Both the position numbers and the translations under genes were made by a program. Positions 1 to 64,000 of a stretch of 64,000 nucleotides of DNA are shown here, in pieces; within the stretch, counting starts at the first letter, position 1, and every line of letters begins with the position of its first letter. Source of the stretch: Eubacteriales bacterium (lineage in GTDB: Bacteria > Bacillota > Clostridia > Oscillospirales > CAG-272); contig JAZUQQ010000057.1 of NCBI GenBank assembly GCA_045605765.1, forward strand, positions 49,421 to 113,420, in the 5' to 3' direction. The notes beneath the pieces were generated by a model. That model was given only the letters and a program-made list of their open reading frames with translations, ran no database searches and had not been told where the DNA came from.

Positions 1-1
1 G

Positions 2-2050
2 CTCGACTGGCGTGTTAAAGAAAACTCGACGGTTACCTACTCGGTCGGTGGACTTATCCTTTCCAACTCGGGAGCTATCACCGCTAACTATTGGCTCTCC
101 GAGGTTTACGACGACGAGATCGCAAACGCCCACAGAAACGGCGATATCCACATTCACGACCTCTCGATGCTCACCGGCTACTGCGCAGGATGGTCACTCA
201 AACAGCTTATTCAAGAGGGTCTTGGCGGTGTAGTAGGAAAGATCACCTCTGCTCCCGCAGCTCACCTCTCCACTCTCTGTAACCAGATGGTAAACTTCCT
301 CGGCATTATGCAGAACGAGTGGGCAGGCGCACAGGCATTCTCCTCGTTTGACACTTACCTTGCTCCCTTCGTTAAGGTGGACAACCTTTCCTACAAGGAA
401 GTAAAGCAGTGTATTCAGTCCTTCGTTTACGGTGTAAACACTCCCAGCCGTTGGGGAACTCAGTCGCCCTTTACCAACATCACTCTCGACTGGACCGTTC
501 CGAACGACCTTGCAGAGCTTAACTGTATCGTCGGAGGAAAAGAGCTTGACTTCAAGTACAAGGACTGTAAAGCCGAGATGGATATGGTCAATAAAGCGTT
601 TATCGAAATTATGATTGAAGGCGACGCTAACGGACGCGGCTTCCAGTATCCTATCCCCACCTATTCGATCACGAGAGACTTTGACTGGTCGGACACCGAG
701 AACAATAAGCTTCTCTTTGAGATGACCGCTAAATACGGTACTCCCTACTTCTCGAACTACATCAACAGCGATATGGAGCCCTCGGACGTTCGTTCGATGT
801 GCTGCCGTCTGCGTCTTGACCTTCGTGAGCTCCGCAAAAAGTCAGGCGGATTCTTCGGCTCAGGCGAATCAACAGGTTCTGTCGGCGTAGTTACCATCAA
901 CATGCCGAGAATTGCTTATCTTGCAGAGGACGAGGCTGACTTCTACAAGCGTCTTGACAAGCTTATGGACATCTCCGCACGCTCGCTCAAAACCAAGAGA
1001 ACGGTTATCACAAAGCTTCTCGACGAAGGACTTTATCCCTACACCAAGAGATACCTCGGAACCTTCAACAATCACTTCTCGACCATCGGTCTCGTCGGTA
1101 TGAACGAGGCAGGTCTCAACGCAAAGTGGCTTCGTGCAGATATGACCTCCGAAGCAGTTCAGCAGTTCAGCAAGGATGTTCTCAACCATATGCGCGAGCG
1201 TCTTTCCGACTATCAGGAGGCTTACGGCGACCTTTACAACCTAGAAGCCACTCCCGCAGAGTCGACATCCTTCCGTTTTGCTAAGCACGACAGAAAGCGT
1301 TATCCCGATATCATTACTGCTACCGAGGGCGACGCTACTCCCTATTATACCAACTCTTCGCATCTTCCCGTTGGCTACACCGAGGATATTTTCGCTGCCC
1401 TCGACGTTCAGGACGGTCTACAAACGCTCTACACCTCGGGCACGGTATTCCACGCATTCCTCGGTGAAAAGCTCCCCGACTGGAAGAGCGCGGCAAATCT
1501 CGTTCGCAAGATCGCAGAAAACTACGCGCTTCCCTACTACACCCTCTCTCCCACATACTCAGTATGCCGCAATCACGGATACCTTGCAGGCGAGCAGTGG
1601 ATCTGCCCCGAGTGCGGAGAAAAGGCAGAGGTTTACAGCCGTATCACCGGTTACTACCGCCCTGTTCTTAACTGGAACGACGGCAAGAGCCAGGAATACA
1701 AGGACAGAAAGGTCTACAACATCGCAAAGTACGGCGAAAAGAACATAAGCAAATCGGAAGAAGCGGTAAGGGCTGCCGAGGCTCTCGCCCCCGCTACCGA
1801 ATTTGCAAAGGACACATCTGAAGCCATTCTTCTCTTCGCTACTCACACCTGCCCCAACTGCAAGATGGCTAAGGTCTTCCTTGACAAAGCAGGCATTGAC
1901 TACGAGGTGATCTATGCAGACGATAATCCCGAAGCGGCGGCAGAGTTTGACATTCGCCAGGCTCCTACTATGATCGTTTCGAGAGGCGGCGAAACCGAGG
2001 TGATCACCAACGTTTCCAACATCAGAAAGTTTGCCGAAACTAATTCCTAA
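2..2050 (+). CDS. nrdD: anaerobic ribonucleoside-triphosphate reductase (class III RNR), 5' end outside window, with C-terminal glutaredoxin/thioredoxin-like extension
   Basis: Frame 2 is open from the window edge (LDWRVKENSTVTYSVGG...). It has the Zn-ribbon CRNHGY..CPECG and the glycyl-radical motif SRITGYYRPV. About 95 extra C-terminal aa carry a thioredoxin-fold-like CPNC motif (HTCPNCKMAKVFLDKAGIDYEVI). Confidence 0.9.
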   Translation, partial: LDWRVKENSTVTYSVGGLILSNSGAITANYWLSEVYDDEIANAHRNGDIHIHDLSMLTGYCAGWSLKQLIQEGLGGVVGKITSAPAAHLSTLCNQMVNFLGIMQNEWAGAQAFSSFDTYLAPFVKVDNLSYKEVKQCIQSFVYGVNTPSRWGTQSPFTNITLDWTVPNDLAELNCIVGGKELDFKYKDCKAEMDMVNKAFIEIMIEGDANGRGFQYPIPTYSITRDFDWSDTENNKLLFEMTAKYGTPYFSNYINSDMEPSDVRSMCCRLRLDLRELRKKSGGFFGSGESTGSVGVVTINMPRIAYLAEDEADFYKRLDKLMDISARSLKTKRTVITKLLDEGLYPYTKRYLGTFNNHFSTIGLVGMNEAGLNAKWLRADMTSEAVQQFSKDVLNHMRERLSDYQEAYGDLYNLEATPAESTSFRFAKHDRKRYPDIITATEGDATPYYTNSSHLPVGYTEDIFAALDVQDGLQTLYTSGTVFHAFLGEKLPDWKSAANLVRKIAENYALPYYTLSPTYSVCRNHGYLAGEQWICPECGEKAEVYSRITGYYRPVLNWNDGKSQEYKDRKVYNIAKYGEKNISKSEEAVRAAEALAPATEFAKDTSEAILLFATHTCPNCKMAKVFLDKAGIDYEVIYADDNPEAAAEFDIRQAPTMIVSRGGETEVITNVSNIRKFAETNS

Positions 2051-2071
2051 TCAATCTAGAAGGACTATTTT

Positions 2072-2983
2072 ATGTACGATATACTGATAATAGGCGCAGG
2101 TCCCGCAGGTCTTACTGCGGCGATCTACGCCGCAAGAGCGGGTAAAAGCGTTCTTATTCTTGAAAAAGAAACCTTTGGCGGTCAGATAACTCATTCTCCG
2201 AAGGTTGAAAACTATCCCGGTTTTCTTGAAATGAGCGGAAATCAGTTCGCAGAGCGTCTTATAGATCAGGCTATTGCTCAGGGCGCAGAAATCGAGCTTG
2301 ACCGCGCGATCTCGATAAATGAAGAGGACGGTCACAAGATAGTAGAAACCGAGTCAGGAAAGAAATACGAGGCTCTCTCGGTCATTATCGCTGCAGGCTC
2401 GAGACACCGTCATCTCGGTGTCGAGCGGGAGGACGAGCTTATTGGAAACGGCATCTCCTACTGCGCTGTCTGCGACGGTCCGTTCTATGCGGGCAAGAAC
2501 GTTGCTATCATCGGCGGAGGAAACACCGCCCTCCAAGAAGCGGTCATGCTTTCCGACATTTGCGAGAGCGTTACTCTTATTCAAAATCTTCCCTATCTTA
2601 CGGGCGAGGAGACGCTTATCGAAAAGCTCTATCTGCGCGACAACGTGAAATTCATTTTCGGCTCGGTCGTGACCTCTTTTATCGGAGGGAAGCAGGTCGA
2701 GGGACTTGAAATAAAGAAAAACGCGACCGATGCAATCTCCCGTCTTTACGTTGACGGAGTATTCGTCGCAATAGGTCAGGAGCCCGAAAACAAGCCTTTT
2801 GCAAACGTTGCAGAGCTTAACGACTACGGTTATATCGTGGCAGGAGAAACCTGCGAAACTGGAACTCCCGGAGTTTTCGTTGCAGGTGACTGCCGCACGA
2901 AGGCTATCCGTCAGATAGTTACCGCAAGCGGTGACGGCGCAGTTGCGGCGGTTGCGGCTTGTAAGTACGTGGATAATCTTTAA
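2072..2983 (+). CDS. trxB: thioredoxin-disulfide reductase
   Basis: 303 aa with FAD motif IIGAGPAGLTAA, redox-active CAVCDG and NADPH motif GGGNTA. An RBS (GAAGGA) is present. It starts 21 nt after the nrdD stop. Confidence 0.92.
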   Translation: MYDILIIGAGPAGLTAAIYAARAGKSVLILEKETFGGQITHSPKVENYPGFLEMSGNQFAERLIDQAIAQGAEIELDRAISINEEDGHKIVETESGKKYEALSVIIAAGSRHRHLGVEREDELIGNGISYCAVCDGPFYAGKNVAIIGGGNTALQEAVMLSDICESVTLIQNLPYLTGEETLIEKLYLRDNVKFIFGSVVTSFIGGKQVEGLEIKKNATDAISRLYVDGVFVAIGQEPENKPFANVAELNDYGYIVAGETCETGTPGVFVAGDCRTKAIRQIVTASGDGAVAAVAACKYVDNL

Positions 2984-3019
2984 CTCAGGGCTTTTCGCAG
3001 AAAAACTTTTACAAAAAAA

Positions 3020-3041
3020 CGCAGGAGTGATCCTGCGTTTT
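3020..3041 (+). terminator. intrinsic terminator after trxB
   Basis: Hairpin CGCAGGA-gtga-TCCTGCG followed by TTTT. Confidence 0.8.
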
Positions 3042-3298
3042 GATTTTGTATGAGAAAGTTTAGTATGTGCGAACATACGAAAACGCGTTTACCACTTCTT
3101 TGAAGCATTTCTTCGTTGGAAGAAACGCTTCGCAAAGAACAACCAAAGGAAGAGAGGTATCTCTTCCTTATGGAATCCTTCTCTCTATTAAAAGCGCGCT
3201 TTTAAGTGCCGCGCCAAACGCGGCGTAACGGTTATTGCGGCGCGATGGGTGCGCATTAGTTTTATTCTATGAATATAGAATTTATCTTAGTTTAACAT

Positions 3299-3333
3299 AA
3301 AAAGCTATGAGGTCATATTTCTCATAGCTTTTT
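3299..3333 (-). terminator. bidirectional-type terminator hairpin (distal terminator of pheST)
   Basis: AAAAAGCTATGAG-n9-CTCATAGCTTTTT. The perfect stem is flanked by an A-run and a T-run. Confidence 0.75.
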
Positions 3334-3351
3334 ATTAAAGTTTTGGGAGTT

Positions 3352-3431
3352 CCAAGAACCTTTTTACAAAAAGGTTCTTGGTTGGTTCTTAGGGCAAAGC
3401 CCTAAGCGAATTCCAAAGGCAGAGCCTTTGG
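3352..3431 (-). repeat. three tandem perfect hairpins immediately after the pheT stop
   Basis: CCAAAGGC-aga-GCCTTTGG (3413-3431), CTTAGGGC-aaa-GCCCTAAG (3388-3406) and CCAAGAACCTTTTT..AAAAAGGTTCTTGG (3352-3381). None has a U-run. A related pair follows asnA at 26765-26820. Confidence 0.7.
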
Positions 3432-3433
3432 CC

Positions 3434-5827
3434 TTAACCTCTAAGCGTAATTCCGAGCTGTTTTTCGACAGATGCGATGATCTTAGTCGAGGTCTTTTCC
3501 GACTCGTCCTCGGTGAGAGTATGGTCTGCGGCGCGAAGCGTTACTCTGAACGCAAGGCTCTTTTTATCTGCACCGAGTCTTTCTCCGACGTAAACGTCAA
3601 AGAGTGTGACTGCCTCGACGAGCTTACCGCCCGCCTTGCGGATAACGTCCTCAATAGCACCCGACTCGGTATTCTTATCGCAAACGAACGCGAAGTCACG
3701 GTTTACGGGCGGATATTTTGGAAGCGGCTTATAATGCTTATCGAAATTACTGAAATTAAAGAGCTTTTCGAAATCTATATCGGCAAGATACACGGGAGCG
3801 TCAAAGCCGTAATTTGCCGCAACCTTCGGGTGAAGCTGACCGATAGTTCCGACTACCTCGAATCCTCTTGCGATAATATTTGCACATCTTCCGGGGTGGA
3901 ATACGGGGTTATTTTCATTTGATACGAACTTAACCTTAGCTATTCCCGCGTCGGCACAGATAGTTTCTGCCATACCTTTAAGTGTATAGAAATCGCCGTT
4001 ACCGTAGAAGCCAAACGTGAGTCTTGTAGGCTCTTCGGGAAGCTCATTTTTATCTTCATTTGGAATATAGATATGTCCGAGCTCGTACATAGCAACGCTA
4101 TCCGAGTGGTAATTATTATTTCTCGCAAGAACGCCGAGAAGCGACGGAATGAGGGTGGTTCTCATTACGCTAGTATCTTCTCCGAGAGGATTGGTAATAA
4201 CGACCTGCTTTCTTTCGGGAGCGTCCTCGGGAAGATTTATCATATCAAGCGTCTTCGGAGAAACGAAGGAGAAGGTCACGCTCTGCGTGAGTCCGAGAGC
4301 GCAAAGAAGGCTATGAAGTCTTGCCTTATACGCCTGCTTGGGAGTAAGAGTTCCTGCCTTGACCGCGCACTTAAACGGAGTCGAGGGAATGTTGTTATAT
4401 CCGTGAATTCTTGCAATTTCCTCGGCAATATCGTTCATTCTTTCGAGGTCTGCGCGATAGGAAGGAGCGGCGAGAACTCCATTTTCGATGGTACAACCGA
4501 GAGATTCGAGAATAGCTACCATCTTATCCTCGCAAACGTCTGTTCCGAGGAAAGCGTTTATTTGATCTGCATCAAATTTAACGGTAACGGGAGCTTTCTT
4601 ATTCTTATATACGTCGATGACACCGCCGACAACTTCGCCGGCTCCGAGAAGATTTACAAGCTCGCAAGCCCTATCAAGTGCAGGCATTGTATTCTCGGGA
4701 TCAAGTCCCTTTTCAAAGCGGCTACTCGACTCGGTTCTCATTCCCTGAGCCTTTGCGGCAAGTCTTACCGACGAGCCGAGGAAGTTTGCAGACTCGAACA
4801 CGACTGTGGTCGTCGTATCCTTGATCTCGCTATTTGCTCCGCCCATTACACCTGCCAGTGCGACTGCCTTCTTTTCGTCGGCAATTACGAGGGTATCGGA
4901 GCTGAGTATATGGTCATTATCATCAAGTGACTTGAAGTTTTCGCCCTCAGATGCTCTGCGGACCACTATCTTCTTACCTTCGAGCATCGCATAGTCAAAC
5001 GCGTGCATAGGCTGACCGTATTCGAGCATAACGTAGTTGGTAATATCAACGATATTATTTATAGGACGGACACCCGAAGCACGAAGTCTCATTCTGAGCC
5101 AAAGCGGCGAGGGCTCGATCTTTACGTTTTTAACAACTCTTGCGCTATATCTCGGGCAGAGCTCTGCATCGTCAACGTCAACAGAGATATATTCGGAAAT
5201 ATCTCCACTTCCCTCTTTTACTACGGGGGTCGGGATTTTAAGCTCTCTACCGAAGCTCACCGCGCTCTCTCTTGCAAGACCGATAACCGATAGGCAATCA
5301 GGGCGGTTAGAGGTTATCTCGAACTCGACCGATTTATCGGAGAGCATAAGAACGTCCTTTATATCCTTGCCGATCTGATCTTCTCCGACAAAAGAGTTCA
5401 TTATGAATATACCGTTTTCATCTGCGCCCGGCATATCGTGGGTTGTGAGGTCAAGCTCGCCTATCGAGCAGAGCATACCGTCCGACTCAACTCCGCGGAG
5501 CTTACCCGATTTAATAACCACTCCGTTCGGAAGCTTTGCAACCGGAACAGCAACCGGAATTATCGCACCCTCAAAAATATTCTGTGCGCCTGTAACTATC
5601 TGCCTCTCGGCATCGCCCGTATATATCTGACAGATCTGAAGATGATCGGAATCGGGGTGCTTCTCTATTTTGAGAATTTTTCCGACGACCACGTTTTCTA
5701 TATTCCCTCCGAGCAAGGTATATCCCTCGACCTTAGAGCCGGTATCTGTCATACGGTCACAGTAATCCTTTATATTTACGTCGCTGACATCTGTGAAATC
5801 AGCAAGCCATTTCATTGACAAATTCAT
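3434..5827 (-). CDS. pheT: phenylalanine--tRNA ligase beta subunit
   Basis: 797 aa with typical bacterial PheT length and N-terminus (MKWLADFTDV..., tRNA-binding domain). AAGGAGG lies 8 nt upstream. It starts 16 nt after pheS. Confidence 0.93.
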   Translation of the reverse strand: MNLSMKWLADFTDVSDVNIKDYCDRMTDTGSKVEGYTLLGGNIENVVVGKILKIEKHPDSDHLQICQIYTGDAERQIVTGAQNIFEGAIIPVAVPVAKLPNGVVIKSGKLRGVESDGMLCSIGELDLTTHDMPGADENGIFIMNSFVGEDQIGKDIKDVLMLSDKSVEFEITSNRPDCLSVIGLARESAVSFGRELKIPTPVVKEGSGDISEYISVDVDDAELCPRYSARVVKNVKIEPSPLWLRMRLRASGVRPINNIVDITNYVMLEYGQPMHAFDYAMLEGKKIVVRRASEGENFKSLDDNDHILSSDTLVIADEKKAVALAGVMGGANSEIKDTTTTVVFESANFLGSSVRLAAKAQGMRTESSSRFEKGLDPENTMPALDRACELVNLLGAGEVVGGVIDVYKNKKAPVTVKFDADQINAFLGTDVCEDKMVAILESLGCTIENGVLAAPSYRADLERMNDIAEEIARIHGYNNIPSTPFKCAVKAGTLTPKQAYKARLHSLLCALGLTQSVTFSFVSPKTLDMINLPEDAPERKQVVITNPLGEDTSVMRTTLIPSLLGVLARNNNYHSDSVAMYELGHIYIPNEDKNELPEEPTRLTFGFYGNGDFYTLKGMAETICADAGIAKVKFVSNENNPVFHPGRCANIIARGFEVVGTIGQLHPKVAANYGFDAPVYLADIDFEKLFNFSNFDKHYKPLPKYPPVNRDFAFVCDKNTESGAIEDVIRKAGGKLVEAVTLFDVYVGERLGADKKSLAFRVTLRAADHTLTEDESEKTSTKIIASVEKQLGITLRG

Positions 5828-5843
5828 CTTTTTTACCTCCTTA

Positions 5844-6863
5844 TCAGAACTGTTTCAGGAAACGGAGATCGTTTTCATAGAGCAATCTCATATCGTCGAT
5901 ACCGTATTTTATCATAACGATTCGCTCGATACCCATACCAAATGCAAACCCGCTATAAACCTCAGGATCGATACCGCAGCCCGAAAGCACGTTCGGGTGA
6001 ACCATACCTGCGCCGAGGATCTCGATCCAGCCCTCGCCCTTACATACGCGGCAACCCTTGCCTCCGCATACGAAGCAGCTTACGTCAACCTCTGCCGACG
6101 GCTCGGTAAACGGGAAATGGTGCGGACGGAAGCGGATCTTGGTATTTTCTCCGAACATCTGCTTTGCGAATGCTTCGAGCATTCCGCGAAGGTCACCCAT
6201 CGTAATTCCCTTATCAACTACGAGTCCTTCGAGCTGATGGAATACGGGAGAATGGGTAGCGTCAACCTCGTCCGCGCGGTAAACTCTTCCCGGAGAGATA
6301 ATTCTGATCGGCGGCTGCTGATCCATCATAACTCTAGCCTGAACGGGAGAGGTCTGCGAGCGAAGAAGAATATTATCAGTGATATAGAAGGTATCCTGCG
6401 TATCACGAGCAGGGTGATTTTCGGGAATATTGAGCTTTTGGAAGTTGAAAAGGTCAAATTCGACCTCAGGGCCTTCTGCGATCTCAAAGCCCATAGAACG
6501 AAAAATATCGCTCATCTCGGTCTCGATCTTTTCAAGCGGATGTCTCGTTCCCACCTCAAATTTTTGTCCGGGTGCGGTAACGTCGAGCTTTTCATCTTTC
6601 AGCTTCGCTTCAAGCTTTTTTTCATCAAGTTCGTTTTTCTTTTCGGCAATTGCACCCTCGATATAGGATCTCACCTCATTTGCCAGCTGACCGACGATCG
6701 GACGCTCCTCGGGGGTAAGTCCTCCCATTCCTCTGAGAACTGCGGTAAGCTCACCCTTTTTACCGAGATATCCTACACGGATAGACTCAAGGGAAGCATC
6801 GTCATTTGCATTTTTCAGAGCTTCCTCTGCCTTTGCTCTGATTTCAAGTAACAAAGTTTTCAT
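5844..6863 (-). CDS. pheS: phenylalanine--tRNA ligase alpha subunit
   Basis: Class II aaRS motifs ([25 protein letters not shown]). The start is moved to the ATG at 6863 ([11 protein letters not shown]...), which has RBS AAAGGAAAAG. The longer track ORF runs through the T-box terminator. Confidence 0.92.
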
Positions 6864-7173
6864 TTTGACTTTTCCTTTCGTTTTCACTTTATGTAGAGTT
6901 TTTAATGCAAAATAAAAAAATCCTGCGCCCAACCTAATAGGGCGACAGGAATCCTTCGCGGTACCACCTATTTTTTCGAGATCTTTCATTTGAAGATCTG
7001 TACTCTGCGACCTATAACGCGGTCAGACGTACCTGCCTACTCTGTTTTCAACAAGTCTGCTCCGAGACGAATGGCGACCGTCGGCTTCTCCGCTCCGCTT
7101 CCAGCCTTGGCGGCGCTCTCTGTGGGAAAAGTTCTCCGAAACGTACCTATCTTTTCACTGCATTTCAAATATC
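6864..7173 (-). promoter_or_regulatory. T-box riboswitch leader (Phe) controlling pheST
   Basis: The minus strand reads AATAGGTGGTACCGCG (T-box sequence, + coordinates about 6958-6971). It overlaps a terminator hairpin (about 6920-6954) followed by TTTTTTTATTTT. Upstream are AGAGAG and GCTGGAA stem-I elements and a candidate UUC specifier in ..GCCAUUCGUC... Confidence 0.85.
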
Positions 7174-7179
7174 CTTAGT

Positions 7180-7207
7180 ATTATACCATATTTTTTCAAA
7201 AAATCAA
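7180..7207 (-). promoter_or_regulatory. sigma-A promoter of the pheST T-box leader
   Basis: The minus strand reads TTGATT-16 nt-TATAAT with an extended -10 TGG. Confidence 0.7.
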
Positions 7208-7320
7208 TACCAAATCGCACGAAAAAGAGATTTTTTTCAAAAATGTGTTTACTTTTTTTACGAAATGTTGTAAAATGAATTATACGTTAATTAAAGATTT
7301 CAGGAGACGACACTGATATT

Positions 7321-8544
7321 ATGAAAGAGCTTTTACTTCCTGCGGGCAATCCCGAAAAAATGACTGCCGCACTGAGATACGGCGCAGATGCCGTCTATCT
7401 TGCGGGAAAGGTTTTCGGCATGCGTTCTGCCGCAGCCAACTTCTCCGACGAGGAGCTTTTTAACGCCGTAAAATACGCGAATACTCTCGGCAAAAAAGTA
7501 TACATCACGGTAAATGTAACGCCTCACTGTGACGAGTACGATGAGCTTGAAAAATACCTTTACCTTTTAAAAGAAGTACAGCCCGATGCTCTCATTATTG
7601 CTGACGTCGGCGTTTTCTCACTTGCAAAAAAGATATTGCCCGAAGTGCAAATACATATTTCAACACAGGCGGGTGCGGTCAGTCACGCAGACTGCACGTT
7701 CTGGTACAATCTCGGCGCATCACGCGTTGTTCTTGCGCGCGAGCTCGGATTTTCAGAAATTGAGATAATACGCGACAAAACGCCCGCAGAGCTTGAGCTT
7801 GAATGCTTCATCCACGGATCTATGTGCATTTCGTGGAGCGGAAGATGTCTACTCTCGGCAAACATCACCGGCAGAGATGCAAACCGCGGAAGCTGCACTC
7901 AGCCCTGCCGTTGGAAGTACAATCTTTATGAGATCGCAGAAGAAAAACGTCCTAATCTGCGTTTCCCTGTGGAAGAAAACGACCTCGGCACCTTCATTAT
8001 GTCAAGTCGCGATATGTGCATGATCGAGCATATGCCGGAGCTTATGAAGAGCGGAATTTCCTCGTTCAAAATCGAAGGCAGAATGAAGAGTGCCTACTAC
8101 ACGGCTGTCTGTGCGAACACCTATCGTATCGCTATGGACAAATATCTCGCCTGCCCCGAAAGCTACACCTACGATTCGCTCTGGCTGCGCGAGCTTGAAA
8201 GTGTGAGCCATCGCGAATATTGCACGGGATTTTATTTCGACACACCTTCCGACAACGCTCAGACGGTCACGAGAGACGGATATCTGCTCGAAAAAGCTTA
8301 TCTTGCCCACGCCGTATCCTACGATGAAAAAAAACAGCGTGCCACATTCAGACAGAAAAACAAGGTGGTTTCGGGCGCAGATGTCGAGCTTATCTCTCCC
8401 GGACTGGTCGGCAGATCTCTCAAAGCGCTCGATATGCAAAACGAAGCAGGCGAAGTGATAGAGTCTGCACCTCACCCTTCTATGCTCTTCTCAATAAAAG
8501 TACCCTTTCCAGTCAAAGAAGGAGATATTTTAAGGGGTATCTGA
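7321..8544 (+). CDS. U32 family peptidase-like protein
   Basis: 407 aa. It carries the U32 signature ECFIHGSMCISWSGRCLLS. Confidence 0.85.
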   Translation: MKELLLPAGNPEKMTAALRYGADAVYLAGKVFGMRSAAANFSDEELFNAVKYANTLGKKVYITVNVTPHCDEYDELEKYLYLLKEVQPDALIIADVGVFSLAKKILPEVQIHISTQAGAVSHADCTFWYNLGASRVVLARELGFSEIEIIRDKTPAELELECFIHGSMCISWSGRCLLSANITGRDANRGSCTQPCRWKYNLYEIAEEKRPNLRFPVEENDLGTFIMSSRDMCMIEHMPELMKSGISSFKIEGRMKSAYYTAVCANTYRIAMDKYLACPESYTYDSLWLRELESVSHREYCTGFYFDTPSDNAQTVTRDGYLLEKAYLAHAVSYDEKKQRATFRQKNKVVSGADVELISPGLVGRSLKALDMQNEAGEVIESAPHPSMLFSIKVPFPVKEGDILRGI

Positions 8545-8585
8545 CAAACTTATTTCTCTCGTTTCAAAAAAAGAGTTGTAAGTTA

Positions 8586-8614
8586 TTGACATAGTTGCTT
8601 TTTTGGTGTATAAT
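8586..8614 (+). promoter_or_regulatory. consensus sigma-A promoter
   Basis: TTGACA-17 nt-TATAAT, ending 24 nt before the ATG at 8638. Confidence 0.75.
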
Positions 8615-8637
8615 TTGTTCTAGATATTTTTCTTTAG

Positions 8638-9789
8638 ATGGGATGTGTTTTTTTGCCATACTTTTTAACTCTAATCGCAGTTATTGCGGCATCTGCCGCA
8701 GTTGTTTTCGGTCAGAGCAAGCTCACCAAAAAGGACGGTCAGTTTTGGGGTCTGCTTATACCGAGCGCAATATTCCTAGTGAATATTTTGACTCTTATAA
8801 TAATGCTCGTATCCGACGCACGACTCAGAGACGTCGTTCTCGTATTCACCGCGATCTACCTTGTGGTTGTTGCGGGAGTGGTATCCTACGTTATTTTCAG
8901 AACACAACACCTCGGCAGAGTTGCAGACGATACTCGTCGCAGAAACAGAGCTCTCGCTGCTCGCCGCGCGGAAGCTGAGAATCAGAAGCGCCTGCTTGAT
9001 CTCCTCAAAGGCTTCGTTTGCCCTGAAAGCACAATAAACGCCGAGGGACAGCGTGAGATCGTTCTTATGTCAAAAGCAGGTCGCGAGATCGAAGAGATCG
9101 CAGAGGCTGCATCGACGGACGTGAAAGAGATCGAGGCTATTCTAGCATCGTTTAAACGTTATATGTCTCGTATCGAATCTGACGACGGTACTACCGACCT
9201 GATCCTCACGTCAGCTCAACAGGAAGAGATCGTTTCCAATATTGCTAATTCCCTTCCCAAGGATCACGGTATAAATTCCGAATCCTACTGGACGAAAACC
9301 TCTGTAAGGAGTCTTGCATCGGCGCTACTTGGAACTAGCATTTCTAGTAGAATCGTGGGTGCTTATCTGCGTCACTGGGATCTTGCGGTTCCCGCAAGCA
9401 AGACCATCAAATCACGCCGCGAAAACCCGATAGTAGCAAACTGGCTGGCAACCGAATTTGAGGATATCCGTTCGAAATGTATGTCGGAAGGCGGAGAAAT
9501 TTTGTGGATCTATACGGTTAAGCCCGAGGCGGTTCACGATATAAGTTCAAATATTCCCAAAGATTGCGTACTTCTTATAGCTATAACGAACGACGGATTC
9601 GCAAGATTCAGACTCTATTCGGCAAGCGAAAGCTCGATGTTTGAAAAATTCGTTGAAACGATCACAGAAGGTGCAAGTTGCAAATATTTTGCGATAATCA
9701 ACGAAAATTACGAAGAATATACAAAGGCTCTTGGACGCGCGAAGGTTCGCTTACTTTCCACGCAGATCGAATTTTTCCCTGCCAAGTAA
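8638..9789 (+). CDS. membrane-anchored IS630/Tc1-mariner transposase-derived protein (catalytic residues lost, C-terminally truncated DDE domain)
   Basis: The N-terminal ~90 aa contain three hydrophobic helices. The rest follows the IS630 transposase pattern: HTH (REIVLMSKAGREIEEIAE), WTKTSVRSLASALLGTSISSRIVGAYLRHWDL, ENPIVANWLATEFEDIRSKCMSEGGEI. The DDE positions read ILWIYTVKPE and IINENYEEY, and the ORF ends before the third acidic residue. Confidence 0.6.
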   Translation: MGCVFLPYFLTLIAVIAASAAVVFGQSKLTKKDGQFWGLLIPSAIFLVNILTLIIMLVSDARLRDVVLVFTAIYLVVVAGVVSYVIFRTQHLGRVADDTRRRNRALAARRAEAENQKRLLDLLKGFVCPESTINAEGQREIVLMSKAGREIEEIAEAASTDVKEIEAILASFKRYMSRIESDDGTTDLILTSAQQEEIVSNIANSLPKDHGINSESYWTKTSVRSLASALLGTSISSRIVGAYLRHWDLAVPASKTIKSRRENPIVANWLATEFEDIRSKCMSEGGEILWIYTVKPEAVHDISSNIPKDCVLLIAITNDGFARFRLYSASESSMFEKFVETITEGASCKYFAIINENYEEYTKALGRAKVRLLSTQIEFFPAK

Positions 9790-9803
9790 TAAATAACAAG
9801 CAA

Positions 9804-9839
9804 AAAGCTTTCTCGCTGTTTGAGAAAGCTTTTATTTTT
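9804..9839 (+). terminator. intrinsic terminator
   Basis: AAAGCTTTCTC-n7-GAGAAAGCTTT followed by a T-rich run. Confidence 0.8.
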
Positions 9840-9945
9840 GCAAATATACTACTATATAATATCTTTTGCAATTGTTATAGTGCAGATTTCAATATAAAAT
9901 ACTTACGTCTGCCGAAGATTTAAAAAGACGAAAGGAGTAAATATA

Positions 9946-10101
9946 TTGAAAGCAAAAAAAACAGATCAAGAAAGCAAAAATAACCACAAAAAAACAGAGA
10001 AATGGAAATCCAGACCTTCGGTACTTGAATCAATATTTGACAAACAGCTCAGCCGTGTGCGCGCCATCATAATATCGTCGGCGGCTTCGAGAATATTTTG
10101 A
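9946..10101 (+). CDS. small basic protein (51 aa), hypothetical
   Basis: TTG start with AAAGGAG 8 nt upstream. Its stop overlaps the next start (TGATG). It is too short for the ORF track. Confidence 0.4.
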   Translation: MKAKKTDQESKNNHKKTEKWKSRPSVLESIFDKQLSRVRAIIISSAASRIF

Positions 10102-10445
10102 TGAATTTCGAAGAGATAGCTTCTCTTTTCTTTGCACTGCTTATCGGCAGCGGAGGAAGCGTAGGACTGGGAGTTTATTTAATAAGGCGTGCGATTGAAA
10201 AGAAGCTCTCAAAATACGAAAAGGAAGCACAGGAGGTTGCATCTCTCAAAAAGCAACTCGGAGATGCTGACAGCAGGCTTCACCACGCTTACGGACGGAT
10301 GTTTTTCTGGATATACAGAGCGATCACAAGCGGCAAATATTCGGACGAGCTGGGAAAAGCTTTCGCCGAGCTTGAAGATGCCGAAGCGGCTAGAAAAAAC
10401 GTAGAACGTGAAATAATCTCGCTATTTAACAGTGAGAGCTTATAA
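10101..10445 (+). CDS. hypothetical single-pass membrane protein
   Basis: N-terminal hydrophobic helix (IASLFFALLIGSGGSVGLGVYLI) followed by a charged helical tail. It is translationally coupled to the preceding small ORF. Confidence 0.55.
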   Translation: MNFEEIASLFFALLIGSGGSVGLGVYLIRRAIEKKLSKYEKEAQEVASLKKQLGDADSRLHHAYGRMFFWIYRAITSGKYSDELGKAFAELEDAEAARKNVEREIISLFNSESL

Positions 10446-10847
10446 CAGGACCCGTAAAAGATCTCCCGAAAATATGATTCGGGGGATCTTCAGTTTTACG
10501 GTTTTAGTTAATTACTCAACTACAACCGATATATGCGAAATTTATTATATTTTCTTATGATATTGTTTTATATTTTTAATAAAATCAGTCTTTTTTCAAA
10601 AAATCTTCACAAAAAAGATTGTATTTATGATATAATGAGTTAGTTGAAAGACTTAAATATTCAACGGACTCATATCATTTCTGTTACTTTTTACATCTTC
10701 GACCAAGCAGACAACTTTTTTCGTCGTTCATTAGTAACTTTTTTATTTTTTACGTAAAACATTTTTTAATTAGACCTAATACCGCGCATTACATTATATG
10801 TAAAAACACATTTTACGGCGATTTTCATGAAAGGCAGGACAAACACA

Positions 10848-11792
10848 ATGAGGATCAACAAAATTTCAGAGCTTTCGGGAGGACGCTTTGAGCTTTTCCT
10901 TCTTATCAAGGAAATTCAAACAAAAACCGCACGAAACGGAAGCAACTACCTTGTTTTCAGTTTCACCGACGGCAAGGACGTCATATCGGCAAATATGTGG
11001 GACACCGCCGCGACTTCTCTTGATGTGGGAGAAAAGGAGATCGCATACGTTTCTCTTGAAGGCAAGCCCTACAACGGAAAGATGAGTTACACAGTAGAGA
11101 AAATACGACCATCATACCCTTCCGATGGAGTTTCGCTGACCGATTTTATTCCGACGTCGCAAATTCCACCCGAAACGCTTTACGAATTCTGTATGTCTAA
11201 AATCGATAAGATGGCAGACGTTGAGCTTGCCGCTCTGGTAAAGGACATATATTCAGCAAACCGCGAGCGTCTGCTCTGGCAGAGTGCGGCAAAATCGGTA
11301 CATCACAACAAAGTTGGAGAGCTTCTCTGGCACATTGCCCGAATGGCAAAAATGGCGGGGGCGACGGCAGACACGTACTCATTCCTTGATCGAGATATGC
11401 TTCTTGCAGGAGTTCTTCTTCATGACATCGGAAAGCTCGATGAGCTCTCGACTGACGAAATGGGAATTACAGACTACACTAAGGATGGATTTCTTTTCGG
11501 TCATGCACTTCTCGGCATTGAGCTTGTTAAAAAGCATGCCGAAAAAATGGGAACATCCGAGGAAAAGGTGCGTTGTCTTACGCATATAATCGCTTCACAT
11601 CACGGCATACGTGAATACGGAGCGATAACTATACCCGCAACCGCCGAGGCATATGCTGTACACTGCATCGACCTTATCGATGCGCGTATGTATATATTTG
11701 AAGAAATGCTCGGAAAGGTAGAAGTATCAAAATTCTCCGATCCGATACACATACTTGAAGGAACTAGGATATATCATCCGAGCAACGAGTAA
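10848..11792 (+). CDS. yhaM: 3'-5' exoribonuclease YhaM-like (OB-fold + HD domain)
   Basis: N-terminal OB-fold pattern (FELFLLIKEIQTKTARNGSNYLVFSFTDG) and HD motifs LLHDIGK and ASHHG. The start is set at the second ATG by homology. Confidence 0.8.
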   Translation: MRINKISELSGGRFELFLLIKEIQTKTARNGSNYLVFSFTDGKDVISANMWDTAATSLDVGEKEIAYVSLEGKPYNGKMSYTVEKIRPSYPSDGVSLTDFIPTSQIPPETLYEFCMSKIDKMADVELAALVKDIYSANRERLLWQSAAKSVHHNKVGELLWHIARMAKMAGATADTYSFLDRDMLLAGVLLHDIGKLDELSTDEMGITDYTKDGFLFGHALLGIELVKKHAEKMGTSEEKVRCLTHIIASHHGIREYGAITIPATAEAYAVHCIDLIDARMYIFEEMLGKVEVSKFSDPIHILEGTRIYHPSNE

Positions 11793-11838
11793 AATCTTAA
11801 ACAAAAAGCCGAAAGATGTCAAATCCTTCGGCTTTTAC

Positions 11839-12870
11839 TTATTTTACCGTTTTCTTAGAGAACCATATAACTATCGGAAGAGACAGAGTAACGATAGCAA
11901 CTGCACCCGCAAAGTAGAACCAGACATATTTGGGTTCTTCAAAGAGAGTGTCGTTTTTGCCGCTGAGTTCATCGTAAACTCTATCTATTTCAGTGCACAA
12001 TGCATCGGATATAATAGAATGTCCTTGTAGATTCGGGTGAATATCAAATTTTCCCACGTTCGTACACGCCTGTCTTCTGCCCAAGAACTCCGAATCTATA
12101 TCGACGATATGAATGCCGTTTCTCTCGCACACTTCTGCCAAAGCTTTATTTATTTCGGACAGTACGGCAGAAACTATGTTTTCGTCGAGAGCGGTTACCG
12201 TTGAGTAGGAAGGCATATCGCGCAGAGGATCGTAAATATTAAGCGCAAATATCTGTGCGCTCGGAGCAAGCTCTTCAAGTTTTTTCAAGATATCATCGAG
12301 ATTTTGACTATAATTCGCATAAAGCTCGGAAAGCTTCTTATTCTCCTTGCAAAAATCCTTTGCGTTCTTCTCAAAATCACCTATCTTATCGTTTTCCATC
12401 TTTACAAGTGCCAAGACGATATCGGCAGGCAAGGCATTTTCTTCGAGACCCAGTATTTTTGAAACTTCGGGCAAAAGAGTCAATAAAATATCATTTCCGC
12501 CGACCGTAATAACAACCGTGTCTGCATTTTTTATATTATTTAGTTTTTCTTCGCCATAGGCGCCGTTCAGATCATCAAGAATCCCTTTTGAGGTCGCTCC
12601 GTCTCTTGCGTAGTTAAAGTAACTTTCATCACGAACAAGTCCGTAGTGCTCTACGGTGATATTGGCATACGAGGAAATCCCCGAGTTCGGTGCGCCCGAC
12701 TCATAGCCGTCAAGCCCATAGCCCGTTGATATCGAATCTCCTAGAACTATCATTGTTTTTACAGTGTTTTTTTCGTCTGTACTATCGCCGTTTTCTGCAT
12801 TTTGGGCAAAAATTTGAAGAGAGGAAAGTATCAGTACGAAAATTAAAACGAGTGCTGATATTTTTTTCAT
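11839..12870 (-). CDS. SGNH/GDSL hydrolase, secreted with C-terminal membrane anchor
   Basis: Signal peptide, GDS block VLGDSISTGYG, DxxH block DIHPNLQGH and a C-terminal hydrophobic helix. Confidence 0.8.
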   Translation of the reverse strand: MKKISALVLIFVLILSSLQIFAQNAENGDSTDEKNTVKTMIVLGDSISTGYGLDGYESGAPNSGISSYANITVEHYGLVRDESYFNYARDGATSKGILDDLNGAYGEEKLNNIKNADTVVITVGGNDILLTLLPEVSKILGLEENALPADIVLALVKMENDKIGDFEKNAKDFCKENKKLSELYANYSQNLDDILKKLEELAPSAQIFALNIYDPLRDMPSYSTVTALDENIVSAVLSEINKALAEVCERNGIHIVDIDSEFLGRRQACTNVGKFDIHPNLQGHSIISDALCTEIDRVYDELSGKNDTLFEEPKYVWFYFAGAVAIVTLSLPIVIWFSKKTVK

Positions 12871-12902
12871 TATTCTGCGCTTTCTTTAAAAACATTATAA
12901 AA

Positions 12903-12933
12903 CGAAGGGATACCTTTATATAGTATCCCTTCG
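12903..12933 (-). terminator. intrinsic terminator after the ABC ATPase gene
   Basis: CGAAGGGATA-n11-TATCCCTTCG followed by TTTTAT on the minus strand. Confidence 0.7.
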
Positions 12934-12945
12934 AGCTTTACTTTA

Positions 12946-14058
12946 TTAGTGGAGAATGCATCTTTCAGTGTCTTTATCGAAGATGTGGATCTTGCCTGCA
13001 TCGAGAGCAACCTTGATCATATCGCCGCTTCTTGCGGTAGAGGTGGGAGCTACGCGAGCAATAAAGTTGGTCTCCTCTGCATTGAGGTAGAGGTAAATCT
13101 CAGCACCCATAAGCTCGGTAACATCAACCATAGCGTCGATGATGGTATCGGGATGTGCTTCGAGGAATCTCGCCTCGTCGCGGATACACTCGGGACGGAT
13201 ACCCATAATAACTTCCTTACCGATGTAGTCTTTAAGCTCTTCGCTCTCAGCCTTTTCCTTAGGAAGTTTAAGATTGTTCTCACCCCATCTGAGGTAAGTT
13301 TCGCCGTTCTTGTTCATAACCATAACCTCGATGAAGTTCATCTGAGGAGTTCCCATAAATCCTGCAACAAACATATTTACAGGGAAATCGTACAGGTTCT
13401 GAGGAGTATCTACCTGCTGAATGATACCATCCTTCATAACAACGATACGGGTTGCCATCGTCATAGCCTCGACCTGGTCGTGGGTAACGTAAACAAAGGT
13501 GGTTCCAAGTCTCTTATGAAGCTTTGTAAGCTCAGTTCTCATGGCTGCACGAAGCTTTGCGTCGAGGTTGGAAAGCGGCTCGTCAAGAAGGAATACCTTC
13601 GGGCTACGAACTATCGCACGTCCTAGCGCAACACGCTGCTTCTGACCACCCGAAAGCTGCTTCGGACGTCTGTCAAGAAGGTGGGTTATATCAAGGATTC
13701 TTGCAGCCTCTTCAACCTTACGCTTGATCTCCTCTTTGGGAGTCTTGCGCAGACGGAGACCGAATGCCATATTCTCAAATACTGTCATATGCGGATATAG
13801 AGCGTAGTTCTGGAACACCATCGCTATATCTCTGTCCTTAGGCGCGATATCGTTTACGAGTCTGTCTCCGATATAAAGCTCGCCTTCGGTGATTTCTTCA
13901 AGACCTGCGATCATACGAAGAGTGGTGGTTTTTCCGCATCCCGAAGGACCTACGAAAATAAGAAATTCTTTGTCTTTTACCTCAAGGGTGAAGTCCGATA
14001 CCGCGGTTACTCCGCCCGGATACTTTTTGTACAGATGTCTAAACGATATACTTGCCAT
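12946..14058 (-). CDS. sugar ABC transporter ATP-binding protein (MsmX/MsmK/MalK type), stand-alone
   Basis: Walker A GPSGCGKTT, signature LSGGQKQRV, Walker B FLLDEPLSNLD and a MalK-type C-terminal domain. AGGAGG RBS present. No permease or binding-protein gene is adjacent. Confidence 0.92.
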   Translation of the reverse strand: MASISFRHLYKKYPGGVTAVSDFTLEVKDKEFLIFVGPSGCGKTTTLRMIAGLEEITEGELYIGDRLVNDIAPKDRDIAMVFQNYALYPHMTVFENMAFGLRLRKTPKEEIKRKVEEAARILDITHLLDRRPKQLSGGQKQRVALGRAIVRSPKVFLLDEPLSNLDAKLRAAMRTELTKLHKRLGTTFVYVTHDQVEAMTMATRIVVMKDGIIQQVDTPQNLYDFPVNMFVAGFMGTPQMNFIEVMVMNKNGETYLRWGENNLKLPKEKAESEELKDYIGKEVIMGIRPECIRDEARFLEAHPDTIIDAMVDVTELMGAEIYLYLNAEETNFIARVAPTSTARSGDMIKVALDAGKIHIFDKDTERCILH

Positions 14059-14230
14059 TTATATAGCCTCCTGAAAATTCTAGCCTACACTCACAAAAAT
14101 GTAAACCTTTTACAGCGTCTATTATACCGCAAAAATATGAATTTTTAAAGATGTTTATTCTACAAATTTTCGTATCCTATTTTGTAGAAATTGCACAACG
14201 AAATTCGCCAAATTTCAACTTTTCGTTTTT

Positions 14231-14977
14231 TCAATCCGCCGAGCGTTTTAATAAATTAAAATCGTGCGTTAATATTGCCGTTTCTTTTTCCGACAAATAC
14301 CGCCATTTTCCTTCATCCAAATTGTCGTCGAGATCTATTTCGGCAAAGGATACCCTTTTCAGATAGGTCACCTGATTATGTACCGCCGAGAGCATCAGCT
14401 TGATCTGATGGTACTTCCCTTCGGTAAGAGTTATCATTACCATTTTTTCTCCAAGCACTTCAACCTTACACGGTGCGGTAATATATCCGCCTATGTCCAC
14501 TCCGCTTTCCAGTGATTTTCTATCGTACTCAGAAATAGGAAACTTACTTTCTAGATAGTATCTTTTCCGTATATGATGCTTTGGCGAAAGAAGAAAGTGA
14601 GAGAGTTCTCCGTGATCTGTCAGCAGCACGAATCCGTGAGTATTTTTATCAAGTCTGCCGCACGGAAAGAGTCCGATCCTTTGAAGCTCCTGAGGCAGCA
14701 GATCGATTACCGTAATATCTCCGTCCTTGGTTGCCGAGACCACGCCTTCGGGTTTATTCAACATTATATAGGTGTATTTTCTATACTTTACGGTGTTACC
14801 CATAAGGTTGACCGTGTCCTTTTCGGGATCCATCTTAACGGAACAATCCTTTTCTATCTTACCGTTCACCGTTACCTTACCGATTCGGCAAAGCTTTCCT
14901 GCCTCGCTTCTTGTAACACTGCCCGTTGAAGCGAGAAATTTATCCAGTCTCATCCTCGTGTTCTGTTTTTCGGACAT
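14231..14977 (-). CDS. pseudouridine synthase, RsuA/RluB family
   Basis: S4 domain (MRLDKFLA) and catalytic motif GRLDKNTHGFVLLTDHG. The start is uncertain (candidates 14989 GTG, 14977 ATG, 14953 ATG). Confidence 0.85.
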   Translation of the reverse strand: MSEKQNTRMRLDKFLASTGSVTRSEAGKLCRIGKVTVNGKIEKDCSVKMDPEKDTVNLMGNTVKYRKYTYIMLNKPEGVVSATKDGDITVIDLLPQELQRIGLFPCGRLDKNTHGFVLLTDHGELSHFLLSPKHHIRKRYYLESKFPISEYDRKSLESGVDIGGYITAPCKVEVLGEKMVMITLTEGKYHQIKLMLSAVHNQVTYLKRVSFAEIDLDDNLDEGKWRYLSEKETAILTHDFNLLKRSAD

Positions 14978-15023
14978 CTCTATACTCACCTTCTTCTATT
15001 TTTGCGTTTATCGGTTACAATAC

Positions 15024-15055
15024 ATTACAAAAACTCAATATTACAAAAACTCATA
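15024..15055. repeat. tandem 16-nt direct repeat (ATTACAAAAACTCAnn x2)
   Basis: Copies at 15024-15037 and 15040-15053 are identical over 14 nt. A further TTACAA lies at 15015. The repeat sits between the small ORF and the rsuA-like start. Confidence 0.8.
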
Positions 15056-15149
15056 CAAGGGAAAAACATCTCAGCATTATAATTGCCGCTATGAAAAAAA
15101 TTATATACGCAACCGACATGCCACATAAAAAATCTTTAACGTAAGTCAT
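15051..15149 (-). CDS. small hydrophobic peptide (32 aa: MTYVKDFLCGMSVAYIIFFIAAIIMLRCFSLV)
   Basis: ATG with a perfect AAGGAGG 9 nt upstream. A TTTACA-17 nt-TAAAAT promoter with extended -10 TG lies further upstream. It is too short for the ORF track. Confidence 0.45.
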   Translation of the reverse strand: MTYVKDFLCGMSVAYIIFFIAAIIMLRCFSLV

Positions 15150-15268
15150 ACTAAGCTTCCTCCTTATATAGACGATCTTAGTATTTGCTGTTTATGGTAT
15201 TTTATCACATAAATTAAGTTTTGTAAAGAAAAAACCAAATCTTTTTAACAAAGACTTGGTTTTATATT

Positions 15269-15733
15269 TTATCTTCCGATTGCTTTTTTTCTCTGTTTAG
15301 CAATACTTTTTCTCGAATCTTTGCGTCCGTTTATCCAGAGACCGATAAGCGAAGAAATCACGGTTGCACCAGCAAGCATTCCTATCTTAAAGCCAATGCC
15401 GTACCCTTCCTGAGAAACAGCTTCACCGGCAGGCGAAAAAGCGCCAAGCAAGAGCGAAATTATTATAAGAAGTCCTGAAAAGATAAGTCCTGTGATAGCA
15501 CCGCCAAACGCTCCGTCAACCGTTTTGCCCGCAATGAATCCGCACACTAACGCACCGATAAGCAGAGCCATCAGTGCCGCTACCGGCATAAGCGAGGACG
15601 GATCCTCGTTTTTGGCAAGTGCAGTACTCGTCAAAAAAAGAAACAGGATCGCAACTGCGTGACCTATCACGGCAGCGATAGTTGTTTTTTTGAGCAAAGT
15701 AAACATTTTATTGTTTTTTTCTTTTTTATCCAT
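15269..15733 (-). CDS. small polytopic membrane protein (possibly TIGR04086/YrzE-like)
   Basis: 154 aa with four hydrophobic Gly-rich helices. The family assignment is from memory only. Confidence 0.5.
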   Translation of the reverse strand: MDKKEKNNKMFTLLKKTTIAAVIGHAVAILFLFLTSTALAKNEDPSSLMPVAALMALLIGALVCGFIAGKTVDGAFGGAITGLIFSGLLIIISLLLGAFSPAGEAVSQEGYGIGFKIGMLAGATVISSLIGLWINGRKDSRKSIAKQRKKAIGR

Positions 15734-15863
15734 TATACCACCGTCCGAAAAAATTATTTACTTAATCATATTCGGAAATGAGTAAAAAAACAACCTGAAA
15801 CTTAAATTAATTTAAGAGCATAAACAAAAATCGTCCGCAAGTATCTGCGAACGACGAAAAATC

Positions 15864-16289
15864 TTATTTTTTCTTCTTTTTGCTTTTCTTTTCCGTGTTT
15901 TCGGTATTTTCGGGCATATCATACTCGTCCGAAACGGATTCCTCTTTCTTTTCCTCTACGTTTATGGTATAATTTGCAACGTTTGCAGGAACATCAACGC
16001 ATCTCACCGCGCTTTTAAGAATTCTCATTCTGCATCCGTCTCTGCCCGTTTCGATAACACATGTCTCATCCTTGATGCTCACTATCTTACCGATGATTCC
16101 GCCGATAGTAGTAATCTCGTCCCCGATTTGAAGATTGTTTCTCATATCGTCTATCTGCTTCTGCTGCTTTTTCTGAGGACGGACCGCAATAAAGTAGAAT
16201 ATCGCGATAAAAGCGAGCATTACGATAATCATTCCCCAGCCGCCCGTGCTGCCTGCGGCATCTTCAAGTATCAAAAAGAAATCATTCAT
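15864..16289 (-). CDS. yajC: preprotein translocase subunit YajC
   Basis: Single TM followed by RPQKKQQKQIDDMRNNLQIGDEITTIGGIIGKIVSI. Lys-rich acidic tail. GGAGAA RBS present. Confidence 0.88.
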   Translation of the reverse strand: MNDFFLILEDAAGSTGGWGMIIVMLAFIAIFYFIAVRPQKKQQKQIDDMRNNLQIGDEITTIGGIIGKIVSIKDETCVIETGRDGCRMRILKSAVRCVDVPANVANYTINVEEKKEESVSDEYDMPENTENTEKKSKKKKK

Positions 16290-16375
16290 TGGTTTTCTCC
16301 GTTCTTAAATTAAAATATATACAAGTGGCATTATACACCAAAGGTAACAAAATATAGTTAAGGATTTGTTAATTT

Positions 16376-17017
16376 TTATCTTCTTTTAACTTTCAAATCC
16401 AAAAATCTCTTTGGGAGCTTTGAAAGCGCGCTCTTTTTTTCGTTTTTATCAAAATATTCCTCCGCAAGGATTGAGCAGACTCCTATATCGCGGTAACCCC
16501 CCTTAACGAGAAGCTTTTTTCTATGTATTCCCTCAAAGGTCATACCACACTTCTCCATAACTTTTCTACTCGCAGTATTTTCAATCATATATCTCGCTTC
16601 CATGCGACTAAGTTCAAGGTCACAGAAACCAAAACGAAGAAACGCGCCGAGCGCTTCGGATGCGATGCCCCTGCCCCAATAATCGGGAGACAGAACGTAT
16701 CCCACCTCGGCGCAGTTGTTTTTTTCGTCAACAGAGGCAAATCCGCAGGTACCTATCATCTTACCGTTTTCACGGTATTCTACGGCAAAATCGAAGAATT
16801 CTCCGCTTCTGTAAAGGCAAAGAAGATGATCTATAAGTTTTTTCGTATAATCCTTGTCAGGATGTGCGCTCCACAGAAGATATCTGGATACCTCCTCACG
16901 CCTTGCATAATCGTACATATCGTCTCTGTCGTAGCGACAAATACGTCTGAGTCGCAGACGGTCAGTTTCTATAACGGTGTTGTCAGTTTTAAAAAAGCAA
17001 GTGTAATTAGTTATCAT
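16376..17017 (-). CDS. GNAT family N-acetyltransferase (RimJ/RimL-like)
   Basis: TDRLRLRR N-terminal motif and acetyl-CoA loop YWGRGIASEA. The start is set at the ATG MITNYT. Confidence 0.8.
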   Translation of the reverse strand: MITNYTCFFKTDNTVIETDRLRLRRICRYDRDDMYDYARREEVSRYLLWSAHPDKDYTKKLIDHLLCLYRSGEFFDFAVEYRENGKMIGTCGFASVDEKNNCAEVGYVLSPDYWGRGIASEALGAFLRFGFCDLELSRMEARYMIENTASRKVMEKCGMTFEGIHRKKLLVKGGYRDIGVCSILAEEYFDKNEKKSALSKLPKRFLDLKVKRR

Positions 17018-17219
17018 AACCTTTGCACCTCTCAAAACAGCAGTAGCTTCACTATATATTATACTTATTTTAGATCACATTTCAATAAAACCAAAAAAAG
17101 TTTATAAAAAATTATTGAAAAAGGAAAAACTATATGGTATTATAATAAGGTATGTCAGATTCATCCGAGACGGAATAATCACAAGGTGTTCTTAATAAGA
17201 TTAAACGGTGATTTATTTT

Positions 17220-17744
17220 ATGCAAAAGCGCCTTTACCTATTTTTAAACCTCGATCTTTCGGTCGCGGCAATAATTACGGGATATATTTTAGGACTTTTT
17301 ATTCCTTTTCTCTCGGTCAATGCTCGAATAGTTTTCGACGTTCAAACAGTAAGCTCCGCTTTCATATCGGGCGGCGGCTTCAATGAATTCCTATACACGG
17401 CTTGCAAACAGTCAATATATCCGATGCTCATTTTTCTCCTCGGATTTATCCCCTGCTCTTCAATGCCTTGTTCGGGAATACTTTTTATGAGAGCAGCTCT
17501 AGCCTCATATTCCTCGCTTATCATATTTTCTTCAGGAGCGTCCAACCGTTTATATATTCTTCACGCGCTGTGCAGCATATCAATGATTGCGATCTGTTGG
17601 GCTCTGTCAAAATGCGCAATCTCCTACGGAAGCGATGAAAGAACAAACAAAAGTTCGCTATTGTACACATTTAAATTTCTATTTTTTGTCGGTCTGATTT
17701 TTATCATCGTTTTCTGCCGACACATAGCTCTTGCTTTTATATAA
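17220..17744 (+). CDS. hypothetical polytopic membrane protein
   Basis: About 5 hydrophobic helices and no recognisable motif. The start is uncertain (GTG at 17208 or ATG at 17220). Confidence 0.5.
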   Translation: MQKRLYLFLNLDLSVAAIITGYILGLFIPFLSVNARIVFDVQTVSSAFISGGGFNEFLYTACKQSIYPMLIFLLGFIPCSSMPCSGILFMRAALASYSSLIIFSSGASNRLYILHALCSISMIAICWALSKCAISYGSDERTNKSSLLYTFKFLFFVGLIFIIVFCRHIALAFI

Positions 17745-17777
17745 ATTTCACTTATAAAATTAAGGATGTGAACTTAT

Positions 17778-18821
17778 TTGAAAAAGAAATACCCGAATAT
17801 GTCGGCAAGCAGTCACAATGATACCGACGATCTTGCACCCAAGAAAAAGAAAAGGAAAAATCTGTTTGATATTCTATACAACATGGGAAGTAACAAAGAG
17901 ATAACCGATGACGATCGTATCTCTCCGAGAAATTTCACCTTCTTCTTCAAGCTGACCTGGCGGAATTTCACACGTCTCTTTTACGCAAACATTCTTTTTA
18001 TATTCGCAAATTTTCCTATTATTATAATCGCACTCTTCCTTGCAAAGATATTTCACATCGGTGCGGCAACGCCGTCAAGCCCACTATTTCTACCTTTGTA
18101 CGGAGCGTATGAATTTGGAGCGGTATCCCCAGATTTTTCGGTACTTTGGGGAGTTTTCGGAAACATAGCGACTATATACATCCCGACAGCACTCTCATGG
18201 GTGATACTCGGTATCGGAGTATTCCTGCTCCTTTTCACATTCGGTCCCGTATCAATAGGAATAAGCTATATACTGAGAAATATCGTCCGCGGTGAGCCAA
18301 TATTCTTCATGCGTGATTTCTGGTACGCACTCAAAAAAAATTTGCGCCAAGGTATTTTCGTGGGAATTATCGATCTCTTTCTCTGCTTTATGCTCGTCTA
18401 CGACCTCATCTTCTGCTTTGACAACTTCGGCTCATATCTAAACAGCTTTATGCTTTGGGCGACAGTGTTTATGATCCTCATTTATTTCGTAATGAGATTC
18501 TACATCTACACACTGACTTTAACGTTTGACCTTAAAATCTGGCAGATATTCAAAAATGCGCTTATCTTCGTCTTCCTCGGTTTCAAGCGCAACATACTTG
18601 CGCTGATCGGAATAATTCTTACCGTTTTCCTTAACTTTACGATACTTGGCTTCTATATGCCTATCGGTATCGTGCTCCCTCTCATAATAACCGTAGGTCT
18701 TTGTATGTTTATGGCATCTTATGCCGCTTGGCCGAAGATCAAGGAAATTATGATCGACCCTTACGAACAGACAAGTGCGGATGCCGAATCTGACGAGACC
18801 TCAAACACCGACGAGTTGTAA
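17778..18821 (+). CDS. polytopic membrane protein, possibly DUF624/YesL-like
   Basis: 347 aa with multiple TM helices and an acidic C-terminal tail. TTG start with AAGGA upstream. The family call is tentative. Confidence 0.5.
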   Translation: MKKKYPNMSASSHNDTDDLAPKKKKRKNLFDILYNMGSNKEITDDDRISPRNFTFFFKLTWRNFTRLFYANILFIFANFPIIIIALFLAKIFHIGAATPSSPLFLPLYGAYEFGAVSPDFSVLWGVFGNIATIYIPTALSWVILGIGVFLLLFTFGPVSIGISYILRNIVRGEPIFFMRDFWYALKKNLRQGIFVGIIDLFLCFMLVYDLIFCFDNFGSYLNSFMLWATVFMILIYFVMRFYIYTLTLTFDLKIWQIFKNALIFVFLGFKRNILALIGIILTVFLNFTILGFYMPIGIVLPLIITVGLCMFMASYAAWPKIKEIMIDPYEQTSADAESDETSNTDEL

Positions 18822-18951
18822 ACGAGCTGTGTCTCAAATATTACAAAAAAGTAAATTCGATGTTTCCCCTCTTTTATTTTATAAAATATTATGGTAGAAT
18901 TATACAGTTGACTTAGTTTATTATTTGTTTAAATATAAGGAGTAAATCAAA

Positions 18952-20622
18952 ATGAAAAAAATTCTTGCATTCATCCTTTCGGCAATTATGCTGTTCTCGG
19001 TAGTTTCGTGCAGCAGTGCTTACGACAACTACGGCGACTACATCTCGACCGATCTCTCGAAGATCTCCATTGAAAAAGCAAAGATCCTCGAAAAAGTAGC
19101 AGATCAGATCCTCGCGCTTCGTGAGAAGGGACGCGAAGGACTTTGGATAGAGCTTGATGCTAAGGAAGCAATCGCAAAGAACGGCGATAAGCTCAACATA
19201 GATTTTGATCTTAAATCTTTTAAGGATCCCGACAACAACGATCTGGTACTTTCAGACGAGACCAAAAAGGGTATGAAGTCAGAGGGCTACGAGCTTGTAC
19301 TCGGATCCAACTCCTTCGTAGGTGCTTACGAGGTTAAAGATGACGCGGATAACATCCGTAACAATAAGGGATTCGAAGAACAGCTCATCGGTGCCGTTGT
19401 CAACTCCAACGAGACCGACGACAAGACCAAGGACGATAAGATCGACGTAGTAGTTACCTTCCCCGATGATTACCAGACCAAAGAGCTCCGCAAGGTTATC
19501 GTAACCTTCGAGGTAACCGTAAATTCTATCTCGCGTTCGACCGCTGACCTCACAAACGAGGAGCTTATAGCTTCACTCACCTATGCTTTCGTCGATCCCG
19601 ACGCCAAGGACGAGGATAACACCAATACCGAAGGTGAAGGCAACGACGACGCAGCAACCACCGATGCAGGTGCAGACGACAATGCAAGCGAAGGCGGGGA
19701 AAACGAAGAGGAAGAGGACAAGGTCAAGTTTGAGGATCTCTTCAAGGACAGCAAGCTTGAGATCGACTTCTCTACCGAGGATTTCGGCAAATTCAACACC
19801 ATTTTTGATATAAAGACCGTATTTGACGCTCTCGACGGAAAGACTCTCTACGAGGAATTTGAAATAGTATTCACCGTTCCTTCCGCAGAGGATCTCAAAA
19901 ACGACAAGGACGACGCAGACAAAAACGACAAGTTCGAGCCTTATGCAGGCAGAGCGATCACCGTAAAGTTCACTCTCAGTAACCTTACCGTTCTTCCCGA
20001 GTGGAACGACGCGTACGTTAAGGAGCAGACCAAAGACGAGTACGAAACCGTTGAAGCTTACGAAGATTTCCTCTACGAGGGCTATACTTATGAAATGGCT
20101 TTGACCGCTATAATCGACGGAACCGTAATCAAGAATCTCCCCGAAAAGGAAGTTAAGACCGCTTACAAGAACGCTCTTAAGAACTCGATAACCAACACCA
20201 TCCGCACCGAAAAAAACGCAGACAATGGCGTATATTCGAGCAGCAGCGCCAATTATGTTTATTACGAAATAGGAAATCTTTCTCAGAAAGAGTATGAAAC
20301 CTACATCACCGACGAGGTTTATGCATCAGCTTCTGAGTACGCGGCTGAGCAGGCAGTTATCGCAGTAAAGACATATCTCGTTTACGAATATCTCTTCGAT
20401 GAGCTCGGAATTGAGCTTTCCAACAAAGATTACAAGGCTAAGATCAAGGAAACCTACAGTCCTCTCAAAGATGCTTATAAGAGTATCGGTATAAACAGTC
20501 AGTCCGATTTCGTTGAATATATGTACGGCGGCAAGGACGAGGCTATTAGAACTCTTAAAATAGAAATGCTAAGTGAAAAGAAAACGGAAGTCATCGCGCT
20601 TATTACCGTGGTAGCTGAGTAA
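18952..20622 (+). CDS. lipoprotein with trigger-factor-like FKBP PPIase and C-terminal chaperone-like regions
   Basis: Lipobox LFSVVSC. It follows the trigger-factor PPIase pattern GDKLNIDFD...LVLGSNSFV...GFEEQLIG...VVVTFPDDYQTKELRKVIVTFEVTVNSI. There is an acidic low-complexity insert (DEDNTNTEGEGNDD...EEEED). Confidence 0.55.
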   Translation: MKKILAFILSAIMLFSVVSCSSAYDNYGDYISTDLSKISIEKAKILEKVADQILALREKGREGLWIELDAKEAIAKNGDKLNIDFDLKSFKDPDNNDLVLSDETKKGMKSEGYELVLGSNSFVGAYEVKDDADNIRNNKGFEEQLIGAVVNSNETDDKTKDDKIDVVVTFPDDYQTKELRKVIVTFEVTVNSISRSTADLTNEELIASLTYAFVDPDAKDEDNTNTEGEGNDDAATTDAGADDNASEGGENEEEEDKVKFEDLFKDSKLEIDFSTEDFGKFNTIFDIKTVFDALDGKTLYEEFEIVFTVPSAEDLKNDKDDADKNDKFEPYAGRAITVKFTLSNLTVLPEWNDAYVKEQTKDEYETVEAYEDFLYEGYTYEMALTAIIDGTVIKNLPEKEVKTAYKNALKNSITNTIRTEKNADNGVYSSSSANYVYYEIGNLSQKEYETYITDEVYASASEYAAEQAVIAVKTYLVYEYLFDELGIELSNKDYKAKIKETYSPLKDAYKSIGINSQSDFVEYMYGGKDEAIRTLKIEMLSEKKTEVIALITVVAE

Positions 20623-20634
20623 AAATAAACGAAT

Positions 20635-20665
20635 AAAACCCGAGTTTTTCTCGGGTTTTATTTTT
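20635..20665 (+). terminator. intrinsic terminator
   Basis: AAAACCCGAG-ttttt-CTCGGGTTTT followed by ATTTTT. Confidence 0.85.
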
Positions 20666-20931
20666 GTACACACATATATATCCTGAATAGCGCTGTGAGT
20701 AACTTAATATTAAAAAAACAATGATATATGAGAATAGTCAACATTTTCGGAAGATATGTAAATTTCTACGCGGTTATCATACCATTCTACTTTCCAGAAT
20801 TCTGCCCAGTGTTCTTTTTTACTTACAACCACAATATATGCCTATCTATTATTGTTTGAATCTCTTTTACAAGGTTTATTAGAATTTCGTATTTTTGAAA
20901 AAATTTTTGATTTTCATATTTTACCTTAAAT

Positions 20932-21684
20932 CTAACCCAGCAACGTATCGGTCACAAGCATAACACAAAACCCTACGAGGAGAGCGTAGGTCGCGCCACG
21001 CTCGCTTCCGTGAGCGTGAGTTTCGGGAATCATTTCGTCGCTTATAACGTAAAGCATCGTTCCTCCCGCAAAAGCGAGGGCGAAAGGCAATATCGCAGAT
21101 GCGATACTAACCGCAAAATATCCGATAAGCGTTCCCACGACCTCGACGACGCCTGTCAGCATCGCAATAAGAAAGGTCCTTAACGGCTTCACGCCTGCGG
21201 CGAGCATAGGCCCGATTATTACCATACCTTCGGGGATATTTTGCAGTGCGATACCGCCTGCTATCACAAGCGCCTGAGAGGTATTATCCGACCCGAAGCC
21301 GACACCTGCTGCAATTCCCTCGGGCAAATTATGTATCGCGATAGCCGTCACAAAAAGAAGCACCTTGCTAAGGCTTGTACCGTTATGTTCTTCTATATCA
21401 GGACCCACCATCTTATGCAAATGCGGTACGACCTTATCAATAATATTTAAACATAGAGCACCTGCAAAAATACCGCCTATCGTAATAAGAAGCTTGAATT
21501 TTTCTCCGTACTCAAGCGACGGAATGATAAGTCCGAGAACTGCCGCCGCAAGCATAACGCCTGCCGCAAATGACAGTACTATATCCGAAAATCTATGCGA
21601 TGCTTTCTTAAAAGCAAACCCAATCAGCGACCCAAAAACGGTCGCACCACCAACGCCGAGAGCGGTCAGTAATACGAGATTCAT
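20932..21684 (-). CDS. zupT: ZIP family zinc transporter
   Basis: 250 aa, polytopic, with HNLPEGIA and NIPEGM motifs. AAGGAG RBS present. It starts 18 nt after the upstream dehydrogenase stop. Confidence 0.85.
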   Translation of the reverse strand: MNLVLLTALGVGGATVFGSLIGFAFKKASHRFSDIVLSFAAGVMLAAAVLGLIIPSLEYGEKFKLLITIGGIFAGALCLNIIDKVVPHLHKMVGPDIEEHNGTSLSKVLLFVTAIAIHNLPEGIAAGVGFGSDNTSQALVIAGGIALQNIPEGMVIIGPMLAAGVKPLRTFLIAMLTGVVEVVGTLIGYFAVSIASAILPFALAFAGGTMLYVISDEMIPETHAHGSERGATYALLVGFCVMLVTDTLLG

Positions 21685-21702
21685 TTTATATCTCCTTATT
21701 AT

Positions 21703-22737
21703 TTAAAAACATTTTCCGTCTTTACAGTCTTTCGTACTTCCGCCGCGGTAGCAAAGCTCGTTTTCACACTGCTCTTTTTGTATCATATCAACGATATTTT
21801 TCACCGTAGTTTCGGCAATATTCGACAGTGCTTCCTCTGTCAAAAAGGCTTGATGCGAGGTAACTATAACATTCGGCATAGAGATAAGACGCGCAAGTGT
21901 ATCGTCCTCTAATATATGACCCGAAAAGTCCTCGAAGAAGAAATCGGATTCTTCCTCATAAACGTCAAGGCAAGCGGCGCCCACTTTACGCGATTTGATA
22001 GCGGCGAGCAGAGCCTCGGAATCGACGAGTGCACCTCGCGAGGTGTTTAGAAGCACTACTCCGCGCTTACATTTTTCTATCGATCCCTCGCTTATCATAT
22101 GATGCGTTTCCTCGGTGAGCGGACAATGCAGAGAAATTATATCGCTCCCATTAAAAAGCTCGTCTAGAGTTACGTACTTTACCTTGTCGCCATCTGCAAA
22201 GCCTTCTGATGGGTATTTATCGTATGCCAGTATCTTCATTCCAAATCCTTTGCAAATATTGGCAAAAACGCGACCGATCTTTCCAGTTCCAATGATACCA
22301 ACAGTCTTTCCGTGAAGGTCAAAGCCTGTCATTCCCGCAAGAGAAAAGTTAAAATCACGGGTGCGGATATACGCTTTATGGATACGTCTTATCGAGGTAA
22401 GAAGAAGTGCCATGGTATGTTCTGCGACCGCGTAAGGGGAGTATGCGGGCACGCGCAGGATGTGGACCTTGCCGTAGGCATATTTCATATCGACATTATT
22501 AAATCCCGCGCATCTCAGAGCAACTATCTTAACGCCCATATCGCAGAGTCGGTCGATGACCTTTGCATTCACAATGTCGTTTACGAAAACGCACACTCCG
22601 TCAAAACCGTTTGCAAGACCTGCGGTATCCTCGTTAAGCTTAGTCTCAAAATATTTAAAAGAGACCCCCATCGTTTCGCCATATTTATCAAAAGACTGCT
22701 TATCGTAAGGTTTTGTGTCAAAAAAAGCGATTCTCAT
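21703..22737 (-). CDS. ldhA: D-lactate / D-2-hydroxyacid dehydrogenase with Cys-rich C-terminal tail
   Basis: NAD motif GIIGTGKIGR, catalytic region VTSHQAFLT, and the tail QCENELCYRGGSTKDCKDGKCF. AAGGAGG RBS present. Confidence 0.85.
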   Translation of the reverse strand: MRIAFFDTKPYDKQSFDKYGETMGVSFKYFETKLNEDTAGLANGFDGVCVFVNDIVNAKVIDRLCDMGVKIVALRCAGFNNVDMKYAYGKVHILRVPAYSPYAVAEHTMALLLTSIRRIHKAYIRTRDFNFSLAGMTGFDLHGKTVGIIGTGKIGRVFANICKGFGMKILAYDKYPSEGFADGDKVKYVTLDELFNGSDIISLHCPLTEETHHMISEGSIEKCKRGVVLLNTSRGALVDSEALLAAIKSRKVGAACLDVYEEESDFFFEDFSGHILEDDTLARLISMPNVIVTSHQAFLTEEALSNIAETTVKNIVDMIQKEQCENELCYRGGSTKDCKDGKCF

Positions 22738-22832
22738 AATCTATCCTCCTTTTTTATATTATAACACTGTTTGCTCAAAAAAACAACTCTTATAAGTTAT
22801 TTTATTCAAACTATTACATTAAATACTCAGTT

Positions 22833-22872
22833 AAAACGAAAGAGCAACCCAAAAGGGTTGCTCTTTCGTTTT
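22833..22872 (-). terminator. terminator hairpin downstream of tRNA-Thr
   Basis: Perfect 18-bp stem AAAACGAAAGAGCAACCC-aaaa-GGGTTGCTCTTTCGTTTT. Confidence 0.8.
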
Positions 22873-22873
22873 A

Positions 22874-22946
<73 letters not shown>

Positions 22947-22981
22947 ATATTAAATTAACCATGTCTCACGACTACCTCGCT

Positions 22982-23010
22982 ATTATAGCAGAGCAAAATC
23001 AATTTGTCAA
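22982..23010 (-). promoter_or_regulatory. consensus sigma-A promoter for tRNA-Thr
   Basis: The minus strand reads TTGACA-17 nt-TATAAT. Confidence 0.75.
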
Positions 23011-23070
23011 TAGGATTTTATCGAAAAAATAAAAAAATTTCAATAAAATCCTATTTTGTCGTTTTTTAGC

Positions 23071-23661
23071 TCACGCGTTTCTTCTATGCATGATAAAGCA
23101 TTTTCTTTTTCTGGCAAGTGCGTACTTTTTTATATCGCCCTCAAACACTACATTTCCCTTCACAAGTCTTGAAAGATCATCTGGATTTATCAGCGTATAT
23201 CCGGTATTAACCGAACATATTCCGTACATATCAAGCGTTTCCGCTACGAACTGCGAACAGGTATATTTTCCATCGGGCGCATATTCCTTTTGAAGAAGAT
23301 AGCAGAAAAAACCGATCATGTTATATTTGTGCGTTTGTTTATTCTCCCAAAAATCATTGAGTCGATTCTTTACGTTTTCATACTGCTCGTCGCTTACGGG
23401 AACCTCTACTATTCTTCCGTAAAGCTCCTCGGTCAGACTATAAAATTTTTTATCAAGCTCTTCTCTGAGATAACATCCGATAAATGGGAAAAAAGCATAT
23501 TTTCTTCCGAAAGAAAACATATGGCTAATATCTCTGTCAAGCGTTATTGAGCAGTGCGTAAACTCACCCCTTGTAAAAAGTCCGATAGTATCTGAAACTA
23601 TCGATTTCGGGTGAGAAAACACAACATATATGTACTTTTGAGGGGAATTATTTTTTTTCAT
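23071..23661 (-). CDS. hypothetical protein, possibly permuted papain-like (NlpC/P60 YiiX-type) hydrolase
   Basis: 196 aa. A His block (FTHCSITL) precedes a Cys block (YTCSQFV), as in permuted NlpC/P60 enzymes. This is a by-eye pattern only. Confidence 0.4.
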   Translation of the reverse strand: MKKNNSPQKYIYVVFSHPKSIVSDTIGLFTRGEFTHCSITLDRDISHMFSFGRKYAFFPFIGCYLREELDKKFYSLTEELYGRIVEVPVSDEQYENVKNRLNDFWENKQTHKYNMIGFFCYLLQKEYAPDGKYTCSQFVAETLDMYGICSVNTGYTLINPDDLSRLVKGNVVFEGDIKKYALARKRKCFIMHRRNA

Positions 23662-23789
23662 ACCGCGTTCCTCTCGCGCTTTTATTTAGGCATACATATA
23701 CATTATACACAAAAAATCAAAAAAGTCAAGTCCCTGCCACATCAAAGATATTAGGGAAATAAAATCTTAAAACAAAATTAAAAAAACTG

Positions 23790-23818
23790 TTGATTTTTTT
23801 AAAACACTATGTTATAAT
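23790..23818 (+). promoter_or_regulatory. sigma-A promoter for tRNA-Leu
   Basis: TTGATT-17 nt-TATAAT, 15 nt upstream of the tRNA. Confidence 0.75.
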
Positions 23819-23832
23819 ATCGAAGTACATTC

Positions 23833-23916
23833 GCCGGTGTGGTGGAACTGGCAGACGCGCCGGACTCAAAATCCGGTCCCGGCAACGGGGTGCGGGTTCG
23901 ACCCCCGCCACCGGCA
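23833..23916 (+). tRNA. tRNA-Leu (anticodon CAA)
   Basis: Acceptor GCCGGTG/CACCGGC, anticodon arm CCGGA-CTCAAAA-TCCGG, long variable arm and T-loop GGTTCGACC. No encoded CCA. Confidence 0.92.
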
Positions 23917-23918
23917 TA

Positions 23919-23946
23919 ATACTCGAAAACATATTTTCGAGTATTT
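23919..23946 (+). terminator. hairpin after tRNA-Leu
   Basis: ATACTCGAAAA-cata-TTTTCGAGTAT followed by a short T-run. Confidence 0.6.
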
Positions 23947-24038
23947 CGTAAATTACGCATTTTCATTAACAGGTATTGTACCCATTTGAAAATGCGTTTT
24001 AATTTTTAAATATCTTTCGAGAAAGGAGGCAAAACACT

Positions 24039-24707
24039 ATGTCCACAAAAGTTGACGTATTCGTTGATCAAAACGAAGTCGAAAAGGCAAGTCTTTATAC
24101 ATCGCGCCTTGTTTCCAACGGAAATTTTGGTTCTACATACTGCGTACTCACAGACAAGAGAGTATATCACAAAGGCGTTTTCTCCTCTATACTTTCAAAC
24201 GGCCGTTTTGCAACCGGTGAAAATGTAATCGAGGTAAAGAAAATATCCGCAACCTCTCTTACTGTACGTAAACATCCTATACTGGCTATTTTAGGATTTC
24301 TCTTTCTTCTCGTTGCGGCTGCCGCTTTAGTGCTTAACGTAATGAAAGTAGAATGGTTGCCTGATGATATTGCAAAAATCGCTATCATTGGCGGTATCGT
24401 GCTTGGAATTCTTTTCTTCATTCTGTATCTTGCAGTACAGCAGAAGCTGTTTAGAATCATCTACTGCGGCGGAGAGCTTGCTCTCCAGCTCAACGGCGTT
24501 TCGGTAAAATCCATTCGCGCTTTCCGTACAGCTGTTCACGCTGCAATTTCGGATTCTTGCTGCAACAAGACCAAAGAGCCCGTTATCGAGAGCTCGTGCT
24601 CTACTACGGAAGCAACAGCTCCCGAAGCAGAAATGGAAGCTGCTCCCGAAGCTGTTGCGGAGGCAGAAGTCGAAGCCGCTCCCGCTTCAGAAGAAGCGAA
24701 CGGCTAA
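24039..24707 (+). CDS. hypothetical membrane protein with Ala/Glu/Pro-rich tail
   Basis: 222 aa with two central TM helices and a C-terminal quasi-repeat EATAPEAEMEAAPEAVAEAEVEAAPASEEA. AAGGAGG RBS present. Confidence 0.6.
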   Translation: MSTKVDVFVDQNEVEKASLYTSRLVSNGNFGSTYCVLTDKRVYHKGVFSSILSNGRFATGENVIEVKKISATSLTVRKHPILAILGFLFLLVAAAALVLNVMKVEWLPDDIAKIAIIGGIVLGILFFILYLAVQQKLFRIIYCGGELALQLNGVSVKSIRAFRTAVHAAISDSCCNKTKEPVIESSCSTTEATAPEAEMEAAPEAVAEAEVEAAPASEEANG

Positions 24708-24725
24708 GCTATTTTCGCTCAAATC

Positions 24726-24761
24726 AAAAAACCACCGACACGCTGTGTTCGGTGGTTTTTT
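24726..24761. terminator. bidirectional terminator between convergent genes
   Basis: AAAAAACCACCGA-n-TCGGTGGTTTTTT. Confidence 0.8.
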
Positions 24762-24773
24762 GGTAATATCAAG

Positions 24774-25556
24774 TTATATCTCGAAACACTCGCAAATATT
24801 ATCGGCAAGTATCAGATCCTTTGCAACGACCTTTCCGCATGCGAGCGCGGCGAGGTATCTCTCAACGCCCTCGGTAATAATGAACTTTCCGTCACAAACA
24901 CTAACCTTTACCGGATCGGGAAGCTCTCCATTTTCATAGCGATTTATCAACTCGTTTACTTTCATATCAGAAATCTCAGCTCTGCTTACACACGAGAGGA
25001 TCTTTCCCTGATTTTTCTCGAATTTTATAAGCTCGTCCACAAGCTTCGAGGTATTTTCAAGCGAATTATTATTTATGATATATGAATAGTGATTTATTTT
25101 GGACATTTCGTGCTCGTATCTTTTTAGGCGAAGCTCGATGTCCTTCTCTCCCCTGCCGACAAGGCGCTCAACGAGAGTATCCGCGCTTTCGACGTAAAGG
25201 AAGAGAGGAACTATTTTAACCTCGCCTTTAAGTATTTCACAAAGGTTAAGAGCTCCGTTTACATCGATATCCTTCATAAGAGTTTTACCGCTCGCAACGC
25301 TATCTGCGAGAAGCTGTCTCGAGGTTCCGTAGTAGTGATTGTGAACTCTCTCATACTCGTAGAAATCACCGTTCGCTATCTTTTTCTCGAATTCCTCGTC
25401 GGTTATGAAATAGTACGGAACACCGTCCTTTTCTCCCGGTCTTCTGTCTCTGGTAGTATAAGTCGGCATGATACCGTAACCGTCATTTTGGGATATAAGG
25501 TTATTTATAACGGTATTCTTACCGACTCCCGAGCATCCCGAAAAAATCACTAGCAT
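24774..25556 (-). CDS. guanylate kinase-like protein fused to a C-terminal ParB/Srx-like domain
   Basis: The N-terminal ~185 aa carry P-loop SGCSGVGKNT and TYTTRDRRPGEKDGVPYYFI. The C-terminal ~70 aa read PVKVSVCDGKFIITEGVERYLAALACG, which resembles the ParB N-domain GERR-box region. Confidence 0.7.
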   Translation of the reverse strand: MLVIFSGCSGVGKNTVINNLISQNDGYGIMPTYTTRDRRPGEKDGVPYYFITDEEFEKKIANGDFYEYERVHNHYYGTSRQLLADSVASGKTLMKDIDVNGALNLCEILKGEVKIVPLFLYVESADTLVERLVGRGEKDIELRLKRYEHEMSKINHYSYIINNNSLENTSKLVDELIKFEKNQGKILSCVSRAEISDMKVNELINRYENGELPDPVKVSVCDGKFIITEGVERYLAALACGKVVAKDLILADNICECFEI

Positions 25557-25686
25557 ATATTTTCTCTCCCGATCATAAGATAATTCTGTATTTCAAAAAA
25601 ATCACGAATTTTGTCAAAACACCTAAAGTATTATAACTTCTTTTTGAGTTTATGTCAATAGTTTTAACATTTTTTCACACAATTTA

Positions 25687-25715
25687 TTGACTAAACGGTG
25701 AAAATGTGTTATAAT
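25687..25715 (+). promoter_or_regulatory. consensus-like sigma-A promoter for asnA
   Basis: TTGACT-17 nt-TATAAT. Confidence 0.7.
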
Positions 25716-25755
25716 AAATTATTATTTTTTAAACAATGTTGAAAGGACGATTTTT

Positions 25756-26763
25756 ATGTCTAAATTATACATTCCCGAAGGATATCGCTCGGAGCTGAAT
25801 CTCCGTCAGACACAGTCTGCGATAAAAAAGGTAAAAGACTTTTTCGAGCGTGACCTCGCCATACAGTTAAACCTGACTCGTGTTTCTGCACCGATATATG
25901 TTGAATCGTCCTCGGGTCTGAACGATACGCTCAATGGGTACGAGCGTCCTGTCAGATTCGATCTTCTCGAAAGCGGCAAGGAGTGCGAGATAGTTCATTC
26001 TCTTGCAAAATGGAAGCGTTCCGCGCTCGCGTATTACGGATTTGAGCCGGGTGAGGGTCTTTACACCGATATGTCGGCTATCCGCCGCGACGAGGAAACC
26101 GACAACATACACTCGATCTACGTTGACCAGTGGGACTGGGAAAGAGTTATCACCGCCGAGGAGCGCACCGAGGAGGTTCTCAAACTCACTGTCAACCGCA
26201 TCTACCGCGCGCTTCGTCACACCGAAAACTACATAACCGACGACTATCAGTTTATCGGGCGTCTCCTTCCCGAACACATCACCTTTATTACGTCGCAGGA
26301 ACTTGAAGATCGCTACCCGGACAAAACGGGAAAAGAGAGAGAATATCTCGCGGCAAAGGAGTATGGCGCGATATTTATTATGAAAATAGGCGGCACTCTC
26401 AGATCGGGCAAGCCACACGACGGACGCGCTCCCGACTATGACGATTGGGAACTCAACGGCGACATTATCGTATATTATCCCGTACTTGACATAGCACTCG
26501 AGCTTTCATCTATGGGCATCCGTGTTGACGAAAAGGCTCTTCTCAGGCAGCTTGAGATCGCAGGTTGTCCCGAGCGAGCATATCTTCCCTTCCACAAAGC
26601 GCTTCTTGAAGGCAAGCTTCCCTACACGGTAGGCGGCGGTATCGGTCAGTCAAGAATGTGTATGTTCTTCCTGAGAAAAGCACACATCGGCGAGGTTCAG
26701 TCATCTGTATGGCCGGACGACGTCCGAGAGGAATGCGCAAAAAAAGGCGTTATGATACTTTAA
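25756..26763 (+). CDS. asnA: aspartate--ammonia ligase
   Basis: 335 aa with an AsnA-type sequence including [14 protein letters not shown]. Confidence 0.9.
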
Positions 26764-26875
26764 CTTAGGCTCCGCTCTAAGATGGCGCTTAAACCTTTTT
26801 CAAAAAAAGGCTTAAGAATCCAAAAACCTTTATTAAAACTATTAAAACTCACAACGACCGAAACGTTTTTCGGCA

Positions 26876-26904
26876 TTGACAATCTCAGAAATTTATTGTA
26901 TAAT
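26876..26904 (+). promoter_or_regulatory. consensus sigma-A promoter for galM
   Basis: TTGACA-17 nt-TATAAT. Confidence 0.75.
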
Positions 26905-26954
26905 CATATTTGTAATATTTGTAAGCGCATTTTGCGCGGAAAGCAGGATCTTAA

Positions 26955-27995
26955 ATGAGCACAATCAGAAAAAAATTCGGCACTATGCCAGACGGAACAA
27001 ACGTTGACTGTTGCGTTCTTTCCAAAGGCGATATGACCGTAACTCTCATCGAGTACGGCGCAAGAATTGCTGACATAAACTATAAGGGAGTTCAGACCAT
27101 CGGCGGCTTTGACACGCTCGAGGGCTATCTCACTGACATCGAGCATCAGGGCTCGACCGTCGGAAGATATGCAAACCGTATAAAGGACGGTATCTTCTAT
27201 CTTAACGGAGAAAAATACATTCTTGCAAAGAACGAAAAGGGAGTCACCCACCTTCACGGCGGAAACATCGGCTACGATGTAAGAGTATGGACTCTTGCAA
27301 ACGTGGATGAAAACGACGAAAAAGCCTGGGCAACCTTCACACTTGTTTCGGAGGATGGCGAGGAGGGATATCCCGGAAATCTCGATATTGCTGTCACCTT
27401 TACACTTACCAAAGACAACGCACTTTCGATAGACTACTCGGCAACGACCGATAAAGACACCGTAATTTCGATGACTAATCACAGTTATTTCTGCATTTCG
27501 GGTTGCGGAGAGAGCATTCTCGATCAGGAACTAACCATTGATGCGGACAAATTCGTAGCCGTTGACGATCTTCTCATTCCGATCGAAGTGAAAAGCGTCG
27601 AAAATACATATTTTGATTTCAGAAAGGCCAAGAAGATCGGTCAGGATATCGATAAATTCGACGATATTCAGCTTGCTCGCGGTGGCGGATACGATCACTG
27701 CTGGGTGCTGAACGCTCCGAGCCTTGAAAAGCCATCTGTCACTCTCTACTCAAGCAAGACGAAAATAAACGTTGACGTTTACACGACCGAGGACGGCGTT
27801 CAGATATACGCAGGCAACTTTATGGATCAGGACAATCCTTTTTACGGAAAGCACGTACAAAAACCCCATCACTGCGTATGTATGGAATGTTGCGCACGTC
27901 CCGACTCGCCCAACCAAGAGGACTTTCCTTCGGTAGTCCTTAGAGCAGGCGATACCTACACGCAGACGACCATTTACAAATATTCAACGAAATAA
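26955..27995 (+). CDS. galM: aldose 1-epimerase (galactose mutarotase)
   Basis: 346 aa with motifs GRYANRI, THLHGG and MTNHSYF. Confidence 0.88.
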   Translation: MSTIRKKFGTMPDGTNVDCCVLSKGDMTVTLIEYGARIADINYKGVQTIGGFDTLEGYLTDIEHQGSTVGRYANRIKDGIFYLNGEKYILAKNEKGVTHLHGGNIGYDVRVWTLANVDENDEKAWATFTLVSEDGEEGYPGNLDIAVTFTLTKDNALSIDYSATTDKDTVISMTNHSYFCISGCGESILDQELTIDADKFVAVDDLLIPIEVKSVENTYFDFRKAKKIGQDIDKFDDIQLARGGGYDHCWVLNAPSLEKPSVTLYSSKTKINVDVYTTEDGVQIYAGNFMDQDNPFYGKHVQKPHHCVCMECCARPDSPNQEDFPSVVLRAGDTYTQTTIYKYSTK

Positions 27996-28190
27996 AGAAC
28001 GTCTCCCGCCTTTACAAAAAAGACGGGAGATTTCCTTTATTTTCCACCGCATCAACTTTACTAACCGTAAGATTAGTTACAAAGTTCAATTTCAATAAAT
28101 ATTTTACATTTATTCACACAGACGACACATCGGTAGTTTAAAATTATACTAAAAGGTCAAAATATCCACAAAAGGTTTAACGGAGGTTCC

Positions 28191-29591
28191 ATGATGAACG
28201 ATGAATACAACAATAAAAACGAGTCTAATAAGGCAAGCAAAAGCTCTTCCGAAAATGAGGTGTCGTTTGACAGTACAACGGGAGACTATTCGTATATTCC
28301 CGTAAACGAAAATAAATTCTCTCTAGATCCCGAGACAGTCTTTAGCGGTAAAAACGCAACGTGTGATCAAAAGGTGGATACTAAGCCAAACAAGAACAGA
28401 TCCGCCCTTATTTATACAACCGCTATAATAGTAGCACTTGCCGTTATAGTCTCTGCGCTTGCCGCAGGAGCTTTTGCGATATCGGGAATACTCGATAAGA
28501 TAGGAAATTTTGATGATGCTGAAAATATGGGTCCTCTCAGTGGCACAAAACTTACCGTAAGTAAAAGTGACCTCGAAGTAGCACAAAATGCCGTTTCAAA
28601 AGCAACTTACGCGGCGTATGATTCTACTCTTCTTATAGAAGCCTTTACAGACAGCAGTGCGTCTACCCTTGCAGGAACGGGAAGCGGTGTTCTTTGGAGC
28701 GCTGACGGATACGTAGTAACCTGCAATCATGTGGTCGATGGATACAAAACTATAAAGGTCACCTTTACAGACGGAACGAGTTATTTTGCCGAAAGTATGG
28801 CAACAGACCCGATAACCGACCTTGCAGTTCTCAAAATTACACTCGCTGAAGGCAGCGAGGTTCTCCCCGTCACTATGCGTGACACGGCAAAAACACCGCT
28901 TATGCTCGGAGAAACAGTAATTGCTATCGGAAATCCTCTCGGATATCTTACCAACACGGTAACCGACGGAATTCTCTCCTCCCTGGAAAGAGAAATATCG
29001 GTCGAGGGCACCAATATGTTCCTTATGCAAATAAATGCGGCGGTGAATTCAGGCAATTCAGGAGGCGGACTTTTCGACATTAACGGTTCTCTCGTCGGTA
29101 TCGTAAATGCTAAAATAGCCGGCAATGACGTCGAAGGAATCGGATTTGCCATTCCGATAGATACTGTAGTTGATGTTATAACTCAGCTTGCAGACAAGGG
29201 TTACGTTTCCGGAAGACCTCAGATTGGGATTAATCTCGTTACTTTAACGAGCTACAATTACAGACAGGTTTTTGCACAGTATCCCGAGCTTGAAGAATAT
29301 GCATCTATATCGGGAAGATGGGGCACGACTACAATAAATCAGGGAGTATATATCGTAGGAATATCAGAAAATATAATCTATCCGCATGGCTCTGAGGAAA
29401 TCTTGAAATACGGCGATAAGATATACCAGATTTCCGACGATAATGAGAATTTTATTGTGGTCGAGGACGGTGATTCAATACAGAATTTTATTGCTTCTAT
29501 GAAGGTGGAAGATACACTGCACTTAACTGTAATGCGCGGCGGAAAAGCAATAACAATATCTGTAATTCTGAGCGAAAAGACGGCTCAATAA
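28191..29591 (+). CDS. membrane-anchored trypsin-like serine protease (HtrA/DegP family) with C-terminal PDZ-like domain
   Basis: N-terminal TM. Triad contexts are TCNHVV, DLAVLK and GNSGGGLF. Confidence 0.85.
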   Translation: MMNDEYNNKNESNKASKSSSENEVSFDSTTGDYSYIPVNENKFSLDPETVFSGKNATCDQKVDTKPNKNRSALIYTTAIIVALAVIVSALAAGAFAISGILDKIGNFDDAENMGPLSGTKLTVSKSDLEVAQNAVSKATYAAYDSTLLIEAFTDSSASTLAGTGSGVLWSADGYVVTCNHVVDGYKTIKVTFTDGTSYFAESMATDPITDLAVLKITLAEGSEVLPVTMRDTAKTPLMLGETVIAIGNPLGYLTNTVTDGILSSLEREISVEGTNMFLMQINAAVNSGNSGGGLFDINGSLVGIVNAKIAGNDVEGIGFAIPIDTVVDVITQLADKGYVSGRPQIGINLVTLTSYNYRQVFAQYPELEEYASISGRWGTTTINQGVYIVGISENIIYPHGSEEILKYGDKIYQISDDNENFIVVEDGDSIQNFIASMKVEDTLHLTVMRGGKAITISVILSEKTAQ

Positions 29592-29615
29592 TTTTGTTTA
29601 CAAGACTTAAATTTC

Positions 29616-29641
29616 AAACGCGCCTTGTCAGGCGCGTTTTT
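29616..29641 (+). terminator. intrinsic terminator
   Basis: AAACGCGCC-ttgtca-GGCGCGTTTTT. Confidence 0.85.
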
Positions 29642-29663
29642 GTCGCATTTTAATGTTTAATGC

Positions 29664-29692
29664 TTGATATTTTCATTATCTTATGCTATAAT
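29664..29692 (+). promoter_or_regulatory. sigma-A promoter
   Basis: TTGATA-17 nt-TATAAT with extended -10 TGC. Confidence 0.7.
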
Positions 29693-29739
29693 GCAGTTAA
29701 ACACAACATTGTAATATACTAGTATAAAGGAGATCGTTT

Positions 29740-30060
29740 ATGTTTTGTTCAAACTGCGGTACGCAGGTCCACGATGATGCCGTTGTGTGCATAAACTGTG
29801 GCTGTGCTATCCAAGAGCCTGCAACCAACAACAGAAAGATCGTAGAAGACAAGGCAAATGTAGGACTTTGCGTTTTATCTGTATTCATTCCACTGTTCGG
29901 CATTATATACTGGGCACTTCAGTACAAAGAGACCCCGAAAATGGCACGCGCCTGCGGTATAACGGCACTTATTTCTTGGGGCGTTTCCATAGTTCTTGGT
30001 ATAGTACTACCTTTAGTTTTTTCCTACATTATGCTTTCTGCTGTTCCGTTTCTGTTTTGA
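29740..30060 (+). CDS. zinc-ribbon membrane protein
   Basis: N-terminal CSNCG..x..CINCG zinc ribbon followed by two or three TM helices. Confidence 0.7.
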   Translation: MFCSNCGTQVHDDAVVCINCGCAIQEPATNNRKIVEDKANVGLCVLSVFIPLFGIIYWALQYKETPKMARACGITALISWGVSIVLGIVLPLVFSYIMLSAVPFLF

Positions 30061-30096
30061 TTCTATCAACATCGTACATTGAAAGGACTTTAAATT

Positions 30097-31287
30097 ATGA
30101 AAAAATATCTTCACAGTGCAGACATCCTTCTACCCAAATACAGTTTTGAAAAGTGGGCGGTGGTTGCCTGCGATCAATACACTAGCGAGCCCGATTATTG
30201 GAGCGCAGTCGATGATTTTGTCGGAAACGAGCCTTCAGCGCTTCGTATCACGCTCCCCGAGATATATCTTTCGGACAACGTTGAAAAGCGCATCGATACC
30301 GTCAACGCAAACATGAAAAAATACCTTGAAAACGGAGTTTTTGACACCTTTGAAAGCTCTATGATATACGTCGAGCGCGAAATATCTTCAGGCGAGATAC
30401 GCCACGGCATCGTCGGTGCTATCGATCTTAGTGAATACGACTGGCACCCCGGTGCAAAGTCGCTCATTCGCGCGACCGAACAGACGGTAATCGAGCGTAT
30501 TCCGCCGAGAGTTGAGATAAGAAAGAACGCTTCTCTCGAGCTTCCGCACATTCTTATTCTTATAGATGACCCCGAGAACAAGGTGCTCGGCTCACTTGAA
30601 GCATCAAAGGGCGAGATGAAAAAGGCTTACGACTTTGAGCTTATGCAAAAATCCGGTCATATAGAGGGATATTTGGTTGATGAGGACGTACAGATCAAGA
30701 TAAACGAGGCGCTCGCCGAGCTCATTTCCGAGGACGGTATGCTCTTTGCAGTCGGTGACGGAAATCACTCACTTGCAACTGCAAAGGAATGTTATACGAG
30801 AAATCCATCCGAAGCATCGAGATACGCTCTCTGCGAGATAGTTAATATACACGATTCTTCCCTCGTTTTTGAGCCGATATACCGCGTTATGTTCGGCATT
30901 TCTCCGAGCGACGTGCTCACGGCTATCGAGGCGCATTTTGGCAACCTGAACGATGAGAACGGAAGTAAAGTACGCTTAATATTCGGAGATATCGAAAAGG
31001 ATATATATATTAACACAGACGGATCTCTGACAGTTGGTATGCTCCAAGATTTTATTGACAAATACATTGCCGAGCATAGCGGCGCATCGGTCGATTACAT
31101 ACACGGCGAAGAAGTAGTCGAAAGCCTTTCAAGACAGGAAAACACTATCGGATTTATCTTCGACGGTATGAAAAAGAGTGAGCTTTTCCCTGCTATCGTC
31201 CACGACGGTGTGCTTCCGAGAAAGACCTTCTCGATGGGTCACGCCTCGGATAAGCGTTTCTATATTGAGGCAAGGAAGATTAAGTAA
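30097..31287 (+). CDS. conserved hypothetical protein, DUF1015-like
   Basis: 396 aa. The pattern IRATEQTVIERIPPRVEIRKN...ILILIDDP and VGDGNHSLATAK resembles DUF1015. The assignment is from memory. Confidence 0.55.
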   Translation: MKKYLHSADILLPKYSFEKWAVVACDQYTSEPDYWSAVDDFVGNEPSALRITLPEIYLSDNVEKRIDTVNANMKKYLENGVFDTFESSMIYVEREISSGEIRHGIVGAIDLSEYDWHPGAKSLIRATEQTVIERIPPRVEIRKNASLELPHILILIDDPENKVLGSLEASKGEMKKAYDFELMQKSGHIEGYLVDEDVQIKINEALAELISEDGMLFAVGDGNHSLATAKECYTRNPSEASRYALCEIVNIHDSSLVFEPIYRVMFGISPSDVLTAIEAHFGNLNDENGSKVRLIFGDIEKDIYINTDGSLTVGMLQDFIDKYIAEHSGASVDYIHGEEVVESLSRQENTIGFIFDGMKKSELFPAIVHDGVLPRKTFSMGHASDKRFYIEARKIK

Positions 31288-31294
31288 AGTACAA

Positions 31295-31318
31295 AACAGA
31301 CCTTCGGGTCTGTTTTTT
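31295..31318 (+). terminator. intrinsic terminator
   Basis: AACAGACC-ttcg-GGTCTGTTTTTT. Confidence 0.88.
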
Positions 31319-31349
31319 CTTTTGTAAAAATTACCACACAATATTTTAT

Positions 31350-31379
31350 GTATCATCAAAGGTCGCCGAGGCAATAATG
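31350..31379 (+). promoter_or_regulatory. forespore (sigma-F/G type) promoter candidate for sigG
   Basis: GTATC-15 nt-GGCAATAATG compared with the remembered Bacillus sigma-F consensus GYATA-N15-GGnnAnAHTR. Confidence 0.5.
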
Positions 31380-31414
31380 TTTTACAGAAAAGTAAAACAA
31401 AGGATGCGGTAAAA

Positions 31415-32209
31415 ATGTATATCGGCAAAGTCGATATTTGTGGGATAAACACTTCTGAACTGAAAGTGCTTACCGAAGAAGAAAAGGAGACTCTTTTAAA
31501 GCTTGCCCACGAGGGTGATGAGGACGCAAGACGGCGTCTTATTGACGGAAATCTGAGACTGGTACTGAGCATAGTCCAGCGTTTTGCTGGTAGAGGCGAA
31601 AACCCCGATGACCTTTTTCAGATAGGATGTATCGGTCTGATCAAAGCAGTTGACAATTTCAACACAGAGCTCGGTCTTAAATTCAGCACCTACGCTGTTC
31701 CGATGATAATCGGCGAAATACGCCGTTATCTTCGTGATAACAGCTCGATAAGAGTCAGTCGCTCGGTACGCGATCTTGCCTACAAGGCGCTCTCCGTACG
31801 CGACAGACTGGCATCGGAAATGTCAAGAGAACCTACGATTGACGAGATCTACGCCCTTATGAAAAAAGAGGGAGATACCCACACCCGCGCAGAGGTAACC
31901 TGTGCTCTTGAAGCCATCGTCGATCCCGTATCTCTCTACGATCCCGTATATTCTGACGGTTCCTCGTCGGACACAATATATATTATGGATCAAATAAGGG
32001 ACGAGGACAACTGTGACGAGGCGTGGCTTGAAAACATCGCTCTGCGTGATGCACTGGCAAGACTTGGAGAGCGGGAAAAAATGATAATATCAAAGCGCTT
32101 TTTCAGCGGTCGTACACAGATGGAGATAGCAGACGAGATAGGCATATCTCAGGCTCAGGTATCGCGACTTGAAAAAAGCGCGCTTGAACGAATAAAAAAG
32201 CAACTTTAA
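31415..32209 (+). CDS. sigG: sporulation sigma factor SigG
   Basis: VDICGINTSELKVLT..., NLRLVLSIVQRF, FSTYAVPMIIGEIRRYLRDNSSIRVSRS. This closely parallels Bacillus SigG. Confidence 0.88.
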   Translation: MYIGKVDICGINTSELKVLTEEEKETLLKLAHEGDEDARRRLIDGNLRLVLSIVQRFAGRGENPDDLFQIGCIGLIKAVDNFNTELGLKFSTYAVPMIIGEIRRYLRDNSSIRVSRSVRDLAYKALSVRDRLASEMSREPTIDEIYALMKKEGDTHTRAEVTCALEAIVDPVSLYDPVYSDGSSSDTIYIMDQIRDEDNCDEAWLENIALRDALARLGEREKMIISKRFFSGRTQMEIADEIGISQAQVSRLEKSALERIKKQL

Positions 32210-32251
32210 GTCATTTTACCATCCAAACCGGACAAAAAATGCAATAAGCTA

Positions 32252-32280
32252 TTGACTTTATATTAAATATTATATATAAT
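32252..32280 (+). promoter_or_regulatory. sigma-A promoter of the Bat-like operon, bracketed by a 13-bp inverted repeat
   Basis: TTGACT-17 nt-TATAAT. The inverted repeat is AAAAATGCAATAA (32235-32247) and TTATTGCATTTTT (32295-32307). Confidence 0.7.
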
Positions 32281-32343
32281 ATTTAGATGTAGAATTATTG
32301 CATTTTTATTTACATACACCTGCAACCGAGAGGTACATATTTA

Positions 32344-33774
32344 ATGAACAAGGGTTTTCTGAAATTTAAAAACAAGCTTTTTATCGGTGCGCTGATAAAA
32401 TCTGCCATTTTCGGTGCATCGGTCGGAGTCTTCGTTTCTTCTATTTTGATCTTAATAGCAAAATTATCAAAAGAAGCTCCGAATCCGACGGTATATCTAC
32501 CCATTGGCGTATCTTCTGCTCTTCTTTTTGCAGCCGTTCTCTTTTTGGTACTACTACCAAGCGAAAAACGTGTTGCCAAAAAGCTTGACACCGCTTTTGC
32601 GCTCGGCGAAAAAGCGCAGACTATGATTGCCTTCAAAAACAAAAAGGGCGACGTTATTGAAATGCAGCGGCGTGACACCGAGCGAATACTCTCAGAGACA
32701 CGGACAGGTGCGCTCAAAAGCAAAAATGTTTGGTTGCATTTTATAATGCCGACGATCGCAGTCATTATGACAATAGCCGCTATGCTGATTCCAACATACA
32801 ATCAGACACCTCCGCCCGCCTCAAGCGACCCCGATTTCCAGCTTTCGGTGTGGCAGGAACAGGCGCTTAAAGACCTTATCGAAGAGGTCAAGCGCTCTGA
32901 TATGGAAAATGCTCCGAGAAATAAGGTTGTTTCCGAACTCGAAGACCTATTGACAGAGCTCAGGGCAGCGAAAAAGGTAAGCGTGATGAAGGCTTCGGTC
33001 ATTGGAGTCATAAAATCAATCAACGAAACCGTTGACAATCACAACTCCTGCTTTAAAATAGCCTCCGAAATGAACAAGGGAGAGCTCGAATCGACAAAAA
33101 GCCTTGCATCTGCAATTCAAACACTAAGTGCAATAACGCTTGGAGAAGAGCTTAAAAATATCAGAGAATCCCTCGTAGAGGAATCTGCAAAGGACTCTAT
33201 ATCGGCTATATCACTTGCTCTGAATACTGCGCTTACAAAGTCGGGCGTCGATGAAAACGACCCCCTATATGCATCACTCTCAAACTTTGCTTCTTCCCTT
33301 TCCGACATTGCGACTTCGTACGATCAAATGAGTAATTCGCTTGACGATACCTTTACAGGTGCAGGCGAGAGTATAAGCTCCGCACTTCTCATACAGTATA
33401 CGAACGAGCGCGTGGGTGACAATGCGACCCTGCGTCTCATGCAGATATTCGGCATAAAGGAAAGCGAGATACCTAAGGAATCTATCCCCAGCGACACATC
33501 GGTGCGAGAGAATGAGGGTGATTACGACCCAGAGGACAACGACGATCCGCTTCATTCGGGTGGATTTGGAAGCGGAGATATGATCTTCGGAAGTGACGAT
33601 ATGATATACGATCCCGAGCTTGGAAAATACGTTTCCTACGGCGAGGTAATAAACAAATATTATGCAAAGATTTCCGAGCAGATGGTTGACGGAAATCTTT
33701 CAGACGAGCTTGAACAGCTCCTTAGCGACTATTTTGCAAGTCTGTTTGACGGATCAAAGACTGATAAAGACTGA
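32344..33774 (+). CDS. hypothetical membrane protein (three TM segments plus long helical and acidic extracytoplasmic region)
   Basis: 476 aa and the first gene of the operon. No motif was recognised. Confidence 0.65.
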   Translation: MNKGFLKFKNKLFIGALIKSAIFGASVGVFVSSILILIAKLSKEAPNPTVYLPIGVSSALLFAAVLFLVLLPSEKRVAKKLDTAFALGEKAQTMIAFKNKKGDVIEMQRRDTERILSETRTGALKSKNVWLHFIMPTIAVIMTIAAMLIPTYNQTPPPASSDPDFQLSVWQEQALKDLIEEVKRSDMENAPRNKVVSELEDLLTELRAAKKVSVMKASVIGVIKSINETVDNHNSCFKIASEMNKGELESTKSLASAIQTLSAITLGEELKNIRESLVEESAKDSISAISLALNTALTKSGVDENDPLYASLSNFASSLSDIATSYDQMSNSLDDTFTGAGESISSALLIQYTNERVGDNATLRLMQIFGIKESEIPKESIPSDTSVRENEGDYDPEDNDDPLHSGGFGSGDMIFGSDDMIYDPELGKYVSYGEVINKYYAKISEQMVDGNLSDELEQLLSDYFASLFDGSKTDKD

Positions 33775-33815
33775 TAATTAATAGAAATTAGCTAATTATG
33801 AAAGGACACCATAAA

Positions 33816-34796
33816 ATGGAAAACATAGAAAAGGTTCAGAATTTTAACGCTTCTATTCTCAAAATCAAAGAGGAGCTTCGCCGAGATGTTGTCGGACAAG
33901 ACGAGATAGTTGACAATGTGATTACCGCCATCATCGCAGGTGGAAACGTACTTCTAGAAGGCGTTCCCGGGGTCGGAAAGACACGTCTTGTGCGCTCGCT
34001 TGGAAAGGTACTCAGTCTTCCCTTCTCTAGAATTCAGTTTACTCCCGACCTTATGCCCTCTGACGTTACCGGTACAGTTGTTATCGAAAAGGACGCGGAC
34101 GGCAAGATGGTAAGTAGCTTCCGCAAAGGCCCGATATTTGCTAATCTCGTTCTCGCGGACGAGATCAACCGCGCAACACCGAAAACTCAGTCGTCGATGC
34201 TCGAAGTAATGCAGGAGCACAAGGTGACCGTTGCAAATAATTCTTATTCGCTCCAAGAGCCCTTCTTCGTTCTTGCAACCGAAAACCCGATCGAGCAGGA
34301 CGGTACCTATCCTCTTCCCGAGGCACAGATGGACCGCTTTATGTTCAAGCTTATTATGAAATTCCCCGCAAACGACGAGCTTGTCGACATCGTAAAAATG
34401 ACTCAGATCACTATGGACGAGACTGCAAGCGCGGTAATAGACGGTGAGACCATCCTAGAAATGAGAGCTCTCGCATCGACCGTTCCGGTAATCGACGAGG
34501 TTCTGAACTACGCTATCCGCATTGTCTCGGGAACTCACCCCGAGCTTGACAAGGCGTCGGATACGGCTAAGAAGTACATAAAATACGGCGCATCTCCCCG
34601 CGCGGCGCAGGCTCTTATCACCGCGGCAAAGGTACGCGCTCTGATGAACGGAAACTTCAACGTCTCCTACGACGATATTGACGCACTCGCACTTCCCGTT
34701 CTCCGTCACAGGATCAAGATAAACTACACCGCGGTGAACGACCGTCTTACCGTTGACGACGTTATAACTATGCTCGTAAGGGAGACGAAAAAGTAA
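33816..34796 (+). CDS. MoxR-family AAA+ ATPase
   Basis: Walker A GVPGVGKT and Walker B region LVLADEINRATPKTQSSMLEVMQE. The start is set at MENIEK (RBS AAAGGA); the track start is 33798. Confidence 0.9.
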   Translation: MENIEKVQNFNASILKIKEELRRDVVGQDEIVDNVITAIIAGGNVLLEGVPGVGKTRLVRSLGKVLSLPFSRIQFTPDLMPSDVTGTVVIEKDADGKMVSSFRKGPIFANLVLADEINRATPKTQSSMLEVMQEHKVTVANNSYSLQEPFFVLATENPIEQDGTYPLPEAQMDRFMFKLIMKFPANDELVDIVKMTQITMDETASAVIDGETILEMRALASTVPVIDEVLNYAIRIVSGTHPELDKASDTAKKYIKYGASPRAAQALITAAKVRALMNGNFNVSYDDIDALALPVLRHRIKINYTAVNDRLTVDDVITMLVRETKK

Positions 34797-34799
34797 TTT

Positions 34800-35684
34800 A
34801 TGAGCAAATTTGTAATAAACGAAGAGTTTTTACAGCAGATAGAGACCCTGCAAACTGTGCTTAAAAACAACGTCGGCGGTATGTTCGGAGGCAATCATAA
34901 GAGTCGCACCTTCGGCTCGTCCTGTGAGTTTGCAGATTTCCGCGATTACGTAAGCGGCGACGACACGACAAAGATCGACTGGAATGCCTACGCGCGCTTT
35001 GACAAGCTTTACACGAAGCTTTATCTTGATGAGCGACAAATGCATACGAAGATTTACATTGACGCCAGCCGTTCAATGGAATACGGAAACTCAAAAAAAG
35101 CTGAGCAGGCGTTGAAGATCGCATCTCTTATCGCGTATCTTTCGGTATGCGAAATGGATAAGGTATCTATATTTGTTATAAAAGACCGCGAGATCCACGA
35201 AATAATACACGGTATAGTCGGCAAAGAGGCGTATATGTCATCTATCTCAAAGCTTGAAGACGTTGCATTCGACGGCGACAGCTATATCAGCGATGCTATT
35301 CTTCCCACAAATGTGGGATACGGTGACGGTCTTTCGGTGATTATTTCCGATTTTCTTACCGACAATGACTATGAGGCGGCTATTGATCTTTTCTGCGATA
35401 AGAAGCGCGATTTCCTGTGTATTCAGGTACTCTCGAAAGAGGAGCTGAATCCTCTTATACGCGGAAAGGTTCATTTCTTCGATTCTGAAAACGCATTCAA
35501 GACATATCGTAAGGATATTGACCGCGACATAGCAAAGGCGTACAAAAGCGCGCTTGAGTATGTCACGGACAAGGTAAAAAATTACTGCCTCTCAAGAGGG
35601 GCAAGCTATCTGCTGACATCCGCAGAAGAATCTCTCGGCGAGATATTCTTCGAAAAACTCGTTAACACGGAGGTTGTAAAGTGA
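34800..35684 (+). CDS. DUF58 domain protein
   Basis: DUF58 hallmark FADFRDYVSGDDTTKIDWNAYAR. It starts 3 nt after the MoxR stop. Confidence 0.85.
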   Translation: MSKFVINEEFLQQIETLQTVLKNNVGGMFGGNHKSRTFGSSCEFADFRDYVSGDDTTKIDWNAYARFDKLYTKLYLDERQMHTKIYIDASRSMEYGNSKKAEQALKIASLIAYLSVCEMDKVSIFVIKDREIHEIIHGIVGKEAYMSSISKLEDVAFDGDSYISDAILPTNVGYGDGLSVIISDFLTDNDYEAAIDLFCDKKRDFLCIQVLSKEELNPLIRGKVHFFDSENAFKTYRKDIDRDIAKAYKSALEYVTDKVKNYCLSRGASYLLTSAEESLGEIFFEKLVNTEVVK

Positions 35685-37534
35685 GTTTCCTCTATCCTCT
35701 GGGACTACTCGGACTTATCGGGATACCGATCCTGATAATCATTTACATAATAAAAAGCAAATACACGGAGCAGACGGTGTCCTCCACCTATCTCTGGGCA
35801 CTCAGCGAAAAATTTCTTAAAAGAAAGAATCCGCTGAGCCGTCTTACTGGCATTATCAGCCTTATTTTACAGATACTTGCGGTAATACTGATCTCTCTTT
35901 CGATAGCGCATCCGATAATTGCTATCCCAAACTCGGCAAATGAATATTGCTTCATTATCGACGGCTCGGGTAGTATGAATATGTTATCTGACGGAGAAAC
36001 CCGTTTTGAGCGTGGAAAAAGTGAGATCGCAGCTATTATAAATGACGCGGCGCAAGGAAGCGTGTTTTCTCTCGTTTATGTCGGAGACGATACAAGTACC
36101 GTTTACGAAAAGACCGATGACAAAGAGCAGGCGATGCTCCTTCTCGGCGATCTAAAAGTATCGTACGGCGAAGCCGATCTTACAAAAGCTCTCGGAATAG
36201 CGCAAGGATATTTTAATGAAAACCCATCTGCTCTCGTATATCTTATAAGCGACGCCGAATATGAAAATTCAAGCAACGTGAATGTTGTCAACGTGGCAAA
36301 AGGAGAAGAAAATTACGCCGTATCGGACATTATCCATACCCACGAAAACGGTACAGTCGAGCTAAACGGAAGCGTTATATCCTATAAAAGCGATGCACTT
36401 CTCACGGTCGGACTATATATAGACGGTGCAAGCGAACCTTCCGATATCGAAAGCATTTCGGCAGTTGGCGGTGAAAAGTACACATTTACGCTGAGTGCAA
36501 ACGCAGACACCTTTTCTTCTCTGTCGGTAAAGATATCCCAAAGCGACGCACTCGAATTTGATAACGAATATATCATTTACGACCTGAAAAGAGAAAGCTC
36601 GTATGACACACTTATAGTCAGCGAGCGACCTTATCTGATAAAGGCGATGCTAAGTCAACTTTTACACGCCAAAATAGACGTTATAAAGCCGTCCGAATAC
36701 TCCTCTCAGACAGGATACGGTCTTTATATTTTCGATTCGGTATCTCCTGAGCTTATTGATGAGCTCCCTAAAGACGGCTCTGTATGGCTAATGAATCTTG
36801 ACGGAAGTATTGACGGCGCCGGATTCAGCGTTCAAGGCGAAGTGACATTTGAAAGCTCCGAGGTGATTTCTTTGACAGATTCTTCCTCATCCACGGCGCA
36901 GGCTCTTATCAAAGATCTCAGCGGAAACGGAATGCATATAACAAAATATGTTAAATGCGGTTTTTACCGCAATTTCACGACCATCTTCTCATATAAGGGT
37001 AACCCGATAGTATTCGCGGGAAACAGCACAAACGGTGTCCGCGAGGTCGTGTTTGCATTTGATATTCACAACTCGAACCTTCCGCTACTTGCAGATTACG
37101 CTGTACTTATGCGAAATCTTGTAAATTATTCATTTCCAGATATGGTCGAAAATACCGCCTACGAAAGTGGAAAAGAGGCTCAGATAAACGTAGTTGCAAA
37201 CTGCGAGAGCATCAAAGTCGAAAGCCCACTCGGAAACGTGACCTATCTTGACACTTCTTCAGCGGTAGCCTCACTTCCTCTGACCGAGGCGGGCGTTTAC
37301 AAAGTCACGATGACGGTTGCAGGCTCGGCAAAGGAGTTTTGCATCTATTCAGCGTTTGCTGAAAGCGAGCGAGCTCCCATTCAAAGTGAGAGCGAGCTTA
37401 TTCTTCAAGGATATGCGAGCTCAGACGGCTTTGACGGAAAATACGATCCTCTGGTAATTATCTTCATTATTTTAGCAATAATATTCCTTGCAGATTGGAT
37501 GGTGTACTGTTATGACAAATATCAGCTTCGATAA
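35681..37534 (+). CDS. BatA-like protein: N-terminal double-TM domain + VWA domain + C-terminal TM
   Basis: MSFLYPLGLLGLIGIPILIIIYIIK...VSSTYLW, MIDAS-like IIDGSGSM and a C-terminal helix. The GTG start overlaps the DUF58 stop (GTGA). Confidence 0.8.
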   Translation: MSFLYPLGLLGLIGIPILIIIYIIKSKYTEQTVSSTYLWALSEKFLKRKNPLSRLTGIISLILQILAVILISLSIAHPIIAIPNSANEYCFIIDGSGSMNMLSDGETRFERGKSEIAAIINDAAQGSVFSLVYVGDDTSTVYEKTDDKEQAMLLLGDLKVSYGEADLTKALGIAQGYFNENPSALVYLISDAEYENSSNVNVVNVAKGEENYAVSDIIHTHENGTVELNGSVISYKSDALLTVGLYIDGASEPSDIESISAVGGEKYTFTLSANADTFSSLSVKISQSDALEFDNEYIIYDLKRESSYDTLIVSERPYLIKAMLSQLLHAKIDVIKPSEYSSQTGYGLYIFDSVSPELIDELPKDGSVWLMNLDGSIDGAGFSVQGEVTFESSEVISLTDSSSSTAQALIKDLSGNGMHITKYVKCGFYRNFTTIFSYKGNPIVFAGNSTNGVREVVFAFDIHNSNLPLLADYAVLMRNLVNYSFPDMVENTAYESGKEAQINVVANCESIKVESPLGNVTYLDTSSAVASLPLTEAGVYKVTMTVAGSAKEFCIYSAFAESERAPIQSESELILQGYASSDGFDGKYDPLVIIFIILAIIFLADWMVYCYDKYQLR

Positions 37535-40154
37535 CCCATATCTGCTTCTTATAGTACTTCCCCTTATACTTCTCATCCTAGTTCCCTTCTTTATAGCGGT
37601 ACGGAAGGAGAATAAATCGAAAAGCACGACCGCTTCGCTCGTTCTTCATTTGGTTATAGCTATATGCATAACGGTAGCTCTAGCCGGAACGGTTTTGACC
37701 GCAGTTATAACCAAGACCGAAGTTTACGTCGTTGCAGACCTTTCATACTCTTCAAACAGAAGCCTTGACAGGATCGACGGATATATCGAAGATGTGAAGG
37801 ACAATCTTCCGATAAATTCGAAGCTCGGAGTAGTATGCTTCGGAAAGGATGTTATCCTTCACACCGAGCTTGGTGACAGGATCACAAGCGTTATAGACGC
37901 AAAGGTCGATGAAGGTGCCACCGATATATCCTCTGCGCTGGAATATACCTCCACACTTTTCGGAGACGATTGTCTCAAACGAATCGTACTGATAACCGAC
38001 GGAAAGGAGACCGATACCGATGCTACGGGCAAGCTTATCGGAACTATTGAAAAGCTTTACTCTCAAAACATAGCCGTCGATGCGATATATCTGAACAACA
38101 ATATTACTCCTGACGTAAAAGAGGTTCAGCTTACGGGGGTTGATTTTACTAAATCGACCTATGTAAATCATGAGGTAACGGCGGACGTCCTCGTTCAATC
38201 CAATCAGGAGTCAAGAGCTATTGCAAAGCTTTTTATGGGAGAAAACGAGATCGACAGCCGTGCACTCACGCTTACCAAGGGATACAACATTTTCAGCTTC
38301 GATCTGCCGACGTCGCAGGCAGGCTCGTTTGATTATACGGTCAGAATAATCTCGGACGACGACACGCTTGATATTAACAACGATTACTGCTTTACGCAGA
38401 ATGTAACAGGAGAGCTGAACGTTCTTATCGTAACCTCAAAGCAAAGCGACGTTGAGCGCGCCAAAGCCATTTACGGCGAAAGTGCAACTATCGACTCCTT
38501 CGTTATAACAAGCAAGAAGCTCGACGTTCCTTGCAGTATCGAGGAGCTTTGCAAGTACGACGAGATAATTCTCTCTGATGTGGACGTGCGCGAGATAAAC
38601 AACTACACCGCGTTTATCGACGCAATAGATAAATCGGTATCTCTGTTCGGCAAGAGTCTTGTAACTATGGGGGATCTGAAAATTCAGAACAAGACTGACG
38701 ACATTCTGAAACAACTTGAAGATATGCTTCCCATAAAATTCGGAAACAGTGATCAGGACCCAAAGCTTTACGCGATAGTCATTGACTCCTCGCGCAGTAT
38801 GCAGAATTTTTCGCGTCTCATTATCGCAAAGCAGGCAGCTATACAGCTTCTCGATTTTCTCGGCGAGGACGACTATGTAATGGTAGTCAACTTCTGGGGC
38901 GAGATAAACGTATTGCAGTCTCCGATAAGAGCATCTGACGACAACAAGGCAACGCTTACTAAGAAAATAAACTCGATAGAACCTTATCAAGGCACAGTGA
39001 TTGGAACCGCGCTTGACAAGGCAGGCGACCTTATGATAGATCTTGCTTTCGATGAAAAGCAGATAATGCTGATCAGCGACGGTATGTCCTACACGCTTGA
39101 TAGCGACACTCCTTCCGACGTAGTAGCAAGACTTCATGATAACGGAATTACGACGTCGGTAATACACGCACCGCCTCGCGAAGAGGGTATAGCAACTCTC
39201 AAAGGTATCGCAAGCGCGGGTGGCGGTGAGTATTATGAGATAACAAATGAAAAAGAGCTTGACGAGATAATGTTCTCTGAAATTGCCGACGATATAACCG
39301 AATCGGTCATAGAAAAGCAGACGTCAATTAAGATAAAGCTTGAAAAGGACGGCGTTCTCAACGGTATCTCTTCTCTCCCCGATATTTGCGGATACACCTA
39401 CGCCAAGGCAAAATCAAGCGCATCTACCGTTCTTGCCCTTGATTATATAAAGAGTAGCGGCGCGTCGATAGAGGTTCCTCTTTATTCATATTGGAGCTAC
39501 GGAGAGGGTAAGGTCGCTTCGTTTACAAGCTCGCTTTCGGGCGCTTGGACGAGTCTGTGGCAAAAGGGTGACGCTTCCCTTTTCTTCGATAATATGACGA
39601 AAGAGTGCATACCCGATGAACGCATCGGTTATCCTTATACCCTTAACGTAGAGTACGACGGAACATATTCAACAGTCGAGATAATTCCTGCTTCGCTAAA
39701 TCCGAGCGTAACTGCGGACGCTACCGTTACTTTTCCCGACGGATCTGCAATAAGCGAGCACCTGACGTTCGACTCGTCGAGATATTTCTACAAGTTCGAA
39801 ACGCCGACGAGTGGAAAATATCAGATAAAGATCGTTTACGCCTTCGGAAAGCAGTCTTTTGAGGCAACAGATGAGTTCAGTCTGTCCTACTCGCCCGAAT
39901 ACGATATGTTTGCAGTCTTTGATCCTTCAAGCCTGCACGCGGCAATAAGAAACAGAGGAACCGTAAGCGAGGAAAGTGTTCCCGAAATTAAAAACGACGA
40001 AGACAAAGTCGCTACATATACCCTTCCTCTCACCGCACCGCTTATGATAATTGCGGTACTCGCTTATATTGCGGACATAATTATAAGAAAACTCAAAATA
40101 AGCGACATAAAGAGCTTCTTTAAAATAAGACCAAAGCAAGGAGGAGTCAGATAA
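37512..40154 (+). CDS. large VWA-domain membrane protein (N-terminal double-TM, two VWA-like regions, C-terminal TM)
   Basis: DxSxS motifs VVADLSYS and VIDSSRSM, with a central NVLIVTS...ILSDV region. The start overlaps the previous gene by 23 nt. Confidence 0.8.
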   Translation: MTNISFDNPYLLLIVLPLILLILVPFFIAVRKENKSKSTTASLVLHLVIAICITVALAGTVLTAVITKTEVYVVADLSYSSNRSLDRIDGYIEDVKDNLPINSKLGVVCFGKDVILHTELGDRITSVIDAKVDEGATDISSALEYTSTLFGDDCLKRIVLITDGKETDTDATGKLIGTIEKLYSQNIAVDAIYLNNNITPDVKEVQLTGVDFTKSTYVNHEVTADVLVQSNQESRAIAKLFMGENEIDSRALTLTKGYNIFSFDLPTSQAGSFDYTVRIISDDDTLDINNDYCFTQNVTGELNVLIVTSKQSDVERAKAIYGESATIDSFVITSKKLDVPCSIEELCKYDEIILSDVDVREINNYTAFIDAIDKSVSLFGKSLVTMGDLKIQNKTDDILKQLEDMLPIKFGNSDQDPKLYAIVIDSSRSMQNFSRLIIAKQAAIQLLDFLGEDDYVMVVNFWGEINVLQSPIRASDDNKATLTKKINSIEPYQGTVIGTALDKAGDLMIDLAFDEKQIMLISDGMSYTLDSDTPSDVVARLHDNGITTSVIHAPPREEGIATLKGIASAGGGEYYEITNEKELDEIMFSEIADDITESVIEKQTSIKIKLEKDGVLNGISSLPDICGYTYAKAKSSASTVLALDYIKSSGASIEVPLYSYWSYGEGKVASFTSSLSGAWTSLWQKGDASLFFDNMTKECIPDERIGYPYTLNVEYDGTYSTVEIIPASLNPSVTADATVTFPDGSAISEHLTFDSSRYFYKFETPTSGKYQIKIVYAFGKQSFEATDEFSLSYSPEYDMFAVFDPSSLHAAIRNRGTVSEESVPEIKNDEDKVATYTLPLTAPLMIIAVLAYIADIIIRKLKISDIKSFFKIRPKQGGVR

Positions 40155-40155
40155 T

Positions 40156-41736
40156 ATGAAAAGATCACTGAGTATTATTATCGCTGTTTTGCTCATTCTT
40201 GCTACGCTCTTTACTTCCTGCGGAGAATATACTCCGGCAGGCGGAGGCGACACAAACAAAGATCCTGATGCAAGCAAAAATCCGGACGGCAGTACCGACA
40301 CCGACGACGAGGATCTTTTCTCCGTTTCGCTATCCTATGACGGAAAGACCTATATTCCCTCTCCCGATAAAGAAATCTACGCTCAGTGGAATGACGGCTT
40401 TTCCTTCCACAAGGCAAGGCTGGGTGAGGACGGAGTCGCAAAAATCGGCGGTCTTGACGGAGATTATCAGGTAACTCTATCAGATATTCCTGACGGTTAT
40501 GGATATAATCCGAATGTTTACAAAGCCACAAACAACCAAAAGCATATAGTTATAGAGCTTCACAAGCTCGTCGAAACAAGAGGTAAAGGGCAGAGCCTTT
40601 ACAACTGCATCTCTATAAGATCAACGGGTGTTTACTGCGTAGAGATCGACGGAGAAAAGGACGAGGTGTTCTTCGAATTCGCCCCGAGAGAAAGCGGAAC
40701 TTATTCGGTACACTCGTGGACCGATACGGTCGCTAACGCCGTCAACCCCAAAGCAAACTACTACGGCGCAAACGCCTACTTCAAGCAGTATGACTTTACC
40801 GCAGATAGCGGCGGTGCGGAATCTTCGTTCACCAAAAATTTCAAGCTCGACGTCAAAATCGCAGATGAAATGATAGGCGCAAACGGTCAGGTCACCTTCA
40901 CCTTCGGAATTCTCGCAGATTCCAAAAGCGGTGAATATCCGATAAAGGTATATTTCGTCGTAATGCTTGACGGAGAATTTTCACTCAGTCACACCGAGTC
41001 AGATATAATCATTCCAAAGGAAGAACTCGTTCAGCAACCAAACTACGATCCAAAAAAATATGAACTTATCGGACCCGAAATATCAAAAACGGTAAACGGA
41101 GTTACCGCTAAAGTCTTCGACGGCTCAATGTATAAGCTCTGGGAGCGTTCCGATGGCGGTGACGGATATTATCACCTTTACAGTATCGAAAAATATCCCG
41201 ACACTCAGGGTTTTGGTCCCATTTTGTACGCTTTTGTAGATATGCCGTGCAGATTTATAGACTCAGCTTTTTCCACTATAGAGCTTGCAGGAAACAAGGT
41301 ACTTACCGTATCGGGCGGAACTGAAAATTACAAGCTGTTTATCGAAGGATTCGATGCTCTTCTCGTTGATCCCCCAGGAGACAGCGGACCGTATTTCTGC
41401 GTAACCAACTGTCCCTGCCGTCTCAGAAACCAGTGCGAAAGCTTAAAGGAAGGCTACGCAGTCGGCGCTTGTACCGATGCTTGCACACACTGCCACGCCG
41501 ATTGCAGAAGATGTCCCGAGGAAGCTCTCGGTCAGAAAGGCTACACCGATTACTGCAACTCGGACGGAGTTTACGCTGTAACACAGGAGCTTAAAGATTT
41601 CTTGCAGAAGTACAGTATATCTCAGCTTCTCTTTTTCGACGGAAACGGATTTGTTGAAACGAATCCAAGTATTTCGATATACGCCGACGAGGACGACCAA
41701 TGGCTGTTTGCCTGCGGTTATTACGTAGAAAAGTAA
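40156..41736 (+). CDS. lipoprotein with Cys-rich C-terminal module
   Basis: Lipobox LFTSC. It contains DGDYQVTLSDIPDGYGY (a prealbumin-like motif) and 10 Cys in 53 aa (41398-41556). It starts 1 nt after the VWA gene stop, with a GGAGGA RBS. Confidence 0.75.
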   Translation: MKRSLSIIIAVLLILATLFTSCGEYTPAGGGDTNKDPDASKNPDGSTDTDDEDLFSVSLSYDGKTYIPSPDKEIYAQWNDGFSFHKARLGEDGVAKIGGLDGDYQVTLSDIPDGYGYNPNVYKATNNQKHIVIELHKLVETRGKGQSLYNCISIRSTGVYCVEIDGEKDEVFFEFAPRESGTYSVHSWTDTVANAVNPKANYYGANAYFKQYDFTADSGGAESSFTKNFKLDVKIADEMIGANGQVTFTFGILADSKSGEYPIKVYFVVMLDGEFSLSHTESDIIIPKEELVQQPNYDPKKYELIGPEISKTVNGVTAKVFDGSMYKLWERSDGGDGYYHLYSIEKYPDTQGFGPILYAFVDMPCRFIDSAFSTIELAGNKVLTVSGGTENYKLFIEGFDALLVDPPGDSGPYFCVTNCPCRLRNQCESLKEGYAVGACTDACTHCHADCRRCPEEALGQKGYTDYCNSDGVYAVTQELKDFLQKYSISQLLFFDGNGFVETNPSISIYADEDDQWLFACGYYVEK

Positions 41737-41801
41737 ACCGAATTATTCAAGTTTTCAATTAAATTGAAATAAATTTTATGCTTTTAAAGGAGGCAAGTTT
41801 T

Positions 41802-43928
41802 ATGAAGAGAATTCTTTCTCTCGTTCTTTGCCTTGTAATTGCACTCAGTGCATTTGCAAGCTGCAAGGGACACACACACACCTTCGCGAGCGAGTGGTCT
41901 TCGGACGCTGAAAATCACTGGCACGCGGCAAACTGCGAGCACACTTCCGAAAAATCGGATCTTGCCGCACACACAGGCACCGAGGACGGCGTTTGTGACG
42001 TTTGTGAGTACGTTAGTGCCTACATAGTTACGGTTAATGCTCCCGACAACGTAACGATCGACGGCACTCTTTCGGGTGCTCCCAACACCGACGTTACCTT
42101 CAAGGCAACCGTTGACGACGCATACGCTCTTACCGTAAATGGTGCAGAGATCGTAGGTGAGCCCGAGGCTAAGGACTCGAAGCTCGTTTACACAATCAAA
42201 GTTGCATCTATTAAAGCGGCTACTACGGTTGACATTTCTGCTCACAAGACTGTTTACGGCGCAGAGATTGCATCGGGCGAGGGCGCTATTGAGGACGCGA
42301 TAGCTTGGCAGACCAAACAAGGAAGCGTTACCGTTACTCTTCCCGCGGCAGGCAAGTACGCTATCTTCGCTACAGACGAATCGAGCGTTATGTTTGGTGC
42401 AAACACCGAAGATTCCGAATTTTTCCAGGTTTACAAATTTGAAGCAACCCAGGCAGGTGAGCTCGTAATTAAAACCAGCGTATGGCCGATGACAGTTGCC
42501 GAGGACGGCATAGTTCCCTTTGAATACGTAGTCGTTTCGTGCGAAGACGTAACTCTCGTAGGAAACAATGGCAAATATACCCTTCCAGCAGGTGTTAAGA
42601 CGGACATCACCTTCACAGCACCTACCGCAGGTATTTACCAGATCTCTTCGAGCGCAGAGTCTCTCTCTTGGAATGATATGCTCGACAGCTCGGTAATCCT
42701 TAATGCAACCGAGGACGGTCAGGAGCTCACCTTTACGCTCCAGTGTCAAGACTTCACCGCTTCTACCTTTGAGTTTGATTACAGCGTAATTGCTCTTAGT
42801 GCAAATACAGCAAATCAGGGCGCAAACAATGCCGAGATTACTTACGGCAAGTATTACGGCATGGAGTTCACCGCTCCCAAGGCAGGCGCATACAGCATCG
42901 TTATCGACAGCGAGTTTGCTATGTTCTATCAGTGGAACAGCGACTACAACTTTATGCAGGGCATTTGGGGTGATTTCATCACCGAAAACCTTGAAGCAAA
43001 CGAGAAGATCTCCTTCTATGTTCTCGCTGACAATGAAGAGGCTGCTGAGGATACTCTCGCCGCTGTTATCACTATCACCCACGCCGGATATCTCGTAAGC
43101 GATGAAAACGGCGTATACAATTCTCAGGCAAGCGCAGACGGCGTACTCAACGTATTCAATGATGCTTGGGCAGGTGCAACCTTCGTTATCAAGGCACCCG
43201 AGGGATTTGAGATCAGCGTTGATAACGGCACGACTTGGGCAAATGAGGTAAAGGTTACCGCAGAGAGCGGATCTATCGCATACCTCGTTAAGGGCGCAGG
43301 AGAAAGTGCAGGCGTTACTATCGAGGAGTTTGAGAACAAGATCGAGCTTACTATCGGCACGACTACCGTTACTCTTACCCCCGGCGTAGAATACAACGTT
43401 TACGTAAGCGGCTACACCAGCCAGTCGATGTGGAAATCTATCGTAATGAGTTGGAACAATGAAAACGTATCAGGCTATGCGGGCTGGGCTCCTATGGTTT
43501 CTGGCGGTCAGATCAACAATGTTATGGCAGGAAGCGCAGTAGGTGCTGTTTCGCTTAGCGGTGATACTGCGGCAGAGGTCACCTTCACGGTTGCTGACGT
43601 TACCGTTGACGATATCGGCGGCGGAGACATTGGCGGCGGAGATACTACCGATGGAACAGCACTTGTTCTCGGAGAGAACTCAATCGTTGTTGTTAACGCG
43701 TTCCTCGGCGTAAACGTAACCTTCACCGCAACTGAGGCGGGCACCTACACAATCAGCGCGGCTGACGGAGAGCTTAACGCGGCCTGCGGTACCGAAAATG
43801 CATACGGATTTTCCACATTCAATCTTCCTTACGAGATCGAGCTTGCGGCAGGTGAAAGCTTTTCCTTCCTGGTTATGACCGGCAATTTCGAGGCTGATAC
43901 CATTGACCTCGTAGTTACAAAGAACTAA
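41802..43928 (+). CDS. large lipoprotein with repeated beta-sandwich-like modules
   Basis: Lipobox SAFASC, with AAAGGAGG RBS at the MKRILSL start. It has a His/Cys-rich N-terminus, recurring xFxFTAxxxGxYxI modules and a DIGGG x2 repeat. Confidence 0.8.
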   Translation: MKRILSLVLCLVIALSAFASCKGHTHTFASEWSSDAENHWHAANCEHTSEKSDLAAHTGTEDGVCDVCEYVSAYIVTVNAPDNVTIDGTLSGAPNTDVTFKATVDDAYALTVNGAEIVGEPEAKDSKLVYTIKVASIKAATTVDISAHKTVYGAEIASGEGAIEDAIAWQTKQGSVTVTLPAAGKYAIFATDESSVMFGANTEDSEFFQVYKFEATQAGELVIKTSVWPMTVAEDGIVPFEYVVVSCEDVTLVGNNGKYTLPAGVKTDITFTAPTAGIYQISSSAESLSWNDMLDSSVILNATEDGQELTFTLQCQDFTASTFEFDYSVIALSANTANQGANNAEITYGKYYGMEFTAPKAGAYSIVIDSEFAMFYQWNSDYNFMQGIWGDFITENLEANEKISFYVLADNEEAAEDTLAAVITITHAGYLVSDENGVYNSQASADGVLNVFNDAWAGATFVIKAPEGFEISVDNGTTWANEVKVTAESGSIAYLVKGAGESAGVTIEEFENKIELTIGTTTVTLTPGVEYNVYVSGYTSQSMWKSIVMSWNNENVSGYAGWAPMVSGGQINNVMAGSAVGAVSLSGDTAAEVTFTVADVTVDDIGGGDIGGGDTTDGTALVLGENSIVVVNAFLGVNVTFTATEAGTYTISAADGELNAACGTENAYGFSTFNLPYEIELAAGESFSFLVMTGNFEADTIDLVVTKN
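43611..43640 (+). repeat. tandem 15-nt coding repeat (DIGGG DIGGG)
   Basis: GATATCGGCGGCGGA followed by GACATTGGCGGCGGA. Confidence 0.85.
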
Positions 43929-43946
43929 AATAAACAGTACAAATTA

Positions 43947-43980
43947 CTCCCGAACGTTTTAGTTCGGGAGATTTGTTTTT
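43947..43980 (+). terminator. intrinsic terminator
   Basis: CTCCCGAAC-gtttta-GTTCGGGAG followed by ATTTGTTTTT. Confidence 0.85.
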
Positions 43981-44042
43981 ATATATTGTGTACGATTTCT
44001 GTATATTTTTTAATTATTTCTTAATATTTTTCCATAAAAGTG

Positions 44043-44071
44043 TTGACATATCAAGAATTTGGTGTTAAAAT
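44043..44071 (+). promoter_or_regulatory. sigma-A promoter
   Basis: TTGACA-17 nt-TAAAAT with extended -10 TGT. Confidence 0.75.
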
Positions 44072-44121
44072 ATTATTACTAAAACTAAATTAGTTTAATT
44101 TAAATATGAAAGGAATAAAAA

Positions 44122-44961
44122 ATGAAAAAGATTCTTTCTACCCTTTTAATTCTCGCTATGGTACTTACTATGGCACTTACTGTTTCGGCAGCAGCTTCTA
44201 TCGCTACTCTTTTCACCGGAAACTACATTGCATATGTGCAGATGCCCGGCGGCAATATGCCTATGTATGAGGTTTCCTTCACTCCCAGCAATGCTTCTCA
44301 GGGTACGTTTGATATTGTTGACAACTATACCACTCAGTACACCGGAACTTACTCCTATTCGGTAGATTCTACCGATACTGTCACTGTAATGGCTGGCACT
44401 GATGACATTTCTTCTGTGCTCAACTTTAAGCAGGACAACGGAGAGCTTACCCTTGTAATTCGTGGAACTGACTATCCCCTCACTGCAAGCACTGGTAGTA
44501 TCACACCTCAGAACCCTGAACTCGTTATCGGCGCAAACGCTATTGATGTTGAAGTAGTAAACAACTTCTGCGCAGGCGTGGATGCTACTTTCACTGCTAC
44601 CGAAGCAGGTACTTACATTCTCTCTGTTGCTGACGACGAAGATAACGCAAGCGTTGCTTACTATGGCGATCCTAACGACTACAGCGACGATGTTTGGGAC
44701 GTTTTTGAAGAAGGAGATTATGAATTCACTCTCGCGGCAGGCGAAAGCATTACTTTCAACATTGCTACATCTGATGTTATGCTTACTGAAGACACTATCG
44801 ACCTCGTTCTCACCAAGCAGGGTGCACAGGGCGGCGGAAATGCAGGCGGCGGCTCTGTAAACACCGGCGACAACGTAGCTCTCTACGTTGCAGTTGGCGC
44901 AGTTGCTCTCGCTTCTATCTTCGGATGCGCTATCGTTTCCAAGAAGAGAGTTACCGAGTAA
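44122..44961 (+). CDS. secreted protein with C-terminal membrane anchor; paralogous C-terminal module shared with the 41802-43928 protein
   Basis: Signal peptide ..LTVSAAAS. It shares the block TFTATEAGTY...LAAGES...TIDLVLTKQ. Gly-rich linker, then hydrophobic helix, then KKRVTE. Confidence 0.8.
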   Translation: MKKILSTLLILAMVLTMALTVSAAASIATLFTGNYIAYVQMPGGNMPMYEVSFTPSNASQGTFDIVDNYTTQYTGTYSYSVDSTDTVTVMAGTDDISSVLNFKQDNGELTLVIRGTDYPLTASTGSITPQNPELVIGANAIDVEVVNNFCAGVDATFTATEAGTYILSVADDEDNASVAYYGDPNDYSDDVWDVFEEGDYEFTLAAGESITFNIATSDVMLTEDTIDLVLTKQGAQGGGNAGGGSVNTGDNVALYVAVGAVALASIFGCAIVSKKRVTE

Positions 44962-44987
44962 TTCTTTTATACAACTGATTTAGTTTT

Positions 44988-45017
44988 AAACAGCAGGCTT
45001 TATGCCTGCTGTTTTTT
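44988..45017 (+). terminator. intrinsic terminator
   Basis: AAACAGCAGGC-tttat-GCCTGCTGTTTTTT. Confidence 0.88.
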
Positions 45018-45047
45018 GTCCGTACAAGGTTTTTAAATATAAAAGAC

Positions 45048-45076
45048 TTGCAATACGGTAAAAAAAATGATATAAT
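45048..45076 (+). promoter_or_regulatory. sigma-A promoter
   Basis: TTGCAA-17 nt-TATAAT with extended -10 TGA. Confidence 0.75.
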
Positions 45077-45106
45077 ATGGTATCATACGTTAATTCGGAG
45101 GAAAAA

Positions 45107-46459
45107 ATGAAAAAAATCATATCAATATGCGCGCTTTTGCTCGCATCGCTTCTTATATTTACGGCATGCGACGAAAGCACTCCGTGTGACGTGCACACCG
45201 ACGAAAACTCCGACGGCATCTGCGACGTCTGCCGCGAAGAGGTCTCCCTCGACTGCACCTCACATACCGACGCAGATTCGGACGGAAAATGCGACGCTTG
45301 TGGCGACGAGGTATCCGCTCCCGCTATTATGATCGATTACACCATCGTCGTTACCGATCAGGACGGTGAGAAGATCGAAGGTGCAGAGCTTACTATATAT
45401 GCAGGCTTTGACAAGGCGGCGAGCGCAACAACCGACTCTGACGGAAAAATATCGGTAAAGCTTGCCGAGGGTCAGTACACTGTGAGCTTTGATCTACTTC
45501 CTGACGGGTATTTTCCCTACGAGGCATCTACTCTCATACTGGTATCTTTGGAAACAAACAGCACCGAAATTCTCGTCGAGAACACAATTCCCGACGGAAG
45601 CAAGGAAAGGCCCTTCCCGGTATCTTTCGAAAATCCGAGTATATCGCTTCCCGCAAATGCATCTTTCTATTTTTCACTTGGCGGCGGAAGGCGAATTATG
45701 AAGCTTTCTGCGACAGATATTGAGCTCGTCTACAATGACAATACTTACACTCCCGACAGCAACGGAAATATTGAGATAAAATTCACTCCCGAAAGTCAGT
45801 TCTCACCTACAATTATTAAATTCACAAACAAATCAAATAGTGAAAAGATAATCGATCTGACCTTTGAGTCTATTCTCGGCTCGCCCGAACGTCCCTTCGA
45901 GGCAAAGATCGAGACAACATACTCAACTCGTATAGAAAAGGAAAACACTCTGTATTACCAGCTTATCGCCGATAAAGCGGGGTTTATCTGCGTAACCTCC
46001 TATACACCTCACGGCACGATAATGCTTTACAACAAGACGACTATGGAAGTTTCTGCATATACACAGGGCAAGGTTTGCGAGTATATTTGGGTGAACACAG
46101 GAGATGAGCTTTCGGTAGCAATCGCTTCCACAAGCAAGGACGATATCAGCAGCGTGGATTTTCTCCTTACTTATGCAAAGGGTGACGCGGATATGCCGAT
46201 CATTCTGCTTGACAATACGGTAAATTTCTCAATTCCCGCAGGAAAAGAATACAGCTTCGTTTCACTGCTTCTCGGGGCCGACACATTTAAAATCAAGGAC
46301 AAAAACGTAACTGTCAAGATAAACGGAACTGAGCTTACTGCCGACGAAAACGGAAATATTGAATACCGCTTTGCTCCGGGAGATCTTATTACTATATTAA
46401 ACCTCACCGAAGAACGTCACGAGGTTACTATACGGTTAACAGCCTCTACCGAGCAATAA
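45107..46459 (+). CDS. lipoprotein with duplicated HTDxxSDGxCDxC motif and beta-sandwich-like modules
   Basis: Lipobox IFTAC, with GGAGGA RBS at the MKKIISI start. Motif copies are CDVHTDENSDGICDVCREEV and CTSHTDADSDGKCDACGDEV. It also contains EGQYTVSFDLLPDGYFPY. Confidence 0.8.
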   Translation: MKKIISICALLLASLLIFTACDESTPCDVHTDENSDGICDVCREEVSLDCTSHTDADSDGKCDACGDEVSAPAIMIDYTIVVTDQDGEKIEGAELTIYAGFDKAASATTDSDGKISVKLAEGQYTVSFDLLPDGYFPYEASTLILVSLETNSTEILVENTIPDGSKERPFPVSFENPSISLPANASFYFSLGGGRRIMKLSATDIELVYNDNTYTPDSNGNIEIKFTPESQFSPTIIKFTNKSNSEKIIDLTFESILGSPERPFEAKIETTYSTRIEKENTLYYQLIADKAGFICVTSYTPHGTIMLYNKTTMEVSAYTQGKVCEYIWVNTGDELSVAIASTSKDDISSVDFLLTYAKGDADMPIILLDNTVNFSIPAGKEYSFVSLLLGADTFKIKDKNVTVKINGTELTADENGNIEYRFAPGDLITILNLTEERHEVTIRLTASTEQ

Positions 46460-46530
46460 CACAAAAAGGAACTCTTAGGGGTATCTGCGATCGAGCAGTA
46501 TCAAATTGAATAATACCTACCGACAGGAAA

Positions 46531-46565
46531 AGGACGAAGAATAATTAAAATTCCTCGTCCTTTTT
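46531..46565 (+). terminator. intrinsic terminator
   Basis: AGGACGAAGAA-n9-TTCCTCGTCCT with one mismatch, followed by TTTTT. Confidence 0.75.
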
Positions 46566-46611
46566 CTTGACAAGCACTGACTTAATTAAAGACACCAAAG
46601 CAATAATAATT

Positions 46612-46661
46612 TTGTCAATTTCCCAAGCTGTATTGACAAATCGGCAGAAATGTGGTACAAT
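46612..46661 (+). promoter_or_regulatory. consensus extended -10 promoter with overlapping palindromic operator
   Basis: TTGACA (46633-46638)-17 nt-TACAAT (46656-46661), preceded by TGG. The palindrome TTGTCAAT-N12-ATTGACAA (46612-46639) overlaps the -35. A third TTGACAA lies at 46567. Confidence 0.75.
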
Positions 46662-46667
46662 ATACAC

Positions 46668-46822
46668 GCTACACAAATTGCATATGTTTATCCGATGAAG
46701 GGAAAATACTTTGGCAAAAAGTGTTTTCTCTCTTTCCTCATACCTTCATCGGTTAGGCATTTGTGTAGCAACAATGAGAGGGAGGCATTTTTTCGGTGCG
46801 TTCCTCCGGGAGCGCACTTTTT
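46668..46822 (+). promoter_or_regulatory. structured 5' leader ending in an intrinsic terminator (attenuator / candidate riboswitch of unknown class)
   Basis: Nested helices: GCTACACAAAT/ATTTGTGTAGC (46668-78 / 46759-69), CCGATGAAGG/CCTTCATCGG (46692-701 / 46743-52) and GAAAATAC/GTGTTTTC (46702-09 / 46721-28). Next come a purine tract GAGAGGGAGG and the terminator GTGCGTTCC-tccg-GGAGCGCAC + TTTTT (46796-46822). The RBS GAGGGAG and the ATG at 46841 follow. Confidence 0.6.
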
Positions 46823-46840
46823 ATATACTGAGGGAGATAT

Positions 46841-47167
46841 ATGAACAATAATGATATACCAAGAAAAATAATAGATATTACCGGCGTAGAACTTACACCC
46901 GGAGAGCCTGCCGTTTGTCTTGGCAACGGAGAGCAAGGTTTTGAGTGTTGTTGCGATGAGTGCGACTACTATTTGCTTTGTTTTCCCGAATTTGATCCAA
47001 AAAGCAAAAGAATTAACAAAACAAAAATCCCACACACCTACTATGACAAAAGTAACGCAAAGGCACTTTTGACATCTGCATATCAAAAGCCTATGCGTTA
47101 CCTTCCGGGAGGTAGAAAAAAGCCTCCCTTGTATATGAACAAGGGAGGTGGCACGGCAATGCCGTGA
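46841..47167 (+). CDS. small cysteine-rich protein (108 aa ORF; conserved-looking core ~55 aa)
   Basis: GAGGGAG RBS 4 nt upstream. The core reads ITGVELTPGEPAVCLGNGEQGFECCCDECDYYLLCFPEFD. The C-terminal half is basic and low-complexity, and it overlaps strong hairpins, so the true end is uncertain. Confidence 0.5.
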   Translation: MNNNDIPRKIIDITGVELTPGEPAVCLGNGEQGFECCCDECDYYLLCFPEFDPKSKRINKTKIPHTYYDKSNAKALLTSAYQKPMRYLPGGRKKPPLYMNKGGGTAMP

Positions 47168-47545
47168 CGGAGGGATTGTAAAAGTAAAAACTTATTGTAA
47201 AACAATCCCTCATTCGCTTTGCGACAGCTCCCTTTACACAAGGCGAGCCTTTTGTTTGTGCAAACCTATTTGTTTGCAAATAGCCATAAGTTTTTGTAGT
47301 CCTTAATTCAGCCTTTCGAACCACTGCATTTGTGGACGCATATGCGAAAGTTATATGCCTAGCACGGCTCGGTGTGATATTGTCGCAAGGCGACAGTGAT
47401 ATGAAAGCCTGTGACTTTCGTGATATTATATTCGCCATCTCAACTCGCTAGTGAATAACACTAGGCATCAGCCGAATATCACTGCGCATCTGCTCTATAG
47501 CAGGTGCGCGTGAGAGTTCCTTTTTTCATATCAGATTGATATTTA
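47123..47545 (+). other. hairpin-dense untranslated region with TGATAT hexamer array (candidate structured RNA or protein-binding array)
   Basis: At least 9 local hairpins, including 10-bp stems at 47123-48 and 47170-211, a GAAA-capped stem at 47338-58 and an 11-bp stem at 47484-509 followed by T6. There is a long-range complement ATGCCTAG/CTAGGCAT (47355-62 / 47461-68). TGATAT occurs 6 times. A G-U pair in the last stem favours the + strand. Confidence 0.5.
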
Positions 47546-47575
47546 ATTTAGAAGGACTTATTATCAGCACACAGA

Positions 47576-48099
47576 TCAAACCACGATTTCGAGCTCTTTT
47601 CGGATAAATTCACCTACTTTTTCTGGCTCGATATTAAGCGAGAACGCAAACTCCTCTTTTATTATTTTTTCCGCAGAACGCAAAACAGATGCGTCCGAGT
47701 CCGACAGGCGTTTACTACTTTCCGAGAGTTCTTTACCTTTAAGATATATACATCCAATCATAAGCAAAAGCTCCTCGTGAGAACCGTTGTGAAGTATATT
47801 ATAAAAGACTGTGCACGCGTTTTTCTATCGTCTATCCAGCTTATACTATTCTCTTTTACGCCATGGAGAATATCGAGTATCTCCTTTTCGGTGAGAACGT
47901 AGCGCATTTTTGCACAGAGCGTTACGTTATCGGTAGCGACGTATATCGTTGACGCTTTGGTATTTATCTGTTCAAGAACGTAGTAATTTCTCTCGCCGAT
48001 CATCGGAGAGAGAGTCATATCCTTAATATCGTTTATCCTACATATTCCGTTTGAGCCGTAAACAACATACTCCCCTACTTTATATTTACATTTATTCAT
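47576..48099 (-). pseudogene. CarD_CdnL_TRCF-family transcription regulator, interrupted by a 1-nt frameshift
   Basis: The N-terminus MNKCKYKVGEYVVYGSNGICRINDI...YYVL is CarD-like. The frame breaks after ..DDRKTRAQSF, and the protein continues in the -1 frame (YNILHNGSHEELLLMIGCIYLKGKEL...). The junction is a T4 run (about 47803-47806 on +). GGAGG RBS present. Confidence 0.7.
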
Positions 48100-48189
48100 A
48101 AGAGAGACCTCCAAAGCAAATTATTTTGTAATAAAAAGGCGTATAGCTTACAACTGGACTTACGCCGTTAAGCTACACGCTGTGCTTGT

Positions 48190-48218
48190 ATTATAGCATA
48201 TTTTATCGCGTTTTTCAA
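48190..48218 (-). promoter_or_regulatory. sigma-A promoter of the CarD-like gene
   Basis: The minus strand reads TTGAAA-17 nt-TATAAT with extended -10 TGC. Confidence 0.7.
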
Positions 48219-48235
48219 GTCTTTTTTCAAAAAAC

Positions 48236-48269
48236 AAAAATAAAAAGCAGATGAACAAAGTTCATCTGC
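48236..48269 (-). terminator. intrinsic terminator after ftsZ
   Basis: The minus strand reads GCAGATGAAC-tttg-GTTCATCTGC followed by TTTTTATTTTT. Confidence 0.85.
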
Positions 48270-48285
48270 CCTCATTTAGCCTGAA

Positions 48286-49377
48286 TTATCTCTTCTTTGT
48301 GAAGAGGTCAACGAGTACGCCGAAATCTTCTTCGCCGTTATCGTTAGCGCTTGCCTCGGAAGCGGTCTCCTCAACGTCCTCAGCTACCTTCTTTTCCTTG
48401 TTGAAGCCTGCTGCGATGACGGTGATACGCATTTCATCGTTAAGAGACTCATCGATGTTAGCACCCCATATAATGGTTGCATCGGGATGAGCTTCCTGAG
48501 TGATCATATTGGTAGCAATATCCATCTCGTCAAGTCCGATATCAGGAGATGCGGTAATATTAACGAGAATTCCGTGTGCGCCCGAAATAGAGGTTTCGAG
48601 AAGCGGGCTGGAAATAGCGAGCTTAGCTGCTTCCTCTGCCTTATCCTTACCGGTCGAAGAACCTACACCCATATGAGCGAAACCTGCATCCTTCATAACA
48701 GTGGTAACGTCCGCGAAGTCAAGGTTAATTACTCCGAACTCGGTAATAAGATCGGAAATGCTCTGTACGCCGTGTTTGAGAACATTGTCTGCCTCAGCAA
48801 ATGCGTTGAGAAATGTGATCTTGCTCTGAGAAAGCTGTTTAAGTCTTTCGTTAGGGATAACAAGGAGCGAGTCAACATTTTCGCTAAGCTTAGCAATTCC
48901 CGCCTCTGCGTGAGTCATTCTTCTCTTCTGCTCGAAAGCAAAAGGTTTAGTAACTACTGCAACGGTAAGAATACCCATTTCACGAGCGAGCTTTGCGATA
49001 ACTGGTGCTGCGCCCGTTCCGGTTCCGCCACCCATACCTGCGGTAATAAATACCATATCTGCGCCCTTAAGAACTGCCGCGATATCCTCAGAGTTCTCCT
49101 CTGCCGCCTTGCATCCAACCTCAGGATTTCCGCCTGCACCCTGTCCCTTAGTGAGCTTTTCACCGATAGCCACCTTAGTAGCTGCCTTGGACTTTTGAAG
49201 CGCTACTTTATCAGAGTTAATTGCGATAAATTCGACGTTCTTAACTCCTGATTCTATCATTCTGTTGACAGCGTTGTTTCCTCCGCCACCGACACCGAGA
49301 ACCTTGATCTTAATGGAGAAATCAGTCTCCTGTTCTTCTTCGTTGATTACAACGTTTTCAAATGATGCGTTTGTCAT
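48286..49377 (-). CDS. ftsZ: cell division protein FtsZ
   Basis: [11 protein letters not shown], tubulin signature [11 protein letters not shown] and a C-terminal peptide [13 protein letters not shown]. Confidence 0.95.
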
Positions 49378-49479
49378 TTCTTATGTTCCTCCCGAACTTT
49401 TATTATGAACTTTATTTTAAAACTCCGTTGATTTTCGTTAAAGCTACACCTTACAGTATGCCTATACACTACTTCTTAT

Positions 49480-49508
49480 ATAATAAATTTATTTATTCAA
49501 CATTTCAA
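49480..49508 (-). promoter_or_regulatory. candidate sigma-A promoter for ftsZ
   Basis: The minus strand reads TTGAAA-17 nt-TATTAT, within the 206-nt ftsQ-ftsZ gap. Confidence 0.5.
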
Positions 49509-49583
49509 TGCTTTCGACAGATTATTAACAGTTTTTTTACATTTTTTAGTTCTTTTTTGAACTAAATAAGTCATTTTAGGGAT

Positions 49584-50420
49584 TTATTCTATAACCGCCG
49601 TAGCCTTATCCCAATTATAAAGATTTATATAGCCCTTTGCAGTGGTACTATACCTATCAATTATGCTTTTTGCGTTAACGAGTTTTTTATCAAATTCTTC
49701 GTTATGTTCCCCAAGAAATATATTGATCCTATTATCGTAAAATATTTTGATATCGTAAAGCTCTGAAATATCAATGCTAGTTATCTTTTCGTAAAGAGCG
49801 CTGTTACATATAAGTCTAAGCACCTTTTCGCTGCGCCTATGCGACTGATCGTCGAAAAAAACTACCGTTTTAGTCGTTTCTATCAGCTTAACATCATCGA
49901 CAAAAATGGGGATAAGCTTGTTATAATAATCTGCCGTCTTGAGTTTATTTTCATCTTCAAACAGTGCCAGCACTTTGAGTCCAGAGGATATAACGAAGTA
50001 TCTTCCGTCATATTCAAAATAAAAATTTTCTTTTTCCTCAACTATATTAATGGTAATCGTGTCGGGAAACTCTTTTTTTATACTGACCGAATCGACAAAA
50101 GGCAAATTTGCTTTTATGTTCTCTTCTATTTCCTTCTTGTTTGCGAAAAAAAGTATATCTCCTTCGGAAATTCCGCTTGCATTTCTCACGGTGTTCACAT
50201 CGTAATTTTGCTCCTGATAAACAGTCATATTGACTATTATACTGTCTATCGAGAAAAATGTTTTTGCTATCAGAAAAAGTACGAGAAGCAGAACGAGCAC
50301 GACTATAACGAAATATGCCACCCTAGTAGCTATTCTTAATCTTTGCCTATGGCTTTTTGCGCTGAATATTTTCGCTCGATCCCGTGGTGACGGACGATTT
50401 TTTTCCTCGTTTTGATCCAT
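49584..50420 (-). CDS. ftsQ: FtsQ/DivIB-type cell division protein (POTRA domain)
   Basis: N-terminal TM followed by a POTRA-like segment (IDSIIVN...VRNASGISEGDILFF...LPFVDSVSIKKEFPDTITINIVEE). Its position in the dcw cluster supports the call. Confidence 0.8.
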   Translation of the reverse strand: MDQNEEKNRPSPRDRAKIFSAKSHRQRLRIATRVAYFVIVVLVLLLVLFLIAKTFFSIDSIIVNMTVYQEQNYDVNTVRNASGISEGDILFFANKKEIEENIKANLPFVDSVSIKKEFPDTITINIVEEKENFYFEYDGRYFVISSGLKVLALFEDENKLKTADYYNKLIPIFVDDVKLIETTKTVVFFDDQSHRRSEKVLRLICNSALYEKITSIDISELYDIKIFYDNRINIFLGEHNEEFDKKLVNAKSIIDRYSTTAKGYINLYNWDKATAVIE

Positions 50421-50447
50421 GTTTTAAATTCCTTTTATTTGTCTGGT

Positions 50448-51563
50448 TTAGGTTTTAGAAAGCTCTTTTATCTTCTTATAGATGATCTCGTCCCCGTCAT
50501 CAACTGCAAATCTTCTGACATTTCTTCCCATAGCTTCAAGCTTTTTAGGGTCTGAGAAAAGCTTTGATATTTCTTCTTCGAGACGCTCAGCAGAAAGCTC
50601 GCTGTCTCTCATAACCACAGCTGCATCTGCATCGGCAAGTAGCTTTGCATTCTTATACTGCTGATCGTTTGTAACGTGCGGCGAAGGTACGAGCACCGAA
50701 GGTTTCCCTATCGCGGCAAGCTCAGCAAGAGTTGATGCACCGCTTCTGCATATAACGATATCCGAGGCAAGCATCTGCTCGGGCATATCGTAAATATATT
50801 CTACGAGCTTACAGTTGGAATATTTTTCAAGACCCTTTTCCTTGAACGCCTTAAACGCGCCCTCGTTATTACGAGAGCCTGCCGAGTGTATATGACAGAT
50901 CTCGGGATGCTTTGAAACGTACCTGTCCATAAATTCAACGATCGCTTCGTTGAGATGCGCTGCTCCGAGACTTCCTCCGAAGGACAGTATCGTATACTTG
51001 TATTTTCCGCCAACTCCGAGTTTTTTTATTGCCTGCTGTCTTGTCATAGTACTGAAAAGACTGTTTATCGGCATTCCGGTATGAATGACCTGTGCTTTTT
51101 CACCGTCGAGATATTTGCCGGTTTCCTTAAAATTGACGAAAACCACGTCGGCTTTATTTTTGAGCATTTTAACAGCAAAACCGGGAACTGCGTTTGCCTC
51201 GTGAAGAGCGCATGGGATACCGAGACTTGCGGCCGCACTTGCTACCGGCCAAGTGACGTATCCTCCCGTTCCGATAACGATGTCGGGCTTTATTTTTGCA
51301 AGAAGCGCTCTGCTTTTTATGTACGAGGTACAAGCAAAAAGTGCCGCGGCTATATTTTGCGGATGAAGGCTTCTTTTAAGTCCGAGAACAAGTATTCGGT
51401 GAAGCTTATATCCGTTTCGCGGAACGAGCTTATATTCAAGTCCTTTTTTCGTTCCGATAAATTCTATCTCACTGTCAGGTTCATATTTTTTTATTATTCC
51501 CGCTATACTGAGTGCGGGATTGACATGTCCTGCGGTTCCTCCGCCTGTCATTACAACTTTCAT
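50448..51563 (-). CDS. murG: UDP-N-acetylglucosamine--N-acetylmuramyl-(pentapeptide) pyrophosphoryl-undecaprenol GlcNAc transferase
   Basis: GGTAGHVNPAL motif, 371 aa, dcw context. Confidence 0.92.
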   Translation of the reverse strand: MKVVMTGGGTAGHVNPALSIAGIIKKYEPDSEIEFIGTKKGLEYKLVPRNGYKLHRILVLGLKRSLHPQNIAAALFACTSYIKSRALLAKIKPDIVIGTGGYVTWPVASAAASLGIPCALHEANAVPGFAVKMLKNKADVVFVNFKETGKYLDGEKAQVIHTGMPINSLFSTMTRQQAIKKLGVGGKYKYTILSFGGSLGAAHLNEAIVEFMDRYVSKHPEICHIHSAGSRNNEGAFKAFKEKGLEKYSNCKLVEYIYDMPEQMLASDIVICRSGASTLAELAAIGKPSVLVPSPHVTNDQQYKNAKLLADADAAVVMRDSELSAERLEEEISKLFSDPKKLEAMGRNVRRFAVDDGDEIIYKKIKELSKT

Positions 51564-51571
51564 TGATGGTA

Positions 51572-52957
51572 TTACCTTTCAGATTTTCCCTTTCGTGGGA
51601 TTCGTTTTTTGTCGGTCTCATAAACGGGAGTATATTTTGATATGCAAAGAAGTATTCCCATTTCTATAAACAAGAAAATAAGTGAAGATCCTCCCGCGCT
51701 AAAAAACGGAAGCGAGATTCCCGTATTTGGAATAAGTCCGGTAACGACCGCAATATTAAGTATAGCTTGAAATCCAACGTGTGCTGAGATTCCGGTAGCA
51801 GTGACCGCACAAAAAACATCAGGAGAGTTTCTTGCTATATGCAGACCTCTTGCAACAAACGCCATATAGAGTCCTATAACTGTTACAGCACCGATAAATC
51901 CCATTTCTTCACACACTATCGCGAATATAAAGTCGTTCTGAGGCATTGATACAAACAGATGCTTTTGAAGACTTTGACCGAATCCGCGTCCGAAGAAGCC
52001 TCCCGAGCCTATTGCGATCTGACCCTGAATGGTCTGCCAAAGCTCATCTCTGGTGCTGTAATTTTCCGGATGAAGCCAGCTATCCACGCGAACGAACATA
52101 TAATTCGGAACGAGAGCTTTTACTTCATCCGGCTTATTGGTTACGGCGAATATTACAAAAGCGACGGCTGCCACCACGAAAATCGCAAAAGCAACAGTCC
52201 AAACCTTTGGAGAACCGTTACTCCAAAGTATAGCAAATCCGATCAAGAAAAGAATAATTGCTCCCGAAAGATGGTTTTCAAGAAGAACTAGTAAACAGGA
52301 AACTCCAATTATAGCGGCAGGAATAAACGTTCCGAACAAGCTTGCCTTCCAAAAGGCTTTTTTTGTGCGTACGTTTGAATGTATCGTGCTTTTAAATTTG
52401 CTTGAAAACCACGCCACCATAAGTATCATTGTTATCTTCATAAACTCGGACGGCTGGAATGATACGGGTCCTATATAGATCCATCTTTTCGCATCGCCCT
52501 CGGAAACTCCGATAATAAGAACGAGAAGAAGCAAGACAAGCGCAAGTGCATATGCAGGCAACGTTCCTAGCTTTATTATCTTATATCCGAACATAGTTAT
52601 AACAAGCATTATACTGATACCAAGCACTAAAAAAATCGCTTGACGTATCGCAAAATGCGCGCCGTTTCCCATATATGTAAGAGCATAAACATAGCTCGAC
52701 GAATATACCATTATAAGTCCGAAAAAGGAAAGCAGCAGTATTATTATAAACATAGGACGGTCAAATCCGTGAACATAGGTATAGACCCTTGAACTCACGG
52801 GAGTACTTGCCGTCTCAGGCTTTTTCTTTTCCGCAAAAGGCACTCTCAGAGACATGTCTCCGGTCTTCTCTACTGCGGTCATCTCGGTATTCTTTTTCTC
52901 TTTTTTATTTTCTTTATTTTTCGAAAAAAAATCCGATATCTTCTTTAACTTTTTCAA
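51572..52957 (-). CDS. ftsW: SEDS family peptidoglycan polymerase FtsW/SpoVE
   Basis: Polytopic SEDS pattern (..PSEFMKI.., ..LPFFSAGGSS..) with a ~60-aa Lys-rich N-terminal extension. Confidence 0.9.
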   Translation of the reverse strand: MKKLKKISDFFSKNKENKKEKKNTEMTAVEKTGDMSLRVPFAEKKKPETASTPVSSRVYTYVHGFDRPMFIIILLLSFFGLIMVYSSSYVYALTYMGNGAHFAIRQAIFLVLGISIMLVITMFGYKIIKLGTLPAYALALVLLLLVLIIGVSEGDAKRWIYIGPVSFQPSEFMKITMILMVAWFSSKFKSTIHSNVRTKKAFWKASLFGTFIPAAIIGVSCLLVLLENHLSGAIILFLIGFAILWSNGSPKVWTVAFAIFVVAAVAFVIFAVTNKPDEVKALVPNYMFVRVDSWLHPENYSTRDELWQTIQGQIAIGSGGFFGRGFGQSLQKHLFVSMPQNDFIFAIVCEEMGFIGAVTVIGLYMAFVARGLHIARNSPDVFCAVTATGISAHVGFQAILNIAVVTGLIPNTGISLPFFSAGGSSLIFLFIEMGILLCISKYTPVYETDKKRIPRKGKSER

Positions 52958-53006
52958 AACTACTCTCCTTCCCTAAAATTTATTACCGTTGTCTTATATT
53001 ATACAA

Positions 53007-54005
53007 CTATGCTTTAGGAATTTCAAGTCCAAACCACGCAATAACACAGAAAACGAGCGTAACTATCGAAAAGGCGAAAACGATCTTTATCTCGCTCCAA
53101 GAGCTTTTTTCAAAGTGGTGATGTATGGGAGTCATTTTGAAAAGACGCTTGCCGTGGGTAAGCTTGAAATATCCGACTTGAAGTATTACAGAAAAGCTCT
53201 CAACAAGATAAATAATACCTACTGGGAAAATTATCATCGGGTTATCGAGCATATACGCCATCGCAACGACCATACCGCCAAGATAAAGCGAACCCGTATC
53301 CCCCATAAATATCCTTGCGGGATAAAAGTTATATACCAAAAATCCGAGTGTCGCACCTATAACGAGAGCCGAGAGAACCGACAGATCGAATATATTGCAG
53401 GCGAAAGCGGCAAGGGCGAAAAATCCACCAACTACGAAGGTAACACTAGATGCAAGACCGTCAAGTCCGTCGGTAAGATTGACACTGTTTACAAATCCCG
53501 TTATAAGGATGAGCGAGAAAACGTAGTAAAACCAACCCATATCCCAAGTTTTATCTACGAAAGGAATATAGATCTCGGTAGTCATACCGCCGCTTAATGT
53601 CATAAAGAAAAGGAAAAGGCCTGCACAAATGAGTTGAAGCATATATTTTTGTACAGCCGTCAGACCTTCATTCTGCTTTTTGAATATCTTTGCCCTATCG
53701 TCTATTATTCCGATAACACCGTTGGAAATTGCAAAAAGGAAACAAATGATCAGTTTCATTATATCTCCCACAAGCCCGCTGAAATATGCAACAGGAATCA
53801 TAACTGCAAAAACTATAATATTTGCAATAATAAAGGCAAGACCACCCATAGTGGGAGTTCCCTCTTTGTTTTTATGCCATCTCGGACCTATATCGAGAAT
53901 TTTCTGTCCTACTTTAAGACTTTTCAGTTTAGGTATAAGCACCCTTGATATAACAGCGGTCAAAACGAAGGATGATACCGCGATGATAAAAAAACATATA
54001 AGCAT
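53007..54005 (-). CDS. mraY: phospho-N-acetylmuramoyl-pentapeptide transferase
   Basis: 332 aa with motifs GTPTMGG, NLTDGLDGLA and HHHFE. Confidence 0.93.
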   Translation of the reverse strand: MLICFFIIAVSSFVLTAVISRVLIPKLKSLKVGQKILDIGPRWHKNKEGTPTMGGLAFIIANIIVFAVMIPVAYFSGLVGDIMKLIICFLFAISNGVIGIIDDRAKIFKKQNEGLTAVQKYMLQLICAGLFLFFMTLSGGMTTEIYIPFVDKTWDMGWFYYVFSLILITGFVNSVNLTDGLDGLASSVTFVVGGFFALAAFACNIFDLSVLSALVIGATLGFLVYNFYPARIFMGDTGSLYLGGMVVAMAYMLDNPMIIFPVGIIYLVESFSVILQVGYFKLTHGKRLFKMTPIHHHFEKSSWSEIKIVFAFSIVTLVFCVIAWFGLEIPKA

Positions 54006-54078
54006 TTACTTTTCCTCCTCTTTAGTTTTTGGAAGCCACCGCCTGCTTTCGGCTTTCGTTATCCTTTGTATTTGATAT

Positions 54079-55458
54079 TTAGCCAAGAGCCTCAATAATC
54101 TTTTCGAGTGCCATTGCGCGGCTTGCTTTGAAAAGAATAACATCTCCCTCGGCCGTATTTTCCATTACGGACGCAGCAATGTTTTTATAATCGTTATCCT
54201 CAAAAGCAAATATATTCTTCATTGCACAGTTTGATGCCGATGCCGCGATATCAAGCGCAAGCTCGCCGACTGTAAAAAGAATATCAACGCCATTTTTGAC
54301 TACCTCGGTGCCGACCTCAATATGAGCCTCGGTCGAGTAGTTTCCAAGCTCCTTCATGTCTCCGAGCACGGCTACCTTTCTCGCACCGCTTCTTTGCGCT
54401 GTAGAAGAAAGCACTTTGAGGGCCGCTTTTACAGATTCGGGCGAAGCGTTATAACAGTCTGCGATTATAGTCCTGCCGTTCGCTTTGTAAATATTCTGAC
54501 GCATTCCCGTGTTTTTGAAGTTCATAAGACCTCGGCGTATCTCAAATTCGCCCATGCCTGCGGAAATTCCTACGGCAAAGGCAAACGCCGCATTCATCAC
54601 GTTATGACGTCCAAGGGCAGGAATTGTGATACTTTCGACCTTTTCTCCGTGTATCGAGAGATCGAACGCGCATCCGTTTTCACCTTCGATAACATTCTCT
54701 ATAAAATAATCGCATTCCTTATTATTTTCTCCAACATATAAAGCTCCGTCGATGTCTTCAAGAAGAGGCTCGTCGCCGTTAAGTATCAAAATACCGTCGT
54801 GACGCATTCCCTTCCTTATCTCAAGCTTCGCGTCACGGATCCCCTCGCGCGAGCCAAGATTTTCTATATGTGACCTTCCTATATTAGTTATCACGGCAAT
54901 ATTCGGAGAGGCTATCTTTGAAAGATATTCTATTTCTCCAAAATGGTTCATTCCCATTTCAAGGACTGCCGCATCGTTTTCAGGAGAAAGTCCGAGCAGC
55001 GTCATCGGAAGTCCTATATCGTTATTGAAATTACCCTCGGTTTTAAGAGTCTTGTATTTTTCACTGAGAACGGCGTAAATGAATTCTTTGGTGGTAGTTT
55101 TTCCTATACTTCCGGTTACTGCCACAGTCAGAGGTCTGAGTTTATCCTTAAACGCTCTCGATATTCTTCCGAGTGCCTTTCTCGTATCGTCAACTACAAC
55201 GTAAGAAATCTTCGTATCCTTCGGAACACGGTCGACAAGAGCGCAGATCGCGCCATTTTCATACGCCTTTTCAAGATAATCGTGTCCGTCGAATTTTTCT
55301 CCGACGAGCGCGACAAAAAGACCGGAGTTTACTTTAACTCTCGAATCGGTGGTCACCGCTTTTATCTCGGTATTTTTATCTATATTACAGTAAAGGCTTC
55401 CGAAAGCCGTTTCTGCTATTTCGCTCAAAAGAAGAGTTCCTTTAACGTCAACTACCAT
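54079..55458 (-). CDS. murF: UDP-N-acetylmuramoyl-tripeptide--D-alanyl-D-alanine ligase
   Basis: Mur ligase P-loop GSIGKTTTKE, 459 aa, dcw context. Confidence 0.9.
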   Translation of the reverse strand: MVVDVKGTLLLSEIAETAFGSLYCNIDKNTEIKAVTTDSRVKVNSGLFVALVGEKFDGHDYLEKAYENGAICALVDRVPKDTKISYVVVDDTRKALGRISRAFKDKLRPLTVAVTGSIGKTTTKEFIYAVLSEKYKTLKTEGNFNNDIGLPMTLLGLSPENDAAVLEMGMNHFGEIEYLSKIASPNIAVITNIGRSHIENLGSREGIRDAKLEIRKGMRHDGILILNGDEPLLEDIDGALYVGENNKECDYFIENVIEGENGCAFDLSIHGEKVESITIPALGRHNVMNAAFAFAVGISAGMGEFEIRRGLMNFKNTGMRQNIYKANGRTIIADCYNASPESVKAALKVLSSTAQRSGARKVAVLGDMKELGNYSTEAHIEVGTEVVKNGVDILFTVGELALDIAASASNCAMKNIFAFEDNDYKNIAASVMENTAEGDVILFKASRAMALEKIIEALG

Positions 55459-55485
55459 AATTTTGTCCTTTCTGGGTTCAGTCGT

Positions 55486-56970
55486 TTAAAAAGAATACTT
55501 ATCTCCGTATCTCTTTTTTACCGCCTTAAAGACCTCACCCTTTTCATCAAAGGGGTGTTTTCCGTCTTTGGTTATTTCATAATTTTCATGACCCTTGCCT
55601 GCAACGAGAATTATTTCTCCGTCCAGTGCATTTTCTATCGCATAAGCTATCGCGTCACGGCGAGAGCATATGACCTTGAAATTATCCTTACTTATTCCTG
55701 CGAGTATCTCGTTTATTATATCCATCGGCTCTTCACTTCGTGAATTATCGCTGGTTATAATGGCAAAGTCGGCAAGCCCGGTAGCTATTCTTCCCATTAT
55801 CGGACGCTTAGTGCGATCTCTGTCGCCTCCGCATCCGAATAGTACCGTAAGCTTCTGAGACTCTTTTTTACTGTTGATAAGAGTAGTAAGTATATTTTCA
55901 ATAGCATCGGGAGAATGAGCGTAGTCCGAAAATACAGAAAAAGGCATATCCTCGGGTGTGAGTCTTTCGATTCTGCCCGGAACTCCCGCAAAATTCTTTA
56001 TTGACTTAACCACCGTACTATCATCTATTCCGAGAAGAATTGCAGCGGCAGCTGCTCCCATCGTATTATACACGCTGAATTTACCCGCCATTGAGCTGAC
56101 AATATCAAGCTCTTTATCCAAAAGAGTTACGAGCTTATAGTTTATTCCTTTAACAGACGAGAAATCCGCGTTATCCGCTTTAAAATCGCTATCGTTATCC
56201 ATACCAAAGGTATAGCTCTTACAAATATTTTTCTTCGAAGAAACGAGGGTATATTCATTATCGGCGCAAAAAAGACCGATTTTTGAATTCTCAAAAAGCT
56301 TTTCCTTTGTCCTCGCATAATCGTCCATATCGCCATGAAAATCGAGATGCTCGGGGGTGAGATTTGTATATATTCCGAGCTCGAATTTAAGCGGAGCTAC
56401 TCTTCCTAGTGCAATAGAATGCGAGGATACTTCCATAAACAGATACTCGACGCCTTCGTCACGCATCTGAGCAAACATCTCGTAAAGATCTTCGGGAACG
56501 GGAGTAGTCATCGACGCCTCGTGGACCTTACCGCACCACATATTCTTGACCGTTCCGAGAAGACCAGTGCGGTATCCCGCGTCAGAAAATATTTTTTCGA
56601 GTATAAAGACTGTACTCGTTTTTCCGTTAGTTCCGGTAACGCCTATTATTTTCATATCTCTTTCGGGATTTCCGAAGGCGTTTGAAAAGATATACGAGGA
56701 GGCAAGACGCGTATTATCGACGACAACGCAAGGTATCGGGCAATTTTCGGGGATATATTCCACGATGGCACAGACCGCTCCCTTTTCTGCCGCATCGGCA
56801 ATAAAGCTATGTCCGTCAAATCTCGTTCCCGCAACCGCAACGAATGCGAAATTTCTATCTATTTTAGAGCTATTTGCCGTAACTCCGCTGATCTCGATAT
56901 CTGTGGCATTTCCCATATCGAGAACGTTTGCTCCGCAGAGAAGATCTTTTATCTTCATATTTACGTACAT
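55486..56970 (-). CDS. murE: UDP-N-acetylmuramoyl-L-alanyl-D-glutamate--2,6-diaminopimelate (or L-lysine) ligase
   Basis: GVTGTNGKTST P-loop, 494 aa, AAGGAGG RBS. Confidence 0.9.
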   Translation of the reverse strand: MYVNMKIKDLLCGANVLDMGNATDIEISGVTANSSKIDRNFAFVAVAGTRFDGHSFIADAAEKGAVCAIVEYIPENCPIPCVVVDNTRLASSYIFSNAFGNPERDMKIIGVTGTNGKTSTVFILEKIFSDAGYRTGLLGTVKNMWCGKVHEASMTTPVPEDLYEMFAQMRDEGVEYLFMEVSSHSIALGRVAPLKFELGIYTNLTPEHLDFHGDMDDYARTKEKLFENSKIGLFCADNEYTLVSSKKNICKSYTFGMDNDSDFKADNADFSSVKGINYKLVTLLDKELDIVSSMAGKFSVYNTMGAAAAAILLGIDDSTVVKSIKNFAGVPGRIERLTPEDMPFSVFSDYAHSPDAIENILTTLINSKKESQKLTVLFGCGGDRDRTKRPIMGRIATGLADFAIITSDNSRSEEPMDIINEILAGISKDNFKVICSRRDAIAYAIENALDGEIILVAGKGHENYEITKDGKHPFDEKGEVFKAVKKRYGDKYSF

Positions 56971-56994
56971 CTTTTACCTCCTTAAAATGACTTT

Positions 56995-59262
56995 TTAATC
57001 GGTACTGTCCATGTGCTGACACCGTATGGTAATAACGGCGCCCTGTTGGATACGGGTTCCAGCCTCGTGGCTTTGCGACATAACTATCGCGCCCACACCC
57101 TCATCATAGTTAGTAGCACCTTCAATAAGAACGTTTAGTCCGAGGGACGCGAGTTGTTTTATCGCATTTGCCGCTGTCTGATCCACCATATTCGGAACGG
57201 TTACATATCTGGTTTCGGTCGATCCGCCCGTATAGAGTATTATCTTTCCGTTTATCTTGGTTATCTTCGTTCCCGATGCAGGAATCTGATTGGTTACCGT
57301 ATCTCCGTCTCCTATTATTTCATAAGAAAGACCGAGTTTTCTGATAGCTGCCGTCGCACTACTAAGCGAAGTTCCTTTATAATTGCTGACACTTATAGCC
57401 ATTCTGTTCATTTCTTCACTGCTATAATTTCGTTCTACTCCCAGATAAGGAAGAAGCTCGGAAAGAAGCATCGATACGTAAGGTGCGGCAACGGTTCCGC
57501 CGTATTTATTCCTGGTACCAGGTTCATCAACCATAAGAAGTACAACTATTTCGGGATCGTCAGCAGGCGCGATAGCGATACAAGAACCGACTCGGTAGTC
57601 CTTTTTACCTGTTTCGGGGTTGACCTTATCTCTCTTCTCCGAAGTTCCTGTCTTTCCTGCTATCTTATATCCCGCAACGTATGCATTTTTAGCAGCCCCG
57701 CCTCCCGATACGCCTTGTTCGAGAACATTGAGAAGAAGCTCACAGGTGTGGGAGCTGAGCACCTTTTTCTTAGTGGTTACCTCGTGCTTTACGACCTCGT
57801 TTCCATTTGAGTCGATAAGCGCACTTACGACGTACGGCTCAACGACGTATCCTCCGTTTGCAACCACAGAAAGAGCAGTTACGTGTTGGAGAGGTGTAGT
57901 CTTAAAGGTCTGACCGAAGCTGTAGCAAGCAAGCTCGACCTCGTTAAATCCCGACTGTGCAACATAAAGTCCGCGGGATTCACCGGGAAGGTCTATTCCA
58001 GTCGTTGAAGTGTATCCGTAATTTGAAAAATACTGATAATATTTCGTTTTTCCAAGCTTTGCCGCAACCTGCATCATAGCAGGGTTACAGGAAGCTTGAA
58101 GCAGTTTCGCGAACGTCTTGGTTCCGTGTCCGTATCTATTATGACAATGAATTATCGTACCGTCCGAGAATTTAAGGCTTCCTCTACACGACATAGTGTC
58201 GTTAAAGCTTATGACGCCCTCTTCGAGCGCGGCGGCGGTGGACATCACCTTCATAGTCGATCCGGGCTCGTAAAGATAGCTCACCGATCTGTTATTCCAC
58301 ATCGAATATATCTGCGTCCAGAGCGCCTCGTTATATTCACTCGTGCCGTTTTCGTATCCCGAAGCCGCAAGCTTATCGGCAAAAAGCGTATCACCAAGAC
58401 TGTACGGGGAATTAAGATTAAAGCTCGGATACTGTCCCATAGCAAGTACAGCGCCGGTTTTGACGTTCATAACAAGTCCGATAGACGGTTCTCCGCCTTT
58501 ACCGTTGTTGAAAGCGTCTTCGAGCTGCTTTTCGAGCATTCTCTGTATATTAACATCGATGGTGAGGACCGCACTGAGTCCGTCCTCGGCATCAACGTAA
58601 TAGTCGTAATCATCGGGCATTTCAGCACTTTGCGCGTTTCTCGTTACGATATATCTGCCGGGTGTTCCTTCGAGATAGCTGTTATAGCTGTACTCGATAC
58701 CGAGCAGACCCTTATCCGTACCCATAACGCCTACTACGTTTGCCGCGAGACCACCGTAAGGATAATATCTTACCGGAGTTGCTTGGAGGTATATCTTTCT
58801 CGAAAGTCCGTATTTCGAGATGAACGCCCTTACCTTTTCGGCAAGCTCCTCGTCCGCTTTACGCTTGATAGTTTCGTCCTTGCTTCCCTTTCTGAGAGCT
58901 CTTTTATATACGGTATCGCGGTCAACTCCAATGATCTCCGAAAGACCGTCGGCTATAAGTGCCGCGGTCTCCTCGGCACCTCCCGCGCTCGATCCGCTCT
59001 GTATAGCGACCGGATCTATAAAAATTCGGTATGTAGTTACGTTTATTGCAAGCGGGGTCATATTTGAGTCGTATATCATTCCCCTGTCTGCACTGATCGT
59101 ATATTCCTGCTGAATATTGTTTATAAGCTTATTCTGATAATATTGGTATTCATTAACCTGCATCGAAAAAAGCTTTATCGAAACGCAGACCGCACATATA
59201 AACATTACTATAAATAGAACGGTTCCTCTATGTGATATTCTGCGAAGGCGTTCCTTTTCCAT
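56995..59262 (-). CDS. class B penicillin-binding protein (FtsI/PBP2B/SpoVD type) with two PASTA domains
   Basis: Transpeptidase motifs STMK, SCN (..ASCNPAM..) and KTGT, with two C-terminal PASTA-like repeats. The start is set at MEKERLRR (AGGAGAG RBS). The track ORF extends to 59376. Confidence 0.9.
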   Translation of the reverse strand: MEKERLRRISHRGTVLFIVMFICAVCVSIKLFSMQVNEYQYYQNKLINNIQQEYTISADRGMIYDSNMTPLAINVTTYRIFIDPVAIQSGSSAGGAEETAALIADGLSEIIGVDRDTVYKRALRKGSKDETIKRKADEELAEKVRAFISKYGLSRKIYLQATPVRYYPYGGLAANVVGVMGTDKGLLGIEYSYNSYLEGTPGRYIVTRNAQSAEMPDDYDYYVDAEDGLSAVLTIDVNIQRMLEKQLEDAFNNGKGGEPSIGLVMNVKTGAVLAMGQYPSFNLNSPYSLGDTLFADKLAASGYENGTSEYNEALWTQIYSMWNNRSVSYLYEPGSTMKVMSTAAALEEGVISFNDTMSCRGSLKFSDGTIIHCHNRYGHGTKTFAKLLQASCNPAMMQVAAKLGKTKYYQYFSNYGYTSTTGIDLPGESRGLYVAQSGFNEVELACYSFGQTFKTTPLQHVTALSVVANGGYVVEPYVVSALIDSNGNEVVKHEVTTKKKVLSSHTCELLLNVLEQGVSGGGAAKNAYVAGYKIAGKTGTSEKRDKVNPETGKKDYRVGSCIAIAPADDPEIVVLLMVDEPGTRNKYGGTVAAPYVSMLLSELLPYLGVERNYSSEEMNRMAISVSNYKGTSLSSATAAIRKLGLSYEIIGDGDTVTNQIPASGTKITKINGKIILYTGGSTETRYVTVPNMVDQTAANAIKQLASLGLNVLIEGATNYDEGVGAIVMSQSHEAGTRIQQGAVITIRCQHMDSTD

Positions 59263-59393
59263 CTGATCTCTCCTGATATTTTTGCGCCGAAAAAGTCGGA
59301 AATTCCCGAATTTTTGGCAGTTAATTTCTCTAAAAAACAGCAATTTGAGAGCAAAGCCGTTCAGCCTCACTCTCAAAAAGTTTATACTTCATT

Positions 59394-60077
59394 TTATTCG
59401 ACACCGGTCAAAGTATTCCATGCGTGAAGGATGTTCTCGCCAAGAGCAGACATGACTATCGATGCAAGGCTCTTATGCGAATCGTCCTCAGTTTCATAAA
59501 CCTCAATTATATCCTGCGAGGTGATTTCGACATACTCGCCCTGACCGTCTTTATCACTTATCATTCCATGAGTTTTTGCATATTCTTCTACGTTTTTGTT
59601 TTTTACAACGAGTTCTGTCTCACACTGTTCAAGATCTGCTTCGAGACTCTTGATAGTATTTTGCATATTTGCTATTCCCTTGGAGTACTCGTTAATAAGA
59701 ACGTACTGATTTACTATAAGGAAAGCAAGTGCAAAAACCGACACGAAAACCATTACCGCTCTTATGGGAAACTTACTTTTCTTCTTTTCGAGCACATTAT
59801 CGGTAGCAAATATGTTTTTTCTGACTTCGGTGGGTTTCGTGATCTCACGCTTTTTGTTGCCCGTTATCGATACTACGGACATTTCATCATTAAAGTCAGC
59901 GAGTGCGAGCTCTTTGCTTTCGATCTGCTTGTCCGTAGATTCGATCTCACACTTTTCCTTTATTTCTCCTTCACTGCTTCTCTTGCGGCGGGTGATGAAA
60001 TCATCCGTAACAGGAGTGTTATTTTTTTCGGTAGTATTCGATTGTTTCTCAAATCCGAATTCATCAAACGACTTCAT
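59394..60077 (-). CDS. ftsL: FtsL/DivIC-like septal protein with long N-terminal cytoplasmic region
   Basis: A single TM followed by a coiled coil (NEYSKGIANMQNTIKSLEADLEQCETEL). It sits between rsmH and the pbp gene. Confidence 0.7.
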   Translation of the reverse strand: MKSFDEFGFEKQSNTTEKNNTPVTDDFITRRKRSSEGEIKEKCEIESTDKQIESKELALADFNDEMSVVSITGNKKREITKPTEVRKNIFATDNVLEKKKSKFPIRAVMVFVSVFALAFLIVNQYVLINEYSKGIANMQNTIKSLEADLEQCETELVVKNKNVEEYAKTHGMISDKDGQGEYVEITSQDIIEVYETEDDSHKSLASIVMSALGENILHAWNTLTGVE

Positions 60078-60143
60078 CTTATAAACCGCGCCTTAATATG
60101 TAAAGGCAATCCTTTCAAATAATATCTGTAATTTTCTAAGTTA

Positions 60144-61100
60144 TTAAAGCTTTTCTGCCGCTCTCAGCTTAGCACTGTGAGAACGGTTATTTATTTCGAG
60201 CTCCTGACTGCTCGGAAGCAGAGGCTTTCTGCTAAGCGGTCTTATCGTCGGTTTTTTACCGCACACACACACCGGAAACGCCGGTGGACAGGTACATCCG
60301 CTCGAAAGCTCTGAGAAGGTCTGCTTTACTATCCTGTCTTCGAGCGAATGAAAGGTAAGTACCGCTATCCTACCTTCTTTATTAAGAAGCTCACAGAGCA
60401 CTCTGAGCGTGGGAGCTATTATATCAAGCTCATTATTCACCGCTATTCTGAGCGCCTGGAAGGTCCTCTTGGCAGGGTGTCCTGCATCTCTTTGGGCCGC
60501 CATCGGAACTGCACGCCTTATTATTTCGACGAGCTTGTCCGTAGTTTCTATAGGAGATATTTCTCTTTCCTTTACAATTTCGGAAGCGATTCGCGGAGCA
60601 AATCTCTCTTCTCCGTATTCGTAAATAATCTTTTTTATTTCAGACTCTGAAAATCCGTTTACTATATCGTAAGCGGTTAGCTTGTCCCTGTTGTCCATTC
60701 TCATATCGAGTCTGCCTGAAAATCTGTAAGAGAAGCCTCTATCGGGAGAATCAAACTGATGAGATGACGCCCCAAGATCTATGAGTGCTCCGTCTATCTT
60801 CTCTATGCCGAGTTCTCTTACAACCTCTCCGACTTCTGAGAAATTGCTTCTTATTATAGTAACGACATCCGAGTAAGGAGCCAGTCTCTTACTTGCCGCC
60901 GCTATTGCTTCTTCATCACGGTCAAGACAGATGAGTCTGCCTTTTCCGCTTTCCAGTTTTTCGGCTATCTTGATACTGTGCCCTGCACCGCCTGTTGTAC
61001 AATCAACGTACACTCCGTCGGGCTTTATATCCAGCGCATCTATACACTCACTGAGCATAACCGAAAAATGAGAGAATTGTTGACAAATTTCGTTACTCAT
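60144..61100 (-). CDS. rsmH: 16S rRNA (cytosine1402-N4)-methyltransferase
   Basis: DCTTGGAGHS SAM motif, 318 aa, dcw context. Confidence 0.93.
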   Translation of the reverse strand: MSNEICQQFSHFSVMLSECIDALDIKPDGVYVDCTTGGAGHSIKIAEKLESGKGRLICLDRDEEAIAAASKRLAPYSDVVTIIRSNFSEVGEVVRELGIEKIDGALIDLGASSHQFDSPDRGFSYRFSGRLDMRMDNRDKLTAYDIVNGFSESEIKKIIYEYGEERFAPRIASEIVKEREISPIETTDKLVEIIRRAVPMAAQRDAGHPAKRTFQALRIAVNNELDIIAPTLRVLCELLNKEGRIAVLTFHSLEDRIVKQTFSELSSGCTCPPAFPVCVCGKKPTIRPLSRKPLLPSSQELEINNRSHSAKLRAAEKL

Positions 61101-61129
61101 GTTAAAATAAATTCCCTTATCCGATACGC

Positions 61130-61546
61130 TTAGAGGTTGTTCTTGGAAAGCATATCTCTTATACTCTCGTTTGTGACCTCAACCTCGCTTCCGAGGTATT
61201 CCTCTTCGCTCCATATTTCAGCATAGTCACCTGCGCCGAGCGTAACGATGTTCTTTTCAAGCCCTGCATATTCGCACAGGTGCTGAGGTATCGCTATTCT
61301 TCCCTGCGAATCTATCTCAGCAAGCTTCGAGTTTGCATACAGCCATCTGCGAAGCACTCTGAGCTCTTCGGAAGGAAGCGCCTTTATCTTCTCATCGAGT
61401 GCCTTCCATGCGGAAATGGAAAATACCTTGATGCACTTATCGGTGGATCTAGATATGACCACCTGTGTACCGAGGAAAGATCTGTACTCAGACGGAAGTA
61501 TTATTCTCTTTTTGGAATCTATGGTATGTTTGTGGATACCAAGCAT
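61130..61546 (-). CDS. mraZ: division/cell wall cluster transcriptional regulator MraZ
   Basis: Two SpoVT/AbrB-like repeats (DSKKRIILP, DSQGRIAIP). The start at MLGIHKHTID was chosen by homology. Alternative upstream starts extend up to 61588. Confidence 0.88.
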   Translation of the reverse strand: MLGIHKHTIDSKKRIILPSEYRSFLGTQVVISRSTDKCIKVFSISAWKALDEKIKALPSEELRVLRRWLYANSKLAEIDSQGRIAIPQHLCEYAGLEKNIVTLGAGDYAEIWSEEEYLGSEVEVTNESIRDMLSKNNL

Positions 61547-61615
61547 ACTCTGAAACAGTTCTAATTCTTCCATTCCGAGCCATTTCACTCCCTTTTACTC
61601 CATTTCGTTACACTC

Positions 61616-61644
61616 ATTATAAGATGTAAACCACCTGCTGTCAA
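61616..61644 (-). promoter_or_regulatory. perfect consensus sigma-A promoter of the dcw cluster
   Basis: The minus strand reads TTGACA-17 nt-TATAAT. Confidence 0.8.
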
Positions 61645-62184
61645 GGCGATTGAAAAGCTTTCGTACGAGGATTTTCCACTTTTTCAAAAAAATTACGAAA
61701 CATAAAAACATTTTTTTACATTGTTCTTCGGCATACTGAAAATTTGTTCGCTTTTACCATTATATTCCACCAAAAGATCGTTTATTCACATAAAACCGCC
61801 GTTTACCACCCGAAAAAACCATCACCCGACCGAATATTCTGATGAGTTTTGACATCCTTAAAATATGCTTTATAGTATAATAAAGTATGAAAATTCCATT
61901 GTTCAATACATTTGTATACACTTAAAATATGCCCTTTAAAAGTTCTTTTTCCTTTAGTACTCAGACGCCCTTTCTCTCCATCTTGCTTTAACCGCTTTTA
62001 ACGTAGCAAGTCTCTTATTGTGGTTATTTTGTTATAAAAATCTTATTTTTGTATAGTGTTTTTAAGCGGATATACAGAAAATGGTGTTTTTACAGGAAAT
62101 TTGCGGAAAAGTCTTGATAATTTCTGCTTTTTGTGATAATATTAGTATCGATAAAAAATAAATTTTATTTGAGAGGTGCATTTT

Positions 62185-63483
62185 ATGTCAATGTATAACA
62201 AAAAGACTATCGAAGATATCGATGTCAAAGGCAAAAAGGTTCTCGTAAGATGTGATTTCAACGTTCCTATGAAGGACGGCGTTATCACCGATACCAAGCG
62301 TATCGTAGGTGCTATTCCCACCATCAAGTATCTCGTTGACGCAGGCGCAGCAGTTATTCTCTGCTCTCATATGGGTCGTCCTCACAACATTTTCAACGAA
62401 ACTCTCAAGCTTGATAAAAAGGAAGCAAAGAAAATCGCTGCTCTTCCCGAGGCTGAGCAGGCAGGTGCTACCGCAGCCGCTCTTGAGAAGGCAAAAGGCG
62501 ACGTAGTTAAGTTCTCTCTTAAACCCGTTGCAGAAAAACTTGCTGAGCTTCTCGGACAGAATGTTATCATGGCAAGCGATGTTATCGGTTCTGACGCAAA
62601 GGCTAAGGCTGCTGCTCTTAAAAGCGGTGAGATCCTTATCATCGAAAACGTTCGTTTCCATCAAGAAGAGGAAAAGAACGATCCTGCTTTCGCCAAGGAA
62701 CTCGCTTCTATGGCAGAGATCTACGTAAACGATGCATTCGGTACTGCGCACCGCGCTCACGCTTCGACCGCAGGCGTTGCAGACTACCTTCCCGCAGTTT
62801 GCGGCTACCTCATTCAGAAAGAAATTTCGGTTATGGGTCAGGCTCTTGAAGATCCCAAGCGTCCCTTCATCGCTATTCTCGGAGGCGCAAAGGTATCCGA
62901 CAAGATCGGCGTTATTAATAATCTTATTGAAAAGGTAGATACCCTTATCATCGGTGGCGGAATGGCTTACACCTTCTTTAAGGCAAACGGTCTCGACATC
63001 GGTACTTCTATATGCGAAAACGACAAGCTCGATCTCGCAAAGGAGCTTATGGCAAAGGCAGAGGCTAAGGGCGTTAACTTCCTTCTCCCGCTTGATAACA
63101 TTGTGGGTAAAGAGTACGACGAAAACACCCAGTTTGCAGTAGTTGATTCCGACAAGATTCCCGCAGACTGGATGGGTCTTGACGTCGGTGAAAAGACTCG
63201 TGAGCTTTTTGCAAGCTACATCAAGGACGCAGGCACTGTAATCTGGAACGGACCTATGGGAGTTTCCGAGTGGGAAAACTTCGCAGGCGGTACCAGAGCT
63301 GTTGCCAAGGCTATCGCTGAAAGCAACGCTATCTCGATCATCGGAGGCGGCGACTCGGCGGCAGCAGTTGAAAATCTCGGTTACGCAGACCGTATGACTC
63401 ACGTTTCGACGGGAGGCGGCGCATCGCTCGAATTCCTTGAAGGACTCGAACTCCCCGGAATTGCAGCTCTCAACGACAAATAA
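62185..63483 (+). CDS. pgk: phosphoglycerate kinase (with ~36-aa insertion in the N-domain)
   Basis: [10 protein letters not shown], ..[12 protein letters not shown].., [11 protein letters not shown] at 62185 with GAGAGG RBS. Confidence 0.93.
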
Positions 63484-63551
63484 TTAAAATATAAATTTAT
63501 AATTTATATACAGCAAAATACTTTTCTAAAACCAAGGATGGATAATTAAAA

Positions 63552-64000
63552 ATGGGATCTAAAAGAAGAATGGTCATCGCAGGCAACTGGAAAATGAATA
63601 TGACCCCCTCGGAAGCAAAAAACTTCGTAGGTACGCTTTACGAAAAAGTTAAAAACAACCGCGGATGCGACATTGTAGTATGCGTTCCCGCAATCGATCT
63701 CCCCATAGTTGCAAAGCTATGCGCAGGAACTGCCGTTAAGGTCGGCGGACAGAATGTACACTTCGCAAAGAGCGGCGCATACACCGGAGAAATTTCGGCT
63801 GATATGCTCGTAGATGCAGGAGCAAAGTACGTTATCATCGGTCACAGTGAGCGCAGACAGTATTTCGGAGAGACCGATGAGACTGTAAACCTTCGCACCA
63901 AGGCTGCTCTTGAAGCAGGTCTTACCGCGATCGTATGCGTTGGAGAGTGCCTCGCCGAACGCGAGCAGGGTATCACCGAAGAAGTAGTTGCACGTCAGAC
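63552..64000 (+). CDS. tpiA: triosephosphate isomerase, 3' end outside window
   Basis: The frame is open from ATG 63552 to the window end: MGSKRRMVIAGNWKMN...IIGHSERR. It is absent from the ORF track because no stop lies in the window. Confidence 0.9.
   Translation, partial: MGSKRRMVIAGNWKMNMTPSEAKNFVGTLYEKVKNNRGCDIVVCVPAIDLPIVAKLCAGTAVKVGGQNVHFAKSGAYTGEISADMLVDAGAKYVIIGHSERRQYFGETDETVNLRTKAALEAGLTAIVCVGECLAEREQGITEEVVARQ

Follow-up and report, generated by a model that had tools for sequence, protein, structure and literature searches.

What controls the small Cys-rich gene at positions 46841-47167 of the window, i.e. the whole 64,000-nucleotide stretch of a Eubacteriales bacterium contig analysed here, and is the structured region in front of it a riboswitch, a protein-dependent attenuator or another type of element? 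The original prediction had proposed one of the first two. We report that the region is one member of a strongly conserved group of leader RNAs in gut Clostridia and their prophages. Comparison with its relatives suggests that these leaders, a previously undescribed family, quite probably act by transcription attenuation and are coupled to their promoter. The original prediction stands in that the leader is structured and conserved, has terminator and antiterminator pairings that exclude each other, and is located between a strong promoter and a ribosome binding site (RBS).

Promoter and upstream elements

A consensus scan placed a sigma-A-type promoter at 46633-46661 (here and below on the + strand unless stated otherwise), with a -35 box TTGACA (46633-46638), a 17-nt spacer and a -10 box TACAAT (46656-46661). 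As predicted, it is close to consensus (11 of 12 positions) and has an extended -10 (TG at 46653-46654). The palindrome over the promoter, TTTGTCAAT (46611-46619)-N12-ATTGACAAA (46632-46640), is an exact inverted repeat without strand (46611-46640), the right arm of which overlaps the -35 box; its 9-nt arms are 100% complementary and each is one base longer than first claimed. The suggestion that it is an operator belonging to the motif was not supported: within the family, only class-A members, which precede the Cys-rich gene, have kept it, and class B, phage and other copies lack it. Its left half-site, TTGTCAAAT, is kept in many class-A loci and is missing from class B and phage copies.

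The third TTGACAA further upstream was also found (46567-46573), inside the block CTTGACAAGCACTGACTTAATTAAAGACACC, which is conserved in class-A loci. The window has 24 TTGACAA occurrences (9.5 expected) because this heptamer contains the -35 consensus, and the distal box alone is therefore weak evidence. We take the TTGTCAA boxes to be a poor fit to CtsR or Spo0A-type sites. Just upstream, a terminator-like hairpin read from the sequence, GGACGAAGAA...TTCCTCGTCC followed by TTTTT (46532-46565), closes the preceding gene (45077-46459); it is missing from the consensus terminator scan because its loop is longer than 8 nt. Homologous class-A loci show the same CTCGTCC-T-run-CTTGACAAG junction.

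The promoter belongs to what is conserved in the family. In 75 of 91 diverse members, the distance from the end of a TGnTAnnnT element to the first base of helix P1 is exactly 6 nt, compared with a background of 2.4% of random 26-mers. In class B the promoter is an ordinary TTTACA-17-TGTGATATAAT, located upstream of an inserted GGUAUA...UAUACC hairpin; a sporulation-sigma promoter, which had been considered for class B by eye, was rejected because these sequences form the hairpin inside the leader.

Structure of the leader and its terminator

The MFE of 46666-46845 is -67.5 kcal/mol (z = -6.4) and none of 200 shuffled sequences was as stable. The fold starts with a long, sensor-like hairpin (46668-46769), also seen in the covariation and covariance-model analyses, with the window leader scoring 133 bits. 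Specifically, it is composed of P1 (46668-46677 with 46760-46769), P1b (46684-46690 with 46754-46760), P2 (46692-46701 with 46743-46752), P3 (46702-46712 with 46718-46728) and an unpaired CU tract (46729-46742); P1, P2 and P3 rest on the MFE fold and covariation, and P1b and the CU tract on the MFE fold. P3 is capped by a GGCAA pentaloop (46713-46717) of the G-N-N-A-A type with covarying closing pairs. The P1/P2/P3 stack of the original prediction is thus present, and P3 has to be redrawn as 11 bp with a 5-nt loop instead of 8 bp with an 11-nt loop.

P1 is followed by the linker AACAAU (46770-46775, from the consensus of 91 members) and the purine tract GAGAGGGAGG (46776-46785). Together with a U-run, the purine tract GAGAGGGAGGCA constitutes the switching strand, S3 (46776-46793), which can pair either with S2 (46717-46732, comprising the 3' strand of P3 and the first nucleotides of the CU tract) or with the terminator's 5' half. 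S2 in turn pairs with S1, forming P3, or with S3. Conserved pairing and predicted folds support an antiterminator hairpin at 46775-46808 (S3, 46775-46789, with S4, 46795-46808). The intrinsic terminator (46795-46822), detected in the consensus scan and having a covarying upper stem, consists of a stem of 10 pairs, six of which are G-C, at 46795-46818 and a TTTTT tract. Both the terminator just ahead of the RBS and the two alternative partners of the purine tract were therefore correctly predicted, and both pairings are possible in the window and conserved in relatives. The RBS (GAGGGAG, 46831-46837) precedes an ATG at 46841, and RBS and regulated ORF together span 46831-47167.

Distribution and downstream genes

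The encoded small Cys-rich protein has a conserved core of approximately 55 aa and 1461 homologues with invariant C26, C36-38, C41 and C47; profile searches of Pfam, NCBIfam, PHROGs and PDB assigned it to no family. The same leader is present ahead of nearly all sampled homologues of this ORF, and a covariance model (R1) gave 82 matches in 80 genome loci retrieved through these homologues. The leader is also present in 63 of 100 metagenome loci retrieved by an ORF-independent pattern and in 70 of 80 IMG/VR loci, and at least several hundred copies are found among the matches listed. Phage contigs in IMG/VR carry the motif very often, at the head of moron-like cassettes, and the phages with these cassettes encode a YonO-like RNA polymerase. 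The prophage with PASTA cargo is present in Hungatella hathewayi and in further Clostridia. BLAST gave no match for the window region in GenBank phages or for a phage-type leader in PLSDB plasmids.

The Cys-rich gene follows only about 5 of 75 terminator-bearing matches in the ORF-independent scan, and the other matches precede unrelated genes. The products include DUF4839 and tRNA_anti-like lipoproteins, zinc-ribbon/TM2, PASTA, WG repeat, Wzy_C and LRR+SLH proteins, an ABC ATPase and many without family, and no association with a single pathway or with transport genes that would point to a ligand was found among them. Sensing of metals or thiols, which had been suggested from the Cys-rich product, was rejected on the basis of these heterogeneous gene associations.

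A co-oriented, Shine-Dalgarno (SD)-preceded ORF of at least 50 aa starts within 60 nt after the U-tract of 80 out of 90 leaders, compared with 13.7% at random positions; this SD-plus-start criterion with a random control replaced a longest-open-frame orientation test (64 vs 24), which was too crude. The placement bears on whether the terminated RNA of approximately 150 nt could itself be the functional product, i.e. a trans-acting small RNA, the CU tract of which might target SD sequences, with expression of the downstream ORF being secondary. We consider this very unlikely. It would account for the leader having its own strong promoter and strong terminator and for the complementarity of the unpaired CU-rich tract to GGAG-type RBSs; and highly expressed short structured RNAs in Blautia, Ruminococcus and Lachnospiraceae phages are reported in an IMG/VR survey from 2023 (PMC10690425), a possible link to the present motif by description only. 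However, the downstream ORFs are so close that there is no space for a second promoter, and a partner for the CU tract is conserved in cis.

Covariation and mutually exclusive helices

Over 90 distinct sequences, pairing in P1 and the terminator reaches 97.3%, and 13 of 20 pairs are changed on both sides; none of 500 shuffles reached any of five measures and in slid registers pairing fell to 29-54%. For the terminator alone, 99.6% of the cells are paired over 90 distinct sequences, its upper stem covaries and the U-tract is invariant. RNAalifold on plain MAFFT alignments recovered P1 and the terminator only, because the interior is too divergent. For the helices of the interior, the window fold was mapped onto the relatives instead, and duplex energies of cognate and non-cognate strands were compared. 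With the window fold mapped, P2 and P3 were also found to covary. Hence, the covariation proposed as a check for the regions upstream of the Cys-rich ORF homologues was seen for P1, P2, P3 and the terminator.

Moreover, three mutually exclusive helices are conserved: S1:S2 (P3), S2:S3 (the CU tract with the purine tract) and S3:S4 (the antiterminator). For S2:S3, 87.7% of the cells are paired over 16 pairs, and for S3:S4, 89.5% are paired and four pairs have changes on both sides. Over 105 distinct S2/S3 combinations, cognate strands form more stable duplexes than non-cognate strands, with -15.9 vs -10.8 kcal/mol for S2:S3 and -13.9 vs -10.3 kcal/mol for S3:S4 (Wilcoxon p ≈ 1e-18, with P-values that ignore the phylogeny of the sequences). 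Compensatory changes are exemplified by GCAAAUUCC/GGGGUUUGC in L037, CGUUGAUUCC/GGAGUUGACG in L071, UUUCC/GGAAA in L054 and GCUCC/GGAGC in L068. Within close subfamilies the variation in S2:S3 and S3:S4 is mostly one-sided (G-C to G-U), and the clearest compensation is between subfamilies, which were aligned by anchors and RNAduplex and not by an independent method. Folding further predicts that in transcripts ending before the 3' arm of the terminator, the 5' arm pairs upstream, as antiterminator, in 85 of 86 members, and that the full-length terminator state is more stable by 5.8 kcal/mol on average.

These data also bear on the possibility that the element is unregulated. In such a case the 5' hairpin would make the mRNA more stable, the terminator would be a leaky insulator or a means of reducing cassette dosage, and the module would persist mainly by travelling with cassettes through recombination. 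Consistent with this, promoter, leader and terminator move as one unit with fixed spacing, identical promoter-leader units precede different cargo in related contigs (L102, L108, L157, L170 and a phage cargo slot), and, as in morons, a terminator of their own follows the cargo genes. Nevertheless we regard it as improbable, since it leaves unexplained both the compensatory upkeep of three exclusive helices across subfamilies and the energetic poise of antiterminator versus terminator. Ribosome-mediated attenuation through a leader peptide was rejected: only 3 of 91 leaders contain an ATG ORF of 8 or more codons with an SD in front of it, and no ATG is conserved at one alignment column.

Comparison with known regulatory RNAs

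At the gathering threshold, Rfam 15 identified only two tRNAs in the whole window, and for 46400-47500 at E≤10 there were only chance-level leader matches, e.g. Phe_leader with 28 bits vs a threshold of 55, driven by the terminator. Nothing was found over the leader in 15 further loci at the gathering threshold, nor in 10 further loci at E≤0.05. The view that the leader belongs to no known riboswitch class thus agrees with the lack of an Rfam 15 family match in the window and 25 other loci. Likewise, a T-box is not indicated: there is no RF00230 match at any threshold and the downstream genes are unrelated to amino acids.

The leader has a conserved G+C-rich hairpin with a U-tract between promoter and start codon, and a conserved alternative helix that sequesters the 5' arm of the terminator, as expected for an attenuator. 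As in the attenuators and riboswitch platforms of Firmicutes (trp/TRAP, pyr/PyrR, T-box), it is located between promoter and RBS, has exclusive terminator and antiterminator helices with a third strand as anti-antiterminator, and has a U-run, possibly a pause site, before the terminator. It differs from these in having no specifier or T-box sequence, PyrR or TRAP sites, leader peptide or Rfam 15 match, and in that its promoter belongs to the conserved unit and the downstream genes are mutually unrelated.

With the lambda PR'-6S RNA-tR'/Q arrangement and morons such as stx, it shares a strong, constitutive-looking promoter, a terminated transcript of approximately 150-200 nt and accessory genes immediately downstream. 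Unlike in the lambda case, the RNA structure covaries and includes an antiterminator, a separate terminator follows the cargo gene of the cassette, and neither a Q-like protein nor a Q-binding element was identified. HK022 put, B. subtilis EAR and Tn916 canT are also structured leader RNAs of mobile elements upstream of terminators that might act without a dedicated protein; however, in the present leader a specific, local exchange of strands with the neighbouring terminator is conserved, which is not needed there. EAR is in Rfam and gave no match to the leader, and identity with canT was rejected since canT is a much longer, undefined element, its activity requiring 341-452 nt without a defined motif (PMC11658703).

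Literature searches found no description of the leader motif. The candidate RNAs in PMC8040213 (Genome Biol 2021) and PMC10690425 are similar in being from gut Firmicutes and their phages, in that some are highly expressed and in that some bear terminators; compared by description only, neither text, in its accessible portions, describes the leader architecture, gene associations or mechanism.

Candidate effectors

The family is conserved in ways that could relate to a small-molecule riboswitch or to a protein, and the two can be weighed against the same data. In the first case, P1-P2-P3 and an S2:S3 pseudoknot would constitute an aptamer for a global signal, e.g. a nucleotide second messenger, and bound ligand would lock S3 and cause termination; we consider this rather doubtful. 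The helices covary, the expression platform is mutually exclusive, and there are conserved unpaired blocks (AAUAU in J1/2, ACAAU and the U-run), with the U-run and the following CGGUGCG being invariant in the 91-member consensus. Cyclic-dinucleotide riboswitches have mixed regulons and also occur in phages, and the heterogeneous, mostly surface- or envelope-related genes downstream of the leader resemble these. On the other hand, there is no coherent metabolic gene association, the fixed promoter-to-P1 spacing is untypical of riboswitches, and invariant unpaired nucleotides outside the expression platform are few. Furthermore, P2 varies in length across the family and class B tolerates a whole extra hairpin, so a fixed ligand pocket is uncertain; this argues against a classical riboswitch, not against attenuation. 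An S2:S3 helix formed alongside intact P1 and P2 would be a pseudoknot, and the 6-nt linker seems rather short for this without a bend of the hairpin at J1/2.

In the second case, which we regard as possible though tentative, a host or phage RNA-binding protein would recognise the boxB-like P3 pentaloop hairpin or the conserved P1, and would either keep S2 in P3, freeing S3 for the antiterminator, or load onto RNA polymerase as lambda N does. The sequence conservation of P1, pentaloop and terminator base exceeds the pairing needs. The pentaloop is G-N-N-A-A (GGUAA 45, GGCAA 4, GUUAA 3 and GGAAA 1; GAUAA in L057); its third base varies, its closing pairs covary, and it corresponds in sequence to the GNRA-like pentaloop of a nut-site boxB. 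The nut sites of lambda and P22 also have such a promoter-proximal hairpin upstream of a terminator. The strong phage association of the motif agrees with this, and part of the leader phages encode a small protein with an arginine-rich N-terminus nearby: phrog_16126 (122 aa, N-terminus MGRAERRRAQKCEQKAK) is encoded in 47 phage or metagenome loci. The pentaloop and this N-terminus presumably resemble boxB and the arginine-rich motif of N, which we take as a lead only. In contrast to nut sites, no boxA-like element was found and many leader copies are in host chromosomes without such a protein nearby; none is encoded in the window or in 80 host loci, it is missing from many leader-bearing phage loci, and it has no annotated function. 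The leader's own local antiterminator helix, moreover, implies passive, not processive, antitermination. On balance, we think that an RNA-binding protein or polymerase-associated factor recognising the P3 pentaloop hairpin or P1 is likelier than a metabolite.

Proposed mechanism and biological implications

Under transcription attenuation, the reading we favour, transcription would start approximately 6-7 nt past the extended -10 and the first transcribed bases would build P1 of the long irregular hairpin (P1, P1b, P2 and P3), with the G-N-N-A-A pentaloop on top. The purine-rich S3 after P1 would then have two exclusive partners. Pairing with the CU-rich S2 (the 3' arm of P3 and the adjacent unpaired tract) would give an anti-antiterminator or pseudoknot-like helix, and pairing with the 5' half of the terminator (S4) the antiterminator hairpin. 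If S2 captures S3, the terminator (S4:S5 and the U-tract) is expected to form 20-25 nt ahead of the RBS and the gene would be off; if S2 is held by P3, S3:S4 pairing would allow RNA polymerase to read through. Since the antiterminator is predicted first in folds of shortened transcripts, we infer that the regulated step is the capture of S3 by S2, which may use the unpaired CU toehold while RNA polymerase pauses at the conserved U-run. A trans-acting factor would set the balance between S2:S3 and S3:S4, and the module would drive accessory (moron-like) genes in host chromosomes and prophages alike.

More speculatively, the leader might be the RNA receptor of a regulatory system common to gut Clostridia and their temperate phages and responding to one trans-acting signal, which could be a host or phage antiterminator protein for the boxB-like pentaloop or a nucleotide second messenger. 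If so, in each community the signal would co-ordinate, through a single portable promoter-leader-terminator module, dozens of genes that are unrelated to one another and of accessory, surface or exclusion type, and the Cys-rich protein and other host genes would be wired to the signal of prophage morons.

The covariance model can be used for regulon annotation across metagenomes, and the module of approximately 190 nt (promoter, sensor, antiterminator and terminator) would be a ready part for genetic tools in Clostridia. If the attenuation reading is right, discovery of the effector would point either to a riboswitch ligand not seen before or to a new antitermination factor of Gram-positive anaerobes. 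Finally, if the attenuation reading is true, the leader is a cis-regulatory RNA that is very abundant in the gut microbiome, is uncatalogued and would control genes of the lysogenic-conversion type in Lachnospiraceae and Oscillospiraceae prophages, in addition to uncharacterised host genes, and would provide a handle on the timing of prophage cargo gene expression.

Promoter, leader and gene in the window

The Cys-rich gene (46841-47167) is preceded on the + strand by a promoter comprising the -35 element TTGACA (46633-46638), a 17-nt spacer and the -10 element TACAAT (46656-46661), extended by TG at 46653-46654. The original prediction of this promoter is confirmed by the sequence and a consensus scan, in which it agrees with the consensus at 11 of 12 positions in addition to the extended -10 and is the top promoter-like site of the 2-kb region. 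The palindrome reported over the promoter is an exact inverted repeat, TTTGTCAAT-N12-ATTGACAAA (46611-46619/46632-46640), and the third TTGACAA is found upstream at 46567-46573.

RNA corresponding to 46666-46845 is predicted to fold with -67.5 kcal/mol (z = -6.4 vs dinucleotide shuffles), in keeping with the long structured leader that had been proposed to end in a terminator ahead of the RBS. The predicted fold (+ strand) includes P1 (46668-46677 with 46760-46769), P1b (46684-46690 with 46754-46760), P2 (46692-46701 with 46743-46752), P3 capped by GGCAA (46702-46712 with 46718-46728), an unpaired CU tract (46729-46742) and a terminator of 10 pairs (46795-46818) with U5 behind it. The purine tract GAGAGGGAGG (46776-46785), the RBS (46831-46837) and the ATG (46841) on the same strand were identified in the sequence.

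The Cys-rich ORF has 1461 homologues sharing a core of approximately 55 aa, DITGVELTPGEPxVCLGNGEQGFECCCDECDYYLLCFPEFDPK, in which six cysteines are invariant, and the protein is without relative in Pfam, NCBIfam, PHROG and PDB. In species-representative genomes the gene occupies at least 497 loci, all in MAGs of uncultured Clostridia, Oscillospiraceae or Eubacteriales. The window ORF encodes 108 aa compared to about 67 aa for most homologues; the C-terminal 40 residues are present only in its closest relatives, and their coding region (ORF 3' part, 47000-47167) overlaps convergent terminator-like hairpins (+ strand 47107-47128, - strand 47148-47123).

The window copy is not located in a prophage; its neighbours are genes for secreted proteins or lipoproteins, a CarD-like gene and ftsZ. 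Upstream, 45077-46459 (+) encodes a 460-aa lipoprotein-like protein with repeated N-terminal Cys-rich CDxCxxE-type motifs (HTDENSDGICDVCREE..., HTDADSDGKCDACGDE...) and, behind them, a prealbumin/SpaA-like domain. Downstream, in the interval from the Cys-rich ORF to the convergent CarD/TRCF-RID-domain gene (47576-48114, -), the segment 47348-47431 (+) gives a sub-threshold match to Gut-1 RNA (RF01706; 31.3 bits, gathering score 50; E = 6e-4 for a search of 1.1 kb) and contains three hairpins with GUGAUAU repeats between them. The CarD-like gene is apparently split into ORFs 47758-48114 and 47576-47767, which may represent a frameshift or two separate genes.

Two leader classes and covariation

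Almost all Cys-rich genes are preceded by an extended -10 promoter, P1, a long hairpin, purine tract, terminator and RBS. Class A leaders resemble that of the window, while class B leaders have the promoter TTTACA-17-TGTGATATAAT, a different yet complementary P1 (GCCAAACGAAC/GUUCGUUUGGC) and an additional hairpin inserted behind P1. Class-A loci of the Cys-rich gene keep the left half-site of the palindrome and the distal block (CTTGACAAGCACTGACTTAATTAAAGACACC), whereas the promoter surroundings differ in class B and in phage and other copies. The predicted operator stands as a palindrome but not as part of the RNA motif; it may be a putative transcription-factor site confined to the class-A Cys-rich gene subfamily.

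In several genomes the gene is present at least twice, either in tandem (retrieved loci L019:2768-3658 and L043:2764-3644) or dispersed, as in several two-locus MAGs (L004 and L039; L007 and L052). Each paralogue has its own promoter, leader and terminator, and both classes can share one genome. A large number of matches fall at the ends of contigs, suggesting that assemblies break at the repeated module. One class-B leader locus is followed 1.8 kb downstream by a THF riboswitch (L039:4801-4899, +; RF01831, 84.7 bits), which has no relation to the motif.

Covariation, proposed as a check on homologous upstream regions, was found: over 90 distinct sequences, pairing reaches 97.3% in P1 and the terminator in the alignment to the leader covariance model R1 (an alignment fitted to, and hence favouring, those pairs), with changes on both sides in 13 of 20 pairs. 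None of 500 shuffles reached any of five pairing measures, pairing falls to 29-54% in slid registers, and for P1 the result is reproduced with plain MAFFT alignments. In class A, covariation extends to P2 and P3. In the unbiased gene-anchored set the apical loop is G-N-N-A-A (GGUAA 45, GGCAA 4, GUUAA 3, GGAAA 1; GAUAA in locus L057), and its closing pairs covary (CCUU/AAGG, CUUU/AAAG, AUUU/AAAU). The family consensus comprises an invariant UUUUUCGGUGCG...GCGCAC-U5, conserved GGUAAAA and P1 sequence (GCCACACAA/UUGUGUGGC), AAUAU behind P1 and ACAAU ahead of the purine tract. Moreover, the distance from the end of TGnTAnnnT to P1 is exactly 6 nt in 75 of 91 members, compared to 2.4% of random 26-mers.

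A putative kinetic switch

We divided the leader into strands S1 (P3 5' arm), S2 (P3 3' arm and CU tract), S3 (purine tract, GCR and U-run), S4 (terminator 5' arm and loop) and S5 (terminator 3' arm). S3 is complementary to both S2 and S4, and both complementarities are kept: the class-A alignment shows 87.7% pairing for S2:S3 (16 pairs) and 89.5% for S3:S4 (13 pairs, double changes in 4), in agreement with the two exclusive partners foreseen for the purine tract, the CU tract and the terminator 5' arm. Compensation between subfamilies is evident in L037 (14 contiguous pairs, GCGCAAAUUCCG/CGGGGUUUGCGU), L071 (CGUUGAUUCC/GGAGUUGACG), L019 (14 pairs), L054 (UUUCC/GGAAA) and L068 (GCUCC/GGAGC). 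When cognate and non-cognate strands were compared (105 distinct S2/S3 combinations), S2:S3 scored -15.9 vs -10.8 kcal/mol (gap ≈5) and S3:S4 -13.9 vs -10.3 kcal/mol (gap ≈3.6; Wilcoxon p ≈1e-18, ignoring relatedness). That the leader is an unregulated stabiliser or insulator appears unlikely given that three exclusive helices are kept.

In predicted folds of transcripts cut directly ahead of S5, S4 pairs with S3 in 85 of 86 members, and at full length the terminator state is favoured by an average of 5.8 kcal/mol; from these folds we infer a kinetic switch. S3 being free when S4 emerges would give the antiterminator, and S3 already captured by S2 the terminator; capture would begin at the unpaired CU toehold and then displace S1. 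In B. subtilis the NusG-dependent pause motif is TTNTTT, and by analogy the conserved U-run between S3 and S4 would fit a pause site. A weakness of the model is that S2:S3 together with intact P1 and P2 would be a pseudoknot, requiring a hairpin bend at J1/2.

Distribution and cargo genes

An ORF-independent pattern based on RNA features alone, TGGTAAAA-N60-90-TTTTTCGGTGC, was followed by a terminator in 75 of the 121 metagenome matches examined among those listed, and by the Cys-rich ORF in only 4-5; the motif is not specific to this gene. R1, built on 49 diverse copies, identified one copy in the window (133 bits), 82 matches in 80 genome loci and, among the matches listed, 63 in 100 metagenome loci. 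The genes behind the leaders are mutually unrelated and encode DUF4839 and tRNA_anti-like lipoproteins, zinc-ribbon/DZR proteins with or without TM2, PASTA-domain small membrane proteins, WG-repeat, Wzy_C and BspA-LRR+SLH proteins, one ABC ATPase and many proteins without family.

A same-strand, SD-preceded ORF of at least 50 aa starts within 60 nt behind 80 of 90 leaders (13.7% at random positions), and the association is therefore in cis. A free-standing sRNA is accordingly very improbable, since the co-oriented ORFs follow directly and leave no room for a second promoter. No leader peptide was found in the leaders. Metagenome contigs L102, L108, L157, L170 and L171 share an identical promoter and leader, and the end of the gene upstream, but differ in cargo (two different lipoproteins, two different zinc-ribbon proteins), pointing to an exchange of cassettes at the leader boundary; the module thus delimits a variable cargo slot on its 5' side. 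We consider a classical metabolite riboswitch doubtful, given this heterogeneous gene set, the variable length of P2, the hairpin insertion tolerated in class B and the fixed promoter-P1 distance.

Phage copies and a candidate trans-factor

In IMG/VR, 70 of 80 loci with the same RNA pattern, among the matches listed, are true R1 matches (110-139 bits). The phage cassette consists of promoter, leader, a variable cargo gene (PASTA protein, DUF4839 lipoprotein phrog_29396, a 350-aa protein or other) and its own strong terminator (phage locus L204, 6054-6083). It is flanked on one side by early genes (anti-repressor phrog_2593, phrog_6721) and on the other by a three-gene block encoding endonuclease phrog_93, exonuclease phrog_3953 and a 918-aa polymerase (phrog_4291, 1373 bits, DFDGD motif). 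Proteins of the phrog_4291 type (≈920 aa), labelled RNA-dependent RNA polymerase, are present in 85 loci, two genes downstream of the cassette (e.g. L278:10602-13358, L204:7034-9790). We take them to be YonO-like and, because of the DFDGD motif and a C-terminal HTH, probably single-subunit DNA-dependent RNA polymerases. Annotations of the PASTA cargo protein (502 contigs) name Hungatella hathewayi and MULTISPECIES Clostridia, hence cultured carriers exist.

A protein or polymerase-associated factor may act on the leader, as suggested by the conserved sequence of P1, pentaloop and terminator base, the GNRA-like pentaloop, which in our view recalls boxB, and the association with phages. Specifically, phrog_16126, a 122-aa phage protein of no assigned function, has an arginine-rich N-terminus (MGRAERRRAQKCEQKAK), presumably reminiscent of the lambda N RNA-binding motif, and occurs in 47 loci (e.g. 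L278:6637-7005, L204:3068-3436, L217:5251-5619). This analogy makes it a candidate trans-factor acting on the pentaloop hairpin; its absence from the window and host loci argues against such a factor.

Relation to known RNAs

No Rfam 15 family matches the leader at any threshold tried, consistent with the earlier failure to assign it to a riboswitch class, and full-text literature searches returned no description of the motif. The cis-acting antiterminator RNA canT, from the Firmicute mobile element Tn916, differs from the leader in being longer and undefined. Two large surveys hold thousands of unnamed candidate structured RNAs of gut microbes and IMG/VR phages (PMC8040213, PMC10690425), including highly expressed RNAs of Blautia, Ruminococcus and Lachnospiraceae phages (PMC10690425). 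Compared by descriptions only, the leader may already be catalogued there, uncharacterised. Finally, the window leader is one copy of an abundant promoter-coupled leader, quite probably an attenuator, of an undescribed family common to gut Clostridia and their prophages, a finding more general than the original view of this one sequence could show.

Follow-up and report, generated by a model that had tools for sequence, protein, structure and literature searches.

The window analysed here is a stretch of 64,000 nt of DNA, and the region at issue within it, 47116-47526, lies between convergent genes. Its neighbours by Pfam and NCBIfam annotation are a small ORF, a carD-like gene and ftsZ, and the site adjoins the dcw cluster (murG-ftsQ-ftsZ). 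A sequence-only reading of this DNA had described a hairpin-dense non-coding stretch here. That stretch is real but composite: it combines a split two-way terminator, a conserved hairpin module and a shortened array akin to the Rfam family Gut-1, and its modules are found again in over 80 loci from uncultured gut Clostridia/Oscillospiraceae, given below as L numbers where they need to be told apart. In the feature lists, the strand is given where one is assigned.

47116-47262: five-hairpin split bidirectional intrinsic terminator
47266-47345: conserved block with a conserved hairpin at its end
47350-47526: heptamer-hairpin array, a relative of Rfam Gut-1 (RF01706)

A further element, Module A, was matched by blastn in 42 of 83 loci at 87-92% identity, irrespective of reading frame.

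47011-47115, + strand: Module A, nucleotide-conserved, after the conserved core of a small Cys-rich ORF
47066-47089, + strand: Module A hairpin CTTTTGA/TCAAAAG
47099-47114, + strand: Module A palindrome TACCTTCCGGGAGGTA

Elsewhere in the neighbourhood, a conserved leader with three co-varying stems precedes the small Cys-rich ORF, which is widespread, and an sRNA-like conserved structured module lies on the opposite strand; these are two non-coding structures that are apparently undescribed. Contigs of the same species, reached via FtsZ, are 99% identical over the region and therefore provide no comparative signal.

The sequence-only reading had found no credible ORF here. Two open frames do exist, a 115-aa ATG ORF on the minus strand (47091-47438) and a 108-aa + strand ORF that enters the region up to 47167, and conservation of the DNA could in principle reflect the former or the tail of the latter. 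Neither, however, has a Pfam or NCBIfam match, and an exact-protein look-up for the 108-aa ORF returned no record. Protein alignment indicates that conservation of the 108-aa product ends after about residue 57-65; homologues of the small protein mostly end at ~67 residues, whereas the DNA beyond is still ~90% identical, and module-sized indels separate the homologous stretches. Given the missing family match and a homologous region that runs from 132 to 269 nt depending on the locus, the 115-aa ORF is not credible as a gene, and a protein-coding explanation of the conservation is almost certainly wrong.

The stable local hairpins are a robust feature, with all eleven arm pairs of the earlier reading found where it had placed them; the 11-bp stem includes one T·G on the + strand, and the CGCTTTGCGACA/TGTCGCAAGGCG pairing has one mismatch. 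When 47110-47580 was folded, no shuffle equalled the stability of either strand: the + strand reaches -162.3 kcal/mol versus -117.2 ± 5.6 for shuffles (z -8.1), and the - strand -153.6 kcal/mol (z -6.65). These z-scores, compensatory changes in the shared module and sequence-divergent spacers with flush stems all support a structured non-coding nucleic acid, which is what survives of the proposal of a large structured RNA. The stretch is not a single large unit, being three modules of which ~145 nt are the split bidirectional terminator, and it is not one large ornate RNA: the Rfam covariance models for OLE, GOLLD, ROOL, HEARO and raiA gave no match at E up to 10 in 46500-48200. At gathering score, Rfam finds two tRNAs in the whole window and nothing else.

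The terminator block is composed of five hairpins.

47123-47148, - strand: H1, intrinsic terminator with stem CCTCCCTTGT/ACAAGGGAGG, followed by T6 from 47121 down to 47116
47152-47166: H2, CACGGC/GCCGTG, arms located
47170-47211: H3, GAGGGATTGT/ACAATCCCTC, arms located
47214-47224: H4, TCGC/GCGA, arms located
47227-47262, + strand: H5, terminator with stem GCTCCCTT/AAGG(C)GAGC, then TTTTGTTTGT

A terminator scan assigns H1 10 pairs (6 GC) and the tail CTTTTTTCTA; the minus-strand run after it is CTTTTTT, and the A-run and H1 hairpin are kept in 13 aligned loci. H2-H4 (47150-47226) form an insertion separating two terminator halves. It is present in a long form (the window, L038, L011, L015, L051 and L080) and absent from a short form (L007, L012, L025 and L037), and in these four short-form loci H1 and H5 make up one hairpin between A6 and T4-6, which amounts to a terminator for both directions. 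The window likewise has a stem-loop and U-run on each strand, H1 on the minus and H5 on the plus. Single-locus variants bear on the same hairpins: L324 has G where the window has T at 47213, and H4 is restored; L325 has H5 without the bulged C; and the L005 equivalent of H5 scans as a + strand terminator with 13 pairs.

Beyond H5 lies the module that is shared among loci.

47266-47321, - strand: H6, CTATTTG/CAAATAG (47266-47283), and a conserved block containing TTTTGTAGTCCTTAATT
47326-47345, - strand: C hairpin, arms GCATTTGT and GCATATGC, loop GGAC

H6 and the block are kept in L005, L007, L011, L012, L038 and others, and the C hairpin, present in about 30 loci, is the junction from the shared module to a variable outer domain. 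With 20 loci aligned on the opposite strand, pairing reaches 97% in the C hairpin, where 3 positions carry G·U and double changes turn A-U into U-A, and 92.9% in the shared C/variant-I module. Helices 2-3 of the module hold ~47 G·U cells versus at most 14 unpaired cells on that strand, and 7 pairs show double changes; no shuffle reached these G·U, pairing or double-change values. The opposite strand of the module is also 8.3 kcal/mol more stable (18 of 20 loci), and a GAAA-capped 14-bp stem and the G·U pairs fall on it in 19 of 20 loci. We rejected the C hairpin as a mimic of helix P1 in the upstream leader, since the pair shows no co-variation: L010, L012 and L054 combine a different P1 with the same C hairpin. 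As separate observations, one hairpin is inverted in place in L065, and a clean + strand terminator directly follows the C hairpin in L025.

The third and longest part is the array.

47350-47436: half-array of heptamer-hairpin units
47350: degenerate heptamer GTTATAT, then a weak hairpin
47374: GTGATAT, then TGTCGC-aag-GCGACA
47396: GTGATAT, then GAAAG...CTTTC
47420: GTGATAT, then seg1 TATATTCGCC (47427-47436)
47437-47482: remnant of the centre and second half
47448-47464: hairpin CTAGTG/CACTAG
47471-47482: seg3-like GCCGAATATCAC, which includes a single ATATCAC
47484-47509: terminal GC hairpin GCGCATCTGCT/AGCAGGTGCGC, then an 11-nt spacer and T6 (47521-47526)
47528-47542: mini-palindrome ATATCA-gat-TGATAT, identical in same-species contigs

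All six TGATAT/ATATCA copies noticed at first are present, within 47375-47542. Of the 73 copies in the 64 kb, nowhere else are so many packed together; the runner-up cluster has 3. The GTGATAT triplet, too, exceeds chance, with GTGATAT-N12-22-GTGATAT-N12-22-GTGATAT found once in the window versus 0.00 expected (100 shuffles). As a six-copy array, however, the claim is too wide: just four copies, the three GTGATAT and the ATATCAC at 47476, belong to the conserved element, and those at 47528 and 47537 drop out as members. The latter pair lies past the T-run, where no related array has a counterpart, so the mini-palindrome is probably outside the element. The proposed long-range complementarity of 47215 with 47381 exists but is a by-product of two local hairpins, which share the stem GTCGC/GCGAC. 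The 17-mer GTGATATTATATTCGCC also occurs in L011 and at least 120 metagenome loci, and the order hairpin, 10-14 nt, T5-6 is repeated in L003, L005, L007, L008, L058 and metagenome arrays.

The array is related to a published candidate RNA, Gut-1, a motif described with no function given and as absent from sequenced organisms (Weinberg et al. 2010, PMC2864571); our literature search found no work on Gut-1 later than that description. The window matches the model from end to end at 47348-47431 on the + strand with 31.3 bits (E 3e-4), a score below the gathering cut-off of 50 bits, and a second time at 47549-47450 on the - strand with 17.1 bits. No other Rfam family reaches E < 0.001 in the region, and the Gut-1 layout of four heptamers (the first GTTATAT) and three short hairpins with no linker is found at 47350-47426. 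Complete relatives score 52-75 bits (L054 54.7 bits, L003 52.2 bits), with 13 matches of 55-75 bits over 12 of the 17 loci scanned, two of them in L207.

Those complete relatives are mirror-symmetric. Four GTGATAT-hairpin units lead to a centre with its own hairpin; beyond it come two to four ATATCAC-hairpin units and, last, a GC hairpin with a T-run. The 116 unique metagenome arrays yield one common consensus. The original Gut-1 seed alignment has GUGAUAU instances, and it is in the unmodelled flank of these that the four AUAUCAC-hairpin units lie. Heptamers are uniform inside one element, and from element to element the forward and reverse heptamers change jointly (GTGATAT/ATATCAC, GTGAAGT/ACTTCAC, CGATAT/ATATCG, GTTATG/CATAAC), as do seg1 and seg3. 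Perfect stems of at least 4 bp, flush with the heptamers, occur in 75% of 134 distinct F spacers versus 0.6% when shuffled, and in 73% of 62 distinct R spacers versus 0.4%. Against this consensus, the window has seg3 only in a 2-mismatch version at 47471, the exact GGCGAATATA being present in 98 of 116 arrays; it is missing R1-R3, and of the modelled Gut-1 half beside the GC hairpin it retains one GTGATAT (minus strand, 47482 down to 47476). The window copy is a shortened array that has lost its canonical half and a degenerate member of the known orphan family Gut-1; what it retains is the half outside the Rfam model, which in Rfam orientation consists of AUAUCAC units.

The earlier reading had also raised an iteron-like protein-binding array. 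On such a view, which can be widened to operators, a sequence-specific protein would recognise the repeats in duplex DNA and act in replication, partition or repression. The 7-mers do recur in direct and inverted orientation, and a core N-Y-G-A-W-R-U is common to most arrays. The unit periods (20-26 nt for F, 16-22 nt for R) have no helical phasing, however, and this spacing of 16-26 nt and the co-varying palindromic spacers are evidence against iterons. Different heptamers, moreover, share one contig: GTGATAT with ACGATGT in L301, and GTGATAT with ATGTAAT in L304. The periodic GTGATAT motif that should recur elsewhere or near replication or partition genes occurs as a single array in the window, beside murG-ftsQ-ftsZ, where neither a Rep nor a Par gene is close by. 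Searches of phage and plasmid collections left the region unmatched. We therefore consider an iteron-like function very improbable. Other readings of the heptamer, as Chi-like sites, DnaA boxes, CRP/Rex boxes, integron attC sites or k-turn/box C motifs, do not fit the spacing, window copy number or heptamer variety.

As a whole, 47116-47526 is built from three non-coding modules. That all three are transcribed jointly, from the minus strand, is the likeliest explanation, and we give it about an even chance. A minus-strand RNA would be either the structured 3' end of the ftsZ/carD-like transcript or an sRNA starting just past it. It would run from the GC hairpin through a shortened Gut-1-type array, with three to four AUAUCAC heptamers each flush with a different hairpin, to the C hairpin and conserved sequence block and then the five-hairpin split terminator, whose last stem and U6 would form the 3' end of the transcript at about 47116. 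On the + strand, H5 and its T-run in this terminator block would stop the convergent small-ORF transcript. Within complete elements, GUGAUAU might pair with the AUAUCAC of the other half, so that four-way junctions without linkers stack into a ladder; the MFE folds show this arrangement, with F1:R4 through F4:R1 paired. Alternatively, the heptamers may be exposed between the hairpins, each serving as one more binding site for a single partner specific for N-Y-G-A-W-R-U. The reverse heptamers also occur in decayed forms (ATATAAC 86, ATACAAC 11) for which the forward side does not compensate, and half-arrays also occur alone, so heptamer-heptamer pairing is not universally kept. In the window copy the partner heptamers would be gone, and its array is probably a decaying or half-functional remnant, now mainly a stable 3' structure.

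The minus strand is favoured by the wobble pairs of the shared module, the polarity of genes and tRNAs and the canonical minus-strand terminator H1. By crude ORF calls at loci that are not independent, the right-hand neighbour gene is on the minus strand in 60 loci and on the plus in 18, and both neighbours are minus in 28 and plus in 4. Among 120 arrays, 28 follow a tRNA gene (7 isotypes in all) at a constant distance on the minus-equivalent strand, and Rfam Gut-1 matches are co-oriented with the tRNAs. In these tRNA-linked copies the terminal GC hairpin is the tRNA terminator, and a full terminator ahead of the array on the minus-equivalent strand counts against minus-strand reading. Promoter scans of both strands gave nothing consistent, including no convincing minus-strand promoter.

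The + strand had first been preferred for its tolerated G-U pair. That pair is real in this copy, and the two wobble pairs of the window, one in the C hairpin and one in the 11-bp stem, are both + strand pairs, which counts against the minus strand here; the comparative evidence nonetheless favours the latter. The rival plus-strand RNA would be an sRNA or 3' UTR that extends from after H5 through the C hairpin and GUGAUAU array to the GC hairpin and T6 (47521-47526). Its + strand folds about 9 kcal/mol better (-157.4 versus -148.2 kcal/mol), and the window's best Rfam match is on +. A T5-6 run follows the terminal hairpin by 10-14 nt in all arrays, and the L025 terminator past the C hairpin points the same way. 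Promoter-like sequence exists as well, in the form of a -10-like TA(T/G/A)CATAA box 25-35 nt upstream of the first heptamer in several arrays and an extended -10, TGnTATTAT, at the F4/seg1 junction (scan 47401-47429). The better fold, however, is a composition effect of the G+U-rich strand. MFE strand comparison was discarded as a strand test for arrays, since each half favours the strand reading GUGAUAU, G+U-rich strands being able to form more pairs. The T-run at 47521-47526 is separated from its stem and hence is not a canonical terminator, and the G·U pairs and GAAA-capped stem of the shared module, like the flanking genes and tRNAs, are polarised oppositely. A plus-strand RNA is thus unlikely in our view.

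One property of the arrays is awkward for RNA on either strand. Their stems show no G·U excess, with 29 G·U versus 24 A·C on the F side and 9 versus 11 on the R side among more than 2600 Watson-Crick pairs, so that both are rare at about 1.5% of stem pairs. This is unusual for RNA under selection, and together with strongly strand-polar loops it makes a single-stranded-DNA or both-strand function possible. The element would then belong to the DNA, as intergenic mosaic repeats whose palindromes act or arise as ssDNA hairpins or on both strands alike, with RNA incidental; examples are structures of the lagging-strand template and the target or product of a recombination or replication process. 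The loops suit such a role: triloops outnumber tetraloops (67 versus 44), C-G closes 107 of 111 loops, C-GNA-G occurs 43 times versus 2 on the other strand and GCGAAGC 9 versus 0, and the polarity is mirror-symmetric between the halves. The oligonucleotide d(GCGAAGC) is an unusually stable DNA mini-hairpin, a lead for the ssDNA reading. A DNA-level element would also fit modules whose orientation and order vary with respect to the small ORF, the inverted hairpin of L065, several copies per MAG with many matches at contig ends, tandem arrays about 310 nt apart and the fixed distance from the terminators of different tRNA genes.

Loop polarity fits RNA equally, however (GNRA accounts for 18 of 44 tetraloops, on the same strand), and the shared module next to the array shows RNA-like behaviour. 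Unlike REP or MITE units, the spacer hairpins do not copy one another. Neighbour clustering around the 116 arrays found no recurrent protein family, transposases and recombinases included, but solely spurious ORFs across arrays and one syntenic Ogt-like group. A scan of viral contigs for the triple heptamer gave 136 matches, nearly all tandem or coding repeats; just two, L095 and L123, are array-like, which argues against a phage link. On balance, a DNA-level element is a doubtful account of the region.

Gut-1 has been an orphan, "human gut only" Rfam motif since 2010, with no organism, context or function. It can now be placed in genomes, in uncultured Clostridia/Oscillospiraceae MAGs from human and ruminant guts, and the published 77-nt model is seen to cover half of a larger element, which is mirror-symmetric, has heptamers that co-vary and a helix that closes it, and is polar relative to its neighbour genes and often at a fixed distance after tRNA terminators. 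We tentatively suggest, as a speculative reading that is probably not correct, that complete Gut-1 elements are a distinct class of mirror-symmetric device, either a four-way-junction RNA ladder or a strand-polar ssDNA hairpin array. The RNA version could comprise three to four perfect linker-free four-way junctions with identical 7-bp helices; we know of no described precedent for such a ladder. The ssDNA version, with C-GNA-G loops and no wobble, could be linked with replication or recombination where terminators and the 3' ends of tRNAs lie, and were it true, the "Gut-1 RNA" annotation would be wrong. On either version the window copy would be a half-deleted relic of the device. The lack of G·U and the C-GNA-G loops are signatures that make the question of RNA versus ssDNA concrete and testable. 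For the window alone the outcome is modest: a terminator plus a degenerate repeat element, neither a new ornate RNA nor an origin.

Comparison with known systems places each part of the stretch. Bidirectional intrinsic terminators between convergent genes resemble the GC-rich H1/H5 pair, in which an A-run flanks one side and a T-run the opposite one; here the hairpin is split by H2-H4 and makes up only ~1/3 of the region. Plasmid iterons share direct repeats roughly 22 bp apart, but the repeat here is 7 bp and not 17-22 bp, spacing is irregular, the spacers form palindromes and neither a rep gene nor an origin accompanies the array. REP/BIME and other intergenic mosaic elements, such as the BIMEs of E. 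coli and the NIMEs of Neisseria, are likewise hairpin-rich modules at gene 3' ends or between convergent genes, mosaic, in both orientations and in several copies per genome. REP units are near-identical palindrome copies with a conserved GTAG and an associated RAYT transposase, whereas the 64 kb of genome here hold one array of unlike units, in which all palindromes differ and only the 7-mer linker is conserved, with no associated enzyme found around the 116 arrays. Multi-site decoy or scaffold sRNAs (CsrB/RsmZ with GGA, CrcZ with A-rich sites) also repeat a short motif between or on hairpins of free sequence, but the motif here varies between elements, even on one contig, complete elements carry its complement, and no homology was detected. 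The closest system is Gut-1 itself, which has the same three to four (G)UGAWAU heptamers, flush short hairpins of unrelated sequence and gut source; the window differs in scoring 31 bits against a cut-off of 50 and in keeping the unmodelled half where most of the modelled half is lost.

The stretch at 47116-47526 has three parts: a bidirectional terminator in split form, a conserved module and, with one half deleted, a member of the orphan Gut-1 family (Rfam RF01706, a candidate RNA motif published in 2010). The sequence-only reading had reported many hairpins and a TGATAT array here, and its observation is correct. Every listed hairpin arm was found at the coordinates assigned to it, and the 471-nt plus-strand fold (-162.3 kcal/mol; shuffles, -117.2 ± 5.6; z = -8.1) bears out a structured stretch, with the minus-strand fold of the same 471 nt at -153.6 kcal/mol (z = -6.65 against shuffles). 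Six copies of TGATAT/ATATCA lie inside 168 nt, more densely clustered than anywhere else in the window (the runner-up has three), and the triple GTGATAT pattern occurs once in the window against 0.00 expected. The statement that no credible ORF lies here overlooked a 115-aa minus-strand ORF, which matches no Pfam or NCBIfam family; the stretch homologous to it differs between loci by module-sized indels. The interpretation as structured, noncoding sequence stands, and that as an iteron array does not.

The right-hand neighbours of the stretch, murG, ftsQ, ftsZ and a CarD-like gene, are minus-strand genes; to its left lies a plus-strand ORF of 108 aa (46841-47167). The first ~65 residues of this ORF fall in a large family of small Cys-rich proteins (1447 database relatives; core IDITGVELTPGEPxVCLGNGEQGFECCCDECDYYLLCFPEFDPKSK) that neither Pfam nor NCBIfam models match. 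The ORF is truly coding, since its differences concentrate at third codon positions (738, versus 171 and 212 for the remaining positions). The protein has at least 497 matches in species-representative genomes, and the 80 loci that we compared from a scan of such genomes with it come only from uncultured Clostridia, Oscillospiraceae or Eubacteriales of human and ruminant guts. There are frequently multiple loci per MAG, many close to contig ends, and identity of the coding sequence reaches 94% between species-level genomes. Copies of the ORF include tandem or inverted pairs (related loci L028 and L016). Ahead of it, at 46633-46825 (+), lies a conserved structured leader with a promoter (TTGACA-17-TGgTAcAAT), three nested stems showing clear compensatory changes across ~30 loci (in P1, for example, GCTACACAAATTGC/GCATTTGTGTAGC versus GTCACACAATCT/AGATTGTGTGAC) and an intrinsic terminator (46795-46818) directly before the RBS. 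It matched no Rfam family and is a candidate for a riboswitch or attenuator that is as yet undescribed.

Conservation of these parts was gauged by blastn of window pieces against 83 loci.

Window pieces and the loci with a blastn match
46600-46840, leader: 67/83
46841-47010, coding sequence: 83/83
47011-47122, piece A: 42/83
47123-47300, piece B: 28/83
47301-47450, piece C: 11/83
47451-47580, piece D: 2/83

Piece B, which in some loci is reversed and 5' of the small ORF, is a bidirectional terminator by its anatomy in the aligned loci. It occurs as a single hairpin, AAAAAAG-CTCCCTTT-acac-AAGGGAG-CTTTT (L007, L012, L025 and L037), and the window, like five further loci, has a split form, in which hairpins H1 and H5 are separated by H2-H4; the terminator scan calls H1 plus T6 a minus-strand terminator. 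Past B, hairpin H6 and a conserved block lead to the C hairpin, and thereafter the loci diverge, with two conserved hairpins ("variant I") in twenty loci and the heptamer-hairpin array in about eight, the window among them. Variant I (alignment A2; L038:3435-3552, L050:2406-2523 and 18 further loci) takes the array's place beside the C hairpin and consists of two hairpins: a 14-bp stem, capped by a GAAA loop, in which a U·G pair is conserved, and TTTAGAG/CTCTAAA. Read on the opposite strand to the small ORF, the module is sRNA-like; it has no Rfam match, and in L065 its 14-bp hairpin alone is inverted in place.

The complete array element is described by the consensus of 116 unique arrays among the matches listed.

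Parts of the complete element, in the window's plus orientation
Part 1: four GTGATAT units (F1-F4), a different hairpin after each; unit period 20-26 nt
Part 2: seg1, TATATTCGCC
Part 3: central hairpin, after seg1
Part 4: two to four ATATCAC-hairpin units (R1-R4); period 16-22 nt
Part 5: seg2 and seg3, TCGCC-loop-GGCGAATATA
Part 6: GC hairpin, after seg3
Part 7: 10-14 nt, then T5-6, after the GC hairpin

Where alternative heptamers occur, the forward always matches the reverse (GTGAAGT/ACTTCAC, CGATAT/ATATCG, GTTATG/CATAAC), and seg1 and seg3 likewise co-vary (TAAGTTTGCC/GGCAAACTTA and GATATAAATCCGC/GCGGATTTATATC). In minimum-free-energy folds F1:R4 through F4:R1 are paired, producing consecutive four-way junctions without an unpaired linker; closure by a seg1:seg3 helix competes with this pairing, and the two are mutually exclusive. 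The structure of the arrays is evidently under constraint, and flush perfect stems of at least 4 bp fill 75% of 134 distinct forward spacers (0.6% when shuffled) and 73% of 62 distinct reverse spacers (0.4%). In 204 sources, a heptamer-agnostic detector picked up 113 half-arrays; the window has exactly one, and shuffled sequence gave none. Where the last forward heptamer meets seg1 (window 47421-47432; L005:3493-3505; L008:3459-3470), the sequence reads TGATATTAT, TGATATAAA or TGATATGAT, an extended -10 on one strand and, in the GTGATAT type, TATAAT on the other. The promoter scan has an entry at 47401-47429, over the F4/seg1 junction, and a putative central bidirectional promoter at the heptamer/seg1 junction is an idea that we put forward.

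The window array retains GTTATAT, three GTGATAT units and seg1. An unrelated hairpin (CTAGTG) and a seg3 with two mismatches (GCCGAATATCAC, 47471-47482) follow, and then come the GC hairpin and T6; units R1-R3 are missing. Two metagenome contigs with identical FtsZ share this truncated array, and the truncation is therefore stable in the species. The interval from the T-run to the carD-like stop codon contains ATATCA-gat-TGATAT (47528-47542), a perfect 6-bp palindrome of the array's hexamer that lies outside the consensus and has no counterpart in related elements. The CarD-like gene itself (47576-48114, minus) is broken near 47758-47767 into two ORFs, one with CarD_TRCF_RID and the other with CarD_C; it is intact (174 aa) in two metagenome contigs with identical FtsZ, so the window carries a frameshift (mutation or assembly error).

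Among RNA readings, we judge the minus strand to be roughly twice as likely as the plus. Aligned on the opposite strand to the small ORF, the C/variant-I module is 92.9% paired and, in 18/20 loci, 8.3 kcal/mol more stable. Seven of its pairs have double changes, and on that strand helices 2-3 hold ~47 G·U cells versus at most 14 unpaired cells, including the nearly invariant U·G within the GAAA-capped 14-bp stem; in these patterns the conserved module of the three-part stretch resembles an RNA on the opposite strand. The distance between a tRNA 3' end and the last forward heptamer is 135-139 nt at 28/120 metagenome loci among the matches listed, and the tRNAs, of seven isotypes, are always on the minus-equivalent strand, that of the Rfam match. 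These arrays (L207, L213, L214, L211 and 24 others) lie downstream of the tRNA, whose terminator is the element's terminal hairpin. The right-hand neighbour is on the minus-equivalent strand at 60 loci versus 18, and both neighbours are at 28 loci, versus 4 with both on the other strand. In the window, a minus-strand transcript would run from the carD-like stop codon through ~65 nt into the GC hairpin, then across the array and the C module as far as the H1 terminator. We put at about an even chance a structured 3' end, or an sRNA, on the minus strand, in which the heptamers would be pairing or recognition sites, an array mechanism that we infer. A plus-strand RNA is improbable, even though both wobble pairs of the window copy fall on that strand, its fold is 9 kcal/mol better there, every array has a T-run past the GC hairpin on it, and -10-like boxes lie 5' of some arrays and at the F4/seg1 junction.

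An element acting at the DNA level is, in our estimate, similarly unlikely, and several features of the arrays that are unlike those of ordinary RNA bear on it. Among >2600 Watson-Crick pairs of the array stems, G·U is no commoner than A·C, and both are rare (F side, 29 versus 24; R side, 9 versus 11). The loops are mirror-symmetric and strongly strand-polar: the ATATCAC-reading strand has 43 C-GNA-G or C-GNRA-G loops versus 2 on the other strand, GCGAAGC 9 times versus 0, and 67 triloops versus 44 tetraloops, with C-G closing 107/111. Most heptamers fit N-Y-G-A-W-R-U; reverse heptamers decay with no compensating change in forward ones, half-arrays are found on their own, and one contig can mix heptamers (GTGATAT with ACGATGT; GTGATAT with ATGTAAT). 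With rare G·U, loop polarity, decay, lone half-arrays and mixed heptamers taken together, the arrays may function on both strands or as single-stranded DNA; the same features argue against a single, strictly sequence-specific duplex-binding protein.

The kinship with Gut-1 holds for the truncated copy and its relatives. In the window, the full model matches 47348-47431 on the plus strand at 31.3 bits (gathering score, 50 bits), the only Rfam match with E < 0.001 in the region, and two related loci have arrays that score above the 50 bits (L054, 54.7 bits; L003, 52.2 bits). A metagenome scan with GTGATAT-N12-22-GTGATATTATATTCGC returned at least 120 loci, mostly from the human gut, and an Rfam scan of 17 of these metagenome loci gave 13 Gut-1 matches (55-75 bits) in 12/17, two of them in L207. 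On some contigs two Gut-1 arrays stand ~310-660 nt apart (L207:4243-4626, L229, L273 and L236), and on others a GTGATAT array has next to it a half-array built on another heptamer (ACGATGT, ATGTAAT or GCGATAT; second half-arrays at L301:8791-8859, L304:380-431 and L235:7034-7081). Our literature search found no work on Gut-1 after 2010, when the motif was described as confined to human-gut sequences and absent from sequenced organisms (PMC2864571). The seed alignment of that year includes GUGAUAU instances with four AUAUCAC-hairpin units in their unmodelled 3' flank; the Rfam Gut-1 model corresponds to the reverse half of the element described here, read on the opposite strand.
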